DNA from: Gekko japonicus
Taxonomy: Eukaryota
DNA: 64,000 nt
Direction of reading: 5' to 3'
Assembly: GCF_001447785.1 (NCBI RefSeq)
Contig: NW_015161963.1
Location: 1-64,000 of the forward strand
Both the position numbers and the translations under genes were made by a program. Position 1 is the stretch's first letter. Each line of letters opens with the position of its first letter. Positions 1 to 64,000 of this stretch are shown here, in pieces. The notes under the pieces are model-generated. The model saw only the letters and a program-made list of their open reading frames with translations, made no database searches and had not been told where the DNA came from.

Positions 1-1004
1 GGCGGCGGCGGCGCAGGGGGTGGCCCCGGGGGGGGCAGGGAGCTGGAGATGCACACCATCAGCTCCAAGGTGTTTGGGGACATCCTCGACTTTGCCTACA
101 CGTCCCGCATCGTGGTGCGCCTGGAGAGCTTCCCTGAGCTCATGACTGCTGCCAAGTTCCTCCTCATGCGCTCAGTCATTGACATCTGCCAAGAGGTCAT
201 CAAACAATCCAACGTGCAGATATTAGTCCCGCCAGCAGCTCGCCCTGACATCATGCTTTTCCGCCCTGGCGCTGCCACCACTGATCTTGGGTTCCCCCTT
301 GACATGACCAATGGCACTGGACTCGCACCCAATGGCAATGGAATCGCTGGAATGCCTGAAGATGAGGCCACCAGGGCCGCGCTCTCTGCAGCTGCCCAGT
401 CGTCCTTGCCCGTCCTGCAGGGTGTAGACCGCCTGCCCATGGTAGCAGGCCCGCTGTCCCCACCCCTGCTGGCTTCACCCTTCCAGAACGTCAGTCCTGC
501 TGCTCCCTCCTTGAACAGCAAAAGGGGAAGGGGCCGACCCCGCAAAGCCAACCTTTTGGACTCCATGATGTTCAGTGCGCCGGGGGGCTTGAGGGATGCT
601 GGTATTCTTCCTTGTGGCCTCTGCGGGAAAGTATTTACGGATGCCAACCGCCTGCGGCAGCACGAAGCTCAGCACGGGGTCACCAGCTTACAGTTGGGCT
701 ACATAGACATCCCACCGCCGAGGCTTGGTGAAAATGGGGTGCCTGGTCTGGATGACTCCGAGGCCCCCCGAAAGAGAAGCCGGACAAGAAAGCAGGTGGC
801 TTGTGAGATCTGTGGGAAGATTTTTCGGGACGTGTACCACTTGAACCGGCACAAGCTGTCGCATTCTGGTGAGAAGCCTTACTCCTGCCCGGTGTGCGGG
901 TTGCGGTTCAAGAGGAAAGACAGAATGTCCTATCACGTTCGGTCCCACGATGGGTCTGTGGGGAAGCCTTACATTTGTCAGAGCTGCGGAAAAGGTTTCT
1001 CTAG
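1..1004 (+). CDS. PATZ1: PATZ1 (POZ/BTB and AT-hook containing zinc finger 1), 3' part of coding exon 1; the start codon lies upstream of the window
   Basis: Frame 1 is open from base 1 (GGGGAGGGPGGGRELEMHTISSKVFGDILDFAYTSRIVV..., the BTB C-terminus). It contains the AT-hook KRGRGRPRK and C2H2 fingers CGLC..HEAQH, CEIC..HKLSH and CPVC..HVRSH. It ends at the donor CTAG|GTAAGA (1004/1005), phase 2. Confidence 0.97.
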
Positions 1005-3885
1005 GTAAGATAATGGGTTCTGAAAGTTGATAAGAAAGACGCTTGTTAACGTCTTAACCACCCTTTTGGTGGCCAACATAATGGTAGTCCATTCTCTCAA
1101 AGACCTGCATGGAAGTCTACCTCACTGCTCCACCAGTTGAAGTGGAACTTTGTAAAAGCTACAGTAGACTGAAGGCATATGCTCCTCGAAGGCCACAGGC
1201 AAGGAGCAGCCTTATACTTCCCATCTCAGCTCAGTTGTGCCATAATTCCGTAATGTTTATTATAGTAAACATGTAATGTGTGGAGGGGAAGGTGCATAAG
1301 ACCAAGCACATGTGCTGTGGAGATGCAATGGCCTGTGGCTCCCTGGTGATTGTCCAGTGTGTGGTGGGAGGGGCATGGCACCTTGACAACCATTTCATGT
1401 TTGTTGTGGAAAACAGTGATGCATTCAGGCTGTCACAGGCAAAGGGGACTCTTAACAGCCTGACCCTATTCGTGTGCATTCAGAAGTAAGTTCAGCTGTG
1501 TTGAATATGGTTTGCTCCCAGGAAAGCGTACACAGTATTGCATCCTTTTAGAGAGCAAACCTCAAACTCCATGGAGTTTGCTTCTGGGTAAATGCATTCA
1601 GAATCGCACGGCAAGACATCACAGCTGTTTAGTGGACATGTAGCTAGGAAAGCTGTGTGCATTTGCTGGGAGGAGAAGGAGGCTTCTTGAGAGATTGGAA
1701 ATCCACAGAGGAGGGGGAGGTGGTGCTGCTAGGTGCAGGAATTCTTAGGTGCAGGATCTGATTTGGAAAACAGCACATTGCTTATAGTTTTCGTGGAGTA
1801 TCAAAGGGTTTGTGGGTTGCTCTGGTCATGTAGCCCTTATAAAACTTATTGGAGTTCGTTTATTTACTTCATTGATATGTCACTTTACTTCCCAATGGGG
1901 ACCCAGTGTGGATTACAACATTTCCCCTATTTTATCCTGACAACCACCCTGTGAAGTCAGTTACACTTAGTGTGTGTGACAGGCCCAAGGTCACTAGGCA
2001 AGCTTTTATAGCAGAGTGGAGATTTGAACCTAAGTCTACCTGATCCTAGTCTGAAACTAACCGGCAGACCCTTTTGGCTTAGTTAATGAGGCTTCTCATG
2101 AGGAGAATGAAATGAACAGTATTTTTTTCTAGCATTTTGCCATTTTACAAATTGGGTGTATTGCAAGATTATCATGGGGGAGATCAGTTCTGTTTTTGTG
2201 TTGCAGTATGTAGATATGAGTGGCATGAATTCTTTCCCCAGCTTTGTCAAGCAGAACTTAGGCATTCCTTTTCCTCCCCCCCCCCTTTAGGAGCAGATGA
2301 GAATGTTTGGAATGATATCTGCCTGTATGTGATGACCTTGATCACATCCAGATTCATGGACTGATGGCAGATTCGTATGACTTTTTTTTTTTTTTTAAGC
2401 ACAGGGCAGTATTCTCTGTCACCTTTATGGTGATGCCCATGTCAAACCAGGACTTCAACCTGGCTTCCTCAACTACTGCTTTAGAAAATCAGGTTTGTTC
2501 AAGGGATGACACCAAATGCTTGTGGTGTCCCACTTCAGTGTGGATCTCTCCGTGGGGCTAATGTTCAGGAGGAAAGCATAGTAGCAAGAGAGGAATGAGG
2601 GTACAAATCGTGCCTTGGTTCCAGTGGATTTCAACAATTTCCTACATTGCACTTATTGTATTATACATTGCACTCTAGTTTGACAGGCCATTGGGCTGCA
2701 GTCCTGTGTAAATTCACTAGGGGATGAGATAACCCCCACTGAATACAGTCAACATTCTAAGTGTGCATGCACATAGGGTTGGGCTGTAAAAGGCCATCCT
2801 GTAGATCCTGTTGTAAGCCTTTCCAGATGGCCCCCCCCCAATGCCATCTCCAGTGCTCCTGTATTTTTGTGCTTGTGCCAGCTGCCACTTATTTTTCAGT
2901 GGTTCTGACATACATATGCACATTTTAAAGAAACATGGCAATGGTGGTGCAGCGCCCCCCCTGATGAGTAGGCGCGGGCTGTTCCCACGCGGAAGGGAGG
3001 GGTTCGCAGCTTAACTAAAGCATCTCTGGCATAGACCCATGTTTAAGCCCTATATCCTGCCAAGACATGCGTGTGTTCATTTGTGCTTGTAGGAGCTTGG
3101 AATATACTGATTTGAATGCTGGGAATTTGTCAACATCTTATGAAAACAGAGTTCGCGGAAATGGAAAATTAAGGGTTTTTCCTGAAACTTTTTTTCTTTA
3201 AGGTTTGCTTAGCTGTTCTCCCCAACCCTTGATTGGTCATAGGAACCTACAAAGGTGCCTGGTACTGAACCAGATCTTTGGTCTGTCATGCATAGTGCAC
3301 TTTATTCTGTCTAGCCAAGGTCTCAGACATGCATCCCTCATCCTTGCTGCTTGAGATCCTTTTAACTAGAATTACAGGGATTGAACCTGGATATATCAAC
3401 ATGCAAAACATGTGATCTGCCTCTGAGCTGAGGCCCTTTAGGCTCCTGGCTTTTTGGAATTGTTCTGAAGTGAATCCAGCATTGAGGTTTGACTGATCAC
3501 AGACTATGAAGTTGCAGCCTCTGGTCTGTGTAATCTCACATTTATCTCTGTTTTATTAAAGGGTAACATTCTTCTGTGCAAAACCAGATGAAATGATCAG
3601 TAGCTGTGCAATTGGGGGGGGATTGTTCCCTTAATCTTTAAATCAAATGGCTGTCTTTTACTTCCCAGTTAAAAATCTGGAAACATACAGTGCAATCCTG
3701 AGGTTACTTCCCTGGGAGTAAATCCCACTGAGTAGACCTGCTTGGGATGGCACTGTTAATATGTGTAGGTGAAACATGCAGCTGGTAGAGCTCAGAAAGC
3801 AATCTGGTGGTGGTGGGGTTCTAACGTAAATCCTATTGTCAAAGGCAGGACTGGCATAAGACATTTTGCCATTCCAAGTGACTTC

Positions 3886-4505
3886 CTGGTGGAATATGAG
3901 AGTTACACTGCAGGATCGTTGTAATTTTGCAAGAGATTCTTTGTGTGCACCTATTGCATTCTTGCACTGCTTCAGTGGTCCTGCTATAAGTACCTTTGCC
4001 CAAAGAATGAACTTGGGTTGTTTGTCCAGTTGGCCAGCCCTGGTTCAAGAAGAATGGGCATTGTTATGGGCAACAGAGTCCACTTGGCGTTTTGTTTTTG
4101 CTTTGCTATTTCAGTACTCCTGTCCAGCACTAGACCTGAATTGTTGGTTTGTTGAAGGGCAGCAAGAAGTTACGAGTAAACTGTAAGATTCTTCTCTGGT
4201 GGAATATGAAAGTTACACTGCAGGATCGTTGTAGTTTTGCAAGAGATTCTTTGTGTGCACTTATTGAATTCATGCACCGCTTCAGTGGTCCTGCTATAAG
4301 TACCTTTGCCCAAAGAATGAACTTGGGTTGTTTGTCCAGTTGGCCAGCCCTGGTTCAAGAAGAATGGGCATTGTTATGGGCAACAGAGTCCACTTGGCGT
4401 TTTGTTTTTGCTTTGCTATTTCAGTACTCCTGTCCAGCACTAGACCTGAATTGTTGGTTTGTTGAAGGGCAGCAAGAAGTTACGAGTAAACTGTAAGATT
4501 CTTCT
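3886..4505. repeat. Head-to-tail tandem duplication of a 310-bp unit (3886-4195 and 4196-4505)
   Basis: Direct comparison of the two units shows about 6 substitutions, all in the first ~85 bp; the rest is identical. Confidence 0.95.
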
Positions 4506-5515
4506 TGCAATAAACTGACTGGAATGGCAGTTGAACTGAGAATTTCCTGCAGCAAAAATCAAAACCCTCTGTTCCCACCCCTGTCCTTTTCACAAAGACC
4601 AAAAAAAAGAGGAGCAGTTGTTTAAGACTTTTCCCCACTTTGGATATATTGAAATTCATCTTGTATCACTTCTTGGTGTACAAGACAGTGGTAGCTTTTG
4701 TGGAATCCATCAAATTTAGGTACATATATTGCTTCAGAGTCTGGATGTCTGTACATTTACTGTGAAATAAATGCCATGACTTTCAGGGGAACACATCACC
4801 AACCAAGCGTTCTTGGGATTGGTGCCTTTGACAAGTCCTGTTGACACAAATGAGACGTCTGAGTAAGCATAGTTAGGATGGGGCCATTATACTCCAGTCG
4901 TAATAACATTTACTTGAAAATAAGTACATTCAAAATTGAGGCATTACAGACCAAACCTAGGTATTCTTGCATGGAAATAACAAATCTTAGAGGGACAGTG
5001 ATGCAGTCTTGTTGTTCAAACTCAGTTAAGGACAACCCCTGCAATCTTTTAAGCTTGAGACACAGGAAGGACTTATTTCCATTCCCCCCCCTCCAAATGA
5101 AGAAAAAGCCTTTTCTTTTGTTGGAAGAAAGACTAATAAAAACTAAGGGACAACAAATCCTGTTACAGCCTTCGTTCACCTGAGCATTACATGTGCGCAA
5201 CAAACTGTCTTAAAAAGAGGTTCTGAAATGTTGTCTAGCCAAAGTTTTTACTGATCTAAGAAAGGAAGGTTGTCAACTTTCCCAGATTTACGTTTCAAGA
5301 GTGGCTTGACTGTTAGAGCAGCTTTAATGTAGGAGTTTGCAGGTGATGTGTGGCATGCTGATGTCTTGAACCAGAGGCCACAATGTGTATTTTCTAGTAT
5401 ATTGGGAACCAGGACCTAAAGGTCCATTATAAAAAAGGAGTCATACCTGTGCTTTTGGCGCCGTCGAGATTGCTGAACTTTTAGTTTAAATTTGAGTTGT
5501 GATGTTTAATTGATT

Positions 5516-5720
5516 GGGGAGTGGCCATGGCTCAGTGGTAGAGCATCCTCCTTGCATGGAGAAGGTCCCAGATTCAATCCCCCTCCTGCATCTCCAGTTT
5601 AAAAGGGATCAGGTAGTAGGTGATGTGACAGATCTGCCCCTGAGCTGCTGCCAGTCAGAGTAGACATTAATGACCTTGATGGATCAATGGTCTGACTTGG
5701 TATAAGACAGTTTCATGTGA
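5516..5720 (+). mobile_element. tRNA-derived SINE with a CR1-like 3' tail (squamate Squam3-like); related copies at ~3250-3440(-), ~35500-35700(+) and ~43487-44050(-, interrupted)
   Basis: A-box TGGCTCAGTGG and B-box-like GATTCAATCC; 3' end GATGGATCAATGGTCTGACTTGGTATAAGACAGTTTCATGTG. Confidence 0.7.
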
Positions 5721-7440
5721 TTAACTGGCTTGTTTGATTGCTTGCTTGGAGACCTTTCAAATGATTTTCAAAAGCACTCCCAATTAATCAGCTGTCATTT
5801 TTTTTAAAAAAAAGGTCTTCCTTCTTTCTCTTTTCTTCTAAACTGGAGCCTGCCATGTTTCTCTCCCCACAGCAGGACTAGTAGTAGTCTCTTGTATGTT
5901 TACAGTGTCAGTAATAAAAAATGAAGCTGGTTAGCGATGTCATCATCAAGGCAAAACATCATACCAGTCAGGCCAGAGCAGACTTTAAGAGCTCACTTCT
6001 GCAGATTTCCTTATTATTATTATTAATTTGATTTGTTAATTGGCCTATTCTTGCTTGTGCAGGACTATGGGTGATGTACAACAAAAAGGCATAGAGCCAT
6101 AAAACAAATATACCAAATATTGAAATTTCAATAATAACAAAATTAAAATAAGAGAATTAAAAGGAGACCAGGTTGAAAAGAAGTCCAAGATGGCATCCCT
6201 AGAAACTGAAGTTGGTGAGGCTTACTTCCAAGTAGCCTGATCCAAAAAGCATGTTTTTCCATCTTCAGGTTTTTTGGGTGTACACATTTACGCAGATTTA
6301 ATCTGTTAATTGATTTCTTTTAGCTGAACAGCATCCCTTACTTTAAAATCCTAAGAAGAGCTCTAGAAATCTGTGTTAATGTTTGCAACAGCCCTTAAAA
6401 TTGAGAATTGATTCATGGGGCATTGTTGCCATGACGCTGGAGGGTGTCTCTGAGCATACAAGAGGCTTTTAGACCCAAACCAGAGTATCCAGTTGGACAG
6501 GTCCACCCCACCTGCCTTTTGCATCAGTCTTAACAACTGAAGAGCTGTTTTATCTCCTGTCTCTCCAGATTCCATTGAGACCTATGTAATTGGCTGAAGA
6601 CAGAAAAACTGGGGGAGGAGGGTGGGATAATTAGTTTCCAAGCAGCTTTTGGGTTTCAGACAATGCAAGGCTTTCTTCCCACCAGGGAGGGAAAAAAACC
6701 CTCCCCCTAAGAAAAGCAGCAGCTTTTCAGGCTCCCTATATTCAAAACAAGACTGGAAAAACAGACCTAACACAGCAATAATTTTCAGTTTCTCTTGCAT
6801 TCTCTAATGGAGATTTTCAGAATTTGTGGGATTAAGGTTACAGTCTTAACAAACACAATAGTCCTATTGCTTGGGAAGTCCTCCCTCTGAACCCGGCTGG
6901 TTCACTTAGAAAGCACTCTGTCCAGCAAATGTTAGCTGTGGGCAAGGACTCTGGAAATCCAAGGCTTAAGAGCATGAAGCCCAATTCTTTACATGTTTAC
7001 TTGGAAGTAAGTCCCACTGAGTCCAGCAGGTGTTATTCCTCAGTAAGTGTGCATGGGTTTGCAGACTAAGAAGAAGGTAAGATCCCTGACTGCCAGGGCG
7101 AGGACGTTTTCTGTGGTGACCTCATCTTTAGAATGGGCTGCCTTTTCTCAGTTCAGGAGGCAGTGTAAAGCTGCATTGTTGAGGTGGGTTGTCTCCTGAC
7201 TTGATTCCAATGCTGTTTAGTTGTATTATTGTTTTTAATATGTCAGCTTTCTGGCCACCTTTAATTTGTTTTGTGCAGTGAGGAAAAGCAGCATAAAAAC
7301 ATAGTAAGTAAATAAGTAACGTAAATCCTATTGTTTTCAATGAAACATCACAGCTGGCTTGGGCTAGGTTTTGTTCTGTGGAAAAGTTTGAAGTAAACCT
7401 GCATAAAAGCAAGTGTCTCAGATCACCTCCCCCTCCCATT

Positions 7441-7443
<3 letters not shown>

Positions 7444-7470
<27 letters not shown>
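7444..7470. repeat. (GA)n microsatellite; (CA)n tracts also at ~17693-17711 and ~21238-21266
   Basis: Seen directly. Confidence 0.95.
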
Positions 7471-7477
<7 letters not shown>

Positions 7478-8338
7478 TCCCATGATGAGCCGCCAGCTTG
7501 AAAATGTTTTGGATAGCTTATTTTTTTCCCTTGAAACTCAGCACCCTGGAATTGAATATGTTGCCTTAATGATTCTAGCTTCTATTTGGTTAGATTGCAT
7601 TTTGCAATCTTGGAAATTTACTTTACTTATATATTTATAATTTAGACACCCCATTTTCAGACACTGCATGCAGGGAAGGATACAAAAGTACTTAAAACAA
7701 ACTATATATAAAACCTCTCAGACAGCTTATATGGCTAAAGTTTTCAAATGAGTGTGTGAAAAGCAATTTCTAGATCTCTAGCTTCTGTAGAAATAGCAGT
7801 TGTCCAGGTGCTCACCACTTACTGTGTATCAGGTAAAAGTTGTGAACGGCTGTATTAGCCTGCACAAAATCCAGAAAGGGGGAGGGGCATGTAATACATT
7901 TTATTGAGGCCAACGTGATGGCCTCAATAAAAAGTGTTTATATGACTTTGTTTCCTTTTATGAATTAGATAGGTCTTCTGGTCTTGTAGCCTGCTTTGGA
8001 AATGTTGTCCAAGATCAGTTAACTCTGGCTCATATCCTCATCTGAGAAGAAATACATGGTATGACTGGAATCCTGCAGACTGGAATCCAGTAGAAGTTGG
8101 TGAGACTTATGCTGCATAGCTGTGCACAGGACTGCAGCAGTTGTTTTGAAAGGAAATTTGTGGAATAAGGTGTTTGTACAGAGCATAAAATATTGGTGAG
8201 CCACATGGGTAAAACATAACTGATGGCGTGAGTGATTTGCACAGCTTAACTAATGTGTCAACTGAAAATCTTAGTTGGTTTGGATGCAAAAGTAATTGTA
8301 GATTTATTCATTCTTTTTGTACGTTTTCTTTTTTAAAG

Positions 8339-8402
8339 GCCTGACCACTTGAACGGGCACATCAAACAGGTGCACACGTCAGAGAGACCTCACAAGTGTC
8401 AG
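8339..8402 (+). CDS. PATZ1: PATZ1 exon 2 (64 nt): (R)PDHLNGHIKQVHTSERPHKCQ
   Basis: T-rich tract then AAAG|G acceptor, and CAG|GTAGGA donor. It completes the finger begun in exon 1 (CQSCGKGFSRPDHLNGHIKQVH). Confidence 0.96.
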
Positions 8403-9415
8403 GTAGGAATGGCGGGGGGGGGGGGGGGGGGGGGAGGAGGGTATGCAATCGTAAAAGAAGGTGTGAGCATGCAAAGAATATGGAAGCGTATTTTATGATA
8501 GCGGGGGTGGCCATTCCTTGCAAATGTCCCCAGGAGACTGCCTGCTCCTTCGCATCTCTGTCTGTGCCGGCCCCATCCTCATCCTGATGTCATCAGTTGT
8601 GTCTCTGGCTCTTCTGCATCCCCTCCCCCTTCCCAGATGTTCCTTCCTGCGTCTCAGGCTAAGCCCCCACCCTGGATCTGTTTCTTTGCAGCTTCGTCTT
8701 TGTCAGTACTGCAGATGGTTTCTCTCTTCTCTTCTGTGTGCCCACCAACAGGTGGCTCACGTGTCGTCTTTTAATTTTAGAAAAATTCTAGTTAGTAATT
8801 ACGCATTAAGATGTTACAGCTCACTCCCCCCCTCATCCCCACTTTGAACAGCCTTCAGAACATTGCACTGAGCAAAATTGGAAGCTTTTTCTTTTTTCTC
8901 CCCCCAGCGAGGAGCAATGTGTAGTATCAGCTCAGTATTAACTGTGACACTGTATATGTGTGTGTTTTCAGTTACACATATGTTTATGCTTTAGTATGAA
9001 GAAAAACTTGGTTAGACCTTTTACATTTAAACTGAAATGACAGATCACATTCATTATTATATTAATGGGGATTTCTGTTTTTTGAATGAGGTTGTTTGTA
9101 GACACCAGGACTTGATGCAGATGTCATATTTCCCAGATCGCTGCAACTTTCCCTTCCTGTTCATGCACAATCTCCCCCGCCCCCCCCTTAAGGTTCATTA
9201 GTAAATACAATCATTGTTAACCTTTCATAAAGTGAACCAGGGAGGGGAGGGTGCCCCTAAATTGTTACTTTCGGAACCTGGCTTTAATAAAGAAGCATCT
9301 CTCGACTCCTTTTAAGTGATTGTTAATAATGGTCACATACAAGGCAATGCCAGGATTTTGGAACCCTTTAGGTGGTCCCCTGAATCTTGAAGGAGTTGGG
9401 AGTATAAGCTGATTA

Positions 9416-10373
9416 ATTCAAGATGAGTAGCTGTCTTAGTCTGTCTGTAGCAGTAGAAAAGAACAAGCATCCAGTAGCACCTTAAAGACTAACAAAATTT
9501 GTGGCAGGGTACATGTTTTCGTCAGGGTCGTAGCCAGAAAATTTTGATTGGTGGGGCATTGGGAAATCCCGTGGGACACTTGCTCATCCTTCGAAAATGA
9601 AATGCTCAACCAGCAAGTTTTTTTTACAAAAAGCAACTAACAGGTGCCTGGTTGCTGTTGCCGCCACTGCCACTGCTGCAAAGCGCCTTGACATATTCCG
9701 GCTGGGGCTTGGTGCAATACCCATCCCATCGCAGCAGGTAAGAGGGGACTCCCTAGTTGCCAGCACAGTGCAGCTCATCACAACCTAGGCTTGGCTGGTG
9801 GCTTGAGGGGGGGAGGGCTGAATGACAGGGAAGTGTAAGACAAGGAAAACTGTGGAGGAAGACTTCTTGACTTTCTGTCTCCCCACGACTCAGGCGCTGA
9901 AGAATAGGCGACCCCCTCCCTTTCAGCAGCTTGCTGGCAGCCTTGAAAAGCCAGCGGGCACTGAGGAGGACGGAAAGAGAGAGAGGGCGGAGGAGGAGGG
10001 GGGCACCTGGTTGCTGTTGTTGCTGCTGCTGCTACTGCTGCAAAGTAGCTTGATGCATTCCAGCCAGGGCTGGTGTGATTAATATTTGGCAAGGTGGCTA
10101 ACAAGCACTCCAGCCATGCAGCCTCCACCTCCATGCCCACTGCCGGACTGGCAGGTAAGGACACAGTCAGGGGCAGCAGGAGTCGTGGGGCGTGGGCCTT
10201 GAGCGATGGGGCATGTGCCTCTAAGTGCCCCACTGTGATTACGCGCCTGGTTTTCATGAGTCACCACTCACTTATTCAGATCTGAAGAAGCAAGCAGTGA
10301 CTCACAAAATCTCATACCCTGCCACAAATGTTGTTAGTCTTTAAGGTGCTACTGGACTCTTGCTCTTTTCTAC
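9416..10373. mobile_element. Inverted pair of Penelope-like (PLE) terminal repeats, interrupted by a hAT element
   Basis: TCCAGTAGCACCTTAAAGACTAACAAAATTTGTGGCAGGGTA... with its reverse complement at 10315-10360; degenerate CTGAAGA...GAAA hammerhead core. Confidence 0.7.
9523..10249. mobile_element. Non-autonomous hAT DNA transposon (727 bp)
   Basis: Imperfect TIRs CAGGGTCGTAGCCAG / CAGGCGCGTAATCAC; 8-bp TSD GTTTTCGT (9515-9522) / GTTTTCAT (10250-10257). Confidence 0.8.
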
Positions 10374-11807
10374 GGCTTAATTCAGTTATTCTTGGGTGTT
10401 CTGCACAAAGAATGTCAGCTCTGTTAGGGAAGAAGACCTTTAGTCTTGGGGCCTTGGCAAATGCCTGTCCTTGCTGTCCTCTGAAGCCAACTCGTTGTTT
10501 GCAAAACCATCTTATTTGCCACCTTGAGTTTAAGTTAAGGTAGAGTGACCCCCCCCACTTCTTAATAACTAAGACAATCCCTCCTAAAGAGGCTGGATGA
10601 GTAGGCTTGTACAGAAAGAGGTGTACCCTGGTGCAAGTTGACCTCAGGCGTTTGGGACTTTAGAAGTTAATCTGGGGCCCAGTGGGTAACAGGCAAGCCG
10701 TGCAGATCCTGCAAATATGAGCCTGCCTCCTTGTCCTCAGTTAGTAGGTGGGTGCCTGACTTCTGTCCTACCTGATGCTTTCGAACATTTTCCAAAGGTA
10801 CGCCCATGTCGGCTGTGTTTCACTTTGGCAGAAATCCGGAAATACTAGTGAAATCTGCCAGACAAACTCCTTTAAAAAATCTTTCATAAATATTTGCTTG
10901 TACAGCAACTTTTCTTTTTTTGCTTAATTACTTTTCCAGCCAAAATTTTGTTTTAGTTTTGAGGGAGGGGAGTGTCCCCTGTAGAACTTTAGAGTAAAAT
11001 CCATACTCTTCCTTTCTCCTGCCCCTTCTTTCCAGGTGAGTCATGGAGGGATAGGGAATTCTAAGTCCACATTTGCCAACCGAGGCTATGCTTTGTGTGA
11101 CTGCTGATTCCTAACCTGGAGATTTCAGTAGTGCCTTAGACATATTCCCAGACACAGATTCTAGGTCCCTGACTATATTACATGCACTGCAAATCAGGTT
11201 GCTAAGGAGCTGGCTGAGATGATCTGTTTGCTGCCTTTCCCTCTGCTGATCTTTTCCATGTTGAGTAATACAAAAGGTGTTTGGAGGCTCAGCAATCTTC
11301 AGTAGCCTCCAGGTTTTTACTTGTGGGGATTGTGGATTTTTATTTTGGTTTTTGTGCAATGAAATGTTTCTTTGCCAGTTTTCATTCAGAGTGCCACAGT
11401 AGCAAACCTTCCCACAGGGAGTGGGAAACTCACAAATGCAAAGCCTGGGTGTGACCATTTTGGCACAGTATAGTTAATTTCTGCATAGTTGCAGGCTTTA
11501 CCATGTTCCGGCACTAGTCGAAAAGACCAGCCCTTTGAAAAAGAAAAGGCAAAGAGATCCCTTCAGGCCTGGAGTTGTGGGCAACTACCCTGTAAGCGTA
11601 TAGGCCTCCCAGAAAGACCTACGTTCACCATTAAGAGAGCAAATCTTATAAATGTCATTTTCACCAAAGTTCAAAAGCTAGGACACCAAAGACAGCTGAT
11701 TTTAAGCTACCTTTCTTATATTCCAGCTTGCTTTAGAGGTAGCAACCCAAATTGTGATGAGGATATTGGGGAGTCTTGGCAGTCCTAAAGCAGCAGCCTG
11801 ATAGTTG

Positions 11808-12228
11808 TGTACAGGATTAGCCCACTCAGGCGAGGCCAGGGATTAAAGGGAATACTGTACTTTTCGGTACATTAAACAACAAACCACGAGATGGTCTATA
11901 TCCTCTCTGGTTTTCAGAACAATATGCCACCAGAATCTCTTTTCACTAGTCCCTGCTTTTCCTAAGGGAGAGATTCCAAACCCTTAGTTGGCATCTGGGA
12001 CAGAACACATTAGCAACTCAATCCAGAGATGCATACTTTTTACCCTCCAATGGTAGCGTATGTGGTCAGGGTTAGGCCCAAGACTTAGACTTGGAATCCA
12101 AGTTACAACATCAAAGACAAATTAGCAATAAGAAGAATCTTTATTCAGTACAGAGCACAGCAAACAGACTAGGAGATTACAAAATAACAAAGGCTAGGGC
12201 AATTTGTCTTAACTACACATTGAAGATA
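11808..12228 (-). mobile_element. LTR-like repeat, copy 1 (interrupted by a LINE fragment)
   Basis: Begins TGTACAGG; collinear and clearly homologous with 13529-13950; minus-strand AATAAA (CTTTATT near 12140). Confidence 0.55.
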
Positions 12229-12229
12229 T

Positions 12230-12731
12230 GAATGAATGAATTTTATTGTTACGGCACCCAGCCAGCAAAATAAAACCATAGAAATACAAATAAACTACAA
12301 TGGCCTAATAGTAAAATTTCCAAAGTGCAACAAGGTACTAAAAAATAACATTATACAATCATTTTGGTCGCTAAAACCAGACTTAAGATTACAATAAAAC
12401 ACGATAAAAGGAAAAGAACTGAGATGACTTGGAAAGAGTAAAAGTTAAAATCAAACAGTCCTAACCGAAGTGACAACCAGGGCACTGATGAGCTTTTATA
12501 ACCAAGGAGCAAAATTTTGCAATCTGATGGAGCGCTGTATGTTCAAGGTTAAAAAACAAGTTTTCCATCTTATCCTGATCAGACGTGCCTGCCAAAAAAG
12601 GCTCAATGAGTTTTGTGCGCGCCTCTTCAAATAACGGGCACCTTAAGAATACATGCTCCTGAGATTCGATCTCCCCCAACGCGCACATACATAACCTCTC
12701 TGTTCGGGGTAATTTTTTAAATTTGCCCGTT
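12230..12731 (-). mobile_element. 5'-truncated LINE 3' end (ORF2 C-terminal zinc knuckle, RTEX/L2-like) with a short (TTCA)n tail
   Basis: Minus-strand peptide GKFKKLPRTERLCMCALGEIESQEHVFLRCPLFEEARTKLIEPFL (C..C...H-x4-C), followed by an AT-rich UTR, AATAAA and the microsatellite tail. Confidence 0.75.
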
Positions 12732-13528
12732 TATGGCATGGTTATTGAGGCCATTTGGCCTCACCATTTGGCTTGCAACAGGAAACAAGACACAGCATGT
12801 TATCAAAAGACATCACAGGAGAAGGCATGTGAATATAAAAGCAATATTTCTATACAAGTTGTTGTGTACAGAATCCAAAATGGCTCCTGTTGACTTCTGT
12901 GAAAGTTGGGAGGAGCTCATCACCTTCAGACATGAGCTGCAAGCCTTTGGAATCAATAAAGCAGCTTAATGTGTCTCAGGCCTCAAACTGGGTTAAGATC
13001 TATGACCATAAATTTATTTGAACCAGTAAAAAATAATTCCCTTCTTCAGATTGGTGGGAAATAAAGGGGTGTCCAGCATGGTGTGCTGAGGATGCAATGT
13101 AGGATTTTAAGAATACATATTTTTGTATCTGGATATAGCAGTTTGTAGTTATAGGTCAATTCAGGGAGCTATAAATTTTCAAATCTGAAGCAACTTAAAG
13201 AGTATGAGGGACACAATTTAGTGGCATTTGCAAACTGGTAAGCTATATTAGGCTGGGTTGCCAAGCTTTTCAATTGGCCTATGTAACTGTGCCTTTAAAT
13301 GAATGATTTGATGCACCAACATTAGCAAGTAATAGTGTTTATCTGCATGCTTTGCAAGGCTTCCACTGTTGATATCTGCAGTCAGGCTGCAGCAGAACAA
13401 CACCAGAACAGGACAGTGTAAATATTGAAAACAGTTGGAAACCAGACAGGTCTCTTCTGTTCTTCCTTGCACAAGCCTTATTCACTTGTCTTGAACAGCA
13501 TCAGAAAACCAAGTTGTCTGTTGGTCAT

Positions 13529-14769
13529 TGTACAGGTATTTGCCCACCCAAGCCAGTCCAGGAATGGGAGGGAATCCTGTACTTTTTCAGTACATTAAAC
13601 AACAAACCACGAGATGGTCTACACCCTCATTGGATTCAGAACAATGTGCCACCAGAACCTCTTTTCACTAGTCCCTGCCTTTCCTAAGGGAGAGATTCCA
13701 AACCCTTAGTTAGCATCTGGGATTTAACACACTAGCAACTCAATCTAGAGATGCACACTTTTTACCAAGGTAGCATATGGGGTGAGCTTTTAGGCCACAG
13801 GATTTAGCCTTGGAATTCAGGTACAACATCAGAAACCATTTAACAATCAGAAGGATCTTTATTAAGTACAGAGATTAGCATACACTACCAGAGATTACAA
13901 AATAACAATGGCTAGGGCTCTTTGCCTTAACTAAACATTAATGATTCATATTTACCACATCAGGAGGATTCTTCAGTCCAAGATAGTCCGAGTACCAAGG
14001 GATTTTAAGGAGAAATCCCATCCTTGCACCCATGTGCTCCAGTTCACAAAGCAACTCTTTGTCTCTCATGAGGCAGCATTTCCAGGTGCAATAAGACAGG
14101 CAGCACGAGGAAGAAGAGAGAGCTAAGCAAGAGAGCAGCCAGAGCAAGCAAGGTCTCATTCCCATAGGGATCGATCAATTATAGCCCAATTCCAGTCACA
14201 ATTAGCCGTGGCCATCAGCCAATTGTTGGTTGTCATAGCTGCAACACAGGAATGGCTAGAAGTTTGGAGCCCCGCCTGCAGTCATCTGACCCCAAACTCC
14301 AGCTACTTCATTTTGTACGTGACTAGTCGCATGTGGGCCAGAAAGTGTACAGAACCTATAAAGGTTAGTCAAGAATAGAAAAGGGCCAACTCTTAAAATC
14401 TAATTATGAAACCTAAAAAATATACATGTATTTATTAAACACAAATTAAAATAACAAATAAGGGCCCATTCATACCTCATATACAAATATAAAAACATAC
14501 AAAGGCTGATGAAATAGACCTAGTGCGTTTCGGCCTTTACAGGCCTTCCTCAGAGGTCTAATACAAATAGACCATGTTGGCTGATATGTAAAAATATATA
14601 CAATCATACATATACAGAATATGCAATAGAGACCAGAGAACAGTTGTTCCAAAGTTTAACCACTGGGCAAAGAAGAGGAATACAAAAATACAAATACGGC
14701 CTCCAGTGCAATCACATGTCCAGTAGTACTTCTCTCTGGTCAACCTATATATTCTCCTGAGCCTGTACA
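13529..14769 (-). mobile_element. LTR-like repeat, copy 2 (possible solo LTR bounded by TGTACAGG...CCTGTACA) with a nested hammerhead-bearing AT-rich segment
   Basis: Homology to 11808-12228; 8-bp inverted termini with TG...CA; flanks GTCAT / GCCAA match only 3 of 5. Confidence 0.45.
14515..14560 (-). ncRNA. Minimal type I hammerhead-ribozyme-like motif (PLE/retrozyme type; cleavage triplet mutated)
   Basis: Minus strand reads UAGACCU-CUGAGGA-A-GGCCU(GUAA)AGGCC-GAAA-CGCA-CU-AGGUCUA: a 7-bp stem I, a 5-bp stem II with a GNRA loop, and conserved core boxes. Confidence 0.75.
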
Positions 14770-15274
14770 GCCAAATGTTCCCAATGAAATGTTTCTTAAG
14801 TTAAAAGCTGGACATGTGGATATAGAAAGCAGGAAGCAATTTTTCTATACAGTCAGCCAGGTTGAATGTTAAGTTAATTGAAAGCATTCTGTCTTCCAAC
14901 AGCACTACAGAGCACAAATTTATTTTTTCCTCACCATTTTTATAAGCCTCCTCCTGACCTGTACATGACTCCTGTTCTCAATGCAGAGAGAATTCCAGAC
15001 AGGTACTGTTTTCTCCTGCTGTCAGGTTGTAGTAGTCTAGCCACCCACTCTACTGCTCACTCTAGCAAGCCTTCTGCCTCCCACCCACCTTTAGTCTGGC
15101 TCACTTCATAAAGTATGTGGCTATAGCAGGAGACACTGCACCTGCAGAAGTTCTCCCCCCCCCCCCTTTCCTTGAGTTCATAAAAGATAAATTCAGCCTT
15201 AAAAATAAGTCTAGAAAAACGATTGACTAACATAAACTTCACTAATGTGTACACTCACACACACGTTTCTGATA

Positions 15275-15470
15275 TTTATTTACTTCATTTATACTCTGCC
15301 TTCCTCCCCAATGGGGACCCAAAGCAGCTTACATCATTCTCTCCTCCACTGTATCCTCACAACAACCCTGTGAGGTAGGTTAGTCTGAGAGAGTGTGACT
15401 GGCCCAAAGTCACCCAGTGAGCTTCCATGGCAGAGCAGGGATTGCAACCTGGATCTCCCAGATCCTGGCT
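15275..15470 (-). mobile_element. MIR/L2-tailed tRNA SINE; related copies at ~1858-2080(-), ~16260-16490(-), ~24485-24710(-), ~32865-33060(+) and ~51790-52410(+, interrupted)
   Basis: Shared core CCTCACAACAACCCTGTGAGGTAGGTTAG...TGACTGGCCCAAGGTCACCCAG across the copies. Confidence 0.7.
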
Positions 15471-15908
15471 CTGTGGTGTACTTACTTAACTGTAACCTAA
15501 AAAGTGGGCTGGGGGAAACATTTGTAAAACTTCCGGTATTGGTCACCGGGTGGCAGGCCTTATTTGCTACTGGTGACAAAGCTGGATCATAACAGGTAAG
15601 GAGAAGTAGCCACTGTTCTTAGGACTAGATATTATTTAATATGATTAGACAAGCAGGGGGCCCACAAGGAATCTGATTTTCCCCTCTCCCACTATTTCCT
15701 CTTAAGTCCCCTCATAGCCTTTCCCCTTTTCCTGCTTCCCTCTTTCCAACCCATCAGCCAGCCTGCCTTTATCTGCTCACCCCTCATTTTCAGCTTTCCC
15801 TCCTTCCCTCACAATGGCAGCCTCTCCTGGGAAAACTCTGACCAAGTTGCTTAGAGCTGATTGAGCTGGGCTCAGTTGCACAACTGGGAACCTGCAAGGA
15901 CTTGCAGG

Positions 15909-16105
15909 CAGTGTTCCCTCTAAACAGAGTTAGTGTGAGCTAGCTCACAGCCTCTGGCTCACACATTTTTGTCTTAGCTCAGGAAGGATGGCTCCAGAGC
16001 AAACTAATTTATGCAGCAGCCAAATCACTCATTCACAACTTTAATGCCAGTAGCTCACAAAATAGATTTTTGCTCACAAAACTCCACAGCTTAGAGGGAA
16101 CATTG
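15909..16105 (+). mobile_element. hAT MITE, family A copy 1
   Basis: TIRs CAGTGTTCCCTCTAA / TTAGAGGGAACATTG; perfect 8-bp TSD CTTGCAGG. Confidence 0.9.
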
Positions 16106-19100
16106 CTTGCAGGGGGTACATCACTTTCCATTATATCTCCTCCCTATGTTATTTCCTCTTTCCCTTCTGTCAGTCACAATAGCCTCTCCCCTTTGACTTC
16201 TTCCTTCCCAGCCCACCAACCCAATTACCTTTTATCTGCCCCCCCCCCATCTTAAGCATGTTTATTAGTTGTTTACTTCATTTATATTCCACCTTTTCCC
16301 ATAATGGAGACCCAAAGCAGCTTACATCATTCTTCTCTCCTCTATTTTATCTTCACAACAACCTGTGAGGTAGGTTAGGCTGAGGATATATGACTGGCCC
16401 AAAGTTAAGCCAGTGTGCTTCTTCTGCACCATGGGAATTTCAACCTGAATCTCTGAAATCCTAGTCTAACCACTATACCACACTGGCTTTCATGGAGTGG
16501 CTGCTGTTGAATGGTAGCAAGCACCTAGGCTTGGGTGAGTCATGCATGTCACATAGTAGCACATCAGCTGCTGGCTGCTGCTGGGCCAGCTGCCACTGAA
16601 TCCTCCCACAAAGACCAAAACAGCCCTGAGAAGTGCCCTGCCCAGTCCCCCGATCTTTACTGATAAATACCAAGGCTTGAAGGCTGGCAATACTGTTGTC
16701 TAGCAATGTCCACTGACAGTATTCATTAATTAAAGGCACAGTTGCTGCCTCTGTTATTTTGCGGGGATAATCCCCAAATGTATTTCTAATAGATTTCATA
16801 TTCGTCTGCAAACCTGGGGTTTTCTCAGGTTTGTAGGAAGACCTGTCTTGTATGTTCATGGCTCCAGTCTCTGGATATAAGTTTGCACAGATTCAGTTAT
16901 GTTGAGAATTAGGTATATTGATGATGATGCTGTTGTAACAGCTGCAATCTTTAACTGGATTATGAGCCAAGGACACAAGCCATCAGAAATTCTTGTGCAT
17001 AAGCCCCCAGTTGGATTTCATTGAAATGGTGAGCTGTAGAGGAGGTCAGTCCAGTGGGCTGTGCCTTAAAGCTTCAGTTGGTTGATTGTTGAGGGCTGTT
17101 TTTAAATTAGCAAGACTGCAAATTAAATACAAACTTGGGAATGAAAAAAGTAATTAAAGATTGTCTTTCCCACCAACAAACACCACGGTGTTGTGTGCAT
17201 TAAATTATAAGCCATTTTACACTTCTTTTTTGACATTTCAAAAAGACTCCGGTATTGTGCTTTTGGTAACATGTAAATTTACGTCGGTTTCATTTACTAA
17301 TTGATCTCTGTGTTTTAACAATTAAGTATCTCTGTTCTGCCTTTCTAATTAAGAAAGAATAGCACACAAGGTGGCTTACAAGTCCAGGGGCCAGTCAGCA
17401 GTCCAGATGCTGTGCTCTGAACCAGCTGAATTTTCCAAACAGTCTTCAAATTCCCAAGACTGGCAACAAGGAAGTGTAGCTTTGCTGTGAGCACACCGCT
17501 TTTTTCCTCCCCCATTTTGCATAGCTGCTGCTTGGAAGTCAATTGTAGAAAGCTGGACTTAGCTCCCTCTAGTTTCAGTTTAAGGCAACAGGCACTGCAT
17601 ATGTAAATATCACAATGATCTAATAACAATTCTAGTTTGAAATCAGATCAGAATTAATTACTAAGAAGCATTGCTGCAGCAAAGAAGAAGAATACACACA
17701 CACACACACACATTTGATGGCATTCCAAGGTATTCTAGGAAGCACAGTGGAAATTTATCAGGAGGCCCCTCTTTGAGAAAGCCAGTAATGGAGGATAAGC
17801 TTCTTTTCTGTCACACACAGCCAGGAAGGTGTTTCTAGAGTGGTTCACAAAGGGTAGTGGTTCGACTTGGGGGATGAAGGGATGTGAGGTGAAGTGAGCC
17901 GAATGTATACTCTCAAGCATGCTCCAAAATCCTTTGCAAAACAACTGTGCCAAGGTTTCCTCAGCACACAAGTTGACATGAAAAGACTTGAGGTTTGAAA
18001 ACCACTGGCATAGCATATGGTTCTCAAGATGTTACTGCTGTGGTTCTCAAAGCAGTGGGGCAAGTCCCGTGGAGTTCCAGACAAGGGAGAAGATCCTGTA
18101 AACAGCAGAATCAAAGATTTTGTCTAGCGACAAAGAGAAGACTTAGTATGTTAGTCTAGTATGTTAACAATGGGACCGTCAGAGAGTTGGAGAATATTCA
18201 AGAGCACCTGATCATGTCATTTCTTCCCCATTCTTACCTATTTTAACCTTTTAAGGTCAACCCAAGATTTTAAGACACCTTGCATGCGATCACAAGAGGT
18301 AGAAAATTGATCTCAGTAGGTACTCTTGGTGTCTACAGCAGAAAGATATCAGCATGGCAGTCACTCTAGGCCACTTTGCTGGTGATGGTGGGTGGGAGAC
18401 ACAAGTGGCCTGTCGGAAGAGTGTGGTGTATGTGAGGAAAGTAAAGTTTTCATAGGATGCCACCTTTTTGCCCTGCTGGGACATAGAAATTTAAAAGCCT
18501 CGTACTAGAGGAAAACTCCAACATGCTGATAATTCTTCCAGGGCAAATATTACTGGTGGATTGTTGTTCTCTCCTAGCTGTCTTGCCCAGAGGGGCTGTA
18601 GACTGACCAAGACCAGACAGTGTAATATAAAATGGTGCTGTCCTTCAGGCTAGTTTATACATTTAGTAGCCCTCTTGCAGTTGATTCTGGCATTGTGAAG
18701 GGCCTCCAGAACACTCATGCAGAGGTATGGTTGGATGACCTGGTACATCCACATGGGACCTATCCACGTAGCCCTATGGCTGCTGTGATTTAAGTGGCTT
18801 TGTTGTGGTGCTGACTTGTTCAAGTTGTGTCTCCTGACTGCATCTCCACCAACAGCTCTCCACTCTACCAACAGCAGTAGCATTAAGGATTGTTGGGAAA
18901 GTTACTGGCCATTGATGAGATATTCACTTCTGGGGCATCATTTTCCACAGAGTACTTTGACAGCATGATGTCCTTATTTATACACAGAGATAAACATCTT
19001 AGCTAGCCTATCCTTACATGGAGCCAGTCCTTGAAGTTCAGCATTGTCTATTGGAATGGTAAGGGGGAGGAGAAAATACCTTGTTTCCATTGTAATTGGG

Positions 19101-19703
19101 GAGCAGTTCTTGGGTACTTCTTCACCTGGCACTTGTCAATCACATAGAACAATCCTAAAATTAGGGGGGAAATCTGACTCTCAAAAAACTAAATTTGTAT
19201 TGCCTGAAAAATAGAAATTAAAAAGCATTCACAAACCCAGTGCTTTTCCCAAATTATTACAATGCCGAATGAGTTTCTTCCTTTTCTAATCTTTCTTACT
19301 TCCTGCCTATTAGCAGGAAATTTCCAGCCTCCATGGAATAAGCTCAGAGACATCTACATCCATAGAACAGTTGAAACTTCAAGAGGTATTTCTTAAACAC
19401 TGTTATTTTCTTTTTAAAAAAAACTTCTCTAATTATGGTATATTTATCTGTCTTTGCAATGTTTGACAGGAAAGCACTGGTGTTTTCGTTTAGAAATACT
19501 AACACCACTCTTGATAACATTTGACTGTATTTTAAAGACATTAACATCTTACATCTTTAAATGTTTAGTTAACGGCAGACCTGATTTCTTCTCTATTAAT
19601 TTCTGATAGCTTATTTTTTTATTTCCAAACTGCAGTGTTACATTTCTGACCCTTTTAAAAACAAGTTTATTTTTGCTGATCCAGTCAGTAACTAACTTTG
19701 ACA

Positions 19704-19920
19704 AATTCAGGTGGGTAGCTGTGTTGGTCTGAAGCAGCAGAACAAACTTTAAATCCAGTGGCACCTTTAAGACCAACAACATTTTATTTAAAGTGTAAGC
19801 TTTCATGTGCAAGCACACTTTCTCACACAATATTGTCTGAGGAAGTGTGCTTCCACACGAAAGCTTACACCTTAAATAAAACTTTGTTGGTCTTAAAGGT
19901 GCCATTGGACTCTAAATTTA
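19704..19920. mobile_element. Inverted pair of Penelope-like terminal repeats (palindrome centred near 19831)
   Basis: TCCAGTGGCACCTTTAAGACCAACAA ... TTGTTGGTCTTAAAGGTGCCATTGGA; the right arm carries an intact hammerhead core. Confidence 0.75.
19834..19869 (+). ncRNA. Minimal type I hammerhead ribozyme motif (PLE-associated, dimer-type)
   Basis: UGU-CUGAGGA-A-GUGUG(CUUC)CACAC-GAAA-GC-UU-ACA: all core boxes present, palindromic AGCU stem III, 3-bp stem I. Confidence 0.65.
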
Positions 19921-21235
19921 ACAAAGAAAGAAGGGACTACAGCAACAGAAAGGCACTATTTTATCTGTGATATTTTCATTATGAGTTAGTAGTGTATGAA
20001 ACTTATAAAGAGGAGACAATCCTCTAGGAATCTGTCCTGAACAAGTCACACTGAAATGAATGGCAGCTATACATGCAAGAGCATTTCAGTGGGGTCTGTG
20101 AAGGAGAATTTCCCAGTGGATTTTCTTCACAATCATTTTCTGAGATTTGCTTGTATTTATGGGGTTTGCTGGGTTTTGTTTTTATAATTCTGAGTATTCA
20201 GTCATTTTTAACTGCAACTCATGTTCTTTCTAGCAGCCCCATAAATATGTATATGTATATGTTTCAGTCTGAATCATATCCAGATTTCACTGACATCATT
20301 TTCCTGGTTCTTATTGTCTAATTTAGTGTGGCTGATTAAGTTTTTCTTCTTGTCCATTGATTAGGAAATAGCACTTTAAAATTATATTCTGGGTTTCTTT
20401 CCAAATAATATTTTTTACTAAATGAAAGCTGCACCTATTTTGCTCAGCGCTATGTCACTAGAGGTTATATTAGAAGCTTATATTTTCATTTTAAAAATTT
20501 CATTGTTTGTAATGGCAGGGTCATTTCCTAATGAAGTTAATTTGTTATCATTTTGATTTTGTCCTGGATCTGGAAGACGGTAGAATCTATTGCTTAATGT
20601 TCTCACAGGACTTGATCCAAAATCTGTTGAAACAAAGAGAAACTTTGTAATTGAGTTTTATTAACACAACATGTATTGGACTGTTGTACATAATACAATC
20701 TGTATTGGACAGTGCAATGAGGGTAGGCAATATTTGATAGGGAAAGGAAATGATGTGGGATTACTCCTGTAGTGGAGTTTATTATCATGTTCCAGTTTTC
20801 ACCTGAATATTTCTGAACAATTCAGGGCCTTTATGGTCCATTGGAAAAGTAGCCCCAATCTAATAAGAAGTCTAGCCTGATATCCTTGCTATGGGATGAG
20901 CAGGACACTTACTACAGAGTGGGAGTACTCCCTAACTTGCATGCAAGATGTGAGCTCTCCCACTCTAACCATTTGAACAAGTACACTCCTGTCTCAAGCA
21001 TAGGTGGATTCTTCAGTTTGCATATTCAGGCCATGATTTCTCATAATACTGTCACTCTTCCATTATGTACTATTTTGCATAATTTAGTCTAGCACTGCTA
21101 GCCTTGGGAAGAGAAAGGAACCACAAGGAATTTCATACAGCCAATTTGGTGGTTTCAGAGATTTCAGTGGGCATGGCTCACCTCGCATACTACTTGCTGA
21201 AATTCCTGACAAAGCTGAATCTGGGACATATTCAC

Positions 21236-21266
<31 letters not shown>

Positions 21267-21588
21267 CTGATTTTCCTCACACCCCTTTTCGTTCACTTCT
21301 CTGATAAGCCTTCTCTCCTAGTACCTTTCCTTGCTCTTTTTTCCACAGAAATGTTAGCTGTTCTTTAGTTTTTTTCCTGTCTTCTCTGCACCTCAAAGAG
21401 CTGCCCTTTTTCTGTCTGGCAAGTCACCTTCCATTTGTCCCCGTCCCCCCCCCTTCTGTGCTGCCTCTTCCAGTTGAGCCTTTCCTACCTCACCGTCATT
21501 GTTTCCTTTCCCTTCATCTTTAGTCTGTCCATCTTACTTGGATAGAAGGTCTTCTGGCTGGACTCCTAGAACATTCTTCTCAGAATGA

Positions 21589-21916
21589 AATTCAGTTCAG
21601 ACATCAAGCAAAACCATAGTTTATTTTAACTATAGTTGGTTTGTGAAAACAGAATTCGCTCACTGACAAACAAAACCTGGTTTGCCTCAACAATTGCGGG
21701 TTTCATTCTCTCCCTACTTTGGGAGCATTGCTGGAGGGCAAGCCAGGATCATGGCGGGATGTCAAAATCTGTATATCAAGCAAAGCCATAATTATGGCTA
21801 ATTGTGATTAATAAATCAACTTTAAGATCCTGTCTTTAGTTCCTGGTTTGACAGACCAAAACTAACCATAGTTTGCTTAACTAAACCCTGGTTTTCCACG
21901 ATATCTAAACTGAGCC
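21589..21916. mobile_element. Old MITE with imperfect TIRs and AAACCATAGTTT subterminal repeats (Harbinger-like)
   Basis: Left end TTCAGTTCAGACATCAAGCAAAACCATAGTTT versus the reverse complement of the right end, CTCAGTTTAGATATCGTGGAAAACCAGGGTTT. Confidence 0.5.
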
Positions 21917-22197
21917 AAAGTGTTAATGACTCGTAATAGTAGCAAATGTTTTGGCTTCCTGTAGTTTTTTTTTTTTGGGGGGGGGGGTCTCAGATTGAAA
22001 TGACTCACTTCTGTAAGCCTCTAAGTGATTAATATATTCAAACTGCAGGTTCTGCCCAACTGAATCAGCATAACATTTTGACAGCTTTTTATTTTATGTG
22101 GATATTAATTCTTCAGCCACTTTTTAAAACCCTGTCATATTTATTACCTTCAGTTAAAATTCTTTTCCCCCTGACCTGAATTGGGTAGTCCAGGCTA

Positions 22198-22335
22198 GCC
22201 TGATCCTGTCAATTCTTGGAAGCTAAGCAGGGTTGGCCTTGGCTAGTATTTGGAAAGGTGACCTCCAAGGAATACCGGGGTTGTGATGCAGAGGCAGGCA
22301 ATGGCAAACCACTCCTGAAATGTCTCTTGCCTTTA
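22198..22335 (+). mobile_element. 5S rRNA-derived SINE with a BovB/Sauria-type tail (5S-Sauria-like)
   Basis: GGAAGCTAAGCAGGGTTGGCCTTGGCTAGTATTTGGA...GGAATACCGGG matches the 5S internal control region, followed by GGCAATGGCAAACCACTCC. Confidence 0.75.
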
Positions 22336-25300
22336 ATAAAAAAAAGTCTAGCTTGCCATCTAGTGGTGCATAACACTAAAGAGCTAGAAGTCTGGCTGCC
22401 AGGCAATCTTAAGATCTCCTGGCTATTCTACACACAATGCCATACTATAATTAATTATCTTCCTTCGCCTGGGATTTTGAACTGTGCAACTGCTCATATA
22501 TACATGGAGCTCTCTGTCATTCTAAAGAGGCATCGAGCTTTTCCATCCACTCCCACCAGACAATGTAATTTGCATATTGGCATAATTTGCAGGGCTATCC
22601 TAAGCAGAGTTGACTTGCTAAGACCATTGATTTCAGTGGACTTAGAAGGCTGTAATTATGCTTAGTCCATTAATAATTCCCCTATGGTTCTAGCTTTGTT
22701 TCCTTTGAGGACAAACAACCCTCTCCCCCTCTTCCTTCTTCTGCCAGGTTTGCTTTCAGGCCAAGTAGCTGGAGCAGCAAGACATTCCAACTTGACAGGG
22801 CCTAAATACCTGCAAAATGGCACTACCCCTTCCTGTCCCCACCCTCTTCTCTCTCCACTTCCAAGTCAGGGATGCCTGCCTTCTTAGGACTTTGCTGCTG
22901 CTGCTGCTGGATTATCTTGACAACAGATGCCTGGCTTACCATGTCTCATCTCCATTTACTGCATTTCAAAAACAGCTTTCAGCATGTGAGATGGTGTGGA
23001 GTGGTTGTGGAATTTGCGGTGCCCCGTAGCCCTGTTACTTGCATGCAGCTGTCTGCCTTACCACTGTCAGCCTCCCAATGCAGTCGTATGCAGAGTGACT
23101 CCAGTCTAAGACCACTTATTTCAATGGGATTAGACTGGACTAATTCTGCATTGGATTATACTCTATGTAGCAAGGTGTACAGCTATGGAGTCTGAGACTC
23201 TTTGCTTGGAGGAAGCAATTGCTTGGGGGGGGGGGAGACTTGCTTTACAGAGTTGGGAAGCAGACTATGTAAAGAAGCTTTTGGAGTGCTGGGATTTTTT
23301 CTCCCCGGGTTAAAGTAAACCAGCCAGACTCCTCCAATGTGGACAAAGGGATACTGGTGAGAAGGAGAAAGGGTAGTGAGGAGTACACCTGGGGCATGAG
23401 GGCATGCGTGCATCCTCCCTGTGCTGGATTTGTTGGTTCCCCACCTATGATGGGTTTACCATAGCTCCATATGCACCTCCACGGTGTGCAGGGGCAGGGA
23501 GTGACTGAGGAACCCTGCTTCCTGCCCCTCTTTCCAGGAGTGCTGAACATGCCACATCTACAAAATATGGTGGATCGTGTTGTTTTCCCCTGCCCAATCC
23601 GCTCCCACATTGGTTTGCTGCCTCCCATTGTGGAATATTCTGTAGGGCAAGGCTTGGCTCTTAACCCTCTGGAAATGTCTTTGCAAAGTCTGCTTCCTGG
23701 CTCTAGAGCAGAACCTCACCTCTCAAGTTGACTGCCCTGCTTCCTTTGAGAAGTCCGCAGGTAAAAGAGAGGCTTCCCTCTGAACTGCAAATGCATCAGT
23801 ATTTTTAATGAATATTGTTCATCTGTCCTGGAGAAACTCAAAACAGTTTTGAGAACTGCTGGACAGTATCATACAACCTAGAGTTATATCCTCTGGTACC
23901 CTGTGCTAGCTACAACCGCTTGACAATTTTAATCTGTGCACTCATGAGTCACATCCTATCAGAAGAACTATACAAAGGTGATATTAAAACCACAGTATAC
24001 TTGTATGCTTCTGTGAGAAGAACCACAAACAGGCTCTGAAGTTGGATCCAGAGCAAAATGCTGTCTTGCAGTTCTTGAGTTACTTTTGCATGTGGCTTGG
24101 ACAGAGGTGAGATGCAAAGATAAGGTCAGTTTAGTTTCTTCTCTCCAGCATGACTACCCAGTGATACATGTGCCTGGCTTTCCTATAATTGCTGGCCCAC
24201 GTTTCTGGAATCTAGTATTCTGTTTCCAACAGTGGCTGGCCAGATGTCTTGGGGAAGCTCAGACACAGTGCATTCTGATTATTCTCATCTCACTCTTCCT
24301 CAGGACAAGATCTGTGCCCCACCCTTCCATTTTATTATTTAAACAACCCTGTGAGGTAACTTAAGCTGAAAGAGAACACTGGCCTAAGGTGCCCCAGTGA
24401 GTTTCACAGCTGATTGGAGATTTGAACCTTAGTCTCCTCATTCTGGCTTTCTGAAGGTGATGGCTGCTTCCTGTTTTTTAAAATGTGTTTGTTTACTTCA
24501 TTTATGCCCACCTTTCTCCACAAAGTGGCTTACAACATTCTCCCCTTCTAATTTTTATCCTCGCAGCAAGGCTTTGTGGTAGGTTGTGCTGGGTCTGGGA
24601 GTGTGTGCCTAGACCAAGTTCACCCATGAAGCTTCCATGGCAGCCATGGCAAAATGGGGATAAAAGCCTGGATCCTTGTCTGAAGCTCAGAACTACTATA
24701 CAATGTTGGCTCTGTCTTCTCCTTAGTCTCTGGTATTGAGAATCATTCTGCCTTTGGACATGTAAAGTCCATTTAACTAGCATAGCTAATTTCTTCCTCT
24801 GCGATTTCCCCTCTTTTTGCTGTTTTTGCACTCAGGTTTTGATGTGTGTCTGAGCTAGTGGCCATCACCAGATCCTATGGAGGGGAATTCCTTAGGTTAA
24901 TTACGTATTATATGTTAAAAAAATTAACTTTTTTGTGTTTGTGTGTGGCCAGAGTGGAGAAAATTCTCATGCATACAGGATGGTTGTTGGGCATTCTCAG
25001 GATTCCTTATGCTATTGACTCCAGCTGTAACCACAGAAAGCAGCTTCTAGAGGGTCTTGGGACTGTGTGCTGGAGCTCCTTCTACTCCATCACTACCTGC
25101 CTCCGCTCTGTTCCCTTTGCACTTCCATACACCTGCAGTTCTTCTTCACCTTCCTTTCTACTTTCAGATGGATAAGGAGCACTGCACAGCCATTCCATTT
25201 GCTCCATTGACTTTGGTACTCCCACAGGAGCTCTGATATGCACATGGCGTTCCATGTGAGACGGAGCATCCGTGTTTAATGTCAGAAATTCTTTGTTGGT

Positions 25301-26019
25301 GCATTGGGCACATTTGGAGAAATTCCCTCATGTTGAAGGGAATGGAGCATCATGTGGATCTCAGATCTCAGAAGAGCTTTGGATTGTAGCCATTAATGTA
25401 GCACACGGGGATATTTCCAAAGGTTGATGAGTGGAGCATGATAGGAAATGCAGCATATCATTGAGGGTTCTCCTGTCACTTGTTTCCACTGGGAACTCTT
25501 GGGGCTTTGAACAGTGTAGGTGATTGGCCTTGCAGATAAGCCCACAAAAGTTATTAGCCCACCACCTTATTTATTATGCCTTCGGCATTTGTGTCTAAAA
25601 AGGAAAATAAAAAAGAAGCTTTCTTGTCCAGTCAGCCAAAGACCGTTCTTACCGTAAGCAGCCAAGTGACAGATCGCACATGCTATTGCTCTGGCTTGCT
25701 GGGTCAACTAGAAGAACATGAAGAATTAGCCTAAAATGGCATCCAGCTTTACTCTTGAACAGTCTCTACCCAGTTGGTGTCTTTTCTTTTTAGGAGCAGC
25801 GTTCTCAACTCATTCAGAGCATTGTTGGCTTTCCTTTTCTCATTCATCCAACAGAATTAATTCCCTTTTTTCATATCACTTGAATGTGTCTGCTGAATTT
25901 GAAGCTATTGTGTTGGGTATCGTCTAGAGCAGATAAGTTACTTTTACTCTTTGTAGCAGTGTGTATGTGTGTGGGGGAGAGAGAAAGAGGGGTTAACATG
26001 GGTCTGCTGCTATCCACAG

Positions 26020-26191
26020 ACTTGCAATGCTTCCTTTGCTACCCGCGACCGGCTGCGCTCACACCTTGCGTGCCATGAAGACAAAGTTCCATGCCAGGTC
26101 TGTGGGAAGTATTTGCGAGCAGCGTATATGGCTGATCATTTGAAGAAACACAGCGAAGGACCAAGCAACTTTTGTACCATCTGCAACAGAG
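26020..26191 (+). CDS. PATZ1: PATZ1 exon 3 (172 nt): TCNASFATRDRLRSHLACHEDKVPCQVCGKYLRAAYMADHLKKHSEGPSNFCTICNR(G)
   Basis: CCACAG|ACT acceptor and AGAG|GTAATT donor. Encodes C2H2 fingers in frame with exon 2. Confidence 0.96.
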
Positions 26192-28087
26192 GTAATTAAT
26201 ACACCAGCCTGTAATGGGGCAAAGGGTGGGTTTTGAACCTAAGCCGATGAATGCCTTCTCCAAGGAGAACAAAAGCTACAGTAAATTGTGTTCTCATTTG
26301 CTGTTGACTTCAGTATATATCTTGAGTATATACATTATATATCTTGAGGCTGACTCATTGTGAAAGGTCAGTACTTGTTATCCCCAACATCCAGTAATGA
26401 CTTCCACATATGAATGAGCCACCATAGACAATGGTTTTGAGCAATTTGAAAGTTCCATCACCGCCTTTTCAGTCAAGTCAGTTTACATATGCAAATGCAC
26501 ACATGTAAGTGCATATGTGAACCAGCCTTCAGTGGCATGATTACTAGTTTTGTGTTCTTTTTTGTGTGTAAGAATTTTGCACTGCTCATAAAATTGTCAC
26601 ATTGTGTACAGAGCCGGTACACCTTTCCATCCCAGTATTTTGGCTTCTGTTTTCAAGGCTATGTATGTATGAAACCAAGTTTTCTGATGCTCTACCTTAC
26701 AAACAGCTGCTTCTCAATTATTGTGTGTTGGGGGGGGGGTTCCATCGTTAATATTCAGGAAGCCTGAAGATTTGGGAACTTCCAAACTGTAAGAGGTGGA
26801 GACACCAAAGATCAAAGAGGAGGAAATTTAAAGTAAATGGAATCTCTTTGGGGTTGCTTTTTCTTGCCCAGTACAAAATACCTGCAGACCCATCTAGTGT
26901 AAAGAAATATTGAATTCTTGGTCAGTCCTTTCCCAGACAACATTTTGACACTTTTCAAAAAAGAGATGTGTTTTCCTTTAACATTTAATAGGGTGTATAT
27001 GTATGTATTTTGTGCTCAGTTTTGCAAAAGGTAGGCCTTGAGTTACAACTCTTTTGAAATTGCCCTCCAGTCTCAAACCTGTTAAGTTGCAGGCAAGTTC
27101 CCCTTTGGAAGAAACGTTTTAAATAAATAAAATTTATTTCGGTGATTGATGATGGCTATACAGTACTAAGCTGTACAGTACCGAGTACTTAGCATCTTTT
27201 CTTAGAAGTACATCCTTGTGGGTTCAGCAGAACTTACTTCCTAGTAGTGTGTTTAGGATTACAGCCTCAGGCTCTGAGAAATGTTATTAATGCAATACTG
27301 AGACACTGCAGTAAATGTACTAGTTCAGAGTTAGTGAATTATTGATAGGCTTCAGATATTTCAAGTAGACCATTAAGAACCGTGTACAGTGTCAACAGAA
27401 GACAGGTATTTATGTCTTCATCAGATACAAAACGATGCAAGAAGACTAGTTTCTGTTTCCCATTTGCTTGTGATTGTTATATGAGCTGGGGTGGATAATG
27501 CAAATAAAATAACCGTTATCTTGGGAGAGCCACTGCCGGCCAGAGTAAACAGCTCTGGGCAGTTCAATATAAGGAGGTTTCCTATGTTCACATAAGCAAG
27601 CAGAAAAGACATTTGCTCAGAAATTTGGGGGATGGGGACATGGAAGGTGGAGCACCCTCCAAAAAGCAGCACACACTGGGCCTCTAGGGACTTTCCAGTT
27701 TGATGCTTAAATTTATTTCCTTACTTAAACAGATTCCAACAGGATTAAACTTTTTAAAATGGTTCTGCTGGTAACAGATGGAGCTGGTGGTGTTGGAGTA
27801 TCCAGTGGGTTAGGCTGAATGTTGGGAGCGTATCTTGGAGTTCTAAAGGAAGAGGCTGAAAAATGGGGAAAGTTTGTCGAAACAAATAAGGACAATTTTG
27901 AAATGTTAAAGTAGCCGTGGCTCACAGCCTGATCTTATACGTTTACTTTGAAAGCGTGTGTCACTGGATACAGTAAGGCTTGTGTCCGAGCAGCTATGCA
28001 TAAGTTTAAGCCTCAGACATTTATGGTAGTACCCTGAATCGCTCTGTTTAAACATATTGTGGGTCATATCAGTGAATGAGTTGGCAT

Positions 28088-28298
28088 CAGTGTTCCCTCT
28101 AAGCTGTGTTAGTGTGAGCTCACTCACAGTTTTTTAGCCTCCGGCTCACACTTTTTTGTCTTAACTCAGGATGGAAGGATGGGTCCAGAGCAAACTAATT
28201 TTATGCAGCAGCCAAATCGCTCACTCACAACTTTAATGTCAGTAGCTCACAAAGTAGAAGCTTTGCTCACAAGACTCCACAGCTTAGAGGGAGCATTG
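28088..28298 (+). mobile_element. hAT MITE, family A copy 2
   Basis: Same TIRs as 15909-16105; perfect 8-bp TSD GTTGGCAT. Confidence 0.9.
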
Positions 28299-29353
28299 GT
28301 TGGCATTACAAATTCTAATTGGCTAGGAGATCTCTGGAACTTCTGAAATGGAAAATAAACTTTGGGCTCTGGATTTTGAAGATCAAAATCTAAGGCTCTC
28401 CCAATAAGTCATCTTATCAGGATATAGACAAATCGTTCATAATCTTTTTTGGAACTTAAAGTGTGGATGATTGAAAAGCCATTCCCTTGAACTGGAATAT
28501 TCCCAGCATGTTTCACAAAGCTGGAATTAATCCTACCAACCTATTGATTCCTTGCTGTTTCTCAGAAATGTTACCTTTCAAAAATTATTCCCACTATCAG
28601 ATAGGAAAATGATTGATAGCCCTCCCTATGTGTCTCTCTTTACCAATTCCTTACGTTTGCAGGGTGGGAAAGAGACTGTTTTGATTTCCATCCTTCTATG
28701 AAGCACTCTCTGCTTATTGACATATGTTAATGATTTAAGAGTAAAATATACTCTAACTGTAAACTGGCTTTAATATGCAGGTTAGGATCTGTTATTGTAG
28801 GGGCTGTCAGGAACCCAGAAAAGATGCTATCAGGAGCTCTTTTCTGAGTGCTGGCATAGTTATGTCTTTGTTACTTGGAGAGGCAATCTAAAGTAGAATT
28901 TGGAGGACAGAGAACAGGCCTGTCCAGCGCTATGGTTCTTATTGCTGGAGTATGAAACCATAAGGATGTGTATACCAACAGTGTAATGCTAGACAAAGTT
29001 AACTCTTCTGAGGATTGATTTAAAAAGATGGCATTAATCTCTGGAAATAACCATCATTCTAGTGTCTTGTCTGCATTCCACAGCTGTAGGAAGAACAGCA
29101 TGAGGAGAGAGTGTCTCCAGACATAACTGACAGGAGTGTCTTCCAGCCAGAAAGATTAGCAGATGTTCCCATCAAAAATAGTAGCACACAGTGTCTCTGC
29201 TTTCCTTCCACTGTATGCCACTGGGATTCCTGATTTTACAATAGAAGCAGAAATGTTTGTTTGCTATTCTGTTCTCTGTTCAGATGCTGCACCTACAGGC
29301 ACCCTATCTGTTAGGGGAGTAAGCATGTACAATCTGCTTCTCTTCCCCCCATC

Positions 29354-29726
29354 TAGGGCTGCCAGGTTCCCCAGGAGGGCGGAGGTTCCCCGCTCAAAGG
29401 GTTTTCAATCCGCCGGTCCGGATCAGGCCGGCGGGGGGAACCCCGCCCCCATCGGGCTGATGTGCCCAGTGCAATGACGTCACCCAGAGGTGACGTCATC
29501 GCGTTGGGCACGTTGCAGGCAGACGCTCTACCAGTCAGCGTGAAAACTCTATGGTACCATGGAGTTTCCAGGCTGATTGCTAGAGCGTCAGCCTGCGACG
29601 TGCCCAACGTGATGATGTCACTTCTGGGTGATGTCATTGTGGCACGCATACGCAAAGCACGCACAAATGTACCAAGACGGGACCAACTATCCTCCACTTT
29701 AAACCATGAGTGACTTGGCAACCCTA
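29354..29726. mobile_element. hAT MITE with a long internal palindrome
   Basis: TIRs TAGGGCTGCCA / TGGCAACCCTA; perfect 8-bp TSD CCCCCATC; palindrome centre ATGGTACCAT at 29551-29560. Confidence 0.9.
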
Positions 29727-30319
29727 CCCCCATCAATCTATATATTTCTTTCCCTCTCCTCCCTGCAGTAGACAGCATGTCTGCAAGTAAGAAGGGTAAA
29801 CATTTTTCTTGTATCCTGTGAAATATAGGTGCTGCAGGGCCAAATCAGAAGAAGCATGAGACATTTGTGATAAGAAAGGATCTGAGATCAGTCAATCTCT
29901 TTAATTGTATTTAAAAACAGCTGGGGAGGGGCAACACAACAGGAAACCAGCAAGGAGGCTGCTGTGTTGGGGAATAAAGGAAGCAGATGTGTGGGAGGGT
30001 ATAAAGAAACTGTCAGTTGTGGTAAGGCTGCTGGCTTCCCTCAGCAGCAAGCTGGTGACGCTGAGGAAGTACAGCAGAACCTAATGTTACATAACAGGGC
30101 CTAGTGCTGGTACTGTTACTCCAGGATCACTCAGTTCCCAGGGCAACCCTGTAGATGGCTGCCTGGTTTGGCTCCAGGGAGGAGTGAACTTTTGAAGGAC
30201 AGGGGTGTGCTAAATTAATAGCTGATCCACTCTGTTGCATCTTTGCTGAGGAGTCCTGCTGGGTCCCATCCTTTCTCCCATCTATGGAAACTGCTGGGAG
30301 AATGTGCTGGTGATACACA

Positions 30320-30620
30320 TAGGGTTACCAAGTACCTACCGCGAATCGGCGGGGGACATATGGTCCCCGGCCGGAACATTCCTCCCTGTAACACACCCAT
30401 GCCGCACCATGCCATCGCCAGGAAGTGACACCGGGCGATGCCTGGCAATGGGGCTGGAAACTCAATGGTACCATCGAATTTTCAGCCCCATTGCCAGAGC
30501 GTCGCCCGGCATAACTTCCTGGCAATGACATGGTGCAGTGCGTCTGTTTTCCGCGCAGGAATGGTCCTGAGAAGAAGTTTGTGTCCCCCACCGATTCTCG
30601 GTAAGTACTTGGTAAGCCTA
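30320..30620. mobile_element. Fully palindromic hAT MITE (301 bp)
   Basis: Ends TAGGGTTACCAAGTAC / GTACTTGGTAAGCCTA; perfect 8-bp TSD GATACACA; centre ATGGTACCAT at 30465-30474. Confidence 0.9.
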
Positions 30621-31533
30621 GATACACAATTCTGTTTCTCCTTGTCAACAGTCCAGTGGTCAGCGAATGTTCTGAACAAATCCGTGTAAGCAATAATGGG
30701 CTGGTGGAAGGCCAGTAAACTAAACATTAATACAAACCAGCCTGAGGTGATGTTGGTGAAGGTGTTGATCTGTTCTGGATACTTATTCATAGGTTAGGAG
30801 GGTGATAGAAGAAGAAGAAGAGAAGAAAAGATTGGATTTATACCCTGCCCTTTACTCGGAGTCTCAGAGTGGCTTACAAACTCCATGCCTCAATTTATTA
30901 TCTCTCACCAGCTTTGGTTGGTTCACATATTACAGCCTTGAGAAACCAGATGTGGCCATGATGAACCACGCTCTGACCACACCCAGATTAGATTAACGAA
31001 ATATGTCGTGTATGGGGCTGCTCTTGAAGACAGCATGGAAGCTTCAGTGATGCAGAATGAGGTGGTGAAATTGCTGACTGATGTAGGTTATAAAGAGTAC
31101 AAGTGGGGGACCTATGATAGTCATGGGGGGATCCCATCCCCCTCCAACTCGTTTCTCCTTCCCCTCCCAGTGCATACTTTCCCACCTGTTTTGGTCTTCC
31201 TCCACGGGTTCTGTTGCTTCCCCTGCCTGCCTACGTCTTCCTCCTTCAAGACTCTGTTGCCCAATTTGCATGCCAGAATACCTGTCGCCTTCCCTGCATT
31301 CTGGGCAGTCCACCTGTGTCCTCTTTTGCCCATGGACTTGCTTGTTAGAACACCTGCAGCACCTTCATCTGCTTAGCTAATAAGATGGCTCTGGTTCCCC
31401 CTCCCTTTCCCCCTCTATACTTGCTGGCCAGAAGCTTGGACTGTCTGCTTTTCTTAAGTTGCTTCTCCAAATTGTGGGTTTTTTTAAAAACCCTGTGCTT
31501 TTTAAAAGGTTTTTGTATTTTTCGACAAACCTC

Positions 31534-31553
31534 NNNNNNNNNNNNNNNNNNNN
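31534..31553. other. Assembly gap (20 N)
   Basis: Run of N. Confidence 1.
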
Positions 31554-32324
31554 ATTTAAAGCTCTTTATCATACAAAGCCACCATTTCTGGATTTAAGAA
31601 TCCACAGCTGGGGCCGTGTTGAGAATTAGATATAACAAGTGAGGACCTGTGATACGGGTGGGGGGGGATCCTTGCATCACTGCTTGTTCCCCACACCCAA
31701 TTCCCTCCTTATGGCTCGGAGGGGAGGGATTCACAGAGAGGAATCCCATATCTGCCCCCACCACTGAGCCCGGAACGGATCCAGGCCCTACTGCATACTA
31801 TTGAACCCAGCATACTCCTGTAATTTTGAATTCAGATTTTTCTGCAAACCTGGGAAGTCACCCAAGTTTAAAGAAAAATCTGTCTGGCGCCAGTGTGGCC
31901 CTATCCGCAGATTTAGGTATCCGCGGATGGGGGCCACATATTGCGATTAGTATATAGATGATATTCTGCCTGTCTTTTTTAAAAAACAAACTACACCCGC
32001 TGCTGATGCATTTCTGTGGCAAAGTTAAGAATGCTGATTCTTATCTTCACATCCCTGAATTGACCAAGGACAGAATAGCCAAAGATTCATCTTCAGTATA
32101 ACCCTGTGTAAATTAAGGTTCACTTCTGAGGTCCTGTTCTTTGTGCCCCCGTTTTCTGAACCAAAGTGCCTTTTCTGTAGTGGTGCTCTAGCTGCGGAAT
32201 ACTCTCCCTCTACCCTTGTGCCTGCTTTTATTTTGTTTTAGATGCCAAGTAAAAATTCATTTGCGATAGCATTTGGTTAATTGTGTTGTATTCCTTCTTG
32301 CTAAGTTTTTTATTGTGGGTTTTA

Positions 32325-32419
32325 TCAGTAGAAAAGAGCAAGCGTCCAGTAGCACCTTAAAGACTAACAAAATTTGTGGCAGGGTAGGAGCTTTCATGAG
32401 TCACTACTTACTTCTTCAG
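32325..32419 (-). mobile_element. Single Penelope-like terminal repeat fragment; further copies at ~46262-46475 and ~51081-51337 (inverted pairs)
   Basis: Same TCCAGTAGCACCTTAAAGACTAACAA motif. The minus strand reads CUGAAGA-A-GUAAG..CUCAU-GAAA-GCUC with damaged stems. Confidence 0.7.
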
Positions 32420-35400
32420 TTTTTATGGTGCTGTTTTCATTTCACTGCCTTTAGTGACTGTATTGATGACAGATTTTAGTGGTTTTGATAATATATTTTT
32501 ATGTTTTATTCTGAACTTATGGTAAAGTGTTTTGAGAATTCTTTTTGGAAAAGGTGGCAGCAAGTTTTCTAAAATTAATAAGTGTGCATTGTTTTGTTTT
32601 CCATGATTTCAGTGTTAGTTGACTGGTCCTCCAGAAACCTCCCTAATCTCTTGTGCTGGGACTATTCCTATTTTTTAATCTTCAGCTTAGTGGAGATCTT
32701 GGTTATTAATCAACTGTTAAGGATTAGAGTATGCTGAATCCCCCCCCCCCATTCCTTACAGTTATGAACATGGTGTTTCATTTGGGTTTCTTCCTCCTAG
32801 CAGAGAAGTACAAACTTTGTGGGAAGAGGCAGAAGCGTCTTGTCGCTTGCACCAATGTTGCATCCTGAACCAGAGTGGTATAGTGATTAATGTCTTGGCC
32901 TAGGTCTGAACCTGTGTCAAACCCCAGTGGGTGACTTTGGACTAGTCTCTTTCTCAGACTTCTCTGTCTCACAGGGTTTTTGTGAGGGTAAAATGGAACA
33001 GGGTAGACTTTTGTACCCTAAGCTCCATAGAGGAAACATGGGACAAAAATGTGATAGATAGCTAGAACCACCATTATAGGTGAATCTCTCTATATCCAAC
33101 CAAACATCTGTGGATTTCACAAAGGGGTTTTACTCCCAGGACCTTTCAACTTTCCATGTAGCCCACTGGACCCCCCCCCAAAAAAAAGACCCTTTTGTTC
33201 CTGGGTTCAGAAGGCTCAGGGGACAGCATGAAGGCAATGGGAGGAGGGAATCTGTAGAAATCGCCAGCCCCTATTCCAAAAATGGAAATACCACCCTGTT
33301 GAAGGAACTGTGTGGTTGAATAAGTGCCACCATTCATTGGAAAGAAAGCGAGCAAGAGAATTTTGAAGCAATGTTATTGCTTTTTGCCCTTGTCACGAAA
33401 CCTGAGGTGCAGGGGATTGGGGTAGCATACAAATCTTCATTCAGGCTCCAAGGATACCACACATGGTTGAGGCTAAGGGAGGGTGACTGACCCAAGGTCA
33501 CCCAGCAAGCTCTCCCTGTTTCTGGTTCAAGACTCTGATCACTACATCACACTGACTGTTCAGTGGCTTATTCGAAATAAGAGACAATGCAATAAACAAA
33601 TGTATTTTCTCTTCACTTGGGCCAGTGAAGAGAAATTATTTTAGAAGCTGTAGGTTATAGCAGAGGAGTCAGAAATAGTGATTTGGAATTTTTCTGTTTC
33701 CCCATATCTATGATTTATCCTGGCTTTGTATAATTGGTAAGGACTGATGATACCCATAGTGGAACACAGTGATTTTTGCTAGGCTGCCAAGAGTCACCCC
33801 AAGCACACAGACAAAGGATTATTTTAGACACCCACCTCCCTTCACACCATCCAGATCCAATCCCAAACAAATCACATGACATACTTTGAGCATAGGTTGT
33901 TCAGAGGGGCATTTAAACCAAGTCCTGAGTCGAGGAGCCATTCCTGTGGGAGTATACAAGCATGCAGAGCAGTGGAAAGAAGAGGAGTTGAATAATGAGG
34001 AGGGAAGACTAGGGCCAAGTTGTTGCTGGTTTTAGAGCTGCCTATCAGCTGCACCTTGCCAAGCTCCCAAGACATCCTCCTCTGTGCCTTGTTTCCAAGT
34101 CTGATTTTGCTGAAATGCATTTGTGGTTTCCCTACCAGAGTATGTTCTCCACTGCCCTCTGGAACAGACCGTCTCCTCTCTCCCTTTTCATTATTTTCTC
34201 TCCATCCAGAGTCTACAGAGTAAAACATATTTGAGCTGCTCTTTACAAAGAGTTGTTGTAGCCAGTAGCTAAGAGATTGTGCCGGGGACCAGGAAGTCCA
34301 TGGTTCAAATGTTGCCCCTGCCAGGAACTCACCAAGTAGCCTTAGGCAAGTCATCCTTCTCTTTGCTTCCCCCCCCCAACTGCCCAAACAACACATTGGC
34401 CTGCTTTCCATTGTCTTTGATAATATGTGTGCCACTCTTTGAACATTCTAAGGCATGCTAAGTGTCCCCCTAAAGCATTTTTGCAGTTCTCATAATTCAT
34501 TGCTGACTCTGAGATGTGTCTGCCTTAGAGTTTCTGACCTTTTTTTTTTTTTTTTGGAGGGGGGGAATCCAGAGATTTGCTAAAGAATGTGAAAGTAGAC
34601 AGAGCAGTAGCTGCTACTGTAAATTTATGGCTAAACAAAAAATGTGGCTGGGCTGACTACTTAAGTTTTTTAGCCAAGATCATTGTACTTTTCTTTCTCA
34701 TTTATATACACTGCCTTTTAAACAGCACAGCCTGTTTTATAATCCTCTTTCCTTCGCACAATTATCATTCCGGACTGGATCAGTGTTCCCACCATTTTAC
34801 CATGGAGGCTCTGAAGCTGTCACAGTGCCTTGCCCTAAGCTAGGGCTTTACTCTTTACAGCTACCAGGTTCTTAAAAAGCAACCCTATTTTCCACAAGAG
34901 GCCAGTTAACACTCACCCCCCTTTCTACCCAGGAGCGCTCAATGTGAAAAATGCAAAGAAAAACAATGCAATATTAAAATACCCACCTCCTCCAGAAACC
35001 CCAGTTAGTTCCTTCCTCCAAAAGGAAAACAGTAACATGATCCTCTGTGAGCAAGAACTAAGTTGGGTATATGTTGTTGCTTACACTAACCCACCTACAA
35101 AAGCCCACCCATCTATGAATGTCTTAGTTTTCTGAAGCACCATCCACAGATTCTAAGAATTTCAGAGAAACAAGCCAACAAAACAACCAGTAGAAGCCAA
35201 AAAACAAAAAGAAACAGCTGCTGCCACCGTAGTGCATTTTGGAAATGGAGTTTTTGGCTTGCAATGACAGCAGAAGCAAAAAATAAATTGACTACAGCTA
35301 CATTAGTTCCTGATGCTCTTGAATTAACATGGTAGGATGATGCATAAGATTTTGCCTTTCTCTTTATACAAAAGGAGAGCCAGCAGAGAAGCTGTGGTTT

Positions 35401-36478
35401 TTCTGCTGAAAAGAGGATTATACTAAGCAATATTTTGAACAAGGAACAGGGTAATTTAAATGGTTTATGACAGTATTTGAGTATAGAATAAAAGGAGAAG
35501 CTGAAGGTCAGGGGCAGAGCATCCGGTTTGTGTACAGAAGGCCCCAGATTCCATCTCTGGCATCCCCAGGTGGAAAAGCTGTTGGGGAGCACTGCTGGGA
35601 ATGACTCCTTTCTGGCTTCTTGGAGAGCCTGTACGAGCCACGTCAACTGTGTTGAACTGACCATCCAGTCTCATGGAATAAAGCACCTTTGTATGACAGA
35701 ATTGCATGCTTGTCAGCAAGAGAAAATCCAATTTTTTTTATTTTTGTTGTTGTTGTTTTAAAGAAAGCAGTTGATATTGTTGAGGAAAGAGAACAATGTG
35801 CATTCAGAAGCATTGTCTGACCGGGTTAGGGACCCCTTTTTGTGTCTGCCAGGGTTGGTCGTCTGGAAATCTGCAGTGATCTTACTTCTCCCAAGAACCC
35901 TTTTTCCTAGCCACGAGTATTTCCGTCTTGTTTCCCATTTTCAAGCTAGTCCTAGTCCAGTGGAGTACACAGTGTGTTCCCAACCCTGGTAATGCATAAA
36001 CAGTTTTAAAAATCCAGTCTGCCAAACCAGTATTTACATATTTAAAGACACAACAATTTGCTTTTTTCCTGCCCAGTGAACTGGATTTAGTTGATTACAG
36101 GCTATTTTAGGAACTGGCCAGACTTAATAACATGGCAACATATTTACCATTTGATTACCTACAAGAGAGAATTTTTCAGAGCACGGTCTCGTAGATCTGA
36201 TACAGATTCTGGCATTTCTCACCTTTACTGTAATACATTTTCTTGCAAAAGGCACTCATGCACATACTTGCTCCCTGTAATTTCTAGGTTTTTTATTTGT
36301 AAGCCTAAAGGGCACACTTCACTTTTTGATGCCTCCTTCAAAAGCAGCCAGAATGCACTTATTTTGGCTCATGCAGAAGTTCTTTAGAGGACCCAAGAAG
36401 ATCTGGAAGCAGATAAGGGGAAAGGCAGAGGTGTGTCTGTACTGGTGGCAGGATCTCATCTCCTTTTATCTTGTTTAG

Positions 36479-36616
36479 GTTTCTCCTCTGCCTCCTACTT
36501 AAAGGTCCATGTTAAAACCCACCACGGTGTTCCCCTTCCCCAGGTCTCCAGGCACCCGGAGCCCATCCCGAATGGGGGAGCAGCGTTCCACAGCATCAGG
36601 ACCTATGGCATCAAAG
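36479..36616 (+). CDS. PATZ1: PATZ1 exon 4 (138 nt, symmetric phase 1, GC donor): GFSSASYLKVHVKTHHGVPLPQVSRHPEPIPNGGAAFHSIRTYGIK
   Basis: TTTAG|GT acceptor; completes the finger CTICNRGFSSASYLKVHVKTHH. The donor AAAG|GCAAGC is the junction that restores the orthologous K-E-G-Q-K-C-S-H join to exon 5. Confidence 0.92.
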
Positions 36617-39512
36617 GCAAGCGACTCCCTGCTCTGCACTTTCCGTCTCTCGGCGTAGGACTTTGTGTTGTTGGATGCTGGGCATGGGAAGGAGGGGAAG
36701 AGGGAAACGGTTTGGAGAAAGCAGGTGTAAGAGTCAGCAGAGTGGAATGGTAACATTTCTCTTGGACTGCAAGCAGAAAGGTTGCATGTCTGAATGCTCT
36801 TCCGTAGAGGGGGAGGAATCCTCATTGCATGGAGAACGCTAGCATCTAGGAAGACAACATGAGCCCTGCTGGATCCCAGCCCTCTGTCATTTATAGTGAT
36901 TCTGAACATGGAAGCTCCATGTTTCTACTTATGGCTAATAGCTGTTGACAGACCTCTTCCTCCTCAGCAACTTTGCCCAGTCCACAGTGCCACATATTGA
37001 GTCAAGGAATTCCATGAGTTAATTATCCATTATGTGAAGGAGGAATTTATCTAGAGGGATGATTCCGGCCTATCCCTTTTCCATTAAATATTAGGGTGTT
37101 TCTTTTTCATGTAGTGAGGGGTTTTTTCCCCTCATGAAGGAACATTCAGACACACGATCCCCCACTTTTAGCTTGAAGTCCAGGAAGAACTGTACCATTT
37201 GATGGTATCAATTGGGGGGGAAACCACAAATAAAACAGTGTTCTGTTTTGTAAGCTGTAGCTGACAATGCCCCTGAGCAGAGGATTTACATTCCCCACCC
37301 CCACGCTTCATAGAATCCAGGTGTGGGGGGGGGAATCGTAGTACATCCACATTTTCTTTGAGACAGGTGAAGGCCTTGAAGTCAGAAAGCTGAACACACA
37401 GTTGACTCCCTTGTTAAGATTACCTTGCCTGTGAGATGCCTTTTGGAGCTGGCCTCCAGCTTTAGCAAGGCTCAAACCAGGTTCTTAGTGGTCAGCCTGT
37501 GTGTGGGTTGTGCAGCGTCAGACTCACATGGCTGAAGCCCACCTTTATAAAATGCCTCCAGAAAGAAAACAAGCTTGTTGGAGAAAAGGGTGGCCTAGGA
37601 CCCTTTCCTTTAACATTGGGGGGGGGGATTGCATCTAGTTTAATATGGAAGAGTTCTTTGAGCACCTACATGCAATCTGAAGTGGTACAGCCTAGATACA
37701 GCTTTAAATCCTCAGTGGTAGCATTAGGCCTCAGCTTCTGGTTTTACTTGAGAAAATCTTTGCAGGGTGAATGTGATGTCTACTCAGGCTTCTGTTTCAA
37801 TCATCTGTTCTGCTATGGGCTGCCAGTCAAGTGTCCTGTTCAGGTGGCAGATCTTGTGTGCTGCAAAGGGCAGTGGACAGGGAGACAGATCTGAGCCCCA
37901 GGGCAAAAACCCTCTGTGAAGTTCTCTGCAAGCCTCATTGGAAGGAGCTGTACCTGTGTAAGGCCATAGTAATGCTCAGAGCTGAGCACAACGTATTGGG
38001 AAGCCTTCCTGCACGGCCTGTAGAAAGGGGGTGACATACCATGTGCCCTTTCCTCTTCAGATCCCAAAACGTGTCTGGCTAAATCTTGACATCTGGTTTT
38101 ATTGTCATTGTTCTGGTTTGGGTTGAATCGATTGATCTTATTTGGGACATTTTGTAAGGGAAGGTTTACAAATAGCTTTGCAGTTTGTGTACAGTAGTGT
38201 CAATCAGGCTCTGTTTGCCACTGTCCCTCCTGCATGATGGCCCCTTCTGGCACTGAATACACTAGGAAGTTGCCACTCCCATAGGAGAGCAGTGGATATT
38301 GTTATAGGATTCTCTTTCCTTAAAAGCTCTTTGTATTCTTTGTGGTGTGCTGTGCTGATGGCGGGAGGTTTGCTTCTCTATGTTGTTTCCCAGACAGACA
38401 TTGCAAGAGTAGTACCATAACATCTTGGTTCTAAGCTGTATGGCTGTGGGAAAAAATCATAAAGATCTGTGTGGCTCTTTGTGTCTCTAGAGTCCTTGTT
38501 TGTGCTTTTCAAACATGGCAAACATTCTTTAGCTTGAGAGTGGAGACTGAATTAGGTTTTATATTCAGATCACTGTGAGGGGTGTATAGACAAGGGGGAG
38601 GGGTGGGATGATGAGTGGGGCCCGAATGAAGGATACCAGCTACTCTGGCTGGGGAATATCACTTGGTAATTAGGGATAGTCTCTCTGTGCATGACCCAAA
38701 CCCCTCTAAATGGGATAGTCTCTCTGTGCATGACACCCCTCCAGATTTTAATAGTATTATTTAATCCAGGTTATAACATACAGGTCTTTAAAAATAGTTT
38801 TGCATTCTGATTCCAAGTTGGAGCTTCACCACTGAAGAAGACTGCCTCGAGGTGGAGAGCAGCTGTTGATTCCATGATTGGGGGGGGGGGGGCTGGCTGG
38901 ACTCCTCTTTTGTCAACTGGTTGTGCTTCCGTTGTGTCCTGTGATGATTATACAATTCACTGGCCATTCTTATGCACAGCAGTCATTTGCGCTTCAGTGC
39001 TGGGAGAAGGAGACTTCCATGTGTGGCTCTGCAGTACTGAGGGACCTTTTATACACAGTATTCGGTGAACCTGAGATGTACACATATATAAGGGCATGGG
39101 GTAAGGCATTTTATACAAATGTTGCAGGTACCGCTAGTGCCACTGCAGTTCGTAATGTGAAAGTTAAGAGCCAAAAGCATGTGAATTTTGATGCACATTA
39201 TGGCCCGGCTTGGAAATAGCTACTTATCTGCTCACCTCTGCAAGTCAAAATATCCAGGTTTGTTTAGGCAGGGAAGTTGGGTCTACAAAGGACATGTGGT
39301 TAAGCCAGTGGCTGGTAGCAAAATTATGGGGGCTGTTGACTTTTATAAACTCATTTGTGTGAGGACGGAATAGGGTTATGTGTAGGTTTGTAATGCCTCC
39401 ATTGCATGCTAAAGGAAGTGTAGAGTTGTCATCGTGGGGAAACAGGTGGTGACCTCCAGTGTACTAAATACTTGCCTGGGTCTAAAAGCTTGCCTTTTCT
39501 TTCTCTCCCTAG

Positions 39513-39931
39513 AAGGCCAGAAATGCTCACATTCGGACCAGATTGAGAGTTCAGATTCCTATGGCGATCTCTCCGATGCCAGCGACCTCAAGACCCCCGA
39601 GAAACAAAACGCCAATGGTTCCTTCTCCTGCGACATGGTGGTCACCAAAAATAAATTGGAGTCAGAGGGAGATAAGAAGTACCCCTGTCCTGAATGCGGA
39701 AGCTTTTTCAGATCCAAGTCCTATCTCAACAAACATATACAGAAAGTTCATGTTCGCTCCCTGGGGGCCCCATTAGGGGACTTGGGCCCTGCACTGGGCT
39801 CCCCCTTTTCACCCCAACAGAACATGTCTCTTCTGGAATCATTTGGGTTTCAGATTGTTCAGTCTGCATTTGCATCCTCCCTAGTGGATCCAGAGGTCGA
39901 CCAGCAACCAATGGGGCCGGATGGAAAATGA
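39513..39931 (+). CDS. PATZ1: PATZ1 exon 5, terminal coding part: (E)GQKCSHSDQIESSDSYGDLSDASDLKTPEK...YPCPECGSFFRSKSYLNKHIQKVH...QQPMGPDGK*
   Basis: Polypyrimidine tract then TAG|AAG acceptor; last C2H2 finger; TGA at 39929-39931. Confidence 0.96.
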
Positions 39932-40904
39932 AGGCCAGCTTTAACCTTAACAAAACAGTCTGTTTTATGTATAATTATAAAATGGCTGTGAACAAGGGGG
40001 AGGTAACAGAATCCAGTTTTGTAGCTGAGGCATTTTTAATACCCTTTAGGTTCCCTCCTTCACTTGTTCTCCTCCCCTCTAAATCTTCCCTGGGTGGAGA
40101 ATGTTGGTCACCTGATGATTTTCAGGGTGTCTGCATGACAATGAATTGATGACGACTTTCAGGGCTGCAGTGCAGGCAGGATTTGTGCAAACCATCCAAG
40201 AGGTCTGTGGATGGTCCAACTTGGAACCAGGAAAGAATGAAAAGCCACACTGGTTTGAGAATTTTAAAGAATCCAAGTTGACCCGGCAGAGAGAGGTAGC
40301 CTTCTTGATACCCTTGATCTTCTCATTCTCTCTGCCCCATAACTTTCCTGAGATTCTCATATTAGCATCATTGTCTGCTCATAAAAACACACCCTGTGGT
40401 ATCTAGTAGGTAAAAGTGCCGTTCTTTTTACAAAACAGAAATCAAGCTTTCTTTCTTTTTTAAGTTATTTTTGTTTTTAAACAATGCAGATTCACATCAA
40501 AGTGGGTGCCGCAAGATTGACGGGCAATGCCACCACCATCTGGCTGTCAGCAAATCCAAAACATGTTCCTGGGACAATCCAATGGGAAATTCTCCTGCAC
40601 AATCTACATATACGGGGGCCCTATTCATTTCAGTGGGCCTTGGCAGGAGAATTTCCAGCAGATGGTGCCCTTTGTTTGTTTCTCTAATCTTCACAAACTT
40701 TCTATTGGTTTTCTGGATCTCTCTTTTTTGTTATTATTACCTTTATGATTTTAGGACCTGTTATAGTGATTTGCCACTGAGATGCCCTTTCAAGGCAATT
40801 ATACGGAGAGCTCTTAAAGCAGCAGTCATATTAGGGGTAGTATTAATTTTTTAGATGTATCATAATTAATAACTTGGCTAGTTGATTGTTTTTTAAGTCT
40901 ATGG

Positions 40905-41144
40905 AATAAAATAGTTATGCAAAACGGAAAAAAAGGAAAAAATGAATAGAAGAGGTTAAAAATAAAAAATAACAACAGTGCACACTTCGTTGGTTGATGC
41001 TGGTTTGATGCATAAAAGACCCCAGAAGATTAAATTGATCAGCGATAGGATACATTTTTCTGTACCGCCAACATGTTTAGTGCAATTAAATATATAGGGT
41101 TCACAGAGTGATTTTTTTTAATAATTGGATTGGACTGCATTAAA
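40905..41144 (+). terminator. Candidate PATZ1 polyadenylation signals: AATAAA at 40905-40910 and 40961-40966, ATTAAA at 41139-41144
   Basis: Hexamers about 1-1.2 kb after the stop codon. The ATTAAA is followed by a U/GU-rich downstream element (TTCTTTTTGTCTGGTTT). Confidence 0.5.
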
Positions 41145-42631
41145 GAAGTTAGAATGTTACTTTACACCCCTTCTTTTTGTCTGGTTTCTAATTTGGAAAG
41201 GTATGGGGGGGGGTTAACAGTTTAGTTACCATCCTGAAATGTTTGCATCTGAGAACTGGGAAACAACAAGACTTTTATCACATCAACAAGATTCTTATCA
41301 CATCAACAGTCTGGAATGTTGACTCTGGTGGGGCTTACATCAGAGCTGTTGACCTGATACAGGCACATCATTTATAAAGCACATTCAGGGGATCAGAAGC
41401 ACCCCTTGGACTGGCTCCCACCTTCTTCCTCTCTTCTAATCAGATTTCCCCCTCACTTTCATTCTGTGCTAACAGTGGTTAGTGTTATGCCTGCATTTAA
41501 CACTATTATTTGGCATTAAACAGGGCTGGTTTAAGCAGCTTCAAAACCATGGGTAGCATTAGTGTTGGTGCAGCTGACAAGGGAACAAAGGAAGGAAGAA
41601 GCACATTAGCCCAAGGGCTACTTCCCATTGGTTAGTCATAGCTAAGAGAACATTGACATCTACACAGGGCCACTGTCTCTTGATCAAGCCCTGACTAAGG
41701 GCAATGAGAATGGTGAGATTTGAACTGAGTAACATAAATTCCTTCCAGTGTAACTTGTTCAGGGGATGTCTGAGAAATAGTGCCTGTTTGTCTATCCCCC
41801 CCCCTTAAGGTCAAGTGACCAAGGAGGCTTAAACTTCCCTGTAGCATACACCAACAGAAGATTATATTGGAGCCACTATTCAAAGGAACACCTTCCAGTC
41901 TTTGACACACTTTACAGCCCCAACTCTTAAGAAAATGCAAAAAGTTTTAAAGGAGTCCACTGCAGCAAGTAGTGGAATATTCTGCTCTGAAAATAGTCAT
42001 CAACTGAAAGTCCTTAGGCCAAATCCAGCCCACTGAAGAGTCACCCTTGCAGTGAAAGCCAGTAAAGTAAATTCCATTTGTGATACTAGAATTTGCTGAC
42101 AGGCTGCTTTAGGGAAGGTATTTGGGGCACTGGCCCACCACTCCTCACTCAGTTCTCAGAGTAGCTATCCAGTAAAATTGGTTCCAACCCTCATTTTAGA
42201 TAATAATACTATAATGGCCCCTGTTTCAATGAGGAATTCTCACTTTGTGCTTAAGGAACACAACTGTCTCCAATTGGTAGAGTCTTTCGGAATGCACAGA
42301 TTTCCTTTGTTTGAATTAGAAACATCCCCAAATCTCATTGGAGCCAGAGAACAGGACTCTTACATATTCAGCTTCTAAATTATTGTAATGGGGTATTCGG
42401 CATGACTTAAGACTTGAATTAACCATAGGATTAGATAGGTTTGTGAGCAAGTGCTCTTTAGTTATTTCCTACTTTATCCTAATGGAGTTGGAATCTAGTT
42501 TTGCGCATGGAGTGTTATAATTATTGAAATACTGGGTTATAGTAAAGCCTTTCAGTTAGCAAGATGAGAATGGAGTGTGGGGGAACCAAGAGAATGAAAG
42601 GAATTGTGTGTTTATTCCCTAGCAAAACTGA

Positions 42632-43081
42632 GGTCCCGGTCACATGCAGAATTAGCCGCATGAGAGGGACAAATGCTGGGCGGATTTTAAGGGTGCGATC
42701 ACACGAAAACATCTGGCAAGTGTCCCGCACCCGTCGGCAACCCGTATCGCCCGGCTGAAGAAGTGGAGTTAAAAGATACCAGGGGAAGTGCACTATTTTC
42801 CGGAAAAAGTGGGGCGCGGGCGGGCGTCAGATCGCGGAAGCGCTGGTATCCTGTCGCATCCGGTGGTATGCGTGCAAACAGAACTGCGCATGCACACAAA
42901 GGCGTACTGCTGAACTGCCTCACCCTTCTTTGCCACGCTTCACCATCAACGTGTGATCGCGGCTGAGGGCATGTTGCACAGAGCCTCGGGAAACGTCTGA
43001 TCGCGATACCATGCTTCATTTTACTCCGGAGCAAAAAGCCTCGCTTCGCCCCCGGATTATCTCGCTGGTGTGACCGGGACC
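42632..43081. mobile_element. PIF/Harbinger-type MITE (450 bp, CpG-rich, probably young)
   Basis: Perfect 13-bp TIR GGTCCCGGTCACA; 3-bp TSD TGA (42629-42631 and 43082-43084). Confidence 0.85.
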
Positions 43082-43560
43082 TGAGATCCCCAGGTCAATG
43101 AAGATGGCAGCTCTGGTTGTTTTTCTGTCACGGAACTTCGTTTGGCCCAAGGTACAGTTATATTGTAGAATTGTGGTTGCCACAAATGAGATGTCTCCCC
43201 CCACCAAGGTTGAAAAAAAAACTTAAGCTCCTGTATAGATCAGGGCATTATGAGACTGGCCATTTTGTTTTCTAATTCCTTTCCTAATAAATACTGTATA
43301 GATGACGTTCTAGGGCTTATTGACAAAAATGAATAAATCACAGTAAACAGGAAGAATGAACAAGAGGCACTTTGTTATATGTGGTAAAACAAAGAAATTT
43401 GTGGTAAGCACCTGTTTTCTTCAGACCCCTTTGATGCAACTAATAGTTCTTGGGAATGGAAGAAATGCAACATATGTATAAATGCATGAAGCAGCCTTAT
43501 ACTGAGTGACCACTGGTCTATCAAGGTCAGTATAATTTATTTTGACTGGTCAAGGCCTTT

Positions 43561-43950
43561 AAGAGCATAAGAAGAGCCCTGCTGAATTCCTGGCTCCGGG
43601 ATTCAAAGGCTAAGTGTGAGGTTCCCCTCAGTCACCATGGCTAGTAGCCATTGGTAGACTTATCCTCCATAAATATATCTACTCTCCCTTTAAAGCTTTT
43701 TATTTCTGTGGCTATCACAACATCTTCTGGCAGCGAATTCTACATTTTAATCACTGTAAAGTAGTATTTCCTTTTGTCCATCCTGAGTCTACTGCCCATC
43801 AACTTCATTGGATGCCCTCGAGCTCTAGTATTTTGGGGGAGAGAGAAGAATACTAGAACTCAAGGGCGTATAATGAAGCTGATGGGCAGTAGGTTCAGGA
43901 AGAACAAAAGGAAATACTACTTTACACAGAGTGATTGAAATGTGGGATTT
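43561..43950. mobile_element. CR1 LINE 3' fragment (-) with a fold-back inverted copy, inserted in a SINE
   Basis: Reverse-complement CR1-type tail AAGAGCATAAGAAGAGCCCTGCTG; 43735-43833 and 43849-43950 are inverted copies (..AAAAGGAAATACTACTTTACA..). Confidence 0.7.
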
Positions 43951-45715
43951 GTATCATCTACTACCTCATCCATTTTAACTGGAGATTACAAGATGGAACC
44001 CGGAACATCCCACATGGCATGCAAAACATGTTACACCACTGAGCCACAGCCTCTAACCTGATTCCTGTTCCTGTTCTACAAAGATGCCCAAATTCACTTC
44101 AATTTCAGTCCCTGTTTTTCAATAATTTAATAAAGATGGCAGATACAGCCTAGCTATTCTATTTATGAAAGTAAGAGTTGACTATCAACACTTCAATGTG
44201 GCTGGAAGCCAGTTTTTGTCAGTTTACATTACAATCCTCAAGACAGATCTGCCAGGCTAGCCTACCCAGTAATCATGGCATTTTGCAAGTGTTCTCACAA
44301 ACACAACATCAGACTACTACACGAAGTATTGTGTATTCTACAAAGGATGATCAGCTGTTCCAGCCATATCGTTAAAAAGAAAATATACCCAAACATTTCA
44401 AGGATGAAATCCCTGTACAGTGGCTATGAAGGGGTTCTCTGCTCCCAAGCAAGTTCTTTTATAAGCATGGTTTATGTCTATCAAATTATAATCAAAATTC
44501 TAATAATACATTTAGTCACTGTATAAGAGCGAGAGGCTACTCTTGGTGACCCCCTACATACACCCTGAAGATAAATCAAAACCTGTGTTTTGAAATAGTG
44601 AAGAAAAACAAAGGGACACAGACTGTCTTGTCCAAGGTCGTTCTGGGAAACAAGGAGTGAGCCGTAAATAGCACTTTCTAGTCAAGGTCTTGTGCCTTAA
44701 CCACAAGACAAACGTCTACTTCAAACATTCACAAAGGTTGTCTGCTATCCAGAACAAGATGGCAACTGGGTCTTTGCTTGCCTAAAACAGGAAACAATGG
44801 TAAATAAAAAATGGTGTGCTTTCCACAAATTGTGTGTGTGTAAATGGCGCTTTACAGAATAGCAAAAGCAGAGGTCCCTGCCTTTAAGGAGTTTATAATC
44901 TGGACTTGGTTTCCATTGTGAAGGGAATGGCACTCTGTACATGACCATGGTATATTACAAGCACAGAATTTATATTATTTGACTATGTTTCTTTAAGGGC
45001 TGGTAATAGTGGCTGTGGAAAACAAAGGGGAAAATGGGACTGCGAGGCCAAGTGCACCTGCTACAAAGAGCTTGCTTGGAGATGAGATGAGGGGCACAGA
45101 CTAAGAACTCAGAGGTGGTGCCTGACAGCAGAGGACAGAACTTGGAGGTGCTTTTTGGTTTTTAAAAGGGTCACTTTCCAATCTTGCAGTAAGGTAGTTT
45201 ATTGTATTAACAAATTGCACTGATTTGTTAGGCTTTTTTTTTTGGCATTTGAGTTCTTTAACTGTTGGGTGTTTCCTGCGATTTATTAATTTTTGTCAAT
45301 AAGCCCTAGAACTTAATCTGTTGCCAGGTGTTTGCCTCAATTCTTCAAATGCCCTCTCAAAAGTTGCCAGGTGTGCGTAACTACCCAAAATCCTCCACAA
45401 TGAAGAGTGACTGAAAGAATTCAGCCTCTTTGCAATCTCCTAAATTCCTTTAGGGCCTTTTACTCCTTGGTTCCCTAATAGACCAACCACCTCCATACCT
45501 AGTTTCCTGCCCCAATTAAATACAATGTTACTGGTTATCTTGCAGTGTCCATTGAAATTAATGAATATAGAAGGATGTGACTCTTCTAATTCTTTTGACA
45601 ACTTCCATTGCTTTTGCCAGAGCATGTGCTCCTTTTTGCTCTGCTTTGGCCAAGACTCCATCTATTACTTATTTATTTGTGTTATTTATAGCTCCATCTT
45701 TCACAGGGACTTAAG

Positions 45716-45921
45716 CAATGTTCCCTCTAAGCTGTGGAGTCTTGTGAGCAAAAATCATACTTTATGAGCTCCTGGCATTAAAGTTGTGAGCGAGCAATTT
45801 GGCTGCTGCATAAATTAGTTTGCTCTGGAGCCATCCTTCCTGAGCTAAGACAAAAATGTGTGAGACAGAGGCTAAAAAACTGTGAGCTAGCTCACACTAA
45901 CTCAGCTTAGGGGGAACACTG
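45716..45921 (-). mobile_element. hAT MITE, family A copy 3 (opposite orientation)
   Basis: Same TIRs; TSD GACTTAAG / GATTTAAG (7 of 8 match). Confidence 0.88.
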
Positions 45922-47964
45922 GATTTAAGGTAGATTATACATGAGTCAGTACAATGAACTAAATGTGACATTCAGTAACTAATGCATTAGAATGTCCGAA
46001 GTCTGGAAGCACCAGAAAGAAACAGAAGCATAGCTTAAGTATTATTAAGACATATTCAGCAGTATAGAAATCACATAATAGGATACAATATGCCATATAT
46101 AACAGTATAAACTGTAAGTCAGGATCAGTTATCCAAGTAAGTATGAACCATTTTGTACTATGCAGCCTTAGTACCTGAGTAGAAATCCCCTCTTGAATAG
46201 TTGTTTTGCATAGTTAAAAGAAGCCTAATTTTTAAAGATTGTATCCTTGACTCTGGTAGTGTCAGGTGAAGAGCCATGTTAGTCTGTAGTAGTAACAAAA
46301 TTCTAGTCCAGTAGCACCTTAAAAGACTAACAAGCTTTTATGCATCAAAGCTCACTTCCTCTATCTGCTGAAGCTCACTTTAGCCAAAATGAACTTTGAC
46401 TCATGAAAGCTTATATCCTGGGGGGAGTTTTTTTAAAAAAAAATCTTTAAGGGACTACTGTATTAGAGTTCTGTATTTGCTTGGACATTTCTTAATTTGT
46501 GGTATACATGTTAGCTGACCATCCATTATGGTGATTTTAAACCCTTTCTATGTATCTGGACTGGAGAGTGTTCACTTTCTGGATCCTCCCTTCGATTTCC
46601 TTCTAACCCCCTATTTTTTAGAAGCTTCTTCTTTGGAAATTGATGCATCACAGTCTTTGACCTTCTTTCTACTTACATATATGTTAAGTTTGCAGACATA
46701 TTTTGTTCTGGGTCCCTGAACGTCATTCAGGACCAAGTCTGGTGTTGCCTCTATTTGGAACACCTTTTCCTTACAGCAGTTGGTTCAAGTACATGGTGGT
46801 TGCATTATGTACATCTCCTTTTTTTTGAAGGGCATTTGTGCCTAACAAATCCAACAATCCTAACCAAGTGAAGATGAAGGATAGTACAATTTCAGGGAAA
46901 GGAAAGCTGGGAGTCCTGTCTTGTTGCTGTGAAATGGGAGAAAGTGAAACTAACAACTGCAGACAAAAGCTTTAGCTGACTGAGCTAGAGACATCCAGCC
47001 CCTCCCTTGTTTTTTTGGGTTCTTGAATAGTTGACATTCATTTCAGTGAGGCTGATGCCAGACAAATTCCTAGTCATGTATGGCACAGATTTGCCAGGCT
47101 CCCATACTTAATAGCATCCTGAATCTGCCAACTGAAGTGCATACTATCTCATCATGCTTTATTATAGGGCTGCCTCAATTTACAGGCATACTTCCCAAGT
47201 ACTAGGAGCAGGTACTGCAATTCACTGCAAAATATGTACTTTAGAACAGTTCCCTAGTCTTGTACTGAGGGAAAAGAGCTAATGCTCAAATATCCAAGCT
47301 GGAACATTTGGAAGATTATAAAAGGTAAACATTTAGTGCGGCACACACGTAGCTTAAACAGGAAATTTATGGACACCTTTGTTTTTAATTTAATTTAGTT
47401 TTTGAGATGGTGACTTCACCATTGGGTGCTGGACCAATCACTTTCAGGAATTACAGGCAAGGGCAGATATCAGCACCTCCAGAAACTGGCAGCTGAGCTT
47501 TGTTTTCAATACCAAAATCCATTTAACCTCGATAAAAGCTGGAGCCACAGCCAAGGAGCAGCCAGTCATTACATACACCGCCCCAACATGTTCTCTGGCA
47601 ATTTCCTTCCAGGAAAACAAACAGTTCTCTCTGTAGATAGGCACATGGCTTGCTGCATAAAGAACCAGGTATTTTCATAGGTGTTATATACAGTGTTACA
47701 TAAGAGATGCATGATTTTGTCTGGAAGATTTTGAGCCACACCTGCTAACAGACATAGCCTTCATTTTTTTATTCTGCATACAGCAGCCGAGATACTGCTG
47801 ATGTGAAATCAATGTTAAATAGTAGACTATGACTTCTCTCTGTCTGAAAATTAGTTACATGGGTACTGGGGTAATATGCTTCTTTAAAGAGGGCTCCATA
47901 TAGCTCTCTGTATTTGGCTCTCCAACCCCTCTCAGTGAGAAAAGGGTTTAATATGGGTTAAACA

Positions 47965-48818
47965 CAGGACTTTTTTTCTGGGGGAACACATTGGAACGGA
48001 GTTCTGGAGCCTCTTCAACAAAATTATTTTAAAAATGTTTAAAAGTTCAGGAATTTTTAGTATAGAGATTGAAAACGTCATTTCCCTCTTGAGAGTTCCA
48101 GCACTGGGAGAGCCAGTTTGGTGTAGTGGTTAAGAGCGCAGGCTCTAACCTGGGAGAACCGGGTTTGATTCCCCATTCCTTCACATGCAGCTGTTGGTGT
48201 GACCTTGAGTCAGTCATAAATTCTTTCAGAACTGTTCTCTCAAGGGAAGTTCTTGAGAGAGCTCTCTCAGCCCCACCTACCTCACAGAGTGTCTATTTTA
48301 TTTATTTATTTTTGGATTTATATCCCGCCCTCCCCGAAGGCTCAGGGCGGCTAACAACGAGGCACAAGTGCCAGAATTAAAACAGATAAAGCAGTCTAAA
48401 ACCATAAAACAATACAGTACAACAACAAAGTGTCAGTGCAAGATGGGGTAGAACTTCCTCAAATGGTATTGGTCCCACAACTTGTCAGCACCCTCTCCTT
48501 CCAGGGTCACCTTGCACCCAGATGGAACCACATATTAGTGGTAGTGGTGCGATGCTGCAAACATATCGGTGGTGGAATTGAAGTGGCTGCGGCTCCTACT
48601 CAAAAGCCTGGCGGAAGAGCTCCGTCTTACAGGCCCTGCTGTTGTGGGAGGGGAAAGGGATTGTAAACCCCTCTGAGACTCCTTCAGGTAGTGAAGGGTG
48701 GGGTATAAATTTATTTTATTTATTATTTATATTTATACCCTGCCCTCCCTGCAGGCAGGCTCAGGGCAGCTTACAGAGGTCAATTTCCTCTTCTTCTTCC
48801 TTCTTCAAAAAAGCCCTA
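47965..48818. mobile_element. hAT MITE carrying a nested tRNA SINE (~48106-48710) that itself carries an inverted LINE 3' fragment (~48295-48638)
   Basis: TIRs CAGGACTTTTTT / AAAAAAGCCCTA; perfect 8-bp TSD GTTAAACA; SINE head GGGAGAGCCAGTTTGGTGTAGTGGTTAAGAGC. Confidence 0.8.
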
Positions 48819-49049
48819 GTTAAACATATGTATCTGTTAATGTGAACATGAACATGCTGCAGCTCTGTACACCTGAGGTTGTCCTATTGAACATTCTGTA
48901 GGGAGTAGCTATAATTACACCGTTGAATTCCTGTAGCATTTTAAAAAATATCCAAAGTGAAGCTATTGCCTTTGCTGTTGGTTTCCCACTGCACCTCCCA
49001 ATGGAATACAGTCTCCAAGCATGCGTGGTGTCTCCTTGCGTCCAGCATG

Positions 49050-50700
49050 CTTCTGAAAAGCCACACTCGAACGCCTGTCTGTCTTCAGCATCCAACACCT
49101 CTGATAGACTGCGTCCGAGCCTAGAAGCTCCCTTTTGCAGGCAGGCATCTCTGCCTTCCCTGCTTAGGACCCAGCAGGCGTCGGCGAAGGCGTCTCGGCT
49201 ACAGCCGCAGCAGCTCCGGGCTGAGGAGGTGGAGCTGCAGTTCTTTAAAAAGACCAGCCTTGTTTACTGCAAACGAGAAACGAGTCGGACAGAGCCGGGG
49301 CCGCGGCGTCGCGCTGCTCTGGCCATGGAGCCCAGCTGGGCTCGGGCGCTACTTGTGAGCTGCTGGGCACTGCTCGCCTTGGCCTCCGCCGCCGAAGGTG
49401 AGCTTCGCAACTGCACCCCACCCCCCGCTCAATCGGGTCGGGCACATCCCCCCCCCCGCGGCTCCATCTTGGCTGGAGCGAACAAAGGCGAACTCCGGAC
49501 CGGCGCCCCTTTAATTGAACCCCCCCCCCCGGCCCCCCCCCCTCTTTCGGCAAGAAGAGGGAGCTGCGACAGGGCGACCCGCCCGCCGACTCCCCCCTTC
49601 CCTGCTTGGCTCCATTTTGGCTCCGCATTCTCGCTGCCTGCAGCCATCTTTTAGCTTGAGGGTCCTGCGTGGGGTTTTTTTGCAAGAGGGTGGCAGTTCC
49701 CGCAGGCTCTCCTTCACCCTGCCTACCCCCCCGTGCCGCTGATTGCGCCAGGTTCAGCCCCAGGGCCGGGGGTGGCTTGGTAGGAGCAGCACGAGCGGAG
49801 CTGCTTCCAGCGGTGTTTTGCAGCGCTTTTTGCTGCTTTGCAGCGATTCCGGTTTGGACTGATGGGTTAAGAGGGAACGAAGAGAATTCCTGAGATTGCA
49901 GAGAGGGGCGGCTGCCGGGTTGTGGAGGGGTCCCGCAGACAACGGGGAGCTCGATGCACGCAGCGGGCAGCGACTGGCCCCATCACCGAGTCCCCACCCC
50001 CTTCCCGTGCTTCTCCGAGTTGGTTCACAAGTGCATCCTGTATGCTCATAACTGAACGCGCGGCCGAACATGTGAGTGGGGCAATGTACGTAATATGCAT
50101 ACAACGGCGGGCCGTGGACCGCCTTCACACACGCGCGAAGCTCACGCACGCGTTGAAATGCCCACGGTAACTAAGCCTCTGCCACCAGCAAACCTGTTTC
50201 TCGAGTGCCTGGTGTGAGGAACGGTCGCCTGTCGCACTACAGCTACTGGGGTGGGGGGCAACGCAGGACAGGCGAGCAACAGCTGTCTTGGCCAGCAACT
50301 GGGACGCTCGCACACTCTGCAAGCGCTTAGAGGCACTGCACGGCCGAGGGCAGAGCGAGCGGCTTCCTGCATTGCGCAAGTAGCGCAGCCAAAAGCCCAT
50401 GATACCGCTGTCTCGTGATTGGCTGACACTGTTTCCAGGCCTCGAGCCAGCTTTCCATTGGATGCGGCTTTCGGCTGATGTCATTCTTCAAGCTGCCTGG
50501 TCTAGGCATGTAAACAACCTGGTCGCGCCCCCTGCACGTGGGCGGCCGCTTATGAGGCTCGCCCTTTCTCTGCGCGGTTAGCTTAGCTGCTTGCAAGGGA
50601 GGGCGGGTGGCGTGCAAAGAGGGGGTGGGGTGTTTTTTGCCTAGTGCATTTGTTACCAGAGCCGTATCCGACGTAAATGGGTCTTTTGGCGGGCGATACT
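49050..50700. promoter_or_regulatory. CpG island over the PIK3IP1 promoter, exon 1 and proximal intron 1
   Basis: Visibly GC- and CpG-dense relative to the CpG-depleted flanks. Contains TTGTTTAC (49260-49267), GTAAACAA (50510-50517), ATTGG boxes, CACGTG and GGGCGG motifs. Confidence 0.8.
49325..49397 (+). CDS. PIK3IP1: PIK3IP1 coding exon 1, signal peptide MEPSWARALLVSCWALLALASAAE
   Basis: Strong Kozak context GCCATGG; hydrophobic signal peptide with an A-x-A type cleavage region; phase-1 donor GAAG|GTGAGC; lies in the CpG island upstream of clear PIK3IP1 exons. Confidence 0.85.
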
Positions 50701-51522
50701 GTTGCCAACCTCCAGGAGGGGCCTGGGAATCTCCCGGAATCACAACTGACCTCCAGCCTACAGAGATCGTCTCCCCTGGAGAAAATGCCTGTTTTGGAGG
50801 ATGGGGTGCATGGAGATGTTGCAAGGCCATACAGTTATAAGCACTGGGATCAAGGTGTGCCTGGCTGATGGGTCTTGGTTCTTCAGTGCCCCCTTTACAC
50901 AGTTACATATTGTGAAGCAAGCTACCCACTGACATCTTATGGCACTTGCACCTCTTCCTGGCTGATTCCTTATAATACTGCACATGTTCAGACTGGCACA
51001 TACACCATAATTGCAGACAGCAGAGGAAAGATGCAGGAGCAAACAGGAGGGTAAATGCATCAACTGAACATGTTGAATGGGTAGAAAAGAGTAGAATGGG
51101 TTGAAAAGTCCAGTAGCACCTTAAAGACTAACAAATTATGTGGCAGGGTATGAGGATTTGCGAGTCACTCCTCGCTTCTTCAGAAGTGAAAAATCTGAGT
51201 GAAGAAATATCTGAAGAAGTGAGCAGTAACTCAGGGAAGCTCATAACCTGCCACATATTTTGTTAGTCTTTAAGGTGCTACTGGACTCTTGCTCTTTTGT
51301 ACTGCTACAGATGGACTGACAGGGCTACCCATCTTGATCTATCATCGAATGGGTGTTACGCAACCTGTTGTCTACTTGTTGAGGAATATTATGCATATCA
51401 GAGCATGGTGGTATTGCAACCAGCAACACCATTTCTAGTCTGCCCTCAGATCACCATGTTACATTCAGGAAACACATTTCTTGGAGCAAACTGGATGCCA
51501 ATTTTTCTCCCCTCTCTGACAG

Positions 51523-51708
51523 ATGTTACCTCTAGTGTATTACCTGCTGTTACCGCCAAAACTATGGATGCTGCAGAAGGAGACCACATTTTTGAATCTG
51601 CTAATAGCTTACCATCCCGGAGTGAGGCAGCTGCTGTTCAGCCGGTCGTTGGGATTAGCCAGCGGGTCAAGATGCGATCAAATGAAAAAAAAGATTTGGG
51701 CACCCTAG
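51523..51708 (+). CDS. PIK3IP1: PIK3IP1 stalk exon (equivalent to mammalian exon 4): (D)VTSSVLPAVTAKTMDAAEGDHIFESANSLPSRSEAAAVQPVVGISQRVKMRSNEKKDLGTL(G)
   Basis: Pyrimidine tract then ACAG|AT acceptor, and CTAG|GTATGT donor. The signature RSEAAAVQPV(I/V)GISQRV...EKKDLGTLG is recognisable. Confidence 0.93.
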   Translation: MLPLVYYLLLPPKLWMLQKETTFLNLLIAYHPGVRQLLFSRSLGLASGSRCDQMKKKIWAP

Positions 51709-51923
51709 GTATGTTGGGTTTCCTGTAAATACCCAGAAATAATGCTTGATACTCAAGATAGATTTGTTTCAGAGTTGTGAGCCATATCTAGAGAGCCAGT
51801 ACAGTAGAGTTGGTTAGAAAACTGGACTAGGATTTTCAAATCCCCACTCTGCTTGTAAGAGTTCACTGGGTGAGTTCTGATAAGTCACACTCAGTCTGGC
51901 CTACCTCACAGGGTTGGTGTTGG

Positions 51924-52308
51924 CAGGGGTCATTTTGTAGAAAAAGAGGTGCAGGAGCTCATTAGCACAATTTATTAGCATAACTTATTAGCATATGCCA
52001 CACCCCCTGACATCACCGGAAGTGTGTCAGAAGGCAACACCCACCGCTCAGGCTCCACTGGACTGTTTTGGATTGCTAGCTATTGGGGGGGGGGGACACA
52101 CGCAGATCTGCTCTCACAGAGGAGGGAGAGCTTGTACCTGAACGCGGAGGGGGGGGGGCTCTGCAACTTACATGGCTGCTGCTTGCTTCTTATGGCCCCA
52201 CTGAGGGCTGCTGGGAGCAGGGGGCGGGGCTTATTGCATGTGCTCACCCCCTGATGTGCTTACTGCCGGAGCTCCGCTCCTGTGCGCTCCCGCAGGAAAT
52301 GACCCCTC
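51924..52308. mobile_element. hAT MITE inserted in a SINE within a PIK3IP1 intron
   Basis: TIRs CAGGGGTCATTT / AAATGACCCCTC; perfect 8-bp TSD GGTGTTGG. Confidence 0.88.
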
Positions 52309-52765
52309 GGTGTTGGAAGGATAAAATGGAAAAGAGGAGAATGTATTCTAAACTGCTTAGGGTTCCCACTGCATGGAGAAAAGTGGCACATAAATATGTA
52401 AACAAACAGAAGCTCCACACTTGGCTATCTGCACTTCCTAGTTTGTTCTGTGCTCTACACAACTTGCTTTCCATGCCCTGTGGTTACTGTTCCTTGATGG
52501 TACTATGGAATTTCAACATTCCTCACCTTTGCTTTTTCCAGCCCTCTTGGTCATCTTACCACATTCCAAAACCAATTCCAGATTTTCTTCAGAACCTGAA
52601 TTTTAGGAGAAATTCTTCTCCTAGACAAAAAAAATGCTTACAAATACAATTTCCATAGTTTCACTGTAGAATTTGGATTGATGGGTGCACAGACACTTGG
52701 CAGGTTGTTTAACTGCTGCTGCATCATTAAAGTGCACTTCTCTCTCGCCCCCTTCCCCCAAACAG

Positions 52766-52844
52766 GCTATGTGATGGGACTTATCATGATGGTGATCATC
52801 ATTGCCATTGGAACAGGAATTGTTGTGGGCTACATCTACAAAAG
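52766..52844 (+). CDS. PIK3IP1: PIK3IP1 transmembrane exon (79 nt, GC donor): (G)YVMGLIMMVIIIAIGTGIVVGYIYK(R)
   Basis: AACAG|GC acceptor; hydrophobic TM helix; donor AAAG|GCAAGT, phase 2. Confidence 0.92.
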
Positions 52845-55511
52845 GCAAGTATCATAGGAAGTTTCTTCCCTCTGAGGAACCTAAGCATTTGAGTGTAACC
52901 TTGCGGTGTAGCAAAAGTCTACCCATTACCCCACCCACTCCTCTTCGGTCTTACAAGTGGCTCAGCAGTTTCCGTGCTAAAATCATAATTCTGCTTCACT
53001 ACTACTAGGACAGTCTCTGGGTTTCCGCCCCCACTCCTCAGAGTAGCAGCTCCCTCTCCCCTCTGGGCAGTAACCAAGCAGACCAATCACAAAGATGCGA
53101 TGCAGCAATACAACCAGACAGTCAGCCTTGCCCTCTCAAGCCAGTGCTTCACTTTGTCCTCCCAGTGGCTTTACTGCAAGGCCAAGGTAGCCTGAGCAGC
53201 TTCCACTACTGAAGTGCCCTCAGGCCTAAGCTATCTTTGCTGCTTTCCCCTTGCTTAGTCACAGCCCAGGGGCCAACTTAAAGGACATGTTCACTTGCAC
53301 AAGGTCGGGGAGGCGTGCTCTCAGTTGGAGCCTTTGAGTCAATCACTCCCAGAGGGAGAAAACAGTCCACCTTATTTGGTATTGTGGAAGGTGCTGCTGT
53401 TTACCTTTGAGGCGTTGTCCTTTTGTGAAGGAAGCTTTACAGCTCAAAAGAAGCTGAAGTTGAAGGAATGAGAGGATAAACAAAAGGGAATGCCTTTTAA
53501 AATGTTTGCTAAGCACTAATTGGTTTAAGGATACATTTGCCCAAGGAATTGGTGGAGGGGCAGTAAAGATTCCCTTAGCCAAAATTCTTTCATTACTGTG
53601 TTAGGATGGAAACATTCCTCACAGCCTCATTTCCATTCATTTCTAAGGATTGAATCCTGAAGCAAAGAGAATGCTTTCATCCCTATACTTGAATTCAGAA
53701 TTAAAGTACTTGAATTCAGAATCTTCAGACACTTCTGGCAGGGAAACAATAACAGTGACAATGGTCATAAAGAGGGAATGGTTTTATTGTCTGTCACTAG
53801 GACTCATTTTGCTGGAAGGATTTCAAAAGCCTACATTCCTTCTTGGCCCTTGTATTTGCAAGCAGTTGATAGGAAAGGGGTAGCTTGCCACAACACCTGA
53901 CCGTTACTTTGACAGCTTCCCATGTCTCAACTTACTTTCTTCATGGGAAGTGTAATGTTTAAATCATGCCCCACAGAATTTAGGCCAGGGCTTCCAAAGC
54001 AGACCAGGGTCTATTTTTTTCTGAAAAAGAAGATTAAGTACTGATGGAATGGGTCTGACCTGGCTATGTAACATTCCTAGAAACTAGGTGGGGGCAGTTT
54101 ATCTCCAGGGTTGTTGGGTTTTTTGGGAGTAGGGGTGGGGGAGTGACACAAGGAAACTTCAGATATGTGCAATACTTGGCTTTCCTATCAAACCTAAACT
54201 TGTTTTATTGCTTTAATAGCATACTGTATCATCTAACCTGTAGATAGCATATAACATTGTACTGTTTGGCATATTTATGGAATTTAAAAGGAAAGTGCCT
54301 TAAGTATGAGAAGCAAAATGGTACATTCATTCACCCAATCCTTGATAGTGCTGCACATTGCTGCAAGCAGTGCTACCTGAGCACATATATCTTAATTTCT
54401 GCTGCATGCCAAAAAATGAAGTAGAAAACATATGTGTATGATGTAAATAGGAGTTACCCTTACCCTGTAGCTTCTTACATGAAATATTTCATGCTCTATG
54501 AGTCAATCCCTGTCCTAAAACACATTTTACTCATTCCAAAAGGGGGAAAACCTTTTAAGTACCACAGCATTCCTAGATACAGTTTTTGTAAAGATAAAGA
54601 ATATACCAATAAGTTGGCCTCACAGTATTTTTTTTGTGCTGCAAGGGTCAGATGAGGTGGTTATACTGTTACCTTCCCACAAGCCTTCCACTGGGTTACA
54701 AATAGTGTTGAGTAATAGTGAGTGACCCCCTCCCTCAGCCTTGCATAACTGCTGAGGGAGGGGCTGCCTCAGATGCATTCCTCAGTGCCACCCTCGTGAT
54801 CACTTAAATAGCAGCCTAGCAACCATTGTGCCTAGCTTACGCCTCAGGGAGGTTTCTCTACAGAAATCATTGTTGAGGCAGACTTGCAAAAGCAATGGGG
54901 TGTGTTTGGGGGGTGCTCTCTTATTATTCAAAATAAAAAAGAATCATGTGCCAACCTTAAGGTCCTGGGCCCTGTGGAGAAGCAGTTCACTACATCCTGC
55001 TTGTGCTACTGTACAACAGCCTACAAAGCAGGACTAGATGGGCCACTATTCTGATCCCAGCAGGCTGCTCTTACATTCTGTTAGGGCAGCCCTCTCCCTG
55101 ACCTTGTTGAGAGTTGCAGGGTACACCTGACCACAGGATAGCCACTGTGGAGGCTGGGGTCAGTCACAAAATGTGAGGGGACACCTGGCCAAAAATCCTT
55201 CAGTGATGGAGGGAGCTGTTTCCAAACTGGTGCTCCCTGTAGACACAAAGTTGATTCTTCCCATACTCTTCTGTTCTACCTCCTGTTCCACTGAGCTGGA
55301 GGAAGTCCAGGGTTGTCCCTTTCTTTGTGGCAGGAGGAAGCGGACACCAATGAACACATTGTAGGGAACCACATTGGAGACCAATGGGCTATGGTCCTCT
55401 GCTTCCAGATGCAGTGAGGTCTCTTGAGTTACAACTCCCCATGTTGTCCCCCCTTCTTGAGAAAAAACTCTCCTGGCCCTAGACTAACAAGGTTAACAGT
55501 AATTAAAAGAT

Positions 55512-55554
55512 NNNNNNNNNNNNNNNNNNNNNNNNNNNNNNNNNNNNNNNNNNN
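55512..55554. other. Assembly gap (43 N) in the last PIK3IP1 intron
   Basis: Run of N. Confidence 1.
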
Positions 55555-56062
55555 ACTGCATCTTGCAATACCAGCTTCACTAAAAGAACTCATTGACCCT
55601 CAGTGAATCTGTAGGGTTTTGCTTGCAAGTATCATCCCTTCAGCCAGGAAAGGGTTAAGCTGAAGTTTCTGTAAGCTAATAGCAGCAAGTTTAGCCTAGA
55701 ACCAATTAGGTGTAGAGTAGATTCTTAATGAGGTGACCTTAAGATTGACTATTGGCTTATCAATATATTGGAGACAGTTCATGCTATTCTGCAAGTACAC
55801 AAGGGATGAAGCTTTGGGGGGAAACTTCCATTCCTTCCTTCTTAGGGTCAGAGGGAACAAAGAAATGAGATGCAGCAAATCAGAACTAGAAAGATGAGTT
55901 AGAGTTGTTTTCTTTCCATGTAATCCTTTCCCTAATTTTGAAGTACACTTTTCCTTAAGAAGTTAAACATACAGGTGTCTGTGCTGCATTCTTCTGCCGT
56001 GCTTCATTTATTCTGCTAAACGTCCAACAGAACCAACCATCTTTCATCCTCTCTGTCTTCAG

Positions 56063-56270
56063 GGGGAAAGATCTCAAGCAGCAGCATGAGCAGAAAGCTT
56101 ATGAGCGTGAAATGCAGAGGATCACGTTGCCACTCTCAGCATTCACCAACCAAGCCTGTGAGCTGGTGGACGAGAACACGGTTGTGGTGCACACCACTCA
56201 GACACCTGTGGAGGAAATGCACAATGGCGATGCACCCTTGATGGGCCAGGCAGGCACTCCCGGAGCCTGA
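56063..56270 (+). CDS. PIK3IP1: PIK3IP1 terminal coding exon, cytoplasmic p85-like tail: (R)GKDLKQQHEQKAYEREMQRITLPLSAFTNQACELVDENTVVVHTTQTPVEEMHNGDAPLMGQAGTPGA*
   Basis: TCTTCAG|G acceptor; signatures EREMQRITLPLSAFTN and PLMGQAGTPGA*; TGA at 56268-56270. Not listed in the ORF track. Confidence 0.95.
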
Positions 56271-57693
56271 TCACAGAGCGCTAGAAGATAACTCTGCTTT
56301 GACCACCACAAGCCCCTCTCCTCTCATCCTTGATAATGGGAGTTGGTTTTTTTTTTCTGGTAAGGGAGGGATAAGATGCCCACACAGAGAGAAAAGATTT
56401 GTAAAGGGTGTCAGTACTGGCTCATCCACAGTAGTCTGCTGATGCAGAGCAGATCCCTGGACTGTAGGACTAGTGGAGCTCTGGCCTGAAGCTGTTCTTC
56501 CTCCTGTGTCTCTAGAGTGCTACAAGTGAAGTAGCCCTGTGATTCCTGCAGTGGAGTGCAGCAAGTCTGCTGCTAAGGAGGCCACTGTCCTCTCCCTTCA
56601 GTTCTCCTTTCAGTGTGGATGGTGTTCACAATTCTTGGTACCTATAAGCTCTTTTAACTGGGGTGGGTGGGGAGCTTAAGAAAGGTGTGTGAATATCTGG
56701 AATGTAGATTTTATTTTTGTGTGTGTGACAGCTGCCAAAGGAGCAGCAGTGCCACCACCAAAACCCTAGCACATGTCGGTGGTTTAGTGATTGAGGAATT
56801 TTATTTGGCAGTCAATATTCTAATTTTTAAAAAGCCAGGTAGTCTGTGGGACACTTCCCATATGCTGAAGATTCAGCTGTAGCGGAGAATGGCTTCCTTG
56901 GCACTGGGCCAAGGGAGGATGGGAAGAAACAGCAAAAAAAACCCCAACAACACCAAAACCCCTTTCTACTGCCCCCAAGGCTGTTAATAATAATCCAGGT
57001 CTTCCATGGCCCAATCCTTACCTGCCTGAAAATAAGAAATATGGTCCTCTGTGTTTGTCCCCACAACTTGCTAGGGACCCCCCACACACACACAGTCTCT
57101 GGGATCAGGGAACAGCCTGGAGCCGCCTCCTCCTGAAGCCAGCCAGTTTGGTTTAGCAGTTAGATTTAGGAGGAATGGAGAGAATTTTGACCCCAAAGGG
57201 ATTATTTCTACACTCCTTTCCCCAGAGGTTCGTTTCCAGGGCGGAAAAGAAAGTGTTAAGAAAAGGGTTTGCTAGGTTAAACCTGACCGAAAAGACTTCG
57301 CTAAAAGGAAAGTGCCAGTCAGTGACAGAGGGATGCCCTGCGGTTCCAAGAGTGAAAGGTTCGGGGCCTCTTCCTGAAAACTAGCCAGTTTGGGTAAAGA
57401 CTGCTTAAGCAGCTGTATTAGTAGAGCTAAAGCACGTATGGGTGAGTTTTGGCCAGAGGTGGATGGAGACCGGAAAAGGCACAGAAGACATAGCTGAACA
57501 TGTCGGCAAAGGGCTGATTCCACTCATACAGATATTTTAACCCTTCTCCACTCGAGGGCCTCCAAGCTGCCAAGAGTAACAATTTCTTGCAAATTATATC
57601 CATGAGCAAGAACAAGGGAAACATTTTTAAATTTTTTAAATGCCTTTGAATACCGTTTCTTTGTAAGCATCTTAAAATACCTCATGATTATGA

Positions 57694-57699
57694 AATAAA
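57694..57699 (+). terminator. Candidate PIK3IP1 poly(A) signal AATAAA
   Basis: AATAAA about 1.4 kb after the stop codon, in an AT-rich context. Confidence 0.45.
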
Positions 57700-58459
57700 C
57701 TATTCAGGTTGTAATTAATGCCTTGCATTGTGAATCATAAACACACCAGGCCAGGTTCTGTGGAAAACCTCCATGTTCATGCATTTCAGGGCCTGATTGG
57801 CAGCCAATGCTGATTCTCTTATCAGCAGAGGAAGGTACCCTTGTATGGGTCGTGCCTCCTCCCTGCTCCATGGGCAGGGCATAAGAAGATTTCTTGCAAA
57901 GCCTTCCACGATCCTGAGGAGACGCTCTACCTCCCCGTGTCTGTGCCCTGCATGCTCCATGAATGGATGAACTTCCACTGCTCTCACACCTCACTTATTA
58001 AAAACACAGGCAAAAATACCTTTAGAAATTGCTAGCCTCCACCTCTCACGATCAGTAGTGGAGGAAAGTATACAAAGTTCTCCTGGATGGAACAGTATTC
58101 CAAGGCAGCTTCTGGAACTGAGCTGCTGCAAGAGGTAAGTTTGGCTGCTGTTCCTCTCCCCCCCCCCCCCCCCGCCTCCTGCCTCTGCAACATTAGTGCC
58201 TGTTCTTCAGCTGTCACTCTCCCCTGCTGAAGCACTGGCAGGAAAAGGGACAGCCGGACCTCTCCCACTCCAAGGTAATGGTGGTGGACGGCCCATCAAT
58301 GAGGCCACCTACAGTTCCTCTGAGCCTGAAAAGGGGCTCTCCCTGCTCATCTCCCTTGGCTGCAGGAAGGGACTCCCAAGGTAAGCAGAGGGGCAGCAGG
58401 TAACTATCCACCACTTGGAGGGTGACTTCTTTAAACTCCCCTCCATTGTCCTCACCCCG

Positions 58460-58635
58460 CAGGCCCATAGCTAGGATTTTTTAATTCAGGGGGCACCCTG
58501 CACAGACAACCCCCCAAGGAAGCACCACAAATTTAAAAAATGGAAGTCGGGGGGCCTGGACTGGATGGGAAGGGGGGCCTTGGTAGTAAGTGGGGGGGCC
58601 AGGCCCCAAGATGCCCCGCTGTAGCTACAGGCCTG
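58460..58635. mobile_element. Small hAT MITE
   Basis: TIRs CAGGCCCATAGCTA / TAGCTACAGGCCTG; TSD TCACCCCG / TCACCAGG (6 of 8 match). Confidence 0.65.
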
Positions 58636-61072
58636 TCACCAGGGCTTCACCTTTGTCCTTATATTACACCTGAGCATGAAGGACATTAAGTGCAATCTGA
58701 AGGGGGGGGAAGCAAACCCCAACAAAAAAGGGGGGGGGGAATCCCGCAGATATAACTGGTGTCATTTTAGCTCTTCTAGGCCAGCAGACCATGAGGCCTG
58801 CACTCAGCTCTGCCTTTGGTCTCCAGAGCTAGACTCTGCCCCCTCCAGCCATTCTGAATAATTGCACTTCAACGCCGCTTCAGACTCCATGGCTTCAGTT
58901 CAGGAAGAAGAGGAGCTGTTGGGGGAATGTACCACTTCTTCTGGCCTAGCCTCTACCAGCTTTCTCCATTAGAAGGAACTTCCACCCCTTTCCGGGGAAG
59001 GTCACTCTGGCCTAAGGATTTGCAGGACTAACCACTTACAGTCCAGTGCCAATTCTGCTGCTGCCACTCTCCCCAGCTGAAGTACCAACGGGGACGGGGA
59101 GTGGACAGCGACCTGCTCCAAAGCACTGGTGGCGAATGGGCCCATTTATAGAGCTACCCAAAGCTCAGCTCAAGCTGGCATCTCGCATTCCATCAGCTCT
59201 GCATGGCCAGGAGGCTTTGGCAAGTATATGCAGCCTTGTAAATTCTCCTAGGGTAAGACAGATTGTTGTTTTGTTCCAGGTGCAATTCCTTCAAATAGAT
59301 GGGGACAGCTCCCTTAAAGAAGCCATGAGGCCCCAGACCTTGCCCTCAGAGCAAGTGCAGCCTCCCCTGCTTGCACAAAGCTGCCATTACTCAGGGCTGA
59401 GAAATCTCTCTGGGTCCTAGCTTCTGACCTGTTCAGGTACCAGCAGGACTGCCAAGATCAACAGAGCCTCTAGATTCTCTGGGGTCACTGTACCAGATGA
59501 AATCCTGGTGGAGATCAATAAAAAGAAGTCAATATCCTCTTCTTCCAAACTAGGCAAGAAGAGACCCAAGAGATCAGATCAAACTTCCTTTGGGCATTCC
59601 CGAGTATCTTTCCGGCAAGGGGGCTCCAGACTCCACTATACAGCTTGAAACAAATCCTGATTGATCTCAAAATCCAACCTCATCCAAGGGTTCTAAAGTG
59701 CACTACACAATCTGGCTGTGTACATTCTAGACCTCCACTCCCTGAAGAGCAGGTCTCCTTTCTCCAACTGGCCAATGCAATATTGGCTTAGGTTCCAAGC
59801 CACCAGATCCCAGGAAGCAGAGTGTCCCCTGCCTGACTCTCCTTGAGTCCCCAACCAAGAACATGCCCAAATACTAGCACAGGGTGCATGTTGGTGAGGC
59901 AGAAGGGTGAGGATGCTCTCTCAGCTCCCAGGGCACAAAGGGTCTCCTCTACACTCTCCCTGAATCTCTACTCGTAGTCAGGGAGTTCAAGAGACTACAA
60001 GAGAAACAGCCAACTTTGCCTTACCTGTGGCTACTTAAGGCAGAAATCTTCTCCAAAAGGTAGTTTAATTCCTCTCCTTTTAAGGAGGAGGTACAACTCA
60101 TACAAGGATACCTTCCATTCCACTGATGAGAAGAAACCTTCATGGTTAAGTCCAATGTTTAAAAAAACAACAACAACACAACCCACACACTTCCAATTCA
60201 TTTTAGCTCTGTTACAGGAGCACAAAATCACCTTTGCTCAGTTCAGGCAAGGTCCAGAAATCCCATTCGCTGAACTGGAATCTCCAGGTATAGCTGCTTG
60301 AACAGCTCTCCATCCACTTTAAACTTAATTCAGGACACCTTTCTTCACAGAAAGCCAACTCTTTGAGAGGCTGCCCTGCAGGCTCACAGACGGTGGGCTC
60401 AATCCTACCAGGTTTCTACTTAGTCTTGCCCCATTCCAATAGTCATGGCAGCTCCTGTCATGTGGTTTTTGTCCATGGCTCCCATGACCTCCAGCATAGC
60501 CCTTTTGCTGATCAAAATGGGCTGCCTCTTCCTCTTTTGCCAATGGAAAATCTGATAGGATCTAACCCTGTAATTAGACTTAGCCAAGAAATACCAGACT
60601 TATTCCTCAAAAGCAGCTCTGTTTCCTGAGGTCCATATGGGGCACATGTAGAGGAATCTATGTTCAGAAGTGAAAGGTACGATTCCACTCATCTACAACA
60701 TGAATCCTCCTCCTTTCCATTTGTCACCAAGAATAACCACACTTTATCAGCACAAGAGCTGCAAAGCAAAACCACCATTATTTGCAAAATACACTATGGG
60801 TTTCAGTTCCTCTCTTAAAAGTAGCAAACCCTTGGTCCTGTAAAGCACTCCCTTTTTGTATCTGTATTCCAAGACCTACAGCTCATCTGTGTTCACTGCC
60901 CATTACATCAGCCTGCAAATTCCCACAGACTCCTACACAGTTCCTCATCCAGTCTTTAGAACTATGAGGACCAGAAGTCTGCTGTCCTAAGGACACAGCC
61001 CGGTCTAGACACTACTATGGTCTCTTAAATACAAAATGCAATTCCAACAAGCTCTGCATTCATAGGATAAAG

Positions 61073-61078
61073 TTTATT
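61073..61078 (-). terminator. Candidate LIMK2 poly(A) signal (TTTATT on + = AATAAA on -)
   Basis: About 1.6 kb downstream of the LIMK2 stop on the minus strand, with U/GU-rich sequence further downstream. Confidence 0.55.
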
Positions 61079-62670
61079 ATTGCTTTTAATTTAGTCATTT
61101 TGTTGTGCAATCACAAGAGCCCAGAATTTTCTGAACATGTGATCCAAGTTTCTCCTAAGACAGACAAGGGTCTCCATTTTATGAAGATGTGTGGGTGGGA
61201 GCAAAATCTCACATAAACACAATGGTGAACTCCCTCCACTGTCCCACCACAGCAAAGGGGCCAATGTCTCTTAAAAACACAGATTAAATGCGAAACTTAA
61301 GTCCTAAAAGACTTGGGTCTCTAGGGATAAGAGGCTTCGTGAGTTTTGAGCACTCAGAACAGCAAGTTCTGGCCCCCTTAATCTTCAGCAAGACCCAAGG
61401 CTAGGTTAGGAAAGAACTGCAAGAATCTACTTTGAGAAGAGAACCAAAAGCAGGTGCAGATGTCCACCTGGGTTTCCCCAAGAGCTCTGATGCTGTCTCA
61501 CAATGGGGGAGGGGAATCTGGCAAGGTCGACAATGTAGTGGATGAGCCACTTTCCCAAGGAGGATTACTACAAATGGTTCCTGCTCTTCTGAAAACAGGT
61601 ATACAAAGACACAGCCAAAACCCAGTAGGAGAACAGGCAGCAGCGTTCCAAGAGTGCAGTTTCGGCCTGATGGCAAGGGGTGGGTATGACTGACAAGGCC
61701 TGAAATGGAGGACAGAGGTAGTCACTATTGCCATGCACTGTAACTTCAAAGCTAGTGGTCCCAAATAAGAGAAATATCTCATTCCCAAGCCAGGCACAAG
61801 TTATATCAAGATGCTCAAATGCAGCAAACCAGGCTCTCGCTTACATAGCTGCCATTTCCACACCCATTATGCCACAAAGGAAACCTCCAAATGGGAAGCA
61901 CTTGGGGGGGCGCTGTTGGTATTCGAGCTGGGAGATGACCTCACCTGTTCACCCAACAGTGTACAGGGCCATTCCCATTGATGTGTGCAGCTCCGGATGA
62001 TCTCTGCCGCTGCCACCACAGCAGGGCAAGCTGAAGGGATCTGGTTCTCAGCGGTCTGTGCAGCACTTTGGAATGTGTCTTTGGCAGTATTTGCAGATGT
62101 AGTGTGAACAGGCATCAAGGAGTGGGGCAATGTGCCATGGAGAGTGTTTCTGTTTGAGCTGCCCCAACAGAGGCATTTCCCCGATTCCAAGAGGTCCAAC
62201 CAGAAGGCTAAAACTCCTGCAAGGTTTCCTACAAAATGTCTGGGGCTTTAGTCAGGCTCCGTTGGATCAGGGAAGCAGAGTGCTGGAAGCAACATTTCTG
62301 GGTTCCTGACAGTTCTACCACCTCAAACATGGTGCTTTCTTGGGCCAGAACACCCACACTTCTTCACACCTCATAGTCTATTAAAGTTCTAAGGCACCAC
62401 AGTAATAAGGTAACCCCCCCCCCCCAAGGAGGCCTCAATGGTAGTGTTTCCAATCAGTTCCAGTCAGTAACTGAAGTCCCTGGCAGGCAAGCCCCCTTCT
62501 GCTACCAGGATGTGCCACAAATCCACAGGAGAGAGCTGGAAGAAGCCAAAGTTGAGAGGAGGAGGCCAAAAACTGTGTCGGCCTCATTAATGCCCTTGGT
62601 GTAGTGTGGGAGGAGCAGTTCTTGCTTCAAAAGCTGCCATTGATGGAAAGGATGCAGAAAGTCACAAGGA

Positions 62671-62865
<195 letters not shown>

Positions 62866-63724
62866 CTAGCTATGAACAGCAAAGTAGCTCAGCTGCCCTT
62901 GGCAAGAAGGAAAGGGAAGCGCCTCCAGATCAAACTGGAAGCTAAGTTTACTATGCAAACAACAATCAGAAACAGAATGCAGCAGCACTAGGGGGCTGGC
63001 AGACATGCAAAGCGAATGGACTTTCGCTTACTCCCAAACCCAGCAACAAAATTCTTGGACCCCAAAAACTAAACTCTGCAAGGACTCTGCAGCAATCTGA
63101 GCGAATTGCACATTAACTCATGGAGTTTTTTAAAAATGCAGCCTGCAAAATGAACTGCAGATAAAGACTTCGCTCAGAAATCAATCAATATTGTGAAAAT
63201 AGAATTTGACAGGTTATACTGCTTTTGTGCTTTAAGTTCTCCTGTGACAATGAAATGTTTTACGAACACTGTCAAATGTAGACAACTACCTTCCTTTTTT
63301 AAAAAGATGGGGAAGAAAGGTAGGGCAGGAGGAATGAGCTGACCAGCAATTGGCCTGGACCAAGGAAGAATTATTAGAGCCTTGGAGCTTTTAGAAGCCC
63401 CCTCACTCATGATCTTATTTTGCAGAGCTTCCTTGCCCTCCACTGAAAGCTGCCATTGCCAGAATTAATTATGCCGGAGGCCCAAAATGACATCTAATGG
63501 TGAACACAGCAGCCAAGCACAAAGCCTGGACTACAACAAGAGAGCCTACTTGCCAAACTGGCAATGCAGTTGTGAGACAGAAATGCCTTCATCAACTGCC
63601 ATGCAACCTTTGGAGCATTATACAGTTATTTTAAAAAGGATGGTGCCTAAGAACTAAACAGCACCCAGACTCCCCTTTGTCAAAGGCATCTGCATCCCCC
63701 CATCACAGGTGGATCAAAGTCTTA

Positions 63725-63883
<159 letters not shown>

Positions 63884-64000
63884 CTAGAGAGGAGAAAGCA
63901 GAAGCAGTTAACGGGTCTTTATAAAGATCTGACAGAACTGGGATGCGGCAGTACTGCAATCTCGGATGATGGGAGGAATTAGACCAACTAGACAAAAGAA

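What the first reader, a model, noticed from the sequence alone, without database searches (positions are those of the whole stretch)
49325..56270. PIK3IP1 appears to have lost its kringle domain by clean removal of a phase-1/phase-1 module
Seen: the signal-peptide exon (phase 1, ends 49397) joins in frame to the stalk exon (starts 51523), giving 73+186+79+208 = 546 nt, or 181 aa (...ASAAE|DVTSSVLPA...). The 2125-bp intron between them has no N gap, and reading it by eye I found no kringle signature (CxW-DNG-xYR, CLNW, NYCRNPD, PWCY). The mature ectodomain has no cysteines. Established: mammalian PIK3IP1 (TrIP/HGFL, 263 aa in human) has two kringle exons here; kringle modules are classically flanked by phase-1 introns; the kringle has been reported to matter for PIK3IP1 regulation and function in T cells. 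Inference: this lineage encodes a kringle-less, possibly ligand-independent PI3K brake that keeps a conserved TM helix and p85-like tail. I cannot tell whether this is already known for squamates.
Basis: partly seen in the sequence, partly recalled or inferred. Interest (0 to 1): 0.82.

Follow-up and report, generated by a model that had tools for sequence, protein, structure and literature searches.

The report
Kringle-less PIK3IP1 gene in a gecko
The Japanese gecko's PIK3IP1 gene, a membrane-bound brake on PI3K signalling, has no kringle domain in its DNA or its messenger RNA; public gene models show the same for nearly all lizards and snakes, although mouse work found the kringle necessary for function.

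Summary
The window is Gekko japonicus. Its four-exon PIK3IP1 model (73+186+79+208 nt, 181 aa) matches residues 109-289 of RefSeq XP_015285064.1 exactly.

RNA-seq shows the direct splice 49397>51523: 36 and 80 reads in two runs, plus a 1436-nt transcript contig from a third study. Intron 1 has no N. It shows no kringle by motif scan, Pfam, tblastn or a PIK3IP1-specific kringle HMM. The N gap at 55512-55554 lies in intron 3, and RNA joins exon 3 to exon 4 across it.

The loss is not peculiar to this species:
- Kringle-less models with the same signal-peptide|stalk junction occur in five geckos, lacertids, a teiid, anguimorphs, agamids, seven snakes and the skink Tiliqua.
- Among squamates only Hemicordylus (Cordylidae) and Lerista (Scincidae) carry the kringle.
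- Turtles, crocodilians, birds, amphibians and fish all carry it.

The juxtamembrane stalk, TM helix and tail stay 85-88% identical to a turtle's, so the shortened protein is under constraint.

The protein models are already public, but I found no paper that notes the loss. Function without the kringle is inferred, not tested.

The parts
49257..49324 (+). 5' UTR of PIK3IP1. RNA-supported 5' ends lie at about 49257-49294.
   Evidence: The X4 transcript contig starts at 49257 and molecules begin at 49294 in X23. There is no ATG between 49257 and 49325.
49325..49397 (+). Exon 1 coding part (73 nt, ends in phase 1). It encodes the signal peptide (24 residues plus the first base of the next codon), with a likely cleavage after the A-S-A motif.
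   Evidence: It equals residues 109-132 of XP_015285064.1. The signal-peptide reading is inferred from the sequence pattern.
49398..51522 (+). Intron 1 (2125 bp, GT..AG, no N). Its first ~1.3 kb are GC-rich (0.59-0.67). This is where the two kringle exons sit in other vertebrates, and no trace of them is found here.
   Evidence: Spliced out in RNA.
51523..51708 (+). Exon 2 (186 nt, phase 1 to phase 1). It encodes the Cys-free stalk. The N-terminal half is variable. The juxtamembrane half is highly conserved (motif AAVQPVVGISQRV...KKDLGTL).
51709..52765 (+). Intron 2 (1057 bp, GT..AG). It holds very high-copy interspersed repeats.
   Evidence: Joint 51708|52766 is seen in 49 reads (X21), 307 reads (X23) and the X4 contig.
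52766..52844 (+). Exon 3 (79 nt). It encodes the transmembrane helix with a G-x-x-x-G motif and the Y-K-R stop-transfer. The donor is GC (52845-52846).
   Evidence: RNA ends and loose ends at 52844/52845 continue into exon 4.
52845..56062 (+). Intron 3 (GC..AG). It contains the assembly gap 55512-55554, which is therefore non-coding.
56063..56270 (+). Exon 4 coding part (208 nt, stop at 56268-56270). It encodes the cytoplasmic 'p85-like' tail of 68 residues. The 3' UTR continues beyond.
   Evidence: The tail is 97% identical to Eublepharis, 88% to turtle and 72% to fish.

Best explanation
This is the Gekko japonicus orthologue of PIK3IP1 (also called TrIP). The two exons that encode the kringle have been removed from intron 1. 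The phase-1 signal-peptide exon now splices directly and constitutively to the phase-1 stalk exon.

The product is a 181-aa type I membrane protein. It has a short, cysteine-free and probably unstructured ectodomain of about 65 residues after signal-peptide cleavage. It has a TM helix with a conserved small-x-x-x-small motif. It has an almost invariant 68-residue cytoplasmic tail.

Shown here: the gene structure, the absence of kringle-coding sequence, the spliced mRNA, the same architecture in four other geckos and in most other squamates, and unrelaxed conservation of the remaining parts.

Inferred:
- The protein still acts as a membrane-anchored inhibitor of class I PI3K through its tail, as described for mammalian PIK3IP1.
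- Whatever the kringle contributes in mammals (oligomerisation, placement near the receptor, ligand-dependent shedding) is either dispensable in squamates or supplied by the conserved juxtamembrane stalk and TM helix.
- The loss was made easy because the kringle cassette is phase-symmetric, so skipping it keeps the frame.

The confidence given (0.6) is for the whole statement including the inferred function. For the structural part alone (real, expressed, kringle-less orthologue) I put it at about 0.9.
For: - Gene model and splice sites.
- Identity to XP_015285064.1 residues 109-289.
- RNA junction reads in three runs from two studies, and none in the DNA run.
- Four independent negative searches for kringle sequence, with positive controls.
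- PATZ1 lies immediately upstream on the same strand.
- Pfam PF00051 is present in Hemicordylus (59.5 bits) and Lerista (60.3 bits). It is absent in Gekko, Paroedura, Sphaerodactylus, Eublepharis, Tiliqua, Podarcis, Pogona and Liasis.
- The alignment shows the gap exactly at the module borders.
- Gecko versus turtle identity is 85% (conserved stalk), 85% (TM) and 88% (tail). The kringle-bearing Hemicordylus gives 82, 81 and 88%.
- Models that skip the cassette in whole or in part exist in turtles and birds (Pelusios, Lepidochelys X3, Opisthocomus X3, Willisornis).
Against: - In mouse T cells a kringle-deleted TrIP failed to suppress pS6 and behaved like a dominant negative (PMC6279406). A kringle-less protein is therefore not expected to be a working brake on mammalian evidence alone.
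- No functional data exist for any squamate.
- The DNA run sampled gave only about 1x depth over unique sequence, so the continuity of intron 1 in this assembly was not tested independently with reads.
- Only the best-supported joints and loose ends were listed (112 and 782 not shown), so a rare transcript with extra exons cannot be excluded.
Confidence: 0.6

Rival explanations
1. Assembly artefact. The kringle exons exist in the gecko genome but fell out of this GC-rich, homopolymer-laden intron 1 during assembly.
For: The first ~1.3 kb of intron 1 are 59-67% GC with long C runs, the kind of sequence that short-read assemblies lose. The window has N gaps elsewhere. The DNA run gave too little depth to test continuity.
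Against: - mRNA reads join 49397 directly to 51523 in three runs, and the shown list holds no competing joint or loose end at either site. Missing exons would show as loose ends.
- Four other gecko assemblies, three on sequences of 49-75 Mb, give the same kringle-less model.
Confidence: 0.03
2. The kringle-less mRNA is only one isoform. A kringle-bearing form is made from exons elsewhere (outside the window or in a paralogue) in tissues not sampled.
For: Whole or partial kringle-skipping isoforms are annotated in turtles and birds that do have the exons. The tissues of the RNA runs are unknown. Weaker joints were not listed.
Against: - No kringle-coding sequence lies anywhere in the 64-kb window on the gene's strand.
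- In run X21 the exon1-exon2 junction count (36) is close to the exon2-exon3 count (49). Most exon-2-containing transcripts therefore come straight from exon 1.
- No gecko protein with a PIK3IP1-type kringle turned up in the kringle-directed search.
Confidence: 0.05
3. The gene is real and kringle-less, but the protein no longer works as a PI3K brake. It would be inert, a dominant-negative-like remnant, or kept for a different job carried by the conserved stalk, TM helix and tail.
For: Mouse kringle-deleted TrIP did not inhibit pS6 and even raised it (PMC6279406). The juxtamembrane stalk motif is more conserved from fish to gecko than the kringle itself, which hints at a function not yet described.
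Against: - The cytoplasmic tail, the part reported to bind p110, is as conserved in kringle-less squamates as in kringle-bearing relatives. This argues for the same intracellular partner.
- An inert protein would not stay 85-88% identical to a turtle's across all squamate lineages.
- In mouse, replacing the kringle with a cross-linkable CD8 ectodomain restored inhibition, so the kringle's role can be replaced.
Confidence: 0.25

Closest known systems
Mammalian PIK3IP1 / TrIP (human 263 aa, mouse), as described in PMC6279406 and PMC11615590
   Same: - Orthologous locus next to PATZ1.
- Signal peptide, unstructured stalk with the conserved juxtamembrane motif, single TM helix, and a near-identical cytoplasmic 'p85-like' tail ending in the same C-terminal motif.
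- Same exon phases.
   Different: - The whole kringle (about 78 residues, two exons) is missing, leaving no disulphide-bonded fold and no cysteine in the ectodomain.
- In mouse the kringle was needed for inhibition and for activation-induced loss from the cell surface.
Kringle-bearing squamate PIK3IP1: Hemicordylus capensis XP_053135763.1 / XP_053135761.1 and Lerista edwardsae KAJ6659048.1
   Same: Same signal-peptide end (..AAE) and same stalk start. 85-91% identity to the gecko in the conserved stalk, TM helix and tail.
   Different: They keep an intact six-cysteine kringle, with Pfam PF00051 at 59-60 bits. They show that the cassette was still present in the common ancestor of geckos and all other squamates apart from Dibamidae, which no model here samples.
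Annotated kringle-skipping or half-kringle isoforms in turtles and birds (Pelusios castaneus A0A8C8RMJ9, Lepidochelys kempii X3, Opisthocomus hoazin X3, Willisornis vidua)
   Same: The Pelusios and Willisornis models have the same signal-peptide-to-stalk junction as the gecko protein.
   Different: Close relatives of these species do have the kringle exons. The short forms are therefore optional isoforms or annotation artefacts. In the gecko the short form is the only one the locus can encode.

Membership tests
PIK3IP1 / TrIP orthologue group | Conserved cytoplasmic tail (the 'p85-like' region) at the C-terminus | tested here: met
   The exon 4 peptide (68 aa) found PIK3IP1 proteins only. It is 97% identical to Eublepharis, 79% to a primate-type sequence and about 72% to fish. 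It is 88% identical to turtle.
PIK3IP1 / TrIP orthologue group | Single-pass type I topology: N-terminal signal peptide and one TM helix before the tail | tested here: met
   A hydrophobic N-terminus with an A-S-A motif and a 22-residue hydrophobic stretch followed by Y-K-R can be read directly. Both align with all orthologues. No signal-peptide predictor was available, so cleavage is inferred.
PIK3IP1 / TrIP orthologue group | Conserved synteny: immediately downstream of PATZ1 on the same strand | tested here: met
   The ORF at 49-1008 matches PATZ1 chains 6guv, 2epp, 2epr and 2epq. The last PATZ1 zinc-finger exon ends near 39931. The human neighbourhood is from my own knowledge.
PIK3IP1 / TrIP orthologue group | Extracellular kringle domain (Pfam PF00051) | tested here: not met
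   There is no PF00051 in the protein. No kringle-coding sequence was found in intron 1 or anywhere in the window. The mRNA lacks it. The gene is therefore an orthologue by descent that fails the domain definition of the family.
PIK3IP1 / TrIP orthologue group | Binds p110 and lowers PI3K/Akt signalling | not testable with these tools
   This needs expression and biochemical assays.
Kringle-domain proteins | About 80-residue fold with six conserved cysteines and the CRNP / WC motifs | tested here: not met
   

The most novel reading that the evidence does not exclude
The kringle cassette of PIK3IP1 was lost from the genome several times independently within squamates: in Gekkota, in the ancestor of lacertoids plus Toxicofera, and within skinks. 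These losses would follow an ancestral stage in which the phase-symmetric cassette was already often skipped. The deeply conserved juxtamembrane stalk motif, not the kringle, would then be the indispensable extracellular element of this PI3K brake. Squamates would be a natural experiment on how TrIP works without its presumed ligand-binding domain.
Probability: 0.3. Interest if true: 0.65.

Novelty: new variant of a known kind. Interest (0 to 1): 0.5.

Why it matters
PIK3IP1/TrIP is studied as a checkpoint-like restraint on T-cell PI3K signalling. Its kringle is thought to be essential and perhaps ligand-binding, and its ligand is unknown.

A whole vertebrate order appears to run mostly on a kringle-less version while the stalk, TM helix and tail stay under tight constraint. 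That gives a natural test of what the kringle is for. It also points to the conserved juxtamembrane motif as an overlooked functional element.

The case is also a clean example of domain loss by removal of a phase-symmetric exon cassette, possibly a recurrent one. The result is comparative and descriptive: the sequences were already public, and no function has been tested.

Tried and rejected
- **Kringle in intron 1 or elsewhere in the window.** I looked with a regex, Pfam, tblastn and a custom HMM, and found nothing. The best HMM score in the whole window is a 21-residue match at 24927-25046 on the minus strand, inside a PATZ1 intron (11.5 bits, E=0.042). It lacks the conserved Cys and Trp, and I take it for chance.
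- **DNA reads as a test of intron 1 continuity.** Only 4% of the run was read, giving roughly 1x depth on unique sequence. This was uninformative.
- **Literature.** No paper in the searchable library links PIK3IP1 with squamates, or kringle loss with squamates. One search was badly framed, but it led to the squamate phylogeny paper.
- **Tuatara and Anolis.** Neither appeared among the listed hits, so their state is unknown.
- **Joined spliced model.** Exons were searched one by one by reference, and the public protein P0065, which contains the identical 181 residues, served for family scans and alignment.
- **Primate-type protein P0006.** It was returned by the representatives search and was among the queries of one local tblastn. 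Mammal-like rows were left out of later steps.
Full report
**What is in the sequence**

Reading 49200-56800 and checking borders by script gives four coding exons on the + strand:
- 49325-49397 (73 nt, followed by GT)
- 51523-51708 (186 nt, AG before, GT after)
- 52766-52844 (79 nt, AG before, GC after; the context AG|GCAAGT is a typical GC donor)
- 56063-56270 (208 nt, AG before, stop at 56268-70)

The three split codons read D, G and R.

The window has only two N runs, 31534-31553 and 55512-55554. The second lies in intron 3, far from any exon border. Intron 1 (49398-51522, 2125 bp) has none. The gap was not filled or looked up.

**Identity of the gene and of the genome**

The 68-residue peptide of exon 4, searched by reference against the representative protein library, found only PIK3IP1 proteins. 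A follow-up word search with the full-length hit P0002 listed the named orthologues.

One of them is P0065, RefSeq XP_015285064.1 of Gekko japonicus (289 aa). It contains all four exon peptides at consecutive positions 109-132, 134-194, 196-220 and 222-289, with the split-codon residues between them. The window is therefore G. japonicus, and the kringle-less model is already in RefSeq.

The 108-residue N-terminal extension of that RefSeq entry starts at window position 49001. RNA 5' ends lie at 49257-49294, and the first ATG after 49257 is 49325.

Upstream on the same strand lies PATZ1. The ORF at 49-1008 matches the solved PATZ1 BTB and zinc-finger chains 6guv, 2epp, 2epr and 2epq. The last zinc-finger exon ends near 39931. 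To my knowledge this is the same neighbourhood as in human 22q12, which supports orthology. An earlier scan note on PATZ1 in this window (s1-824404) gave me this lead.

**Is a kringle hidden in intron 1?**

Four searches say no.
1. A six-frame scan of the whole window for the most conserved kringle motifs found none.
2. Pfam on the twenty longest stop-free + strand pieces of intron 1, at E up to 10, gave no PF00051 match.
3. tblastn was run at very permissive settings with kringle-bearing PIK3IP1 proteins from Hemicordylus, Lerista, two turtles, alligator, rhea and fishes. It hit the four exons (E from 1e-37 to 0.02) and nothing else above noise. No kringle residues aligned to the + strand of intron 1.
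4. A profile built from 54 PIK3IP1 kringles was run on all 3232 six-frame pieces of the window. It scored at most 3.0 bits (E=19) on the + strand of intron 1. Each half of a real kringle, one exon's worth, scored 52-60 bits.

The best hit in the window (11.5 bits, E=0.042) lies on the minus strand at 24927-25046, inside a PATZ1 intron. It is a 21-residue match without the conserved Cys and Trp, and I take it for chance.

**Transcripts**

Public runs of the same species were found with the last exon and 3' UTR as the query. Four of them were laid on 49100-52950.
- The joint 49397|51523 (GT..AG, skipping 2125 bases) is seen in 36 reads of RNA run X21 and in 80 reads of RNA run X23, from 52 start places. 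It is also seen in one 1436-nt transcript contig of X4, from a different study. That contig runs 49257-49395, 51521-51706, 52764-52845 and on.
- The DNA run X22 shows none of these joints.
- The joint 51708|52766 is seen in 49 and 307 reads.
- Reads ending at 52845 continue with letters identical to the start of exon 4 (79 reads in X23). This confirms the GC donor and shows that the intron holding the N gap is spliced out.
- Depth in intron 1 is near zero.
- In X21 the exon1-exon2 junction count (36) is close to the exon2-exon3 count (49), so exon 2 is fed mainly from exon 1. The lower ratio in X23 fits the usual loss of coverage near a GC-rich 5' end.

Limits of this evidence:
- Only the best-supported joints and loose ends were listed.
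- The tissues are unknown.
- The DNA run was sampled at about 1x, so it does not test assembly continuity.

**How wide is the loss?**

The word search, a second search scored on the kringle of Hemicordylus alone, a cluster look-up, sequence retrieval and Pfam give a consistent picture.

Kringle-less models share the junction '..AAE | D(A/V)T..'. They are the only ones on record for:
- Five geckos: Gekko japonicus, G. kuhli, Paroedura picta, Sphaerodactylus townsendi, Eublepharis macularius
- Lacertids: Podarcis, Lacerta, Zootoca
- The teiid Salvator
- Elgaria and Varanus
- Pogona and Phrynocephalus
- Seven snakes
- The skink Tiliqua (both isoforms, 188 and 187 aa)

Only two squamates carry the kringle. 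Hemicordylus capensis (Cordylidae; 264 and 263 aa) has PF00051 at 59.5 bits. Lerista edwardsae (Scincidae; 269 aa) has it at 60.3 bits. The Lerista model was probably built without RNA support, because it reads through the GC donor.

Turtles, crocodilians, birds, salamanders and fishes have the kringle, so its presence is ancestral.

On the accepted molecular tree, Gekkota branch off before Scincoidea plus Episquamata (PMC3682911). A kringle in scincoids therefore means that geckos lost it separately from lacertoids plus Toxicofera, and Tiliqua perhaps separately again. The alternative is that the cassette was already commonly skipped in early squamates and decayed later in different lineages.

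Models that skip the cassette exist outside squamates. Pelusios and Willisornis skip all of it, and Lepidochelys X3 and Opisthocomus X3 skip half. Their reliability is uncertain.

**Is the shortened protein still constrained?**

In a 23-species alignment the gap coincides exactly with the module borders.

| Comparison with a turtle | Variable stalk | Conserved juxtamembrane stalk | TM helix | Tail |
|---|---|---|---|---|
| Gecko (kringle-less) | 23% | 85% | 85% | 88% |
| Hemicordylus (kringle-bearing) | 43% | 82% | 81% | 88% |
| Ratite birds (kringle-bearing) | 57% | 88-91% | 85% | 87% |

There is thus no sign of relaxed constraint after the loss. The juxtamembrane motif is nearly invariant from fish to gecko.

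**How it probably works**

Shown: a type I membrane protein with a short Cys-free ectodomain, a TM helix carrying a G-x-x-x-G motif, and the conserved tail.

From the literature:
- The tail region binds the p85/p110 PI3K heterodimer and damps its catalytic activity (PMC11615590; p110 via the p85-like domain, PMC6279406).
- In mouse T cells, deleting the kringle abolished inhibition of pS6 and prevented activation-induced loss from the surface. A CD8 ectodomain plus cross-linking could stand in for the kringle (PMC6279406).
- ADAM-type cleavage maps to the stalk, residues 120-133 (PMC11615590).

My inference, at about 55-60%, is that the gecko protein remains a membrane-tethered PI3K inhibitor acting through its tail. 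Self-association or positioning would be supplied by the TM helix and the conserved stalk, and regulation by shedding in the stalk may be retained. The chief rival, at about 25%, is that it does something else or acts differently, as the mouse deletion result would suggest.

**Comparison with what is known, and novelty**

By descent this is PIK3IP1. By domain content it fails the family's textbook definition.

The protein sequences have been public for years, for this species and for more than twenty other squamates. The bare fact is therefore not new. I found no paper that mentions it, and the patchy distribution within squamates seems undescribed. I class it as a new variant of a known kind, of moderate interest.

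**Procedural notes**
- The joined four-exon model was never sent to a search. Exons were searched separately by reference, and the public protein P0065 stood in for the joined product.
- One primate-type protein returned by the search (P0006) was among the queries of a local tblastn and was left out afterwards.

Noticed in passing
window 49001-49324: The RefSeq model XP_015285064.1 (289 aa) starts at an upstream in-frame ATG at 49001. RNA 5' ends lie at 49257-49294, and the first ATG in the transcript is 49325. The 108-residue N-terminal extension looks like an annotation artefact. The Eublepharis model (274 aa) and several snake models carry similar extensions.
   Followed up: yes
window 52845-52846: Exon 3 uses a GC donor (AG|GCAAGT), which RNA confirms. 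Models of Lerista edwardsae and Gekko kuhli read through this site and insert 14-21 spurious residues between the TM helix and the tail.
   Followed up: partly
window 51104-51421 and 51809-52324: Very high-copy interspersed repeats lie in introns 1 and 2, with up to about 12,000-fold depth in a DNA run that covers unique sequence about once. They include an 81-nt inverted repeat (51104-51184 / 51210-51290, 85% complementary) that looks like a small foldback element.
   Followed up: no
window 49337 and 51695: There are two coding variants in RNA reads. T>C at 49337 changes W5 to R in the signal peptide (all reads in X21, half in X23), and R is the residue in three of the other gecko species (Paroedura, Sphaerodactylus, Eublepharis). 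T>G at 51695 changes D to E in the conserved KKDLG motif (all reads in X21, none in X23).
   Followed up: no
window 24927-25046, minus strand: This is the best match in the window to the PIK3IP1-kringle profile: 21 residues around an 'RNP.....P.C' pattern (11.5 bits, E=0.042), inside a PATZ1 intron. It lacks the conserved Cys and Trp, and I take it for chance.
   Followed up: partly
window 49-39931, + strand: PATZ1 occupies the first 40 kb. Part of its first exon (end of the BTB domain, AT-hook region and first zinc fingers) lies at 49-1008, and its last zinc-finger exon ends near 39931. Matches to solved PATZ1 chains confirm it.
   Followed up: partly
proteins P0082 (Lepidochelys kempii X3) and P0136 (Opisthocomus hoazin X3): These annotated isoforms skip only the second kringle exon, leaving half a kringle joined in frame to the stalk. 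This suggests each kringle exon is individually phase-symmetric and that splicing around the cassette is loose in turtles and birds.
   Followed up: no
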